In this document: one piece after another, positions 1-31,982 of the stretch
Layout: each line of letters starts with the position of its first letter
Numbering within the stretch: position 1 is the first letter of the stretch
Source of the DNA: Promethearchaeota archaeon Loki_b31
GTDB lineage: Archaea > Asgardarchaeota > Lokiarchaeia > Sigyniarchaeales > SOKP01
Reading direction: 5' to 3'
Length of the DNA: 31,982 bases
Assembly: GCA_005222975.1 (NCBI GenBank)
Contig: NJBI01000039.1
Coordinates: forward strand, 1 to 31,982
Notes under the pieces: model-generated
What the model was told of the DNA's origin: nothing
What the model saw: only the letters and a program-made list of their open reading frames with translations
Databases searched by the model: none
Program-made: the position numbers and the translations under genes

Positions 1-27
1 ATACTTTTTTGAGTCTTTTAAGAAATT

Positions 28-381
28 TTAGTGTGCGTTAATAAAATTTATTAGGATATTTAAATTGCCATTATCAGAGATTAAATTATTATATAGTTTT
101 GCGAAATTATTTAATGCGTTATAAATAGTTAAAAGCAAAACGTCATTATCTTTCATTTCGTTTAAATGCGTCGTAATGCTAACAATATTAAGGCCTAAAT
201 GAATATTTATTTCCTTATCTTCCTTAATCTTAAAATACTCTGTAATTATTTCTCCAATCCTTAAAGCTGCATACCAAGCTAAATTCTCAAAACTTTCATA
301 CAAGATAACGCAGGAAAAACTTTTTCCCCAAGATATACTATTTTCAATGAATTTTATATACTCATTTTCGGATATTGCCAT
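28..381 (-). CDS. hypothetical protein (117 aa)
   Basis: ATG ORF preceded by AGGAGAG (RBS-like), codirectional with 451-1164; no recognisable motif. Confidence 0.65.
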   Translation of the reverse strand: MAISENEYIKFIENSISWGKSFSCVILYESFENLAWYAALRIGEIITEYFKIKEDKEINIHLGLNIVSITTHLNEMKDNDVLLLTIYNALNNFAKLYNNLISDNGNLNILINFINAH

Positions 382-450
382 TTCTCTCCTTTTTCAATTT
401 TTCTAATAACATAAAACTACAATTTTCTATTATTGAATTATCTTTAGGTT

Positions 451-1164
451 TTACCCCAAGACTATACAGCAAGCAGCATCCATTAGTATGGCTATATCAG
501 TCATATATTGAGCAAATTCTTGATCTGTGCAATTTATAATCCAATCAAGGAGTAAATTCTCACATTTAACCTGTAATTCATCCATCATTTCGTTAAATAT
601 CTCTAAATCTACGAAAGACATTCTATTATGCTTAAATTTGATGAAATTGTCCTTAATAATAGGCTCGTCTTGCTGCCAACGTTCTTCGCATATAACTTCA
701 AACTTGTCGTGGTCTACTTTGAACTTGAGAAGACCAGAAACACCTTTTAAGAAATTTAAAAAGAACCCGTCATCATTAGCAGCCCCCTTATTAGATTTGT
801 CACTCTTAGAGTCTGATATATATCTATACATTGACTTTAAAGAATGGTATGGTGTTGCCCAATCCGTAATAAAATGAAAACTCCATCCAAGCCAACGAGA
901 CCAAGAATGATCACCAGAATTATAAGCTTCAGAGGCTTTATTGATATATTGGATCGACAATTCCTTTGCTTTAGCAGTATGGTCAGCAAACCATCCGATT
1001 GAAGTCATTATCGCTTCGAACATCCCTTTACCTAAATCCTCCCTGTTCTTTTCATCTGGTTCTACTGATGAAGATTCGAGTATTTGTAAGTCATTTGAAT
1101 CTATTGCATGAGATCCGTATAATCCTACTAATCGAGCTAAACCTTTATGTGTGATCTCTTTCAA
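451..1164 (-). CDS. Zn-dependent phospholipase C / S1-P1 nuclease-fold protein
   Basis: N-terminal ITH, central LGWSFHFITDWATPYH (LGxxxHxxxDxxxPxH) and HDKFE (HxxxE) match the trinuclear Zn ligand pattern; TTG start. Confidence 0.7.
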   Translation of the reverse strand: MKEITHKGLARLVGLYGSHAIDSNDLQILESSSVEPDEKNREDLGKGMFEAIMTSIGWFADHTAKAKELSIQYINKASEAYNSGDHSWSRWLGWSFHFITDWATPYHSLKSMYRYISDSKSDKSNKGAANDDGFFLNFLKGVSGLLKFKVDHDKFEVICEERWQQDEPIIKDNFIKFKHNRMSFVDLEIFNEMMDELQVKCENLLLDWIINCTDQEFAQYMTDIAILMDAACCIVLG

Positions 1165-1229
1165 TTCTTATCCTTTTCCTCTACTTTATTGAATAATTGT
1201 CCTTCCAGATATTCATTTGAAATGGAATA

Positions 1230-1270
1230 AGTCTATTATATAAAAATAATATTTTTATATAAATAAGACT
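1230..1270. promoter_or_regulatory. inverted repeat containing back-to-back TATA-like boxes in a divergent intergenic region
   Basis: TTATATAAAAATA-A-TATTTTTATATAA (1236-1262, perfect 13-bp arms), flanked by AGTCT/AGACT. Confidence 0.45.
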
Positions 1271-1438
1271 AGTTTAGTTCAATGATTATAAACTGCTAAA
1301 TAGTTCATACCAGTGTGAACTATTAACTTTTTAATTATTAATTACGGTAGTTAATTATGGTATTTTTATCATATACCACCGGTAATATAATAAGCCTATA
1401 AATATAGGATTTTAAATATTTTTAATCTAAGATAGAAC

Positions 1439-2038
1439 ATGGATGTTTTTAAATTAAGAGAATCTTTATTCGAAGATATCGACGAATATCTAAAAATTAG
1501 GGACATATATAAGCTATCACCAACATCAAAAGGAGATTTTTTTGAAGAAATAATGCGGAACTTCTTTCAAAAAGTTTTGCCTTCTGGATATTCTGTTTAT
1601 CATGGAAATATTATAAATGGAACAATTGAAACTGCTGAAATAGATTTAATAGTAGTCGATAACGCATTAAAGGATAACTATTTGAAGTATAGCGTAAATA
1701 ATGTAATTGTTGTTGATAAAAGTTGTGTTAAATTAGTAGCGCAATTAAAAACAAGAATCGATGATATGGAGGCCTTTCAAAGTGTTAAAGAAAATCTGGA
1801 AACTGTAAAAGATATTGATACCTCAATTCCATGTCTATTAATTGCCGCATTTAATACATGTGGGGGAGAAAATATTAAGAAGCAGCAAACATCGAATTTA
1901 CCAGAGAAATCGATTTTTTGTTATAAATCTACAAGAAAAAGGGGTCCTAAGGGAAAGGTGAAAACATACCACAGAGAACGAAATGAAGCTCAAGTTGATT
2001 CGCTAATCGAATTTTTAATTAAGAAATTCTATAAATGA
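1439..2038 (+). CDS. DUF6602-like putative PD-(D/E)XK nuclease
   Basis: KGDFFEEIMRNFFQKVLPSGYSVYHGNII...EIDLIVVD...VAQLKT fits the G-x2-E...LP...G-x-II...D-x-I-V-x-D...(E/Q)xK pattern. Confidence 0.6.
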   Translation: MDVFKLRESLFEDIDEYLKIRDIYKLSPTSKGDFFEEIMRNFFQKVLPSGYSVYHGNIINGTIETAEIDLIVVDNALKDNYLKYSVNNVIVVDKSCVKLVAQLKTRIDDMEAFQSVKENLETVKDIDTSIPCLLIAAFNTCGGENIKKQQTSNLPEKSIFCYKSTRKRGPKGKVKTYHRERNEAQVDSLIEFLIKKFYK

Positions 2039-2789
2039 AATTAATTAAATCCCTATATTTACCATAACTAAATACTCTTAGAATTAATTAATAAGTTGAT
2101 AAACAACTTTTTTTTTTAAAATTTTTCAAACTGTTCGTGATCAGTATTCTAAAAATAATCCGTTCTGTTATTTCCATTGGTAAATCATTTTTATTTCTTC
2201 ATTTTGTATTATTTGATAAAAAACTCATAAAATGATCTAAAGTATAAAAGCATTTAAACAAAAAATGTAGTTCCAGATTGATTTACTGGTAAATTTTGAG
2301 ACTTGTAAAATTAGCAATTACAATACTTCTACTTCCATTTCAAGAGGAGAGATCCTCTTCACAATTTTACGGGGTAATTTTGCATTAATGAAAAGCATTG
2401 CTATTTTTTGCGTTTAGAAGCGTAAACGAAATAAAAATCAAATCTTCTTTGTAATTTGTAATTACCATTTCATGATCAAATTTCGATTGTGTATTTCAGG
2501 ATTGATTTTTGTTGATCAAAAATAGTTTACAGTAGTATTCACTATTCACGGGAAAATCTCATATAAAAACTTTTCGCAAAGTTTATATACTAAATGTTAA
2601 ATGAACTTTTAAAGATATTTATAAAGGCAAAATCGCTTAAAAGAAGAAAACAAGAGTTTATAAATCTGAAATTTTATTTAATTAGACAGAACTTCGAGTT
2701 TAGATTTTTTCTACATATTTAAAAAGGTTATGATAAAAATAATTTTGAAATTAAAGAACTTTATATAATAAAAATGGAATTAGAATAAA

Positions 2790-3974
2790 ATGGTCAGCAT
2801 AAAAGAAGAGATCAAAAAAGATATTATAAGTAGATTTGAACAAGAAATCGAAAAATTTTATCTTGGTGAGCCCCATAAATCTGTCTCACAGATACATCAA
2901 GAGTTTAAGGAGCATTTCAGTGATAAAACAATCCAAAACATTGGTAAAACCTACTTTCCTGAAGATTATAAAATAATGTATAGTAAACCTAAAGTATCAC
3001 AAGAAGTGTATAAGGATATAAAGGTAAGAATTGCTAATGAAATTGAAAGTTTTTATTCAGGCTGTTCAGCAACCCCTCTTGAACATATTTATAAAGAATT
3101 TAAAAGTGTTATAAATTCTGTAGATACAATTTATTACATTGGGAAGAAAGAATTTCCTGATGAATATAATGATATCTGGGCAAGGCTACCTCTTCCAGAT
3201 GAAGTCATGAGAGAAATAATAAATAGTTTAAAAAAAGAGATTTCAAACTATAAGAATGGCATAAAACCGAAATCATTAAGTCGAATTCACAACGATTTTC
3301 AAGAAAGAGTAAAGTCTATTTCTGTTATTGCAAAGATAGCCAAAGAGAAATTTCCAAAATATTATGGTAAAATATGGACTAAAGTCAAGATTACGCCTGA
3401 AATTAAAAATAAAGCAATAAATAGGATAGAAGAAGAAATCGATGTTTATAAAAACAATCGTGAACCTATGTCAATACGAGATATATGGAAAGAGGGCTTT
3501 CAGCTTTATATGTCAGAGGGTCAGCTTGGTGAAATTGGAAGAAATGCCTACCCCGAAGATTATAAACTTATATGGGGTGCTTATAGATTACCTTTCGAGG
3601 TTAAAGAAAAATTGATAGAAACTATTAATAATGAGATTTCTAAATATGATTTAGGAAAGACACCAGATTCCCTACGCGAAATTCAGCGAAAGTTTGATAA
3701 GTGGGTTAAATCAAAAGATCATATAATTTCCATAGCAAAAAATGTGAACCCTGAAAAATATGACGAAATATGGAGCATCCCGCGTATTCCAGAGCATATT
3801 AAAATTCAGGTAACAGAAGTAATAAGAAATGAAATTGATAAATACAATAAGGGAATTAAACCAAGAACCATTAAAGAAATTAGGGAGAATTCTTTTATTC
3901 AATTTATTCATGCAAAAGATACAATTAGTCGTATAGCTAAGGAAGCATTTCCCAAAGAGTACCTGCTTATTTGG
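2790..3974 (+). repeat. six protein-level tandem repeats of 66 aa (198 nt)
   Basis: Conserved Pro at aa 57, 123, 189, 255, 321, 388 and Y/W at aa 64, 130, 196, 262, 328, 395; consensus E-x3-I-x6-EI-x2-Y-x2-G-x2-P-x-S-x3-I...S-x2-TI-x2-I(A/G)K-x2-FP-x2-Y-x2-IW. Confidence 0.9.
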
Positions 3975-4799
3975 AAGAAAAAAATTCCTTATGAGACAAG
4001 GCTTGATATTATTAAAGACATTGAGAATTTTGACGACCCTAATGTTAGAACAATGGGACAAATTGCAAAAAAACATGGAGTGAGTAATGGTACAGTTGGT
4101 CGTATTTCTGTAAACGAGATTGACCATGCATGTACAAATTTTAGCCATGATGATCGTTTTCCTAAAGACCCTTATGCTGATTTAGGGACTGTAGTTCATA
4201 ATATTCTCAAACATTTAATTACAATTCATTTTTGGAGTATGGATTTAAAAATATATTCAGAAATAATTGTAAATTTTAACACTGGTGTTTCAGTTGATAA
4301 TTTTTTCCTTAATGTCAAATCTCATGATTATTTATACAGAGTATTGGAACATAATAGACATTTAGCAAGGGAAATGCGCTTAGATAGCGATAAAATAAGA
4401 AATCTAAATGGTTTTATGTTTGACTATACTAGTGATGTATCAGAAAAAAACATTAAAGCTAAAGCTATGAAATATCAAAAAAAGCATAAATTATTTTTCA
4501 TCGTAGGAACCAGATGGCCAAGGAAATATAAAAAAAGGACTATAGATACAAATTATAAAAATATACGAATTATCAAACATGATCTATTTGCTGAATTAAT
4601 AAGGATACATGGTGATTTATTAAAAACTTTCGAGTATATTATTGAACTGAATTATGTGTTTGATTTAAATGCTTTAAAAGAATTTTTTATAGACATTAAA
4701 AAGGATCTTCTAAATATATTAGGTAGATATTTATTTGTAAATGAGGATCTTAAAAGAGATCTAAAAAAAATAGGTATAGACCATGCAGATTTCTTTTAA
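2790..4799 (+). CDS. tandem 66-aa HTH-like repeat protein with a C-terminal putative PD-(D/E)XK nuclease domain
   Basis: Six repeats, then a classical HTH (MGQIAKKHGVSNGTVGRIS), then GTVVH..SE..VD..FDYT..K..KY. Confidence 0.75.
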   Translation: MVSIKEEIKKDIISRFEQEIEKFYLGEPHKSVSQIHQEFKEHFSDKTIQNIGKTYFPEDYKIMYSKPKVSQEVYKDIKVRIANEIESFYSGCSATPLEHIYKEFKSVINSVDTIYYIGKKEFPDEYNDIWARLPLPDEVMREIINSLKKEISNYKNGIKPKSLSRIHNDFQERVKSISVIAKIAKEKFPKYYGKIWTKVKITPEIKNKAINRIEEEIDVYKNNREPMSIRDIWKEGFQLYMSEGQLGEIGRNAYPEDYKLIWGAYRLPFEVKEKLIETINNEISKYDLGKTPDSLREIQRKFDKWVKSKDHIISIAKNVNPEKYDEIWSIPRIPEHIKIQVTEVIRNEIDKYNKGIKPRTIKEIRENSFIQFIHAKDTISRIAKEAFPKEYLLIWKKKIPYETRLDIIKDIENFDDPNVRTMGQIAKKHGVSNGTVGRISVNEIDHACTNFSHDDRFPKDPYADLGTVVHNILKHLITIHFWSMDLKIYSEIIVNFNTGVSVDNFFLNVKSHDYLYRVLEHNRHLAREMRLDSDKIRNLNGFMFDYTSDVSEKNIKAKAMKYQKKHKLFFIVGTRWPRKYKKRTIDTNYKNIRIIKHDLFAELIRIHGDLLKTFEYIIELNYVFDLNALKEFFIDIKKDLLNILGRYLFVNEDLKRDLKKIGIDHADFF

Positions 4800-4859
4800 T
4801 TCCTAATAATTTGTGATTTTTCATATTAATTTACACTAGTATAAACAAAAAAATGTATA

Positions 4860-5603
4860 TTATGGCATTGAAATTTCGGATTGATCTTCTCCAATAATAA
4901 ACGTATACTCATACAATGTTTCTGTATGAGAATCATCATGTTGAATCGAGACTGTACTTGCTTTCGGACCAAATCGTTTTAATATGGTTATAATTTTTCC
5001 AACCTGTCCGATGTTCTTTCCTGACATGATAATTGCAAGGTGACCTTCCTTAAATTTTAGGTTTTTAATAATCTGTTGATCTGGAATTGTGATTTTCAAG
5101 ACGTCCATACGCCGATACACATCTTCTTTAGGATTCTTTGGATCCTTAATACTGATAAAAATATTCCTCCCATCGTGCAAGTTTAATTGTATGTTTCCCC
5201 CTTTTAAAGTGGTTTTTTGTGTTATCCTGCATAGTTTAAATGTGCTTTCTGCTTCAGGAATTTCGTGTAAAATTAATCCATGATGTGAGTCCGGTAATAC
5301 GCGATAATGTGTGTTCGTTTTTTCTATACTTAGCACATCCATTAAACCTACTGGATATGTTGTATCTTTTACTACTCTTCCATCTACCTTAAAATTACCG
5401 AGTCCTATTAATTTTTTCGCTTCTCTATGGTTATCGACTATCTTCAGAAGATCCCTGACAATATGGAGTAAAGGTAAGCAGAATCTAATTGGATGAGGGC
5501 CAGATGATGGCTTCATAAAGAACTTGCCGTGCTTTCTTTTTATTTGTAGAAATTTAGGCGTGTTGAGTCTTTTTAACGCTCTTGAACCACCATGTCTAGT
5601 CAT
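4860..5603 (-). CDS. rps4e: 30S ribosomal protein S4e
   Basis: LKRLNTP, PSSGPH, LPLLHIVRDLL, VDGRV, YPVGLMDV, QLNLHDGRN. Confidence 0.97.
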   Translation of the reverse strand: MTRHGGSRALKRLNTPKFLQIKRKHGKFFMKPSSGPHPIRFCLPLLHIVRDLLKIVDNHREAKKLIGLGNFKVDGRVVKDTTYPVGLMDVLSIEKTNTHYRVLPDSHHGLILHEIPEAESTFKLCRITQKTTLKGGNIQLNLHDGRNIFISIKDPKNPKEDVYRRMDVLKITIPDQQIIKNLKFKEGHLAIIMSGKNIGQVGKIITILKRFGPKASTVSIQHDDSHTETLYEYTFIIGEDQSEISMP

Positions 5604-6035
5604 CTATTTCTCCCCCTCCTCTTTTTGTTTTTTTGGAGCTCTTAACTCTTCTTCCCTTAATCCAAAAACGTATTTCCTGTCAATCATACTTGCCCGCCAG
5701 GGGTCCATTTTTTTTTCTTTTGCGAATTTTGCTATTACCAAATTCGATATGTGAATAGCTGGATGAAACTGCGTTCCATCTGCTTTATCAAAAGTTGCTT
5801 CCTTAATTTTTGCTCTCTGGTTTTTCGTGATCTCCATAACTTCTCCCTCAAAATTTTTGAATTCACCCTTCACAACTTTAACCCCATCACCAACTCTAAG
5901 GGGAAGTGTTCTAATCCCATACTCATCTCTTAGAAAATCGGCAACTCTTGTTGATAATAGTTTTGATCTTTGATGATTCTTATGAGTAAATAACGCTTTC
6001 CGCTGCTTTTTAGGCTGTTTTGATTTTGCTTTCAT
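5604..6035 (-). CDS. rplX: 50S ribosomal protein L24 (uL24)
   Basis: SKQPKKQRK, YGIRTLPLRVGDGVKVVKG (KOW), IHISNL; operon position. Confidence 0.96.
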   Translation of the reverse strand: MKAKSKQPKKQRKALFTHKNHQRSKLLSTRVADFLRDEYGIRTLPLRVGDGVKVVKGEFKNFEGEVMEITKNQRAKIKEATFDKADGTQFHPAIHISNLVIAKFAKEKKMDPWRASMIDRKYVFGLREEELRAPKKQKEEGEK

Positions 6036-6058
6036 ACTTTTTAACCTTATGATCTTAA

Positions 6059-6484
6059 TTAAATAATTAATGAAGAAATGGATGCTAAACGTGGAAATAA
6101 TTCAGCAGCTTCCCTCGCAATTGGGCCCCGAATTTCTGTACCTTTAGGATCGCCTTCCTTGGTTATCAAAACTCCTGCATTATCTTCAAAAGATAATCTT
6201 GTGCCGTCTAATCGCCTATATATCATCTTTTGTCTAACGATTACAGCTTTCAATATAGTTCCGCGTAAGTCAGGGCGACCTTTTTTAACGGTTACTGTGC
6301 AAACAGACCCCACAGAAGCTTTTGGCAACCTTCTTAAACGGGTTTTTGCATGGTCGACGTTAATTATTTGTGCAATCTTTGCACCAGAATTATCAGTAAT
6401 AAAAATTTTTGAACCATTTTGTACACCGTAACTAGTTCTTGCTTTCATCTGCACTTTTCTTCCCATTTTTCTTCTAGTTCCCAT
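6059..6484 (-). CDS. rplN: 50S ribosomal protein L14 (uL14)
   Basis: DNSGAK, VKKGRPDLR, AVIVRQK, FEDNAGV, KGTEIRGPIAREAA. Confidence 0.97.
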   Translation of the reverse strand: MGTRRKMGRKVQMKARTSYGVQNGSKIFITDNSGAKIAQIINVDHAKTRLRRLPKASVGSVCTVTVKKGRPDLRGTILKAVIVRQKMIYRRLDGTRLSFEDNAGVLITKEGDPKGTEIRGPIAREAAELFPRLASISSLII

Positions 6485-6835
6485 CTACATCGCCCCACTC
6501 TTTATTTTATCTAATACTATGAATGCTTTTGTCTTTGAGAGTTTTCTGCTTTCTCCTACACGCACTAAATCTCCTACTTGAATTTCGGCAGTCAAACATT
6601 CGGGTAAATGACATGCAAGACGCGAGTTACGCCTTTCATATCGTTGATACTTCTTAACAAATTGAACATAATCTTGTCTAATAATTACAGTGTTTTTTGA
6701 TTTTTTATTAACCACTACTCCTTGAGTAATCTTACCTCTTATTCGTGTATTTCCGTGAAATGGACAATCCTTATCGCTACATTCACGCATTTTTGGAGGA
6801 TTTACTCCGGGAATACCGATATTTCGAACACTCAT
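6485..6835 (-). CDS. rpsQ: 30S ribosomal protein S17 (uS17)
   Basis: CSDKDCPFHG, KYQRYERR, GDLVRVGESRKLSKTKAF. Confidence 0.97.
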   Translation of the reverse strand: MSVRNIGIPGVNPPKMRECSDKDCPFHGNTRIRGKITQGVVVNKKSKNTVIIRQDYVQFVKKYQRYERRNSRLACHLPECLTAEIQVGDLVRVGESRKLSKTKAFIVLDKIKSGAM

Positions 6836-6836
6836 T

Positions 6837-7130
6837 TTATTTTCTCAACCACTTCTTTTTTTTTAAACTTCTTAATCTGTTTTCAGGAACGCCGACAATT
6901 TTAGTTCCATTTAATTCTAACATTCCTTCTTCAAGCTTGAATCTAAAAATATAATCTTTTTTGATATACTTTTTTATTGTATTATTTTTTTCTGATATTA
7001 ACATATTTCGGGTATCGTCAATTATCATACCAATATCCGAGAATGTAGTACTATTTGATTTTGATTTAAGTTTAGCGTACGCCTTAAAGCCAATTAAATC
7101 GTGGTAAATCAAATATTTTGGACTTATCAT
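6837..7130 (-). CDS. rnp1: ribonuclease P protein subunit 1 (Rpp29/Pop4)
   Basis: HDLIG, GMIIDDTRNML, KKDYIFRF, GTKIVGVPENRL; canonical position between L29 and S17. Confidence 0.9.
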   Translation of the reverse strand: MISPKYLIYHDLIGFKAYAKLKSKSNSTTFSDIGMIIDDTRNMLISEKNNTIKKYIKKDYIFRFKLEEGMLELNGTKIVGVPENRLRSLKKKKWLRK

Positions 7131-7342
7131 TATACATTCAACTTTTTCATTTCATTTTTTACTGTAAGAACTCTTGCTATTTGTTTCCTTAAAAGTTTTG
7201 CCTTTGCGGGATTATCAGCGATACCACCACCCGTTTGTTGGCTATATAACATCATTAATTCTTCTCTTAATGTTAATAGGGTTCGCTCCCTTTCTCGTTC
7301 GTCCATTTCTCGGATTTTTGCCGCGGTAATAATATCCATCAT
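7130..7342 (-). CDS. rpmC: 50S ribosomal protein L29 (uL29)
   Basis: AAKIREM, LREELM, NPAKAKLLRKQIARVLT. Confidence 0.93.
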   Translation of the reverse strand: MMDIITAAKIREMDERERERTLLTLREELMMLYSQQTGGGIADNPAKAKLLRKQIARVLTVKNEMKKLNV

Positions 7343-7354
7343 TTACACTCTTTT

Positions 7355-8176
7355 TTACTTTTTTAACTTTTTTTCTTTTTTTTCCTTTTCATTATCTTTT
7401 TCTTCGTCTTCTTTTTCTGGCTCTAGCGAAATTTCAGAAATATCTTCTTCTTCTACTTCTTCGAATAATTCTTTTTCTACTTCGGTGAGCTCTCCTTCTT
7501 CTACGGAAATTTCGTAATCTTTCTCTGCTCTCGTTTTGGCTAATTCTGCTGCCTTTTTAACTTGCATTTTTGCTAGTGCTTCATTATTAATTTTAACTGT
7601 GTCTCCCATTCTTATGTCCGCTTGCATAATTTTTACTATGATACCAAGAGTTCCACTCTTCTGAACGCATTGGGCTACTCCTTTGTCCACTCCTACTTGA
7701 GCAGGTTGGCCCGATTTTTTCATTGTGCCAGCTCTAAACACCGTCGTCCTGGCCCTCTGGCTAGTGACCTTGCCCGAAACGATAATCTCTGTACCCTTTG
7801 CGCCAGAATCCATTATTTTGCGTAATATATAATAACCTGCCCTTCTATAATGCCTGCCTCTATCGAGACTATACGCTAGCCTCTCAGCCATAATTTGGGC
7901 GTTTAAATCGGGGTTAGGGACCTCTTCGACCTCAATCTGGGGTAATTCCAGGTCAAACTTTTCTTGTAAGATGTCTGTAATCTCTTGAATGCGCTTGCCG
8001 CCCTTGCCTATCACGAGGCCGGGACGACTAGTCTTAAGCGTTATTCTTACGCCGAGTGGTGTCTGTTGCATTTCAATACCTGCAAATCCAGCTCGAACAA
8101 ACTCTGAACGCAAGAACTCGTTTATTTGCATCAACTTAATGCCCTGTTCAATGAAATGTTTTGCCAAGGGAGTCAT
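7355..8176 (-). CDS. rpsC: 30S ribosomal protein S3 (uS3) with charged C-terminal extension
   Basis: RPGLVIGKGGKRI (KH), PDLNAQIMAERLA, GAKGTEIIVSGK. Confidence 0.97.
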   Translation of the reverse strand: MTPLAKHFIEQGIKLMQINEFLRSEFVRAGFAGIEMQQTPLGVRITLKTSRPGLVIGKGGKRIQEITDILQEKFDLELPQIEVEEVPNPDLNAQIMAERLAYSLDRGRHYRRAGYYILRKIMDSGAKGTEIIVSGKVTSQRARTTVFRAGTMKKSGQPAQVGVDKGVAQCVQKSGTLGIIVKIMQADIRMGDTVKINNEALAKMQVKKAAELAKTRAEKDYEISVEEGELTEVEKELFEEVEEEDISEISLEPEKEDEEKDNEKEKKEKKLKK

Positions 8177-8213
8177 TATCTTTAATATTTAACTTTTTTT
8201 TAATTTATTTTCA

Positions 8214-8693
8214 TTAACTTGGAAATTCGTAAATTACAATTTCTACGTGACTTAAATGCCTATATTTTGCGGTCGATCTACCGTAAGCGCGTTCAATGTA
8301 GCGTTTTATGATTCGACCCCTATGCGTAGCAGCGTGAATAATCCTGCATTGATCGATGTCTAAACCTTTATACTCTGCGTTGGATTCAACGGAAGTGAGA
8401 AGTTCATAGATTCTTGCGGCAGCTTTTTGGGGATATCTACCGGCATACCAATTAAATTGTTTTAAATCTTTTCTATGAGCTTGTTTTTTTTTATGTCTTC
8501 TGAAAGGTACTGATTGTTTTAACTGGATAACTTTTTCAAGAAACCTTTTAGCTTGGTCCAATTTCATACCATTTATCACGGCACAAATTTCTCTTGAGGG
8601 TTTTGGCTTTATCCGTAAATCTCTCCCTGAAGCTTTAGCCAATCTATCTACATCGTATTTTTCTTCGCTAAAGGAATAACCCCAGTTAGGCAT
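8214..8693 (-). CDS. rplV: 50S ribosomal protein L22 (uL22)
   Basis: REICAVINGM, VPFRRH, GRYPQKAA, NAEYKGLD, RAYGRST, HVEIV. Confidence 0.96.
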   Translation of the reverse strand: MPNWGYSFSEEKYDVDRLAKASGRDLRIKPKPSREICAVINGMKLDQAKRFLEKVIQLKQSVPFRRHKKKQAHRKDLKQFNWYAGRYPQKAAARIYELLTSVESNAEYKGLDIDQCRIIHAATHRGRIIKRYIERAYGRSTAKYRHLSHVEIVIYEFPS

Positions 8694-8735
8694 TTTATAT
8701 CATCTCAATTATTTATTATATTATTATAATATTGA

Positions 8736-9269
8736 TTACTTTAAAGGAACATATTTACTTGAACGTGTGGCCCCAATTCCGGGGGAACCATGTTGAACGC
8801 GCCTTCTAGTGAGTGAAAACTCTCCTAAGTAATGTCCAATCATTTCAGGTTTTACATCAACAATTTCATATTGTTTTCCGTTATAGACGCCTATTTTCAA
8901 ACCTACCATCTCAGGAAAAATCAACATATCTCTCACATGTGTTCGCGTAAGAAGATCTTTTCCTCTTTTTTTGGCTCTGTATGCTCGTCTTAGTCTTTCA
9001 AGGAGCTTTCTCTGTCTAGGAGGTAATCCTCTTTTTAGTGATCTTCGTGCTCGTGCTGGTAGCAATTGAATAAACGCGTCCATATTCATTCTCTTTAATT
9101 GATCTAATGTGTAGCCTCTATAATGAAATTTAAGACGATCTCTTTCTTTTGCAAGGTCTAATTCTTTGGTATCTTCTACTTCTTCAGATTCTTTAGAAGA
9201 TTCTTTTGCAGCATCTTCTGTTTTCGTTTCTTTTTGTTTTCCATCGTTCTGTTCTTCATTTGGAGCCAT
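8736..9269 (-). CDS. rpsS: 30S ribosomal protein S19 (uS19) with acidic N-terminal extension
   Basis: [56 protein letters not shown]. Confidence 0.97.
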
Positions 9270-9502
9270 ATTTCCACCAATCTACTTGTTCCATTTAAAT
9301 TATATTGTTTTTTTTTACACTTTTATTACTTCGTGTAATGATAGAAGTTATCTATCAAATTTTAATTTTATTAAAACAAAGGAACTAAAAACACAAAATT
9401 TAAAAGGTTGGAATATGAACTCCAAGGAAAACTATATCATCTCAAAATCTCATATTTTATCGGATCAAATGAGTAGTAAATTCTTACTTTCGTGAATTAT
9501 AA

Positions 9503-10177
9503 TTAATGATAATTATTGGGGTTGAACGATCTTATTATATCTTCTTCGTCGAATTCACCACTCCATTTTTCTTCTATTAAAACAAATTGTTCAGGATTGT
9601 TATTTGGATTTATAACGGAGTGGTAAGTCATTTTTGCGTTTAAAAACTCTATTCCATTTTCGACAAAATAATGTACTTTATTCCCGTTAATTATTATTGG
9701 TTTGCCTTTCAATACTTTCCATGTTTCACTTCTAAATTTATGAGTTTGGATGGAGATTCCTATCTTCGGTTTAATAAATATTAAATTATAATCAGGGTAT
9801 GTGAATTTAATACTGTACCACTTAGCTAAAGTGTCGATGTATCCATCTGGAACGTTATATTTCTTGCTAAATCGAATTGGGTTAAGAGTTTCTTTTTTAG
9901 ACGATTCGTACATATAAGGTTCATAAATTACTATATGACTAGAAATATCGATACTATATTTTACATTAATTTCCTCATTTCCTTTATTAATTACCATGTA
10001 ATAATTGTTTGGTTTGACAACTAGATTAAACATGCTTAAATTTTGAGTAAAAAAAGTAGTTCCATTTATAAGAAATATTTTTTTTAATGCATTTGAATCT
10101 ATCAGAATTGTTAGTTCTTCTTGCCCATTTTTTCTAAGATTTGTGCCTTTCTCAGGTTGAATTATCTCTTCTAACAT
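9503..10177 (-). CDS. cupin protein, mannose-6-phosphate isomerase type II C-terminal-like
   Basis: ISIQTHKFRSETWKVLKG...YHSVINP...IEE...FDEEDIIR resembles SLQxHxxRSEHW...H...EDDIxR. Confidence 0.7.
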   Translation of the reverse strand: MLEEIIQPEKGTNLRKNGQEELTILIDSNALKKIFLINGTTFFTQNLSMFNLVVKPNNYYMVINKGNEEINVKYSIDISSHIVIYEPYMYESSKKETLNPIRFSKKYNVPDGYIDTLAKWYSIKFTYPDYNLIFIKPKIGISIQTHKFRSETWKVLKGKPIIINGNKVHYFVENGIEFLNAKMTYHSVINPNNNPEQFVLIEEKWSGEFDEEDIIRSFNPNNYH

Positions 10178-10197
10178 CTTTTTAACACCTATATCGT

Positions 10198-11169
10198 CTA
10201 TATCACGTAAATATCTTTATATTTTTTGAAGCGTGCTTCAATTTCATCAATAAATGGCATTGATTCTTGCGCTCCTTTCCTCGTTACTGCTATTGAGGCA
10301 GCCACTGTTGCGTACTTTACCGAAGTGATTAAATCTTCCCCTTGATTTAACTTGCTTGCTAAAACTCCGTTGAAGCAATCTCCAGCGCCTACAGTATCAA
10401 CGGGTTTAACCTTAAAAGCGGGTATCTCAGTAATTTTATCTTCTGCAGCGTTATATATCATACATCCTCTACTGCCTAATGTAGTTACGATTGTTTTAAC
10501 TCCTAATTTTGAAATATCTTTTGAAGCTTGAATAATTTTACCTTTAGATTCGCCAACTAACTCTTTAAGATTTAAAAGCGAATGTAAACGTAGTAGTTCT
10601 CCCTCGTTGGGGATTATTACATCAATATTTCTCAAAATTGATAAACTAATTGGTTTTAACGGCGCAGGATTAAGAATTTTTACAGCCTTCCCTTGAACTG
10701 CTATTTTAAAAATTTCTTCAATTGAATCAATGGGAATTTCCATCTGAACGATCAAAGCGTTAGCTTTTTTTATGACTTCGGAATTTATTCGAACGTCTTC
10801 TGGCGTTAAATTGAAATTTGCCCCGGGCGCTACACTAATCATGTTCTCTCCGTTTTCGTCTATCATTATAAAAGCGATTCCACTCGATTCGTAAGGATCC
10901 CTTATAATATGTTCTATGTCCACGTCTTCGTTGTTTAATTGAGAAATCATTTGGTCTCCGTACGAGTCTATGCCGACCTTACCAATAAAAATAGTATTAG
11001 ACCCAGATCTCACAGAAGCTACCGCTTGATTCGCGCCTTTTCCTCCCAGGAATTGCTTAAATGTACCCCCAGTTACAGTTTCACCTGGTTCCGGTAACCT
11101 TTGCGAGTATATGTTTAAATCCATATTACTCGAACCAATAATTAGAACATATTGGTTGTTATTTGACAT
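10198..11169 (-). CDS. rbsK: ribokinase (PfkB family)
   Basis: GSSNMDL, PEPGETV, GGKGANQA, LNPAP, PNEGE, DTVGAGDCFNG. Confidence 0.93.
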   Translation of the reverse strand: MSNNNQYVLIIGSSNMDLNIYSQRLPEPGETVTGGTFKQFLGGKGANQAVASVRSGSNTIFIGKVGIDSYGDQMISQLNNEDVDIEHIIRDPYESSGIAFIMIDENGENMISVAPGANFNLTPEDVRINSEVIKKANALIVQMEIPIDSIEEIFKIAVQGKAVKILNPAPLKPISLSILRNIDVIIPNEGELLRLHSLLNLKELVGESKGKIIQASKDISKLGVKTIVTTLGSRGCMIYNAAEDKITEIPAFKVKPVDTVGAGDCFNGVLASKLNQGEDLITSVKYATVAASIAVTRKGAQESMPFIDEIEARFKKYKDIYVI

Positions 11170-11364
11170 AATTTTACCACTTTAAAATCGCGATTTTTCG
11201 AACTCTCTTCGCTTTATATTATCAATTTATGAAACATCACAATTAAAACCAAATGATTCTTAACGAATGGTTTTAATTTAATATAATTTTAAAAATAATA
11301 TTAAGCAACTTAAACATGCTTGAAAAAATATACTAAAAACTTAAAATAAACAAAGGTATTGATA

Positions 11365-11716
11365 ATGGCAAAAGATAAGATAATTGGCGCAATCGTCATG
11401 CTCCTTGGTATCCTTATCGCGGTAGTTTATACCATGGGAAGCGTCGTTGATTTATGGTTTGACACTCTTGGTAAGAACCCAGATTGGGACGCTGCCTTCC
11501 GATTCATAGGGGGTGTCGATTGGCTCGATTGGAGATTATTCACTGTTCTACCTCTCTGGATTATGGTATTATTAATAGCGATTATTGCTATATGGATCGG
11601 GTACAGCATGCTTACAGTATTCGAGCACTTCGCTGGATTCAAGTTAAACGCCGGCACCCGTTCCATTGGAAGAATTAGAGGAAGAATTAGCTGCTGAAGA
11701 AGAATCTGGAGAGTAG
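11365..11716 (+). CDS. small two-TM membrane protein, DPM2-like; spliced CDS join(11365..11615,11647..11716), 106 aa
   Basis: Removing the 31-nt insert gives ...WIGYSMLT-TPAPVPLEELEEELAAEEESGE*, matching the WIGY-x2-TTP-x-P-x-P-x-EE ending I recall for this archaeal family; the unspliced ORF stops at 11697. Confidence 0.85.
11616..11646 (+). other. 31-nt bulge-helix-bulge (BHB) mRNA intron
   Basis: Central helix GCUU(11610-13)/AAGU(11641-44); 3-nt bulges ACA(11614-16) and UAA(11645-47); intron stem-loop and exon-exon stem both present; canonical cuts restore the frame. Confidence 0.85.
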
Positions 11717-11732
11717 AAAGAACATAATTAAC

Positions 11733-11754
11733 CTTTTTTATTTTTTTTTTATTT
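11733..11754 (+). terminator. oligo-T terminator
   Basis: Long T tract just after the spliced-frame stop at 11716. Confidence 0.55.
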
Positions 11755-11772
11755 AAAATTATATATTTATAC

Positions 11773-12513
11773 CTAAAATTCTAATTTCATTGCATTCAGG
11801 TTTAGGTTATTTAAATCAATTTGAATTAAAGAGTAATTAGGAATTTCTTTCGCATTATCAGTTAAGGGAGTAGTGCTTACAAGGATTTCTTTTTGTTTTT
11901 TACTTAAAAATAAGGTGTGGTGCCTGCCGTTAAAATTAGTTTTATGATTAATGATGACATTGCAGGTGTGCGAATTAAATAGAAATGCGTTCGCGCCAGC
12001 ACCTATCTCAATCTCTTTAAAAAGGGATTCTAAGGTATTCTTTAAACTTTTACCTTCTTGTAGTTCGTCAATAATAGCACACAGATATTTTCGAGTGTCC
12101 AAGTTAGTATTACTATAAATTCTTTCCAATTTTGGGTTTTTTAATTTTTTATCTGGAAAGCCTTTTATAATTCCATTATGAGTTATGATATATTTCTCAC
12201 CAATATCGATAGGATGTACATCTCTAAAGTTCTTTTTCCAAGGGAGAGTTTTTCTCGCGTGGACTAAAAGGAAACGAGTTTTAATCTTAGTGAGGTTTTT
12301 CCAGTCCGCGTGGTAAATTTGAGTTATATCTCGCTTTACTACGAGTTTGTTGTCATCTTCAGAGATATAAGCGAAGCCCCAACCCAATCCATGGTGCCCA
12401 AAAAGGTTATACTTCCTTAAATAATGCCAATGGCACGAGGTTACAAATTTCTTTAAAATTTTAAAATCAATTTGAAAGGGTTCAAGCGAACACTGAAAAA
12501 ACATACGACACAT
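11773..12513 (-). CDS. class II glutamine amidotransferase-like Ntn hydrolase (YafJ/EgtC-like)
   Basis: N-terminal MCRM (Cys nucleophile), HGLGWG, HARK, HP, THNG. Confidence 0.8.
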   Translation of the reverse strand: MCRMFFQCSLEPFQIDFKILKKFVTSCHWHYLRKYNLFGHHGLGWGFAYISEDDNKLVVKRDITQIYHADWKNLTKIKTRFLLVHARKTLPWKKNFRDVHPIDIGEKYIITHNGIIKGFPDKKLKNPKLERIYSNTNLDTRKYLCAIIDELQEGKSLKNTLESLFKEIEIGAGANAFLFNSHTCNVIINHKTNFNGRHHTLFLSKKQKEILVSTTPLTDNAKEIPNYSLIQIDLNNLNLNAMKLEF

Positions 12514-12551
12514 AGTTATTCGTTTAAAAAAATTTTATTCAAATATCAAAG

Positions 12552-13673
12552 TTAAGACTCCGCTAAAAAGTAAGCGAATATTGAACCGTTATCGTGACAG
12601 GTAATTAAGATATTTGATTTCAAATCGTATTTTAGGTCGTTTAAACACGATTTTTTTTGAATGTTAGTAATAATTTTGCCAGAAACTTCGTCAATGATCA
12701 ACAATTTCCCCTTAGTTGTTCCTAAAACAATATAACTATTCGATCCTATTTTAGTTTGAATCAAGCATTCCGTATTTATATGCGCTATGTCCCATTTCTT
12801 TTCTAATTTTTGATTCAAACACATAAGTTTTGAGCTGAATTCGATATCTTCGATATTAAAAGACTCGTCAAAATATTCAAACGAATAGGTACTTACTAAT
12901 AAATAATTTTCGTCATTATGAAGAAACGAAAAACATTTCCAGACATAATCATCGAATTGAATTGATTTAATTTCTTCTTGAGTAAGTTTATCAATTAAGT
13001 GAAGTTTTTTATCGTCTCCTCCACAAACAAACAATTCTCTATTTTTTAATTTGAAAATCGAAACGCAACGAATTTTATCTTTAAATCGTTTAAACCAAAC
13101 TAAATCTCCATCTTTTCCCTTAAAAACTCTGAGTGATCCATCGTTTCCACATGCAATTACTTCCTTTGTTCTAAAGTCAGCAGGATCTCGATAAATTATA
13201 GCGTCACCTATTCCATCTTCAAAAATTTGTCCCCATATTAAAGAACCATTAATAGGGTTTAAAACTCTTAAGCTTTTATCTATCGAATACGCGATAATTT
13301 CGTCTATGTTATCGTTGTTTATGTCCTCAAACAAGAACCCGCTAATAGATGCACCAAATTGATGTGCCCAAAAAGGCTTCAAATCGTAGGAGGGACTACA
13401 TTTAAACGCTCTTAATAAACCATCTAAACCCCCCAAGATAACTTCGCTTTTATTGTCACGATCAATATCACATATTTTTGCTTGCCAAATAGAGGATTTC
13501 TCTGAGATTTCTAATTCGGTTATTTTTTTACCACTTAGTGAAATAATAAGAAGTCTCCCAGATTTAGAGAATGCTATAATTTCATTTTGGCTGTTATTAT
13601 TGACATCTCCTATTTCAATCCCAAGAATCGGTTCACTGGAATGGAAAGCCCATTGTTCTTTAATATTAACCAT
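12552..13673 (-). CDS. FG-GAP/WD40-like beta-propeller protein
   Basis: Repeated D-x-N/D-x-D/N-x3-E-I/V-I...D-G/K-x-L-R-x-F blades with a period of about 42-45 aa. Confidence 0.8.
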   Translation of the reverse strand: MVNIKEQWAFHSSEPILGIEIGDVNNNSQNEIIAFSKSGRLLIISLSGKKITELEISEKSSIWQAKICDIDRDNKSEVILGGLDGLLRAFKCSPSYDLKPFWAHQFGASISGFLFEDINNDNIDEIIAYSIDKSLRVLNPINGSLIWGQIFEDGIGDAIIYRDPADFRTKEVIACGNDGSLRVFKGKDGDLVWFKRFKDKIRCVSIFKLKNRELFVCGGDDKKLHLIDKLTQEEIKSIQFDDYVWKCFSFLHNDENYLLVSTYSFEYFDESFNIEDIEFSSKLMCLNQKLEKKWDIAHINTECLIQTKIGSNSYIVLGTTKGKLLIIDEVSGKIITNIQKKSCLNDLKYDLKSNILITCHDNGSIFAYFLAES

Positions 13674-13814
13674 TCTTACATCTACTTTACTTACACTAGT
13701 TTATTAGGAGTTAATTATTTGAAACAGAAATTATTTTTAATAAAATATAATTATAAATAGATTTAAAATAAATTAAGAATAAATTTAAAATAAAATTTTG
13801 TTGAGTGAAAAGAA

Positions 13815-14247
13815 ATGTCAGAAGAAAGAAATATAGATCCTTTTTCGTTATTGATTTTAGTTCTTAGTATCATCGCAATAATTACGGAAATAATAGGTCC
13901 CTTCGCAGGTTTCTTCTTAACTGGTTATAGCAATAGATTTTCGTGTTTGGATTGTGAATATAGTACATCTGTTGATTTAATTTCAATACTTAATTCTAAT
14001 ATTATTCGCGATTCAAATAATCATTGCTTTAAACGAATTGCTACCAAATAAATTCATTCCTAAAGATATTACCAAATACGGTATGCATTTAGCAATATTA
14101 ACGTGGATCTTTGCTATTATTGGACTTGCCTCTTTTGGAATAACTTATAGCGCTTATGAATGGTGGCCCGAATTAGGTTTTTATGGTACCGTAGTCGGTG
14201 GTGTTCTTAATACAATCCTATTCTTTCTACAACAAAAAAATAAATAA
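13815..14247 (+). pseudogene. membrane protein gene split by a frameshift near 13989
   Basis: Frame 1 reads ...VDLISI; the +1 frame continues LILILFAIQIIIALNELLPNKF... to 14247, giving one 4-TM protein. Confidence 0.7.
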
Positions 14248-14385
14248 TTCTTTTTTTTTATATTTCAAAATAAGAAAGAAATTTAAATTTTTTACGCAAT
14301 TCTCAATATCAAAGATAATTAATTTATCTATAGTCAGAAAAAAAAACTTCGAAAAGAAACAAAAACAACTAAAAGGTATTAAATT

Positions 14386-14583
14386 ATGGGATTCGGAATC
14401 AAAATTGATATGGATGCTTGCACCGGATGTGGAACATGCTATGAAGTCTGCCCAAGCGAGAACTTTGGCGAACCTGAGGGTGGAAAAGTAAATATAATCG
14501 AAGACAATAGAGACGATTGCGTTGGTTGCAGAGCATGTGAAACACAATGCCCTGAAGAATGCATCGAAATAACTGAGGATTAA
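14386..14583 (+). CDS. 2x[4Fe-4S] ferredoxin
   Basis: CTGCGTCYEVCP and CVGCRACETQCP; acidic composition. Confidence 0.95.
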   Translation: MGFGIKIDMDACTGCGTCYEVCPSENFGEPEGGKVNIIEDNRDDCVGCRACETQCPEECIEITED

Positions 14584-14605
14584 AATTCAATAAATTCTTC
14601 ATAGA

Positions 14606-14652
14606 TTTTTTTAGAAAACTCTTTTTTTTTATTTTTATATTAAATTTTTTTT
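14606..14652 (+). terminator. oligo-T terminator tracts after the ferredoxin gene
   Basis: Several T7-T10 runs. Confidence 0.5.
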
Positions 14653-14869
14653 AATTATTTTAACATTTTTTAATGGTATCCAACCACTTTTATCAGTTTT
14701 ATCTGTAATGTAACCCAAATCCACCCGAAGTTAACTATTTAATATTTCAGATCGTGAAACACCCCTTTCACGAAAATTTGTATATATTACCGAAATATTC
14801 CAAGATATATCGGTGTAATACAATCCTAACGGATTAAAATTTCTATGGAGATTTATTTTAATTCACAAT

Positions 14870-15979
14870 TTACCAAAGCAATATTTTGCCGCAATTTTTA
14901 CAAGTTCCTTCATTAATCTGCATATTAAGACAGTTTTCGTGATAATTTGTACCACATGCCTGGCACATGTATATTTTACCGGTGTAATCACCAAAATCGT
15001 AGCCGCAATAACTGCATTTATTTGCAAAAGAAAAATTACTACTATTTACATCCACTTCAACTATTTGCGAAGTCCCTGTTAACCCCGCATTTGCACTAGA
15101 AGGGGTTAAAAACGAACTATCTTGAGAGGGTGTAACCATTTGTTGTTGAGAATAAGGTTGAGGTTGTTCCCAGTCTGAAACGTAACCCTGAGCAGGTTTT
15201 TTAGATAGTCCCATCTTTAAAGAAACTTTCTCGTCTAAAATATTTGTTAATATTAAAGCTGACGCGTATTTACCTTTTGCCCCGCCTTTTTGTAGATGAG
15301 TATGAGAAATTAAATGTATAACACGACCTCCAGTTTTACCATGATCAAAATAACATAAAACGGGAGCTTCACCCCACTTTTGCTGAATTCGCGAAGAAGC
15401 GATTAAAACTCGTACGGAGGGATTAAGAACTTGAATTGGAAAAGATCTATTTTCAAGCCACCACTTAAATTCGGTTTTTTTAGTGTTTTTTGACGACTTT
15501 TTTTGCCATTTTGCTTGTTGTATTTCACTTATTACTCCATCTAAGAAAGGGTGATTTGGTTCAAGAATTTGACACGCAACAACAGCGTCGGCAGTTCTTT
15601 CTCTGTTCCACCGGATATAACCCGGAAATATTGTTTCCACAATATGTTTTATGGCCCAGTCTGTTGTTATTATCCACCCTCCTTTTAGCGAAACATATTC
15701 ACTAATTTTAGAGAAAGCAGAATGTGGGATTTTATCTCCAGGACATCCTATCAACACGACATCGTAATCACTTAAATTATGCTTCATGATGTCAGTAGGT
15801 TTAATAGTTATATGTTTTGCCGCATACATATGATCTATTACTTTTTTAGGTTTTTCATAGCGACCTTCAACCGCGAGTATTCTGCCGTGCTTCTCGACTG
15901 CTTTTACAACATCTTTTTTATCAAGCGCTTCCATTTTACGCCGTTTAACTTCAGAATAGAGATCCTTCCAACTACTCAT
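14870..15979 (-). CDS. class I GATase-like domain fused to a C-terminal C4HC3 PHD/RING-variant finger
   Basis: YDVVLIGCPG...GGWIITTDWA...HPFLDG; C-terminal Cx2Cx13Cx2Cx4Hx2Cx9Cx2C. Confidence 0.7.
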   Translation of the reverse strand: MSSWKDLYSEVKRRKMEALDKKDVVKAVEKHGRILAVEGRYEKPKKVIDHMYAAKHITIKPTDIMKHNLSDYDVVLIGCPGDKIPHSAFSKISEYVSLKGGWIITTDWAIKHIVETIFPGYIRWNRERTADAVVACQILEPNHPFLDGVISEIQQAKWQKKSSKNTKKTEFKWWLENRSFPIQVLNPSVRVLIASSRIQQKWGEAPVLCYFDHGKTGGRVIHLISHTHLQKGGAKGKYASALILTNILDEKVSLKMGLSKKPAQGYVSDWEQPQPYSQQQMVTPSQDSSFLTPSSANAGLTGTSQIVEVDVNSSNFSFANKCSYCGYDFGDYTGKIYMCQACGTNYHENCLNMQINEGTCKNCGKILLW

Positions 15980-16078
15980 TAAATTACCTCTTTTATTAAT
16001 ATTATAAGGAATTAAATATTATTTTTATTAAGTAATAAAAAATAATTCATATTTATATTTTCATTGGAAGCGAGAATT

Positions 16079-17584
16079 ATGGAAAATTTAAAAAACCTTG
16101 GCGAGCCTTTAGAGTTTTGGCATTATTTTTATCAAATCACAAAAATTCCTCGATGTTCAGCTCATGAAGATCAGATGAGAGAATACATTAAAAAAGAAGC
16201 TGAGAAATTAGGTTTTCAAACTGAGGTTGACCAAGTAAAAAATATAGTTGTGCGAATTCCGTCCAAAATAGGGTCTAATTCTGGGAGATTAGGAGTAGTT
16301 TTGCAGAGTCACATGGATATGGTGTGTGAAAAAAATGAAGATGTTATTCACGATTTCTCTAAAGATCCATTAAAATTAAAAATCGTTGAAATTGAAGGTG
16401 AAAGATGGCTTACTGCGGAAGGAACAACATTGGGAGCAGATAATGGCGTGGGGATCGCGTATCAGCTTGCTATTATGAAGAAAATCCACGATGGGAGTTT
16501 AAATTTTGATTCAATTGATTTGGACTTATTATTTACTGTAGATGAAGAGAGAGGCCTTACAGGCGCGAGTCAAATAAGTAAAGACCTGATTAAAGGAAAA
16601 TATCTATTAAACCTTGATTCGGAAGAAGATGACCGTTTCACAATTGGTTGTGCGGGAGGTAGAACATTTACTGTAAAGATAAAAAGAGAAAAAACAAAGT
16701 CAAAGAGTATTGATGCTAATTTAACACCAATTAAAATTTCCGTGACTGGTTTAGTTGGGGGGCATTCAGGCGGAGATATTCATAAAGGTCGAGGTAATGC
16801 GCTAAAAATAGTTGCCCAAATTTTATGGAAATTGAATAAAAAATATAAAGTTTATCTCAATTCTTTAAAAGGGGGTAATCTATCGAATGCTATTCCAAGA
16901 GAATGTCGTGCTATTATTTTCATAAATAAAAATGAGTTTTCAGAAATTGATTCTTATATAAAAAAGTTGAAATTAAATATTCAAAAATTGTATAATGAAA
17001 TCGAGCCAAATTTTAAGTTTTCTTTCGAAGAATTAGACGCATTTACAGACGATCTCGTATTGATTAAAGAAATTCAAGATAAATTGTTAAATTTGTTATA
17101 TTTGATGCCTAACGGACCTATTTCTCTACATCCGACGAGTAAAGGGTTAGTTCATACGTCTTCTAATTTAGCATCGATAAAAACACATGAAAATTTTATT
17201 GAATTTCAAATAAGTCAAAGGAGTTTGGTCCAGTATTCCAAAGATGTTATCCATGAAAAATTTACAACTTTATTGAAGATGTCTGGCTTAGAATTCAATA
17301 AAAATATTGATACTGAATATCCTAGTTGGCCACCGGATTTTGAATCAAAAATTACGAGCATATCTAAATCGGTGTATAAAGAACTATTTGACGAAGAAGT
17401 TATAATTCAAGCAATACACGCGGGATTAGAATGCTCCTATTTCAGCCACCATTTTCCAGAGATGGAAATGATATCTTTTGGTCCTGATGTTTTGGGAGGC
17501 CATTCTCCTGACGAAAGGCTAAAGATAAGAAGCGTAGAGAAAGTCTGGAAATTTTTAGTAACTTTACTTAAAAATTTAGATTAA
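16079..17584 (+). CDS. pepD: aminoacyl-histidine dipeptidase (M20C)
   Basis: LQSHMDMVCEK, GTTLGADNG, DEERG, NLDSE, GGHSG, HAGLEC, HSPDE; ATG at 16079 preferred over TTG at 16064. Confidence 0.93.
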   Translation: MENLKNLGEPLEFWHYFYQITKIPRCSAHEDQMREYIKKEAEKLGFQTEVDQVKNIVVRIPSKIGSNSGRLGVVLQSHMDMVCEKNEDVIHDFSKDPLKLKIVEIEGERWLTAEGTTLGADNGVGIAYQLAIMKKIHDGSLNFDSIDLDLLFTVDEERGLTGASQISKDLIKGKYLLNLDSEEDDRFTIGCAGGRTFTVKIKREKTKSKSIDANLTPIKISVTGLVGGHSGGDIHKGRGNALKIVAQILWKLNKKYKVYLNSLKGGNLSNAIPRECRAIIFINKNEFSEIDSYIKKLKLNIQKLYNEIEPNFKFSFEELDAFTDDLVLIKEIQDKLLNLLYLMPNGPISLHPTSKGLVHTSSNLASIKTHENFIEFQISQRSLVQYSKDVIHEKFTTLLKMSGLEFNKNIDTEYPSWPPDFESKITSISKSVYKELFDEEVIIQAIHAGLECSYFSHHFPEMEMISFGPDVLGGHSPDERLKIRSVEKVWKFLVTLLKNLD

Positions 17585-17670
17585 ATAACTTGAATAATTA
17601 TTTCTTTTTTAAAAAAATTTTAATTCAAAAGAAATTTATAAAACAAAGAAAATAAAATTCTAAGATTATT

Positions 17671-18183
17671 ATGCGAAAGGAAAGAAGCACGAAAACAAAG
17701 CTTGTTAAAGAAGAAGTAATTGGTTCAGAGACTGTTTTTGAAAAAATCAAAGATAAAACTCCTTGGGTCTTTGGTAAAACACTAAGAAAACCTAAATTAT
17801 TGTTTCCTGATATAAAAAGGCCTAGAATGGATATGCCTCTTCCAGGAAAATCAATAGCTGCGATAGTGGTTTATATTGCTTTGTTCCTTTTACAAACTGG
17901 AATTGTATATTTAATAATTAGAAACCCACCAGCAATGGGATCTGATCCAAGATCGGGGGCACCTATGTTTCTTTATCCTGACATTAATGAATCGTTTATA
18001 ATTGAAGGAATTGTCGCTTCAATTTTTATTTTTTTGTGTTCTTTAGGCTTTATTTTTTTATACCAAGCATCTCAATATGTTTATAACAAGAATATTGCAA
18101 TAAGGTATTTAATTGTAGGGATTCTTTTAATTTTAATTGCTTTTGCTACGTTACAAGCAATGATTGATCAAAAATTATCGTGA
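17671..18183 (+). CDS. oligosaccharyltransferase subunit, OSTC/DC2-like (OST3/OST6 family)
   Basis: FLLQTGIVYLIIRNPPAMGS...FIIEGIVASIFIFLCSLGFIFL resembles eukaryotic DC2 (GIIYDVIVEPPSVGS...YIMEGLASSFLF...LGFIIL); three TM segments. Confidence 0.8.
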   Translation: MRKERSTKTKLVKEEVIGSETVFEKIKDKTPWVFGKTLRKPKLLFPDIKRPRMDMPLPGKSIAAIVVYIALFLLQTGIVYLIIRNPPAMGSDPRSGAPMFLYPDINESFIIEGIVASIFIFLCSLGFIFLYQASQYVYNKNIAIRYLIVGILLILIAFATLQAMIDQKLS

Positions 18184-18405
18184 TAATAATACCGGTATTT
18201 ACCCTAAATAGAATAAAACTCTTTATATTTATTAAAATAAGCTTTAAATAGTTAAGTCTCAGATGCCATTGGGGAAAAACACTCATTTTTAGAAGTAAAT
18301 CCATTAATTCTCAAGTTGAACTTATTGAAGTAGTTCATAAGTTTTTACAGAAAAATAAAAAAAAGAAAAAATTATAAATTTTCTAAGTAAGACTAAAAAC
18401 TTGAT

Positions 18406-18807
18406 TTATTTAAGCGAGTCTGTAAACGCTTTATAGGCGGCTTCGTCTAATAAATTGCCTTTCTCTGCGTCCCAATTTGAGGCGTCGATCTTATATAACC
18501 AAGCAGAGAAGCCATCTTCGTTAATTTTCTCAGGCTCGTCCATCAAATCGCCATTTACTTCTTTAACTGTTCCAGAGACCGGACTATATATATCTCCAAC
18601 AGCTTTACTTGACTCAACTGTGGCGTCAATTGGATCCGAGGTTGGTTCATCTCCATCCATAGTTAGCTGAGTAAGTTCAGCACCTTCAAGTGCATCAACA
18701 TCAACAAAAGAGATTTCGCCTAATTGCTCAGCTGCAAAAGGAGTAAGTCCTACTTCACCATTTTCATCATTATACCATTGATGGGTTTTAGTATACCAAA
18801 TCGTCAT
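18406..18807 (-). CDS. gcvH: glycine cleavage system H protein
   Basis: YTKTHQW, GLTPFAAEQLGEISFV, VESSKAVGDIYSPVSG (lipoyl-Lys), PEKIN. Confidence 0.92.
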   Translation of the reverse strand: MTIWYTKTHQWYNDENGEVGLTPFAAEQLGEISFVDVDALEGAELTQLTMDGDEPTSDPIDATVESSKAVGDIYSPVSGTVKEVNGDLMDEPEKINEDGFSAWLYKIDASNWDAEKGNLLDEAAYKAFTDSLK

Positions 18808-18942
18808 GTTATATTCAACTTTTTGTTTACAATTTTATAAATTTTTATAATATCGAATTTAAGTGTATGATAAAACTAATTATATAATAGATTTAAAATT
18901 TTTTTATTCAGAAAAATTTTTAAAAACAAAATAACGGTATAA

Positions 18943-19782
18943 ATGAAACATTCACTTAAGAAACAGATAGATTCATTTGTTGAATTTAAACAGTGGTATA
19001 TTAAGATACTGCAAGATTTTAATTTTAACTATCAAAAAGATTGTGAAGCGAGAGAGTTTTTATCTAGAATTTTAGAAGAAAAAAGTGAAAATTGGAAACT
19101 TGAGAGTGTGCTACTTTCTTTTAAATGCTTTATTCAAAAGAAGAAGAGAATTTTCATTTATGGATGTGGCCCTTCGCTTGAAGAAACTGTTGATTACATT
19201 CTAAAATTACAGGGCAAAAAAAATTTCAGTAAATGGGTGAATTTAGCTGCGGATGGAGCTGCTCGATTATTAACAGAAAGGAAAATTCAAATAGATGGAA
19301 TTTTTACTGACTTAGACGGTATTACTAAGCGAGAATTTAACCATTCCAAGTTTATAATAGTCCATGCTCACGGAGATAATATAATTAACCTAAAACATTT
19401 TAAGAGCGAAATAATCAACTTTCCAAATGTGATAGGAACAACCCAAGTAGACCCAGTTGAAAATCTAGTTAATTCTGGCGGCTTCACTGATGGCGACAGG
19501 ATTCTATCTTTTATATCGTCTTTACTTTTACCTAAGCACGAATTATATCTTATAGGTATGGACTTTAACGACATTATAGGCAAATATAGTAAACCAGAAA
19601 TACAAAAAAATCATAAGGCTAGTCCAATCAAGTTGAAAAAGTTACAATATGCTTTACAAATTGTTGAATGGTTATTGAACAGAATCAAAAATCCCGTGTA
19701 TATAATCAATTCGGAAATTATCTCTGATAATCTTAAAAATCTAACATTGGAAATGTTTAAAGAAAAAATTCTTGAGAATTAA
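18943..19782 (+). CDS. mptE: 6-hydroxymethyl-7,8-dihydropterin pyrophosphokinase (archaeal)
   Basis: GCGPSL, AADGA, TDLDG, VHAHGDN, GGFTDGDR, GMDF, GKYSK. Confidence 0.88.
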   Translation: MKHSLKKQIDSFVEFKQWYIKILQDFNFNYQKDCEAREFLSRILEEKSENWKLESVLLSFKCFIQKKKRIFIYGCGPSLEETVDYILKLQGKKNFSKWVNLAADGAARLLTERKIQIDGIFTDLDGITKREFNHSKFIIVHAHGDNIINLKHFKSEIINFPNVIGTTQVDPVENLVNSGGFTDGDRILSFISSLLLPKHELYLIGMDFNDIIGKYSKPEIQKNHKASPIKLKKLQYALQIVEWLLNRIKNPVYIINSEIISDNLKNLTLEMFKEKILEN

Positions 19783-19785
19783 ATT

Positions 19786-20583
19786 TCAAATTTTGTATTC
19801 CTCAATTCCGTTATTCGTAATCATATAACGCGTTTTCCTTTCAGGAAATTGATGAGAATTTATTAAATGTAGATAACCCGTCCCACTTTCTTTACGATTT
19901 AAATATAAAACTTCAGAGAAATAATGATTCAAATATCGCAATCCTACAGGGAGTTCCCTTATAATTGAGTTTTCAATAAAATTTGGAGTAACTTGAGCGG
20001 TTAAAATTGTAATTAAATTATATTTACGAGTAAGATTATTAATTTTTTCCAAAATCTTCAAAAACCTTGTTTTAGCTCGAAAAAATGATACTTCTTTATC
20101 ACTAAGCTCAAATCTATAATAATTATTGATAGTGTCAATGATAAGTATTTTTGCATTATTTTGTTTGATTACATCTTCTATCTCGTTTAATTTTAGTAAA
20201 AAAGCGGGATTACTCATGATTTTGGATACTAAAATATTCTTTAAAATCTTCTCGCTTTCAAGTTCTTGGGTTTTTGCCAATACTTTTATCCTTTCGGGGC
20301 GAAATGTGTTTTCTGTGTCTAAATAGATCAACTTAAAGGATTTATGATATGCTTGAACAGATAACTGATGACATAATTGAGTTTTTCCGGTTTTGTTCGC
20401 CCCAAAAATTATATAGGTTTTGTTTGAATGAAACCCACCACCAATAACATCGTCAATATTTTTTGAACCAGTAGAAATGCTAAATTTTTCTCGTTTAATT
20501 TTTTCGATTTCGCTAATAATCTTTTTTGTACCAATAATCAATGATTTTTTTAAATTTACCGTGCTTGATTTGTTTGATTTCAT
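19786..20583 (-). CDS. RadA/Rad51-family paralogue lacking the N-terminal HhH domain
   Basis: STGSKNIDDVIGGG, Walker A GANKTGKT, YLDTENTFRPERI, Walker B ILIID. Confidence 0.85.
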   Translation of the reverse strand: MKSNKSSTVNLKKSLIIGTKKIISEIEKIKREKFSISTGSKNIDDVIGGGFHSNKTYIIFGANKTGKTQLCHQLSVQAYHKSFKLIYLDTENTFRPERIKVLAKTQELESEKILKNILVSKIMSNPAFLLKLNEIEDVIKQNNAKILIIDTINNYYRFELSDKEVSFFRAKTRFLKILEKINNLTRKYNLITILTAQVTPNFIENSIIRELPVGLRYLNHYFSEVLYLNRKESGTGYLHLINSHQFPERKTRYMITNNGIEEYKI

Positions 20584-20776
20584 CTTATAGCTGATTAAAT
20601 TGTGTAATTACTATTAATTTCATAAATTCAAAAAACTTGGTTCTAATAATTATTAATTATTTTAGCAATAATTAAATCGTAAAATTAATTTTTGATTAAA
20701 CATAAACTATTAAATATATTAACTTTAAGATTTGTTTTTATATAATTTATTATAAAATATTTTAAGTTCTTTTAAA

Positions 20777-21385
20777 ATGGCAAAAAAAAAAGAAGTTTGT
20801 CCCTATTGTGGAAATAGTTTCGCTTACCTTAGTCGTCACAAGTGCAAAGTAAAGGAGAGGATCGAGGGTTCAGAAGAATCCGATAAGTCTGATGTTGAAA
20901 GAAGGTTAGAAAGGATCGAAGAAAGAAAGAAAGAAGGAACGCGCAGTTTAAGAAAAGATGAGAAAATGGTTCTTAGAATTATTAATCAAGAAAGAGATAT
21001 TTTTTTTCATAAGTTATTAGAGCTTACAAACAAAAAGCGAATGGAACTCGATAAAATCTTAGGCACTCTATATTTACAAGATAAAATTGACGTAAATCGC
21101 GAATTATTGGAAGCTTCTTGGGTAAAGCGTATTACTATAATTGAAAAAATTGATGTTAAAGTAAAAGATATTAATGTTAACCAAAATAATAATGATTTTA
21201 TTTTAGATATTTTTTCACATCAACCATGTTTAACTTGTCCCTTTACGGGTAAATGTAATAACACAAATCTCGACCAATTTAATCCATTGCATTGTCCTTG
21301 GTTAACTCAATGGGTTAAAACATCCATAGACGGACAAATCTACAAAGCAAATTTTGAAGAAATACAATCAGAATCGCTAGAATAA
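20777..21385 (+). CDS. TFE-beta / RNA polymerase III C34 (Rpc34)-like protein with an N-terminal Zn finger
   Basis: C-terminal PCLTCPFTGKC...NPLHCPWLTQW matches the C34 FeS motif; central wHTH-like segment; N-terminal CPYC...RHKC. Confidence 0.75.
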   Translation: MAKKKEVCPYCGNSFAYLSRHKCKVKERIEGSEESDKSDVERRLERIEERKKEGTRSLRKDEKMVLRIINQERDIFFHKLLELTNKKRMELDKILGTLYLQDKIDVNRELLEASWVKRITIIEKIDVKVKDINVNQNNNDFILDIFSHQPCLTCPFTGKCNNTNLDQFNPLHCPWLTQWVKTSIDGQIYKANFEEIQSESLE

Positions 21386-22030
21386 TTATTTTTTCTTTAA
21401 CCCAATTAGATAGATTTCATTACTCTTTTTGTTAGATGATTTTGGTTTTAGGCTTTTAACGATCGTAAAGTTTTGCTTCATTTTTTTGTAAAAATCATCA
21501 TAATCAGCCCCTTGAAATACTTTTATTACGAAGTTTCCCTTAAATTTTAAAAATTTTGTAAGTTCAAGAATTTTATAACAGAGTTTTATTTGCATGGCTT
21601 GATCACTAAATTTATTACCTGATTTTTTGATACTGGCGTCAGATAAGATAAGATCTAGTTTTTCTCCTTCGAAGTATTTTTTAACTTCAATTTGAAACTC
21701 AGGTGTAGTAAAATCCATTCGAACTGTATTAATATTTTCAATAGGCGTTATATTTTTTATATCTATACCCATAATTTTATAATGATCTCGGTGATAATAT
21801 TTATCGTTATATTTCAATAAATTTTCTTCAGCAAATTTCTTCGCAACTTGAAGCCATGAACCCGGGGTGCTACCCAAATCCAATATATAAAAAGCCCTTT
21901 TAAAAAGGTTGAATCTTTTTTGTAAGTCAAGTAATTTAAACGCTGAGCGGGCTCTATATCCTTTACGTTTAGCTTGTTTATACACGGCGTCTTTCTTATG
22001 TTCTTCTGCTGCCTTTGGCATGGTCCACAT
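21386..22030 (-). CDS. rlmE: RlmE/FtsJ-family rRNA 2'-O-methyltransferase
   Basis: YRARSAFKL, LDLGSTPGSW, ILSD, IKVFQG, KPxSS..SxEIY (K-D-K-E tetrad); start may be 22021. Confidence 0.9.
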   Translation of the reverse strand: MWTMPKAAEEHKKDAVYKQAKRKGYRARSAFKLLDLQKRFNLFKRAFYILDLGSTPGSWLQVAKKFAEENLLKYNDKYYHRDHYKIMGIDIKNITPIENINTVRMDFTTPEFQIEVKKYFEGEKLDLILSDASIKKSGNKFSDQAMQIKLCYKILELTKFLKFKGNFVIKVFQGADYDDFYKKMKQNFTIVKSLKPKSSNKKSNEIYLIGLKKK

Positions 22031-22036
22031 TCCTAT

Positions 22037-23287
22037 TTAATTTATTATATTTTTTAATATATTTTTTAACGCATTAATTCCCATATTTGTTTTAATTGAT
22101 ATAAAATCAAAATGAGTTCTTGATGCTGAATAACCACTTTCGCCAATTGCTTCAATTAATTTTTCGATTTTGGGAATTGATGGGAGCTTTAATTGTTGAC
22201 ATAATTTATGTATGTTATAATAAGAAACGGGCATACCTATTTCATCTAATGCGTATCCAAAAATTTTTCTTATTCTATTTTTACTCTTAAAATTGAATTT
22301 TTCATTTAATTGAATTATTTCTTCAAGAAAATATCCTTTATGTAATTCTTTAATCCATAGGGGGCCAGAATATGATAATGGTTCTTCCTTTAAGCATGAT
22401 GGGCATTTTTGAGGAATCGTTAAAATATCGTTTAAAACAGACGAACGATACCCGCAATTGTTACAATGGATAATATATCCATAACTATTTGATAAGTCCT
22501 TAGAAATCTTCGCCTTGCTTTTATATGTAAGAGCAAAAATTCTTATGAAGTGATTAGAATAAAAAGTTAACAACGGAATTATTCCTAAATTGTTAACATT
22601 AGCGATTCTTGAAATATAATATATTAGTATCCTTGCTCCAATTTCTTTACAATATTCCGTGTGAAGTGGTTTAGACATGTACTTTCTAATACAAGCCGTT
22701 GGTTTTACTCCAAATAATACTGCGGTATCCGTGGCCGTTACACATAACAATCCATTTTCTTTTTTAATCGATTTAAATGCAGAATCAATATATATGTTTG
22801 GAGTGCCAAAAGGATCAATTGAGATTACATTGGGGCTTTCAATCTTTCTTTCTCCAATTACGCACGATTTTTGCGCGATTTCTATGCATAATAAATTGGC
22901 ATCTTTGTTTGAAGAAAAGATTTGAGTATTTTTTTCTAAATCGTTTAGCTTTAAATTTCTTTTAATAAGTTTTACGGCTATCGGGTTAATATCGTTAATA
23001 AATATTTTTTTAAAGTTATTGGAAGCTTTTAACAATCTAATAGAGCCTATGCCCGAAGCAGCCATACAATCTACCATTACCAACGAATCTCGATTAATCA
23101 GTTTATTATAAGTTAGTATAGCTAAGATTGAAATATCTCGATTTATTTCCATTCTTTCATTATAAAAAACACCCATTGATTTGGAAGGTATACTATCATT
23201 GTCATTCTTATATAAATAGAATTCTACAGAACCTTCTTGTTTTTTGACATATTTGTTATTATTTAGGTTGAGATTTCCAATCTTCAT
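22037..23287 (-). CDS. trm1: tRNA (guanine26-N2,N2)-dimethyltransferase
   Basis: VFYNERMEINRD, AASGIGSIR, NDIN, IDPFGTP, TATDTA, CxxC pairs, GPLW, SRTHF. Confidence 0.94.
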   Translation of the reverse strand: MKIGNLNLNNNKYVKKQEGSVEFYLYKNDNDSIPSKSMGVFYNERMEINRDISILAILTYNKLINRDSLVMVDCMAASGIGSIRLLKASNNFKKIFINDINPIAVKLIKRNLKLNDLEKNTQIFSSNKDANLLCIEIAQKSCVIGERKIESPNVISIDPFGTPNIYIDSAFKSIKKENGLLCVTATDTAVLFGVKPTACIRKYMSKPLHTEYCKEIGARILIYYISRIANVNNLGIIPLLTFYSNHFIRIFALTYKSKAKISKDLSNSYGYIIHCNNCGYRSSVLNDILTIPQKCPSCLKEEPLSYSGPLWIKELHKGYFLEEIIQLNEKFNFKSKNRIRKIFGYALDEIGMPVSYYNIHKLCQQLKLPSIPKIEKLIEAIGESGYSASRTHFDFISIKTNMGINALKNILKNIIN

Positions 23288-23345
23288 ATTAGATTAGTCA
23301 TTTTGCTCAAGTTAATTAATAAATTAGACAAAATTATATACTCTT

Positions 23346-24338
23346 TTAGAGCGAAAAAAAGAGGTTAACAGGTATTGCACTCCCTAGCAAACCACCAGAA
23401 GTCATATCATGTATCTTATTCACATTAGTCTTAGTTAAGGGCTCAATATGTTCAATCTTTTTCACTTTGTTAGGGTCTTCAGTACCTCCAATAATTAAAA
23501 ATTCTCCGTTTAAAGTTTTGATGATAAAAGCTAACGGAAGCCACTCATAATATACGCGAATTTTTGGTTTTGGTGAAGGAAAGTATGAATAAATCCCACC
23601 ATAAGTTATTATTGCATGGAAATCACCAACAAAGCTTCCACTATAGCGATTTTTAAAATGATGATTAATTAATACTTGTTCATAAGCCCTACATTTATCT
23701 GACCATTCCGTAGAATCACCTCCAAGACATCTAATGCCCCCCTCTTCTTTGTTGGGCAAAGACTTTAATTCTTGAAAGACATAATGGTAAAAAGTCATGC
23801 TATAAGGTGATGTATCTAAAATGAATTCAGCAACTTGTCCATTAAGCGCTAAGATTAAGTTAGTATAAATCCCATAAAGTACATAGAAACTACATACAAT
23901 GCGCCCCGCCCCGTCATAAATTCCCACAATCGTCCCAACAGTTCTATTTACTATAACATTTGAAGAGCCATCAACAGGATCGATCGTTATACCAAACTTT
24001 CCGTCGCTTAAAACAGGCTCTGCTTCTTCAGAAGCAACAAAAAGAAAATCTGTATCGCTTTCTTGAAGTGCTTTTAATATTATACTGTGCGTTAATACAT
24101 CTTCGTGAATTTGGGATTCGCCGTAAACATTTTTTGTCTTTTCTTTTACCTTTTCAATATTCATTCTCTGCTCAATTTCGCGAGAGGTGATGCCCTTTTC
24201 CAATAACCCGCGGATAGGGATGGTTGCTTCAGCAATAATTTCTATAATTTCTATTAAATCGCCTTTATTTGAAAAATAGTGAGGGATGTTTTTATCCAAC
24301 CATTTTGACAATTTCACATTTTCTCTTTTCTCGCTCAT
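23346..24338 (-). CDS. fbp: fructose-1,6-bisphosphatase, class I (divergent)
   Basis: NVYGESQ..D, SEE, DPVDGSSN, GTIVGIY, RYSGSFVGDFH, GGIYSY, KIRVYYE. Confidence 0.85.
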   Translation of the reverse strand: MSEKRENVKLSKWLDKNIPHYFSNKGDLIEIIEIIAEATIPIRGLLEKGITSREIEQRMNIEKVKEKTKNVYGESQIHEDVLTHSIILKALQESDTDFLFVASEEAEPVLSDGKFGITIDPVDGSSNVIVNRTVGTIVGIYDGAGRIVCSFYVLYGIYTNLILALNGQVAEFILDTSPYSMTFYHYVFQELKSLPNKEEGGIRCLGGDSTEWSDKCRAYEQVLINHHFKNRYSGSFVGDFHAIITYGGIYSYFPSPKPKIRVYYEWLPLAFIIKTLNGEFLIIGGTEDPNKVKKIEHIEPLTKTNVNKIHDMTSGGLLGSAIPVNLFFSL

Positions 24339-24436
24339 TATAACGACTTATTTGGGGTATATTTCTAAACTCAACTGTTCGAAGTAAAATAATGAGCTAT
24401 TATTCATAATCTTTTATATTTTTATTATGATTTGTT

Positions 24437-24478
24437 GCAAATCTCATCCCTCACCTAAAGGAGGGGAGTTTCTTTTGC
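24437..24478. mobile_element. orphan IS200/IS605-type terminal hairpin (REP/PATE-like remnant)
   Basis: GC-rich imperfect palindrome GCAAATCTCATCCCTCACCTAAAGGAGGGGAGTTTCTTTTGC in an AT-rich spacer; resembles IS200/IS605 ends as I recall them. Confidence 0.55.
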
Positions 24479-24605
24479 TTTAATGGTAAAAAGTTAAATA
24501 AGAAATGTGTGTTTCTAAAGAGAATATCAATAGTTACATTTAAAATTTTCAAAGAATATTTAATTGAAATAGGGATTATTAGATTTTTAAATAAATCTCT
24601 TCATT

Positions 24606-25304
24606 TTATTCTTCTTTAAAACCTTGTTTATTTAATATAGAATAAAATACAAGCGAATTCTTACTTTTTCCTTTCATTAAAAAAAACTTACGGTGGTTTA
24701 ATTTATCCGTTCGTTCAATTTTGATAGATCTTTTTACCCAATATTCCATAACATTACCGCCGCGTTCCACTTCATAAGTTTGGCCCTCTTGAGTTTTTCT
24801 GCTAAGTTCATTTACAATTAAAACATCAATGTGATATTTTTTATTTAAAAAAGTTAAGCTAGCTAGCATTTGATTTAACTTATAATTCAGAATGAAATTT
24901 TTTCCTTTTTTATCTCGTTGTAATTCTAATCCATATAAATCGGTTATTGAATCAATTATAACTAAATTATAAGTTCTATCACCGTTTTTTAAATCATCAA
25001 TAATAATAAATTCTAAAATAAAAACAAGTTTATATAAATCTTCAAAAGTTATTGGCTTACTAAACAATATATTATTCAATACTTCATTTAAATCGTTTTC
25101 AATAACAGAATCAATTTTAATGTAAGGGAAATTTGGTTTGCTATATATATAAATTACCTTAGAGCCACTTAACGCGTTATTATAAGCTGTTTGGAGCGCT
25201 AAGGTGGTTTTTCCCACTCCAAACTGGCCCCATAATGAAGTTATTCCCTCTTTGGTATCGGTAGGTTTAAAGAACTCATTTACTTTAGTTAGGGGAAATT
25301 TCAT
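24606..25304 (-). CDS. RadB-like RecA-family ATPase
   Basis: Walker A GQFGVGKT, Walker B LVIIDS, GGNVMEYWVK; short, core domain only. Confidence 0.8.
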   Translation of the reverse strand: MKFPLTKVNEFFKPTDTKEGITSLWGQFGVGKTTLALQTAYNNALSGSKVIYIYSKPNFPYIKIDSVIENDLNEVLNNILFSKPITFEDLYKLVFILEFIIIDDLKNGDRTYNLVIIDSITDLYGLELQRDKKGKNFILNYKLNQMLASLTFLNKKYHIDVLIVNELSRKTQEGQTYEVERGGNVMEYWVKRSIKIERTDKLNHRKFFLMKGKSKNSLVFYSILNKQGFKEE

Positions 25305-25587
25305 AATTAGAAATTTTTAATTGGTTCTGACTAAGCGTCATATTTTTTTATAATTAAATAACTACTTCTTCATCTAAATACCATTCTATTTTCCCCGATA
25401 ATTGTGTGTGTAACCTTCCAAGGGGGCGTTCTTTTTTCAGCAGGTTATTTCCAGACTTAAACGGTTGTTTAAACTTTTGATTATAAAGTCCACGAAACGA
25501 AGGATGACAATTTTGTCATTTTTTCTTTAAATACTCAGTGAAATATTAATTTGCAATTAAAAAACAACAAAAAAAAAAATCAATTGA

Positions 25588-26667
25588 TTGATGATGTTGA
25601 TAAGTAGTAAATTAAGAATTAGAAAAATACTAAGGAAGAGTTTAAAAAATCCTTTTGAAAAAGCGATAGTTAGAACTGAATTCTGGATAAACCAGTTTAT
25701 AACGCTCAGATTAATGGATTTTGGAGAAGGTACAGAAATAACTCTTATTTGTGTTAATGGAAAACGTTTCAATGTTTTTATATTCTCGTTAGAAGAAGCT
25801 TATGAGATATTGCGTGATACTAATACTTACTGTTGTATGGACGAGGCATATAGAGATCTAATTGTGAACATCAAAGGCAATTTCTTCAATGTAGATTCGG
25901 ATACTATATTTTGGAATTATTGCGATTACATTAAGGCTTGGATAGACCATGATTACGATACGAGATTACTTCTTAAGGACGACGCCTTTCCAATTTTGAA
26001 AGCGTTGTATGAAGCGAGGGGGACTAAAGCAAGGGAAGTTTTTAAGCTTGAGATTATTAAAAGGTTTTTGAGCGGATACTTTCCCGTAATAACATATTTA
26101 ATATCAGAGGGTTATCTAAAATACTTTGAGTTTGGAGAGATTATTTGTCTATTAGAAGAATGTATAGAAATTGTAGGATCCCACAATTATAGTGCATTAA
26201 AAACGCAAATTTTTTGGTTTCTAAGGGATACTGGGAATAATTACTATTACAATGAAAATTTTGAAAAAGCTATTAAATATCTTAACGATGCGTTAGAATT
26301 CTGCCCTACTGATATTGAAACTTTAAATCAACTTAGTGAAGTTTATCTTAGGAGAGATGAATATGAATTAGCAAGAGCCTTATTTGAAATTGCTATAATG
26401 CTTCCCATTTCTGATGGTATTTTTTCTAAAATTTGCAAACGTAAAGCGTTGTATAATCTCGGTATAATGTATAATCGATTACATTTGTTCAATAAGGCGA
26501 TAACCGCTTACAATAAGGCTACGGATATAGATTGGGATCTCGTGAATACATGGGACCAGATTGCTATTGCATACAAAGGAAAGGGAGATCTTAAACGAGC
26601 AAAAAAAGCGCAAAAGAGTTTTAAAAAGAAGGAGAATAAAATGAATAAAAAGATCCGTTTTGAATAA
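25588..26667 (+). CDS. TPR-containing protein with an uncharacterised N-terminal domain
   Basis: About four TPRs (GNNYYYNENFEKAIKYLNDALEFCP; ALYNLGIMY...KAITAYNKA); start codon uncertain. Confidence 0.8.
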   Translation: MMMLISSKLRIRKILRKSLKNPFEKAIVRTEFWINQFITLRLMDFGEGTEITLICVNGKRFNVFIFSLEEAYEILRDTNTYCCMDEAYRDLIVNIKGNFFNVDSDTIFWNYCDYIKAWIDHDYDTRLLLKDDAFPILKALYEARGTKAREVFKLEIIKRFLSGYFPVITYLISEGYLKYFEFGEIICLLEECIEIVGSHNYSALKTQIFWFLRDTGNNYYYNENFEKAIKYLNDALEFCPTDIETLNQLSEVYLRRDEYELARALFEIAIMLPISDGIFSKICKRKALYNLGIMYNRLHLFNKAITAYNKATDIDWDLVNTWDQIAIAYKGKGDLKRAKKAQKSFKKKENKMNKKIRFE

Positions 26668-26687
26668 TAACTGTAAAAATTATTATA

Positions 26688-27584
26688 TTGAGTGAGAAAA
26701 GAATTATGATAGAAGGTGTGAACGAAACAGAAGTAAAAAACTCCAAAATTCCAGATGGTTTTAATTTTGACAATTTAATTGCTACAGTGTTAGTTCAAAT
26801 GCCGCTTTTATTATATTTTGTATGTAGAAGAGGGTCATGGGTACACAAAAATAACCGAGGAAAAAAGCATCCTCCACTGGATCCACGAGGAATTATCATT
26901 GATAGAGAAATTGACTGTAGATTTTTTGCAAAATTTCAGTTAAATAATAGCAAGAAGGATTCTCATTTAGTTAGAGTTATGTCTAGAAAGAAATGGAAGA
27001 AATCAATGCATGCTATGCCCGCAAAGTATTGCGAACTTGCTACATTAGGAAAAAAGCTTTATTTATACTTAAAACGTAAGGGAATGGTCCAATACATTGA
27101 AAATAATTATTCGACTGGAAATAATAAAGATTTTGTGAATAAATTTGTAGCAAAGTTTAATTTAAAACTTCCAGAAGACGGTGAAATCGAAAAAATAAAT
27201 AAGAACCAAAGAAAAAGAATTAAGTCTCATCGTCAGGAAAGAAACGGTGATTCGTTGTTAAGAGAAGATGACCCTGAAGAAGAAATTAACAATTTTTCTT
27301 TAGCTATTTCAAATGTAAAGTTTCAAGATTTCTCTATGATGAATAAATTTTCTAGATCTCTCTATGATGAAGTAATAGAAACCTATAACTTTTCAGATAA
27401 TCAGGTCCTCGCGCTATTATCAGAAGAATATCAGACTATTCTGGATATAATTAAAAATCATCGAATAACAAGCATGGGACACACGATTGCGATAAAGGCA
27501 AAACTGATTGAATTAAATAACTTAAAAATAATTGAAGAGGATTTAATAAATGGCAGTAAAGCTTGGAGGTTAAAGAATTATTAA
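26688..27584 (+). CDS. hypothetical basic protein, possible C-terminal winged helix
   Basis: 298-aa ORF ending AIKAKLIELNNLKIIEEDLINGSKAWRL (helix plus wing-like); start may be ATG 26706. Confidence 0.65.
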   Translation: MSEKRIMIEGVNETEVKNSKIPDGFNFDNLIATVLVQMPLLLYFVCRRGSWVHKNNRGKKHPPLDPRGIIIDREIDCRFFAKFQLNNSKKDSHLVRVMSRKKWKKSMHAMPAKYCELATLGKKLYLYLKRKGMVQYIENNYSTGNNKDFVNKFVAKFNLKLPEDGEIEKINKNQRKRIKSHRQERNGDSLLREDDPEEEINNFSLAISNVKFQDFSMMNKFSRSLYDEVIETYNFSDNQVLALLSEEYQTILDIIKNHRITSMGHTIAIKAKLIELNNLKIIEEDLINGSKAWRLKNY

Positions 27585-27712
27585 ATCTAATAATCTAATA
27601 CGTATAAAAGGTGAAAAAAAGAACGATTAAATTTTTTATTTAAATATACCAGATTTTTTAGGGTTTATTAATAGTAAAATTAATTGAAAAAAAATTAAAA
27701 TGGTGCTGTAAT

Positions 27713-30700
27713 ATGTGTGGGATGTATAAAAATAATAACGCCTCAAACAGGGCTAGAAAAGAAAATAACGCTACCCTAGACGAAGATTCGGACACTCGTT
27801 CGAATTTGTTAGATATATGGAGAGTGAATCCGGCTTATAGAGACATCGATTTAAAATATTCACAAATAAGAAGTGTGTCCGTATTAGTAATATCGATCCT
27901 TATATTTTATTTCTCTTATCTTATATTTAGAAATTTATACCTAGCAATTGGAATTACTGTATTTTTTATTGTTGGTTTTATGTTCGAAAAACTGTTAAGC
28001 GTGTATCATAACGTATCGAAAGCGTTCTACGAGGCTGTTCAGGTGGAGCCCTTCGAAGACTTTGATATCTGTAAATTAGTTGAGGACCCAGCGTCTATTT
28101 TAATAGTAAACAAGAAAACCGCAACTAATCTAATCACGCGAATTTTTCAGATAGAGGTTCTTCCTGAAAATGTCAATCCTACGCTCAATCAGTTTATAAA
28201 GGCTCTTGGGAGTGCAGAGTTGGAATACTCTTATCAAGTAGTTCAAAAACCTATGATAAATCTAACGAAGAACGAAATAAAGGGCGATAAAAACTCAAAA
28301 TTAGACTCGTATCAAATAGTAAATTCAAGCGATTCGTTCCAAACTTCAATCTATTTTAGCGTATTTTACCGTATAAACGGGATTTTAGGAGAAACTAAAA
28401 AATGGGAGTTGATGGAGACAATAAGCATGTATTCCAATAGATTTAAATCTAACTTTAGCGATAATTTCCATCACACGAAAATTACTCTCCTCTCAGGAAT
28501 TAAGTTAATTAATGCGATAAGGATCCTAACTTTCAATCAATCCGTAGACTTACCCGCTGTAAAAGAAGTAAATTTGAGCAAGAATGGTTATTTAGCGCGA
28601 TTTTTTATAAAAATGTGCTTTTTACTTATCGCGCTTGGTTACCTTTGGTTCGTTTTAGATTCATTCAAAATACATCCAGTAATTGTGGTAATATCTGAAA
28701 CTGTACTAATTATATTTTGTTTTTTTGTTTGGTGGCGTGATATTTTATATGTTTTTACAAATATTTATCTTAAACGGTCAAATCAAATCTCTGTGCTTAG
28801 CCCTTTTGAAGACGTCACGTTTTACCAATTAAAGAGTTATAAGGACCTTCTTTTTGCAAATATTGATAACAAGTTATTAACTGCTGTCAAAATTATGAAC
28901 TTGAGAATGGCAGTACAACCTATGTTAACTTATCCCGATAAGTTTTTCAGAGCGTTAAATAGTCATCAAATTCCATACGCATACAGTTTATATGGGACTC
29001 CAATTTCGCCCCATACTTTTACCAAGGAATGCCTAAAAAGTTTAAATGAGCGTTCACGTGAAGGTTTAAAAGGAATTATATATGAAGTTCTTGACGAGCA
29101 AACTCCCAAGGTAAAACATCCTAAAATTGAATTTTCTAATTGGCTTCAAATGAGATCTGGAGTTTGGAAAACTATCTTAACTATTACCGCGATGTCTTAT
29201 AAATTTATTAGTAAGCTCGATATTAACGACTTTTTTGAACTAGGAGCAGAACTCTCCACCAATGCCACGGTTATGAAAGGTGCGTTTGAGGATAATTTTT
29301 TAAAGCTGACATTAACCGATTTAAATAAGCATTTATTGTTTTCCGGTTTTATCGGTATCAGTTTTAAAAATATGAATTTTAATCCGGCTGGCACGCGTTT
29401 GAGATACTTACATTTTCAAGGAAAAAATTTATTGAGGTTAGCTGAAATTTCAGGAGAATTTAAAAAAGGGATAACTACTAAGATTGCAGCGGAGTTTAAC
29501 ACCCCGATTCACTTAATAAACCACGCTATAATAGGTCAAACAATTAATACGGAATTTTTAGAGGAAGAGAAGCCTCTTGGATTCACATTTGAGCAATTTA
29601 AAAATTTACTAATCACCAATGGGATTGCTCGGGAACGCGAGTTCACTAAAATGAAAATTGCCGCTGAGTTGATAAAAACCCAAAAAGCTTGCGTGATATT
29701 TGATTTTTCAGGAGACTGGTCGAAATTAATTCGATATTTCGAAAATACCATGTACGAAGACAAATTTCTTCATTTTAAATTAGGAACCACATTTAACGTT
29801 AATTTATCGCAATCTGGCATCGAATACGATAATAACGTAGAGTATTTGAGTTTATTCTACGATGCTTTCGCTTTAGCTTATAAAGAGCAAAAAATCACGA
29901 TTGAAGCCTTGAAGAAATCGATTAAAAAAGAGGAGAATCTGGATTTCAATCCCCTTCTTTTAGATTACAGATACGATAAAGAATTTAAACCGTACATCAA
30001 GGATAATCGATTATTGAACCTTTTAGAGGAACTTACTAATCAGACTATCGTCTTCTCTAAAGAAGCATCTGAATTCGAGGATAACATAAATCCAATAGAT
30101 TTTGTAAAAAACGATAAAAGCGTCATTATCGATGTTTCTATTTTAAAGGATTTAGAAAATAAAGTTTTCATCTCGTTCGTTATTTTATCAAAAATCATTC
30201 ACTATATCAACAACTTTCCTGATTATACAGAAAAAATGATAATTATCCCCAATGTTGACGCTTTTTTTGATGCTAATTATCTGGATAGCAACTATACTAC
30301 AGCCAATTACGGAAAAATTGAGAAATTTTTAGAACCTTTGCGGAGACACGGTTTTGGGTTAATCTTTTCAGCAAATCAAATTAGATATCTTCATCCAAAT
30401 CTCTTAAATTACTTCCAAAACATCCTCTCGTTTAAAGCTACCGATTCAAGGGACATTGCTGTATTAAAAAACCAGATGAACCTTCAGGAATTACAGGGTT
30501 CTGGGTATTATAGTTCAAAAAGAAACAATACGTATCAAATTGACTATTTAAAAAATTTGAGGGACAACGAGGTAATCGTTAAAAGGGCTGATATCAACCA
30601 ACCGTTCCCTGGAATTATTACCTACGATTGGTTCCTTAAATCCTTACCTTTGACACACGATAAAATTATAAAATATATGGAACATCAGGGCTACAATTTG

Positions 30701-31588
30701 AAGCGTTCGGAGAGAAAAATATTAGATCAAGCTAAAAGAACCTTGTTTGAGAAAGACTTTGGTCTTTACTCATATTTCCTCGAGGATATTATGAATTTCT
30801 TGAATAATATTAAAACCCTTGATAAAGTAGGTCAACTTTACAAGGGAAAATTAAAAGAAGAACTTTTAAAACATATCAATCCAACCGCTCAAAAAAGAAA
30901 TTACGGCAAAAGAGTAATAAAAGAACTTCGAGACGAACTTTTTGAGCTCCTTGTAAGACACGACTATCTTGTGGAAAGTCATCCTAAACGAGCTAGCGGT
31001 TCTGAATCCATGCGGAGTTCCTTTGCAGTCGGACCACACTATGACGAAGCTTTACAAGACTACTCCGAATCTCAAAGAAACGCGGTAATTTCCTACGAAC
31101 CGATAAATGTAGAATCTGATAACTTCAATAACCTCAATAACTCCGTTAACTCCGATAATTATGAGAGTTCTTCTCAGGTGCGAAAAATCAACGCCAAAAA
31201 CCTAAAAAAAGCTTTTACCGAACATTTCAGCTCAATCTTATACTACGAACATTTTAAGATGTACCAAGCTATTAAAGACGGAAATTTTAAAGAATCGCTT
31301 AAAATCGGCAAAAACTTACTTAAAGAATTCCTTCTCGCCACATACAACTCCTATTATGGCGATAATTGCGCGATTACGGGCGCAGACATCAACAGATTTA
31401 TCGAGTCAATGTTGGAAGTCGAGTCCTTTCCGTTTACAGGAGACGATTTACTACAATTTTTAACCTCTTGTAAAAATATTGAAGTAAACGATTCGGTAAA
31501 AATAGCTGAAACCTGTAAAAATATCTTCCAAATGTATTCTACAATATTTAACGGCTTTAAACAATTCATATATTTGGAGGAGAATTAA
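27713..31588 (+). CDS. large membrane-anchored, degenerate HerA/FtsK/VirB4-superfamily ATPase-like protein
   Basis: Two TM hairpins; VIFDFSGDW, VIIDVS, RRHGFGLIFSANQ; Walker A and B positions degenerate. Confidence 0.7.
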   Translation: MCGMYKNNNASNRARKENNATLDEDSDTRSNLLDIWRVNPAYRDIDLKYSQIRSVSVLVISILIFYFSYLIFRNLYLAIGITVFFIVGFMFEKLLSVYHNVSKAFYEAVQVEPFEDFDICKLVEDPASILIVNKKTATNLITRIFQIEVLPENVNPTLNQFIKALGSAELEYSYQVVQKPMINLTKNEIKGDKNSKLDSYQIVNSSDSFQTSIYFSVFYRINGILGETKKWELMETISMYSNRFKSNFSDNFHHTKITLLSGIKLINAIRILTFNQSVDLPAVKEVNLSKNGYLARFFIKMCFLLIALGYLWFVLDSFKIHPVIVVISETVLIIFCFFVWWRDILYVFTNIYLKRSNQISVLSPFEDVTFYQLKSYKDLLFANIDNKLLTAVKIMNLRMAVQPMLTYPDKFFRALNSHQIPYAYSLYGTPISPHTFTKECLKSLNERSREGLKGIIYEVLDEQTPKVKHPKIEFSNWLQMRSGVWKTILTITAMSYKFISKLDINDFFELGAELSTNATVMKGAFEDNFLKLTLTDLNKHLLFSGFIGISFKNMNFNPAGTRLRYLHFQGKNLLRLAEISGEFKKGITTKIAAEFNTPIHLINHAIIGQTINTEFLEEEKPLGFTFEQFKNLLITNGIAREREFTKMKIAAELIKTQKACVIFDFSGDWSKLIRYFENTMYEDKFLHFKLGTTFNVNLSQSGIEYDNNVEYLSLFYDAFALAYKEQKITIEALKKSIKKEENLDFNPLLLDYRYDKEFKPYIKDNRLLNLLEELTNQTIVFSKEASEFEDNINPIDFVKNDKSVIIDVSILKDLENKVFISFVILSKIIHYINNFPDYTEKMIIIPNVDAFFDANYLDSNYTTANYGKIEKFLEPLRRHGFGLIFSANQIRYLHPNLLNYFQNILSFKATDSRDIAVLKNQMNLQELQGSGYYSSKRNNTYQIDYLKNLRDNEVIVKRADINQPFPGIITYDWFLKSLPLTHDKIIKYMEHQGYNLKRSERKILDQAKRTLFEKDFGLYSYFLEDIMNFLNNIKTLDKVGQLYKGKLKEELLKHINPTAQKRNYGKRVIKELRDELFELLVRHDYLVESHPKRASGSESMRSSFAVGPHYDEALQDYSESQRNAVISYEPINVESDNFNNLNNSVNSDNYESSSQVRKINAKNLKKAFTEHFSSILYYEHFKMYQAIKDGNFKESLKIGKNLLKEFLLATYNSYYGDNCAITGADINRFIESMLEVESFPFTGDDLLQFLTSCKNIEVNDSVKIAETCKNIFQMYSTIFNGFKQFIYLEEN

Positions 31589-31982
31589 ATGAAACCCGAC
31601 TGTTGGCACAGCGTAGTTAAAATTACGCAAGTCCCAGATATGAGCGGAAAAGACGATGGTGAGGTCTCGTGGCTTTGTGACCCTCTCAGCGCGCGTGAGA
31701 ACGAAGGAAATGTAGTGTATTGCACCAAATTTACGCTAGATAAAGAGTCCTTTTCTTGGAAATTTTATCTAAAAGAGGAAACCCGGAAAGAAGCAATTGA
31801 ATCAGGGTTTTGCTTTCTGGATTATCTGCAAGAATTATACCCCGGTTTAGATGGGAAAGTTAAGGTTAAGCCAATTTATTTAGAGCAAATTAGTAACGAC
31901 AGAAAATTTTCTGAATTAGTCTTGCCTGAGCCGCCATATCGCAAAAGAATAGATTTAATTAAAAGAATTATTAATCTTTTTT
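31589..31982 (+). CDS. hypothetical protein, runs off the window end (not in the ORF track)
   Basis: ATG directly after the preceding TAA; open to the end: MKPDCWHSVVKITQVPD...YLQELYPGLDG...IINLF. Confidence 0.75.
   Translation, partial: MKPDCWHSVVKITQVPDMSGKDDGEVSWLCDPLSARENEGNVVYCTKFTLDKESFSWKFYLKEETRKEAIESGFCFLDYLQELYPGLDGKVKVKPIYLEQISNDRKFSELVLPEPPYRKRIDLIKRIINLF

Follow-up and report, generated by a model that had tools for sequence, protein, structure and literature searches.

The window analyzed here is the whole 31,982-nt stretch of contig NJBI01000039.1 from Promethearchaeota archaeon Loki_b31 (genome G000). An open frame with an ATG start at 2790–4799 of the forward strand encodes a protein of 669 aa (P0001), whose orthologues are 666–669 aa long and 71%–86% identical to it. 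The observation made on this ORF in a preliminary description was confirmed. P0001 consists of six repeats of 66/67 aa, a seventh, canonical HTH, and a C-terminal domain of 224 aa. Its gene is convergent with rps4e, the last gene in this half of a split ribosomal-protein operon, and the replaced rps4e end lies 63 nt from its stop codon. The neighbors at the locus are ribosomal-protein genes, a NucC-like nuclease gene, and unknown ORFs. The features are as follows (evidence in parentheses).

2280..2789, + strand: upstream region of ~510 nt that travels with the nuclease gene (blastn of the window against L006)
2790..4799, + strand: whole gene for the 669-aa putative HTH-array nuclease P0001, stop codon within (ORF call; orthologues)
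2790..3980, + strand: six tandem extended HTH repeats of 66/67 aa, namely aa 1–66, 67–132, 133–198, 199–264, 265–331, and 332–397 (self-comparison, repeat alignments, AlphaFold2 model, HTH/NUMOD1 matches on the repeats of relatives)
3981..4124, + strand: seventh, shorter canonical HTH, aa 398–445 (alignment with P0010/P0011; Pfam matches in P0046 and P0113)
4125..4796, + strand: C-terminal domain of 224 aa with a predicted PD-(D/E)xK-like fold, new sequence family (AlphaFold2, VIA-align, family search)
4197..4472, + strand: span of the candidate active-site residues H470, E491, D503, D545, T547, K558, and K561 (family-wide conservation, joint loss)
4860..5603, − strand: healed host gene rps4e (Pfam Ribosomal_S4e, RS4NT, S4)
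4863..5114, − strand: apparent replacement 3′ end of rps4e, codons 164–247 (stub duplicate; divergence from relatives)

The sixfold periodicity of 66/67 aa that had been proposed for P0001 was recovered by BLOSUM self-comparison of aa 1–440. The score peaked at an offset of 66 (sum 297, 91 identities), was 180 and 129 at offsets of 132 and 198, and was below 0 at all offsets other than multiples of 66. The units start at aa 1, 67, 133, 199, 265, and 332, with the shorter seventh unit at aa 398. The seven ten-residue strings quoted previously as putative recognition helices were located at aa 44, 110, 176, 242, 308, 375, and 432. The repeat is visible at the protein level only, as Tandem Repeats Finder detected none in the DNA. 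Because the remnants at the DNA level were limited to 38-nt copies of 68%–71% identity, spaced by 198 and 396 nt, the repeat is old at this level.

In the AlphaFold2 model of three repeats (pLDDT 87, pTM 0.45), the units are therefore confident, but their relative placement is not. Each unit comprises four helices of ~19, 8, 11, and 8 residues, with helix 2, a short loop, and helix 3 arranged as in an HTH. The assignment of the repeats as HTH is supported: this helix pattern fits it, and Pfam HTH models, including NUMOD1, match the homologous repeats of relatives. Such matches were obtained for P0012, P0046, P0031, P0113, P0024, P0051, and P0154. In P0012 (991 aa), which aligns with the repeat array and C-terminal domain of P0001 (BLASTP E 1e-31), about seven repeats of 51 aa were matched by many of these models. 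NUMOD1 scored 32.9 bits on the P0051 repeats against a gathering cutoff of 22.8, matches to HTH_6 and Sigma70_r4 also fell within homologous repeats, and the equivalent last HTH of P0046 and P0113 was matched by Sigma70_r4, TetR_N, and HTH_3. None of the repeats of P0001 itself scored above any Pfam HTH threshold. When a profile of the repeats was compared with PDB sequences, the best HTH match was an RpiR regulator (E 0.18), and the remainder were designed helical proteins and marginal rows. Foldseek of the three-repeat model against the PDB returned no match at E ≤ 0.001; the rows it did give, to sigma factors, SelB, and Tc3 transposase, were weak.

The repeats had also been described as a conserved scaffold carrying a variable recognition helix, possibly with a recognition code. 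This part was not upheld, as the divergence between repeats is spread over the entire unit, with a mean identity of 0.36 in helix 3 and 0.32 elsewhere. A TALE-like coded array was rejected as well, because in such an array the repeats are nearly identical and vary only at a few defined positions that set specificity, and the repeats of P0001 are ~32% identical throughout. The comparison with a natural TALEN or ZFN is therefore apt for the architecture and not for a TALE-like code. The recognition helix of each individual repeat is kept among orthologues (mean identity 0.86). Along the HTH array, the pattern of nucleotide identity disagrees with how the species are related, which points to recombination.

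The C-terminal domain was modeled with high confidence (pLDDT 95.3, pTM 0.90). In domain numbering, the model contains a helix at 16–38, strands at 44–50, 55–62, and 96–102, a helix at 107–117, and strands at 122–128 and 147–151, in the order alpha-beta-beta-(helices)-beta-alpha-beta-beta. It thereby contains the PD-(D/E)xK core of alpha-beta-beta-beta-alpha-beta elements around a mixed sheet. In VIA-align, all but a few of the 50 best rows were PD-(D/E)xK nucleases, including Can1/Can2, McrC, Bax1, PspGI, EcoRII, Cfr10I, NgoMIV, BamHI, BglII, NucC, and the R2 endonuclease domain; their Z scores of 4.3–6.0 are modest and lie in the range below 8, in which, according to VIA-align itself, a match may reflect a common arrangement only. 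Foldseek and Atlas rows were weak and pointed in the same direction (Foldseek E ≥ 0.058, with no PDB match at E ≤ 0.001), and the ESM Atlas feature search, with scores of up to 0.87, served as a lead only. At the sequence level, Pfam and NCBIfam returned only noise for P0001. The C-terminal domain had no Pfam, NCBIfam, or PDB sequence match, and its profile search against PDB sequences was empty. From the model, this domain is assigned to a new sequence family in the PD-(D/E)xK-like class, with a structural likeness of Z ≤ 6.0.

A variant PD-(D/E)xK site had been proposed for this region, and it is supported for the predicted fold and the conserved residues, with the modest structural Z noted above. 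All of the residues named (H470, E491, D503, D545-Y-T547, K558, and K561) are present in P0001. They are invariant in a 10-sequence alignment (A1), save K561, which is Arg in one row, and represent the commonest residue in 72–87 of 103 family sequences. Strand 2 contains D503 and strand 3 contains D545-x-T547, in which the threonine takes the position of the motif lysine. A migrated lysine may instead be provided by K558 or K561 on the following helix; such shifts of active-site residues have been documented (PMC3424549).

The threonine in place of the motif lysine would also fit a catalytically dead PD-(D/E)xK-like scaffold, with P0001 binding only DNA or another protein. Inactive domains of this type exist, and the structural matches of the C-terminal domain include entries such as TIP26 and the N-terminal domain of YqgP. 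Moreover, about a fifth of the family clearly does not have the residues: the H-E-D-(D/E)-(T/S)-K set was lost jointly in about 21 of 103 members, including four giant Laminin_G_3/DUF2341 proteins that were checked. However, P0001 and all of its orthologues belong to the ~69 of 103 members that keep the full polar set lost jointly in this degenerate subgroup, and the C-terminal domain is the most constrained part of P0001 (dN/dS 0.23, compared to 0.32–0.36 for the repeats). We consider a dead scaffold highly improbable.

The family search with the C-terminal domain yielded 149 representative clusters. The seventh HTH and the C-terminal domain constitute the conserved core of the family; P0010 and P0011 are 45% identical to P0001 in this core and have unrelated N-termini. 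The arrays that precede the C-terminal domain in the family consist of 2–7 HTH repeats or of DUF4379 zinc ribbons, and in bacteria DUF559 nucleases fill the same architectural slot behind such arrays. The paralogue P0175 has a C-terminus that may be Vsr/DUF559-like, judged by a motif only; it had no Pfam, PDB, or PADLOC match, and hhalign showed no relation between it and the C-terminal domain profile. The family is present in 23 of 40 other genomes of the same GTDB family and in none of 161 genomes from the phylum's other families. It is patchy even within the genus, with 1–10 matches per genome, some of which contain internal stops. No relative was found on viral contigs by a method that reaches close relatives only.

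An earlier suggestion was to look for empty sites downstream of rps4e. Such sites were found in all five same-genus genomes compared (G113, G065, G083, G141, and G153), which carry an uninterrupted rps4e-rpl5 site, with rps4e followed directly by an ORF of ~200 aa at the rpl5 position; in G113, this ORF was confirmed as rpl5. In contrast, in the source genome and in G201, rpl5 lies on a different contig from rps4e and the nuclease gene. In both, a copy of S4e residues 164–247 with about 80% identity lies just ahead of rpl5; the copy in the source genome, at C59:19020–19271, is a duplicate of window 4863..5114. In the tree of rps4e ends, the empty-site genomes and these stubs form one group, and it is the end adjoining the nuclease gene that has diverged more from relatives (support 100/99). 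Judged from these sequences, rps4e codons 164–247 beside the nuclease gene are most readily seen as a replaced, diverged copy, the original end surviving as the stub. At the junction, the empty sites and the stub share the stretch ...AGAATGGAT...TTAAAAAT..., with the first two codons differing, and healed rps4e reads CGGCGTATGGACGTCTTGAAAATC. This difference between the empty and healed alleles would fit allele-specific cutting and is suggestive only. An ultraconserved stretch is also present on C59. Rfam detected nothing around it or in window 1–6000, and the search for candidate DNA target arrays near the nuclease gene yielded only short repeats compatible with chance.

Other histories could have produced the arrangement of rps4e and its stub. 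The tree of rps4e ends would also agree with a duplication of the end in situ, after which the copy in the intact gene may have changed faster. Alternatively, an inversion or translocation with duplication may have occurred, or another enzyme may have integrated a larger island, as contig ends interrupt the stretch from the nuclease gene to the stub, which differs between the source genome and G201. An integrase-borne island is disfavored, since the assembled (incomplete) flanks contain no integrase.

The pattern of a healed gene plus a stub occurs at three loci of the source genome. In addition to rps4e, a nitrilase-like gene on C75 is healed and has a 60%-identical stub of its N-terminal half ~10 kb away (20382–20867), and a membrane-protein gene on C41 is healed and has a 64%-identical N-terminal stub at C19:20569–21060. 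For two of five paralogues, no stub was found within the limits of the search.

These replaced ends, together with the patchy occurrence of the family, its variable copy number, the copies with stop codons, and the five same-genus relatives that do not carry the gene here, speak against P0001 being a domesticated or ordinary chromosomal DNA-binding protein that uses its PD-(D/E)xK domain in host repair, site-specific processing, or regulation. Relatives sit singly amid housekeeping genes, and no conserved functional partner was seen at the loci inspected. Such a host protein, which we consider unlikely, would agree with a nuclease gene that is syntenic and of the same length across several lineages and under purifying selection (dN/dS about 0.3), with the conservation of each recognition helix among orthologues, and with the conservation of the stub itself. 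Selection on the rps4e stub is strongly purifying (dN/dS 0.054), and at least three lineages have inherited the nuclease locus stably. As selfish insertions would be expected to leave decaying relics, the nuclease gene at rps4e may be fixed and possibly domesticated.

A role in defense had been put forward as well, and it is not favored, as no methyltransferase or partner gene is present. A stand-alone nuclease of type IIS or type IV-like kind, reading foreign DNA from a variable island abutting rps4e, would have a layout that parallels FokI-type enzymes; its neighbors would include the NucC-like PD-DExK nuclease gene in the source genome and SMC_N/AAA_23, AAA, HD, and HNH_5 genes in G201. However, these neighbors lie past window 2280, where the blastn homology between the window and the G201 locus (L006) begins and to the left of which the DNA differs between the two genomes. 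The rps4e locus and those orthologous or related loci that were inspected carry no methyltransferase gene, no immunity gene is adjacent, and PADLOC gave no significant match at the locus. Its sole REase_II row (14.9 bits, E 0.0045) falls inside the HTH repeats and was dismissed as noise. A role in defense would also leave unexplained why gene ends are replaced at three loci, and a defense nuclease is very unlikely. A restriction-modification system was rejected because no methyltransferase is present. A polymorphic toxin was rejected as well, as the N-terminus is not signal-peptide-like, no immunity gene lies downstream, and an HTH array points to a DNA target inside the cell.

The empty sites in relatives and the replaced rps4e end with its stub support the free-standing homing enzyme that had been suggested. 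We consider P0001, with a probability of roughly two in three, to be a free-standing homing-type DNA endonuclease, whose family was found here only in Lokiarchaeal (Asgard) genomes. Which target is cut, the cutting itself, and copying through repair are inferred as follows. The seven HTH modules, loosely linked like beads on a string, would each read a few base pairs and jointly recognize a long asymmetric site. The C-terminal domain would cut DNA through a metal bound by D503 and D545, possibly aided by E491, and because T547 occupies the usual lysine position, the lysine of the classical motif would be supplied from the following helix by K558 or K561. The enzyme would cut an unoccupied allele of a housekeeping gene, in the case of rps4e around codon 164, in genomes in which rpl5 directly follows rps4e. 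Repair would then copy the nuclease gene, together with the diverged and presumably uncuttable gene end, into the break, so that the host gene stays whole and its original end is displaced as a stub.

More speculatively, and rather doubtfully, Lokiarchaeia could carry an undescribed class of homing elements whose nucleases would read long sites through re-assortable HTH or zinc-ribbon modules, and by which essential genes would be cut and healed with recoded ends. Module shuffling, which is hinted at by the recombination mosaic in the array and the 2–7 repeats in relatives, would retarget the enzyme to new housekeeping genes. The PD-(D/E)xK superfamily would gain a nuclease family that was found only in Asgard (Lokiarchaeal) genomes, has an unusual active-site variant, and escapes sequence searches against Pfam, NCBIfam, and the PDB. 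Homing by gene-end replacement has been described for yeast nuclei and fungal mitochondria. The present data suggest that it also occurs in archaea, on the chromosome and within core genes like rps4e; the literature searched contained no description of it in archaea. Such elements would explain why Asgard genomes contain broken ribosomal-protein operons and orphan stubs of genes, a point of importance for annotation and synteny-based phylogenomics. If the modules prove to be independent readers, the long regular array with its separable cleavage domain would be of interest for enzyme engineering, and if the modules each recognized a defined short word of DNA, P0001 would provide a natural, partly programmable nuclease scaffold.

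In FokI-type enzymes, a recognition domain is joined to a PD-(D/E)xK cleavage domain. P0001 resembles these type IIS enzymes, as well as engineered TALENs and ZFNs, in the fusion of a separate modular recognition region to a domain of this class, and differs from them in having no methyltransferase partner and repeats of ~32% identity, in which no hypervariable positions define a code. I-Ssp6803I and the Vsr-like I-Bth0305I family (PMC3424549) likewise use a restriction-endonuclease fold for homing. However, these enzymes are intron-encoded, read DNA by the catalytic domain or by an oligomer, and have no HTH array, and Pfam and PDB sequence profile searches detected no relationship of P0001 to them.

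The NUMOD1-type free-standing homing endonucleases (I-TevI, I-HmuI, T4 Seg/Mob; PMC1564403 for GIY-YIG enzymes with NUMOD domains) share with P0001, as predicted, the combination of modular HTH units and a separate catalytic domain, as well as the long sites, intron-free spread, and co-conversion of flanks that are proposed for P0001. They rely on GIY-YIG or HNH catalysis, usually contain one to few HTH units, and are mostly phage-borne, whereas P0001 has seven such units. Mobile endonuclease ORFs of fungal mitochondria are reported, in work by Paquin and colleagues in 1994, to bring along a substitute C-terminus for atp6, among other genes. There, too, a nuclease ORF arrives with a foreign host-gene end and the original end persists downstream; those nucleases are of GIY-YIG or LAGLIDADG type and often fused in frame, whereas the P0001 gene is separate and convergent and its product has a different predicted fold.

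The closest parallel in behavior is provided by the WHO elements of Torulaspora and Lachancea, which replace the 3′ end of FBA1 at each integration (Coughlan et al. 2020, PMC7282813). In both cases, a free-standing gene for an endonuclease, putative in the case of P0001, adjoins a housekeeping gene with a diverged, replaced end. The old end persists as a leftover, and the host gene remains whole, with no intron or intein involved. WHO proteins combine an intein-like with a zinc-finger domain, whereas P0001 combines an HTH array with a PD-(D/E)xK-like domain, and Pfam detected no intein-like or zinc-finger domain of the WHO/HO family in P0001. The hosts also differ (yeast and an archaeon), as does the end replaced, which is the 5′ end at two of the three loci described here; the rps4e stub is conserved rather than decaying, and cleavage by P0001 is predicted only. 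By analogy, the P0001 element would thus resemble a WHO element in the way it works, yet stand outside the WHO family.

The nuclease gene (window 2790-4799, + strand) is an intact open reading frame that encodes the 669-aa protein P0001. When residues 1-440 of P0001 were compared with themselves, offsets of 66, 132, and 198 residues scored far above the others, and all offsets other than multiples of 66 scored below 0. This self-comparison located the following units:

aa 1, 67, 133, 199, 265, and 332, + strand: starts of the six repeat units
aa 398, + strand: start of a seventh, shorter unit

The intact frame and the 66-residue periodicity confirm the repeat array noticed in the preliminary description, and all residues listed there were found in the protein. 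Tandem Repeats Finder reported no repeat in the DNA, where the only remnants are 38-nt pieces (68-71% identical) spaced at multiples of 198 nt; the repeat is ancient at the DNA level. Eight orthologues of 666-669 aa are 71-86% identical to P0001. The relatives P0010 and P0011, with zinc-ribbon-like stretches in their N-termini, have only the last helix-turn-helix (HTH) unit and the C-terminal domain (C-domain; last 224 aa) in common with P0001, at 45% identity. Another relative, P0012 (991 aa), carries about seven HTH repeats of 51 aa, followed by the same C-domain.

The repeats of P0001 itself are below every Pfam threshold and their structural matches (sigma factors, SelB, Tc3 transposase) are weak, so the HTH assignment comes chiefly from homologous repeats in relatives, where the HTH is clearer. 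Many Pfam HTH models match the P0012 repeats, and when these were aligned to the P0001 repeats, the variable strings quoted in the preliminary description landed on helix 3. The repeat profile detected two to seven copies in at least 12 family members, with HTH_6, HTH_11, and Sigma70_r4 matches located within the copies; NUMOD1 was matched in P0051, a further relative, with 32.9 bits (cutoff 22.8). In the AlphaFold2 model of repeats 4-6 (pLDDT 87, pTM 0.45), the unit consists of four helices of approximately 19, 8, 11, and 8 residues; the model is confident about the fold of each unit and does not fix how the units are arranged relative to each other. The Pfam matches on the relatives' repeats and the modeled helices support the repeats as HTH modules. 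The recognition code that had been suggested for them was not borne out. Mean identity between repeats is 0.36 in helix 3 vs 0.32 in the rest of the unit, with 0.01-0.22 at helix-3 positions 2, 3, 4, 6, and 7. A TALE-like code was rejected because divergence is as large outside helix 3 and there are no defined code positions. Among orthologues, each repeat retains its own helix 3 (mean identity 0.86). Constraint therefore acts on each module separately, as a fixed, long, asymmetric target would lead one to expect.

One copy of the 66-aa repeat also occurs, together with cysteine-pair (zinc-ribbon-like) units, in the 718-aa protein P0175 of the same genome (L005:463-2619, contig C72). The C-terminus of P0175 is unlike the C-domain and contains the motif FDGFF ... 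IEYQGSQH, which we take to resemble Vsr/DUF559 nucleases; Pfam, PDB, and PADLOC searches with P0175 gave no support for this likeness.

A C-domain profile search of 1.84 billion representatives yielded 149 clusters, in which the domain is nearly always C-terminal in proteins of 250-3037 aa. Its AlphaFold2 model, built from a 103-sequence alignment (pLDDT 95.3, pTM 0.90), has the predicted order helix, two strands, helical insert, strand, helix, two strands, helical tail. Foldseek found no significant match to this model (best row MspJI, E 0.058). Exhaustive VIA-align gave Z values of 4.3-6.0, with PD-(D/E)xK nucleases in almost every one of the top 50 rows; these included Can1/Can2, McrC, Bax1, PspGI, EcoRII, Cfr10I, NgoMIV, BamHI, BglII, NucC, the R2 endonuclease domain, and NucS. 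Eco47II, YhgA/Rpn-like proteins, and DUF4379+DUF559 proteins were further matches of the Atlas search. These scores are weak one by one; the PD-(D/E)xK fold class is credible because the match list is consistent and the topology fits. When mapped onto the predicted secondary structure, the polar residues that are conserved fall at the places expected for a PD-(D/E)xK site:

H470: first helix
E491: strand 1
D503: strand 2
D545-x-T547: strand 3
K558 and K561: helix after strand 3

Together with the topology and the VIA-align list, these residues support the variant PD-(D/E)xK C-terminus proposed earlier. The motif lysine and acidic residues are known to be replaced or to migrate within this superfamily (PMC3424549). 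The full H-E-D-(D/E)-(T/S)-K set is kept in ~69 of the 103 family members, and ~21 swap its residues jointly (Y/N, N, H/N, I/L, L/Y). This joint loss in a subgroup argues that the candidate residues act as one site. The degenerate group is without any candidate catalytic residue and includes all four giant proteins checked in which the C-domain is joined to Laminin_G_3, DUF2341, and Ig-like domains (P0059, P0097, P0066, P0110; 1293-3037 aa; encoded outside the window). These fusions suggest that the domain, once inactivated, found a new use in giant proteins, possibly at the cell surface. The only HTH-bearing giant checked retained the set.

The neighboring genes are archaeal ribosomal-protein genes (S4e, L24, L14, S17, RNase P p29, S3, L22), and the named homologues come from Promethearchaeota/Lokiarchaeota MAGs and the Loki's Castle sediment metagenome. 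Among 200 other genomes of the phylum, the C-domain was confined to the window's own GTDB family, with matches in 23 of 40 genomes of this family (8 of 16 in the same genus) and in 0 of 161 outside it. Matches number 1-10 per genome, and some contain internal stops. The window's own genome holds five copies with differing N-terminal arrays:

Window: HTH repeats
Contig C75: DUF4379 zinc-ribbon repeats
Contigs C41 and C88: other helical repeats
Contig C66: 2001-aa open frame

No conserved partner gene was found at the loci inspected, where members stand single among unrelated housekeeping genes. At the right end of the window, positions 31091-31981 (tail of a 1291-aa ORF and the next ORF) recur at C66:3-1859 with 85-94% protein identity, followed there by a multi-copy 225-aa ORF and the 2001-aa paralogue; the recurrence represents a paralogous block or else strain variation within the bin.

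All five genomes of the same genus that were examined have a ~200-aa ORF in the rpl5 position directly after rps4e (confirmed as rpl5 in G113), and then the rest of the operon. In the window, the operon ends after rps4e, and the nuclease gene is convergent, 63 nt from the rps4e stop codon. Here rpl5 lies on contig C59, downstream of a 97-aa ORF (the stub) in which S4e residues 164-247 are duplicated at 81% identity. The same split arrangement occurs in G201, the genome of the orthologue P0008. The stubs are 78-84% identical in nucleotides to rps4e ends at empty sites, vs 68-75% for the end inside the intact gene; judged from these identities, the latter is the diverged copy. In a tree, the three intact-gene ends split from everything else (support 100/99), a topology that also fits a duplication in situ after which one copy changed faster. 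At the junction, an AT-rich stretch is the same in empty sites and stub, and the healed gene is GC-richer and recoded. The window and G201 are homologous only across rps4e, the nuclease gene, and ~510 nt upstream of the latter; outside this stretch their DNA differs. The DNA between nuclease gene and stub is unassembled; a rearrangement that included a duplication may account for the locus, as may a larger island brought in by a different enzyme.

The stub (L022:11991-12284 on C59; L023:1225-1476 in G201) has its own start codon and a dN/dS of 0.054 at dS 0.74 between the two genomes. This ratio points to strong purifying selection, under which the stub behaves like a functional stand-alone KOW mini-protein, unlike a decaying remnant. 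Upstream of it, ~550 AT-rich non-coding bases (L022:11470-12020, C59:18469-19019, vs L023:674-1224) are 99% identical, with the flanking ribosomal genes just 75-85% identical. Within the stub, identity falls off in steps. The non-coding stretch occurs in a single copy and has no match in Rfam; a search of 60 other species of the family gave two weak partial matches and none that was strong. Possible explanations are a tract of recent recombination and an unknown element. Also at the locus, the gene upstream of the nuclease gene (1439-2038, + strand; DUF6602; PADLOC PD_DExK E 6e-13, NucC E 2e-7) lies in a part absent from G201. The S3 gene is single in the window and in the P0009 genome, and two ORFs are called for it in G201 (L006:12589-13410; KH_2, 78 aa, and S3_C, 186 aa); a frameshift, a misassembly, or a genuine split may explain the two calls.

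Between the window and G201, dN/dS of the nuclease gene is ~0.31 overall (0.23 C-domain, 0.36 repeats), and that of S4e is 0.066. Nucleotide identity (window 2790-4796 vs L006:8001-10007) is 93-95% over aa 1-150 and 69-85% over aa 351-669, and the pattern is reversed between G201 and the P0009 genome (L008:1095-3101). These opposite regional identities indicate recombination inside the HTH array and a mosaic gene.

Based on sequence comparison and modeling, P0001 is most likely a homing-type endonuclease with predicted cleavage activity, from a new PD-(D/E)xK family seen only in Lokiarchaeal genomes. It would use the seven-module HTH array as a reading head, and its gene would be part of an element that replaces the end of the invaded gene. 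The HTH-repeat, nuclease, and homing parts of the preliminary interpretation thus stand, without the recognition code. Given the stable inheritance of the locus and the strong purifying selection on the stub, the element at rps4e may be fixed, even domesticated.

The flanks of all five paralogues were searched for partial duplicates. The C75 copy lies directly upstream of a full nitrilase-like gene, whose N-terminal 150 residues recur (60% identity) ~10 kb off in a truncated ORF directly after a neighboring 258-aa ORF. The C41 copy lies directly upstream of a 1141-aa membrane-protein gene, of which residues 47-154 recur (64% identity) in a truncated ORF on contig C19. With rps4e, three of the five paralogues therefore border a healed host gene with a stub of the original end. 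Mobile endonuclease ORFs of fungal mitochondria show the same end-replacing behavior. In yeasts, WHO elements replace the 3' end of FBA1 at each integration (PMC7282813). The Lokiarchaeal paralogues resemble WHO elements in bordering a healed host gene, with the original end left behind as a stub.

What the first reader, a model, noticed from the sequence alone, without database searches (positions are those of the whole stretch)
11592..11666. Canonical BHB intron inside a protein-coding gene of a probable Asgard archaeon
Seen in sequence: a 31-nt insert interrupts ATG CTT AC|A ACG CCG GCA CCC GTT CCA. It folds into a textbook bulge-helix-bulge. The central 4-bp helix is GCUU(11610-13)/AAGU(11641-44), with 3-nt bulges ACA and UAA on the 3' side of each strand. 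The intron stem is GUAUUC(G)AGC/GCUGGAUUC with loop ACUUC. The exon-exon stem is AUGGAUCGGGU(11592-602)/ACCCGUUCCAU(11656-66), 10 of 11 paired. Cutting after the second nucleotide of each bulge excises 11616-11646 and restores the frame to MLTTPAPVPLEELEEE. Established: EndA cuts BHBs this way and RtcB ligates; archaeal mRNA introns of this type are known mainly from crenarchaeal cbf5. Inference: this lineage splices an unrelated mRNA with the tRNA splicing machinery, and more such introns may be hiding as annotated frameshifts.
Basis: partly seen in the sequence, partly recalled or inferred. Interest (0 to 1): 0.95.

Follow-up and report, generated by a model that had tools for sequence, protein, structure and literature searches.

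The report
tRNA-type mini-intron in Asgard mRNA
A 31-base insert shaped like an archaeal tRNA intron breaks a small, highly conserved membrane-protein gene of a Loki-type Asgard archaeon, and comparison with relatives shows the gene only makes sense if the insert is cut out of the messenger RNA, a kind of splicing that the papers I could search report inside an archaeal coding sequence only for cbf5.

Summary
Bases 11616-11646 interrupt a single-copy 106-codon gene (11365-11715, + strand). Removing them restores ...SMLTTPAPVPLEELEEELAAEEESGE, which several hundred homologues encode without interruption.

- **Shape:** the insert has bulge-helix-bulge geometry: a 4-bp helix, two 3-nt bulges, and cuts after the second bulge base.
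- **Spread:** the same site is occupied in 7 of 41 genomes of the genus and in 15 metagenome contigs, giving 16 distinct alleles. It is empty in 120 other genomes of the class.
- **Helices:** they are kept by compensatory changes, for example GCUU/AAGU versus GUUG/CAAC.
- **Selection:** exon 2 evolves under purifying selection only in the spliced frame (509 synonymous against 76 non-synonymous differences; other frames 0-6 against about 550-580).
- **Second site:** another BHB intron site lies 27 nt downstream in six genomes.
- **Enzymes:** the genome has two EndA paralogues and RtcB. Its aIF2-gamma gene carries a similar 29-nt insert.
- **Turnover:** presence is very patchy, even between near-identical loci.

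Two caveats apply. The shape alone is at chance level genome-wide, and the window's own allele folds weakly. No RNA data could be obtained.

This scan has already noted similar introns on other DNA, including this genome.

The parts
11365..11615 (+). Exon 1: codons 1-83 plus the first two bases of Thr codon 84 of a small two-helix membrane protein. The start is ATG 11365, not the TTG 11359 that the ORF lister calls.
   Evidence: Translation. The homologues begin MAKDKIIG and match 1-85 at 99-100%.
11616..11646 (+). 31-nt BHB intron (site A).
   Evidence: It is absent from several hundred homologues at exactly this point. Geometry; covariation.
11647..11715 (+). Exon 2: the third base of Thr 84, then TPAPVPLEELEEELAAEEESGE and the TAG stop.
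   Evidence: Translation. Purifying selection acts in this frame only, 509 synonymous against 76 non-synonymous differences.
11610..11613 (+). 5' strand of the central 4-bp helix H (GCUU). It pairs with 11641-11644 (AAGU).
   Evidence: Helix H is 98.4% paired over 16 alleles, and 2 of its 4 pairs show changes on both sides.
11641..11644 (+). 3' strand of the central helix H (AAGU).
11614..11616 (+). 5' bulge ACA. The predicted cut is after 11615.
   Evidence: The junction restores the reading frame.
11645..11647 (+). 3' bulge UAA. The predicted cut is after 11646.
11617..11640 (+). Intron hairpin h' (9 pairs, one U.U mismatch, one bulged G, loop ACUUC).
   Evidence: Five of its 9 pairs change on both sides across alleles.
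11592..11609 (+). 5' strand of the exon-exon helix h. It pairs with 11648-11666.
   Evidence: The C-G/U-A covariation at pair 19-62 lies at synonymous sites. Intron-bearing alleles average 12.1 of 14 pairs, intron-less ones 9.05.
11648..11666 (+). 3' strand of the exon-exon helix h.
11365..11697 (+). Unspliced read-through ORF (110 aa, basic tail ...GTRSIGRIRGRISC). This is what gene callers report.
   Evidence: There is no selection on this frame downstream of the insert.

Best explanation
Bases 11616-11646 are a bulge-helix-bulge intron in the pre-mRNA of a single-copy, phylum-wide conserved small membrane-protein gene.

Proposed mechanism (inferred): the transcript folds so that exon sequence pairs with the 3' end of the intron. 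This forms a 4-bp helix flanked by two 3-nt bulges, an intron hairpin on one side and a long exon-exon helix on the other. The heteromeric tRNA-splicing endonuclease (two EndA paralogues are encoded) cuts after the second base of each bulge. RtcB joins the exons and probably circularises the 31-mer. The mRNA then encodes the 106-residue protein with its invariant acidic tail.

Unspliced RNA would give a 110-residue product with an unrelated basic tail that is not under selection.

Shown here: the insert, its geometry, its fixed position, covariation, selection on the spliced frame, and the presence of the enzymes. Inferred: the cleavage and ligation themselves.
For: 1. Several hundred homologues (345 hits; 94 of the 120 listed) read straight through SMLT|TPAPVPLEELEEE. 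About a fifth of the listed ones diverge exactly after SMLT into non-conserved tails.
2. There are sixteen distinct site-A alleles of 31, 32 or 44 nt from 7 genomes and 15 metagenome contigs. Fifteen have H paired 4/4 (the 44-nt allele 3/4), and in all the rule-based cut gives the exact in-frame junction.
3. Covariation on the 13-allele gapless alignment: 90.9% of cells paired, 4 pairs with changes on both sides, score 0.147 against 0.115 in shuffles (0 of 500 as high), slid controls 24-48%.
4. Covariation on all 16 alleles: 89.3% paired, 8 pairs and 22 cells changed on both sides, score 0.240 against 0.132 (0 of 500). The central helix switches between GCUU/AAGU or AAGC and GUUG/CAAC or CGAU.
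5. Among 14 intron-bearing alleles, exon 2 has 509 synonymous against 76 non-synonymous pairwise codon differences in the spliced frame. The other frames give 6 against 548 and 0 against 581. Variable sites by codon position are 4, 3 and 19.
6. There is no second copy of the gene in the genome.
7. Two EndA paralogues and one RtcB are present.
8. A second BHB insert site lies 27 nt downstream in six genomes. Its H helix is UCGA/UCGA, its inner hairpins are unrelated in sequence, and it restores LEELEEE exactly. Thermodynamic folds recover the BHB in several of these.
9. The aIF2-gamma gene of the same genome is split in its P-loop by a 29-nt insert with H = AUGG/CUAU, and removal restores GHVDHGKTTLV.
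Against: - No transcript, junction read or circular intron could be examined.
- The window's own allele folds no better than shuffled sequence. It has mismatches next to both bulges.
- BHB-shaped motifs are not enriched genome-wide over decoy geometries, so the structure alone carries little weight.
- Covariation counts come from related alleles. The structure was defined on one of them, and alignment A4 is fitted to that structure.
- In archaea translation can begin on nascent RNA, so how splicing outruns ribosomes is unexplained.
Confidence: 0.87

Rival explanations
1. Tolerated or disabling insertion that is not spliced. The insert is a small DNA insertion, the cell makes the 110-residue read-through protein (or nothing), and the acidic tail is dispensable in these lineages.
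For: The read-through frame is open to a nearby stop in the 31-nt alleles. The window's allele folds weakly. No RNA evidence is available.
Against: Downstream of the insert, selection acts on the spliced frame only. The tail is invariant across the family. The gene is single copy. The helices covary. The 32-nt class shifts the read-through into a different frame that stops early.
Confidence: 0.06
2. Translational recoding. Ribosomes bypass the 31 nt (a T4 gene 60-like hop) or shift frame, so the acidic tail is made from unspliced mRNA.
For: A hairpin lies in the gap. The tail must be expressed somehow.
Against: There is no stop codon after the take-off codon. A hop from ACA to the next Thr codon would drop one of the two invariant Thr residues. 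Gaps of 30-44 nt at two sites with unrelated sequences would each need their own landing logic. The compensatory changes between the exon Leu codon and the 3' end of the insert fit an RNA helix, not codon matching.
Confidence: 0.03
3. Regulatory alternative splicing. Both spliced (acidic tail) and unspliced (basic tail) products are functional, and the intron is a switch.
For: The 31-nt alleles carry no in-frame stop in the intron. Splicing must compete with translation.
Against: The read-through tail shows no sequence conservation: 0-6 synonymous against about 550-580 non-synonymous differences. The 32-nt and some site-B alleles truncate differently. Most relatives do without the intron.
Confidence: 0.04
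4. Assembly or sequencing artefact.
For: None found.
Against: The same insert, with sequence variants, occurs in 7 independent genome assemblies and 15 contigs from several metagenome projects.
Confidence: 0.005

Closest known systems
BHB intron of the cbf5 (pseudouridine synthase) pre-mRNA in Crenarchaeota (Watanabe 2002; Yoshinari 2006; Yokobori 2009, PMC2738675)
   Same: Both are short ORF-less inserts (cbf5: 16-44 bp) inside a coding sequence. In both, the predicted cuts lie between the second and third bulge residues. The BHB is often relaxed, which fits a heteromeric endonuclease. Both have been gained and lost among relatives.
   Different: The phylum differs (Asgard) and the host gene differs (a small membrane protein). 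There are two separate intron sites within 27 nt of one another. The site-A intron is confined to one genus and differs even between near-identical loci. For cbf5, cDNA and in vitro cleavage exist; here there are none.
Archaeal tRNA and rRNA BHB introns (Marck and Grosjean 2003; heavily interrupted Asgard tRNA genes, bioRxiv 10.64898/2026.10.13.758758)
   Same: The hBHBh' geometry and the enzymes are the same. Asgard EndA is reported as the (alpha-beta)2 type with the L1 loop that broadens substrate range (PMC5829648). This genome's tRNA genes also carry introns.
   Different: The substrate is an mRNA. The exon halves of the motif are built from codons, so synonymous sites carry the pairing.
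BHB intron in the 5' UTR of Haloferax volcanii HVO_1309 (PMC7714728)
   Same: It is an mRNA substrate of the splicing endonuclease, shown there by circRNA-seq and in vitro cleavage.
   Different: That intron lies in a UTR and does not interrupt the reading frame.
HAC1/XBP1 unconventional mRNA splicing in eukaryotes (from general knowledge)
   Same: Both are non-spliceosomal cut-and-ligate splicing of a short mRNA intron near the 3' end of a coding region, changing the C-terminal tail. Metazoa ligate with RtcB.
   Different: The endonuclease there is Ire1, not the tRNA-splicing enzyme, and it recognises paired stem-loops rather than a BHB. That system is a stress-regulated switch, and nothing here shows regulation.

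Membership tests
Archaeal bulge-helix-bulge (EndA/RtcB-spliced) intron | [quoted passage not shown] | tested here: met
   Window: GCUU/AAGU with bulges ACA and UAA. H is paired 4/4 in 15 of 16 site-A alleles and in 5 of 6 site-B alleles.
Archaeal bulge-helix-bulge (EndA/RtcB-spliced) intron | Flanking helices h (exon-exon) and h' (intron) next to the bulges | tested here: met
   Both are present but imperfect in the window: a U.U mismatch in h' and two A.C mismatches in h. Over all alleles h is 86.6% paired and h' 89.3%. This is a relaxed rather than strict hBHBh' motif.
Archaeal bulge-helix-bulge (EndA/RtcB-spliced) intron | Cutting after the second nucleotide of each bulge yields the functional junction | tested here: met
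   The rule gives the exact conserved reading ...MLTTPAPVP... at site A and ...PLEELEEE... at site B in all 22 alleles.
Archaeal bulge-helix-bulge (EndA/RtcB-spliced) intron | Helices maintained by compensatory substitutions | tested here: met
   0 of 500 shuffles reach the observed covariation score, and slid controls fall to 24-48% paired. Two caveats: the alleles are related, and alignment A4 is fitted to the structure.
Archaeal bulge-helix-bulge (EndA/RtcB-spliced) intron | Host encodes the splicing endonuclease and the RtcB ligase | tested here: met
   Two PF01974 genes (C13, C79) and one PF01139 gene (C84), all above the curated cut-offs. Subunit roles and the L1 loop were not examined.
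Archaeal bulge-helix-bulge (EndA/RtcB-spliced) intron | Spliced RNA and excised (circular) intron exist in the cell | not testable with these tools
Programmed translational bypass (T4 gene 60 type) | Matched take-off and landing codons, with a stop codon right after take-off | tested here: not met
   No stop follows ACA 11614-16. The only downstream Thr codon that could serve as a landing site would delete one of the two invariant Thr residues.
DPM2 / PIG-P family (identity of the host protein) | Score above Pfam's gathering threshold for PF07297 or PF08510 | tested here: not met
   The best scores are PIG-P E = 8e-4 (19.7 bits against a cut-off of 39.3) and DPM2 E = 0.06-0.39. The Atlas gives only a weak lead. 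A profile search against PDB finds nothing. The topology and the neighbouring mannose-6-phosphate isomerase-type cupin fit, but membership is not shown.

The most novel reading that the evidence does not exclude
This intron is one copy of an actively turning-over population of ORF-less mini-introns that colonise ordinary protein-coding mRNAs in Lokiarchaeia. They would move between strains together with a short patch of flanking exon, by reverse splicing plus recombination or by gene conversion. Routine, obligatory mRNA splicing by the tRNA-splicing enzymes would then be part of gene expression in the closest archaeal relatives of eukaryotes.
Probability: 0.4. Interest if true: 0.9.

Novelty: new member of a known kind. 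Interest (0 to 1): 0.8.

Why it matters
The papers I could search document splicing inside an archaeal coding sequence for one gene only, cbf5 in Crenarchaeota, plus one UTR intron in Haloferax. I found none for Asgard archaea.

- **Biology:** if this reading is right, an Asgard archaeon must splice at least two mRNAs to make working proteins: this membrane protein and the essential aIF2-gamma.
- **Gene calling:** standard callers mis-annotate such genes. Public databases hold the 109-111-residue read-through products.
- **Evolution:** the rapid gain or loss between near-identical loci gives a tractable system for asking how introns enter and leave coding genes in the lineage nearest to eukaryotes.
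- **Constraint:** the intron also places an RNA-structure constraint on synonymous codon choice around it.

Tried and rejected
I could not fetch the DNA behind the protein hits. This includes P0003, an intron-less 106-residue protein with exon 1 100% identical to the window's, from an NCBI contig of 6,510 nt.
- **De novo genome-wide search for further BHB introns.** I tried four designs: pairing rules plus ORF-joining logic, stricter stems, a loop motif, and hairpin energy. The true 3+3 bulge geometry never exceeded the decoy geometries: 2003 against 1822-1991, 39 against 33-42, 3807 against 3837-3881, and 755 against 721-765. The survivors were junk, and the list did not contain the window's intron or the aIF2-gamma one. 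Structure-only discovery is hopeless at this stem quality.
- **Thermodynamic significance** of the window's allele: none.
- **Multicopy element:** blastn-short of the intron against the genome found only chance 11-15-mers. The best one lies inside an ordinary ORF.
- **Host protein family:** Pfam, Atlas and a PDB profile search gave only sub-threshold DPM2/PIG-P leads.
- **Selfish nuclease gene next to the intron:** none found. Some intron-bearing loci have a different downstream gene (720-750 aa, no Pfam family), but the window and G241 do not.
- **Site B covariation:** one structure string on the MAFFT alignment A5 could not fit both length classes, so site B rests on the per-allele parses and folds.

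Full report
**What is in the window.** A small gene on the + strand starts at ATG 11365. As it stands it reads through to a stop at 11695-11697, giving 110 residues that end ...SMLTVFEHFAGFKLNAGTRSIGRIRGRISC.
- GCUU 11610-13 pairs with AAGU 11641-44.
- The 3-nt bulges ACA and UAA follow each strand.
- The hairpin 11617-11640 has loop ACUUC.
- The outer exon-exon helix 11592-11602/11656-11666 pairs at 10 of 11 positions.

Removing 11616-11646 joins AC|A and reads on as TPAPVPLEELEEELAAEEESGE, with a stop at 11713-15.

The motif is not textbook. The second pair of the intron stem is U.U. The exon helix next to the bulges is interrupted by two A.C mismatches and an internal loop.

**Is the shape more than chance?** By itself, no.
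- The 91-nt region folds with z = -1.18 and the 38-nt core with z = -0.18 against dinucleotide shuffles.
- I scanned the whole 3.5-Mb assembly for BHB-like motifs in four ways. The true 3+3 bulge geometry was never commoner than decoy geometries.
- A 4/4-paired helix at a given register occurs at about 2.4% of positions.

The case therefore rests on comparison, not on the fold.

**Comparative evidence.** Exon 1 finds 345 proteins from Asgard metagenomes. Their source names include Lokiarchaeota, Promethearchaeota, Hermod-, Thor- and Hodarchaeota.
- Of the 120 listed, 94 (mostly 105-106 residues) read ...SMLTTPAPVPLEELEEELAAEEESGE without a break.
- About a fifth, at 100 and 109-111 residues, diverge exactly after SMLT. 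They run into tails that differ between alleles.
- In 400 genomes of the phylum the gene is found in 314. Matches that stop at residue 85 occur only in the window's genus.
- A pattern search of all 161 held genomes of the class finds the site-A insert in 7 of 41 genomes of that genus and in none of the other 120.
- One metagenome scan added 15 contigs.

In all there are 16 distinct alleles: 13 of 31 nt, two of 32 nt and one of 44 nt. Cutting after the second bulge base gives the exact in-frame junction in all 16, and helix H is fully paired in 15 of them.

**Covariation.**
- On the gapless alignment of the 13 31-nt alleles, 90.9% of cells pair and four pairs change on both sides. No shuffle of 500 reaches the covariation score. 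Sliding the partner by 1-3 columns drops pairing to 24-48%.
- With all 16 alleles aligned to a covariance model (an alignment that leans towards the structure), eight pairs and 22 cells change on both sides.
- The clearest case is helix H. The exon Leu codon CUU pairs with AAGU or AAGC. Where the codon is UUG, the intron end is CAAC or CGAU.
- One exon-exon pair switches C-G to U-A using the third positions of a Ser and a Thr codon.

**Which frame is used downstream?** I compared exon 2 among 14 intron-bearing alleles.
- Spliced frame: 509 synonymous against 76 non-synonymous pairwise codon differences.
- Two other frames: 6 against 548 and 0 against 581.
- Variable sites by codon position: 4, 3 and 19.

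There is no second copy of the gene in the assembly. The acidic tail must therefore be translated, and the read-through tail is not selected. This argues against a tolerated insertion and against a functional unspliced isoform.

A ribosomal hop does not fit either. There is no stop after the take-off codon, and landing on the next Thr codon would lose one of two invariant threonines.

**A second site, and a second gene.** In six genomes a 30-31-nt insert sits 27 nt further on, inside PLE|ELEEE. Two of them belong to the window's genus and also carry site A; four belong to two other genera.
- Helix H is UCGA/UCGA, followed by 3-nt bulges.
- The inner hairpins are unrelated in sequence.
- The rule-based cut restores LEELEEE in every case.
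- For two of these (G248, G181) the minimum-energy fold is exactly the BHB, with z down to -2.9.

A scan of one genome for each of about 185,000 species found this site in only those six.

It is split in its P-loop by a 29-nt insert (contig C32, 7216-7244, minus strand) with H = AUGG/CUAU. Removing it restores GHVDHGKTTLV.

**Machinery.** The assembly encodes two EndA-family genes of about 200 residues and one RtcB, all above Pfam's cut-offs. Asgard EndA is described as the heteromeric (alpha-beta)2 type with the loop that confers broad specificity (PMC5829648). That type would suit a relaxed BHB. ARAGORN finds only 23 tRNA genes, 12 of them with introns, in a 92%-complete assembly. This agrees with reports of heavily interrupted Asgard tRNA genes.

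**Turnover.** Gene order is conserved around intron-bearing and intron-less copies: cupin, PfkB kinase, this gene, amidotransferase-like gene, beta-propeller.
- On a tree of the neighbouring pfkB gene (43 rows), site A needs at least 9 changes. It is no more clustered than shuffled labels.
- Loci with nearly identical pfkB differ in the intron, for example distance 0.0009 for L006 against L061.
- In pairwise alignments, divergence peaks in about 20 nt before and about 45 nt after the insert, while the rest of the gene is nearly identical (L004 against L059).
- Intron-bearing alleles from different clades share the same synonymous codon choices there.
- They also form more exon-exon pairs, 12.1 against 9.05 of 14. 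This figure is biased, because the helix was defined on an intron-bearing allele.

Two readings fit. Either the intron travels, or is erased, together with a short exon patch by recombination, or selection keeps the pairing. The differences extend beyond the helix, which favours recombination. I cannot tell gain from loss.

**The host protein** has two membrane helices and an invariant Pro-rich, then acidic, tail. Similarity to DPM2 and PIG-P stays below every threshold. The neighbouring mannose-6-phosphate isomerase-type cupin fits a glycosylation role, but I do not file the protein in that family.

**Comparison with what is known.** The closest known case is the cbf5 pre-mRNA intron of Crenarchaeota. 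It is 16-44 bp, has cuts between the second and third bulge residues, uses a heteromeric endonuclease, and shows gain and loss. A 2020 study still lists cbf5 as the only coding-sequence case and adds a 5' UTR intron in Haloferax. Six searches of the paper library found no report of such introns in Asgard mRNAs.

Earlier notes of this same scan describe similar inserts in other genes of this genome and of other Lokiarchaeia. I used them as leads only, and checked the aIF2-gamma one myself.

**Verdict.** This is a real, fixed-position BHB intron in an Asgard mRNA, very probably removed by EndA and RtcB (confidence 0.87). It is a new member of a known kind, in a lineage and gene where it had not been reported. 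It shows unusually fast presence/absence turnover, and a second intron site lies in the same small gene. The missing piece is RNA evidence.

Noticed in passing
Own genome, contig C32:7216-7244 (minus strand), outside the window: The only aIF2-gamma gene is split in its P-loop (GHVDHG|KTTLV) by a 29-nt insert. It has BHB geometry (H = AUGG/CUAU, bulges AAU and AAA, loop AUUUC).
   Followed up: yes
L069 (G248), L071 (G266), L070 (G167), L068 (G230), L072 (G221), L073 (G181); the homologous point in the window is about 11673/11674: A second BHB intron site (30-31 nt) lies inside PLE|ELEEE of the same gene. G248 and G266 carry both introns. The window has this site empty.
   Followed up: yes
L055:3187-3285: A 44-nt variant of the site-A intron folds into two hairpins and has a G.A mismatch in helix H. 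It may be an intron with an internal insertion.
   Followed up: partly
Own genome, all contigs: ARAGORN calls only 23 tRNA genes, 12 with introns of 6-160 nt, in a 92%-complete assembly. Many tRNA genes are probably too interrupted to be recognised.
   Followed up: no
window 12552-13673 (minus strand): A 373-residue beta-propeller protein passes Pfam's cut-offs for the BBS7 beta-propeller, BBS2 middle region, Itfg2, the lambda-carrageenase beta-propeller and FG-GAP_3 families. The first three are families otherwise typical of eukaryotes.
   Followed up: no
window 9503-11169 (minus strand): A mannose-6-phosphate isomerase-type cupin and a PfkB sugar kinase sit divergently upstream of the intron host gene. 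This order is conserved across the genus.
   Followed up: partly
L082:3748-5907, L069:5608-7866: In some intron-bearing loci the amidotransferase-like and beta-propeller genes downstream are replaced by a 720-750-residue ORF with no Pfam family. The only hit is a weak CxC7 cysteine-cluster match.
   Followed up: partly
window 11359-11367: The mechanical ORF call starts at TTG 11359. The homologues show the real start is ATG 11365 (MAKDKIIG).
   Followed up: yes
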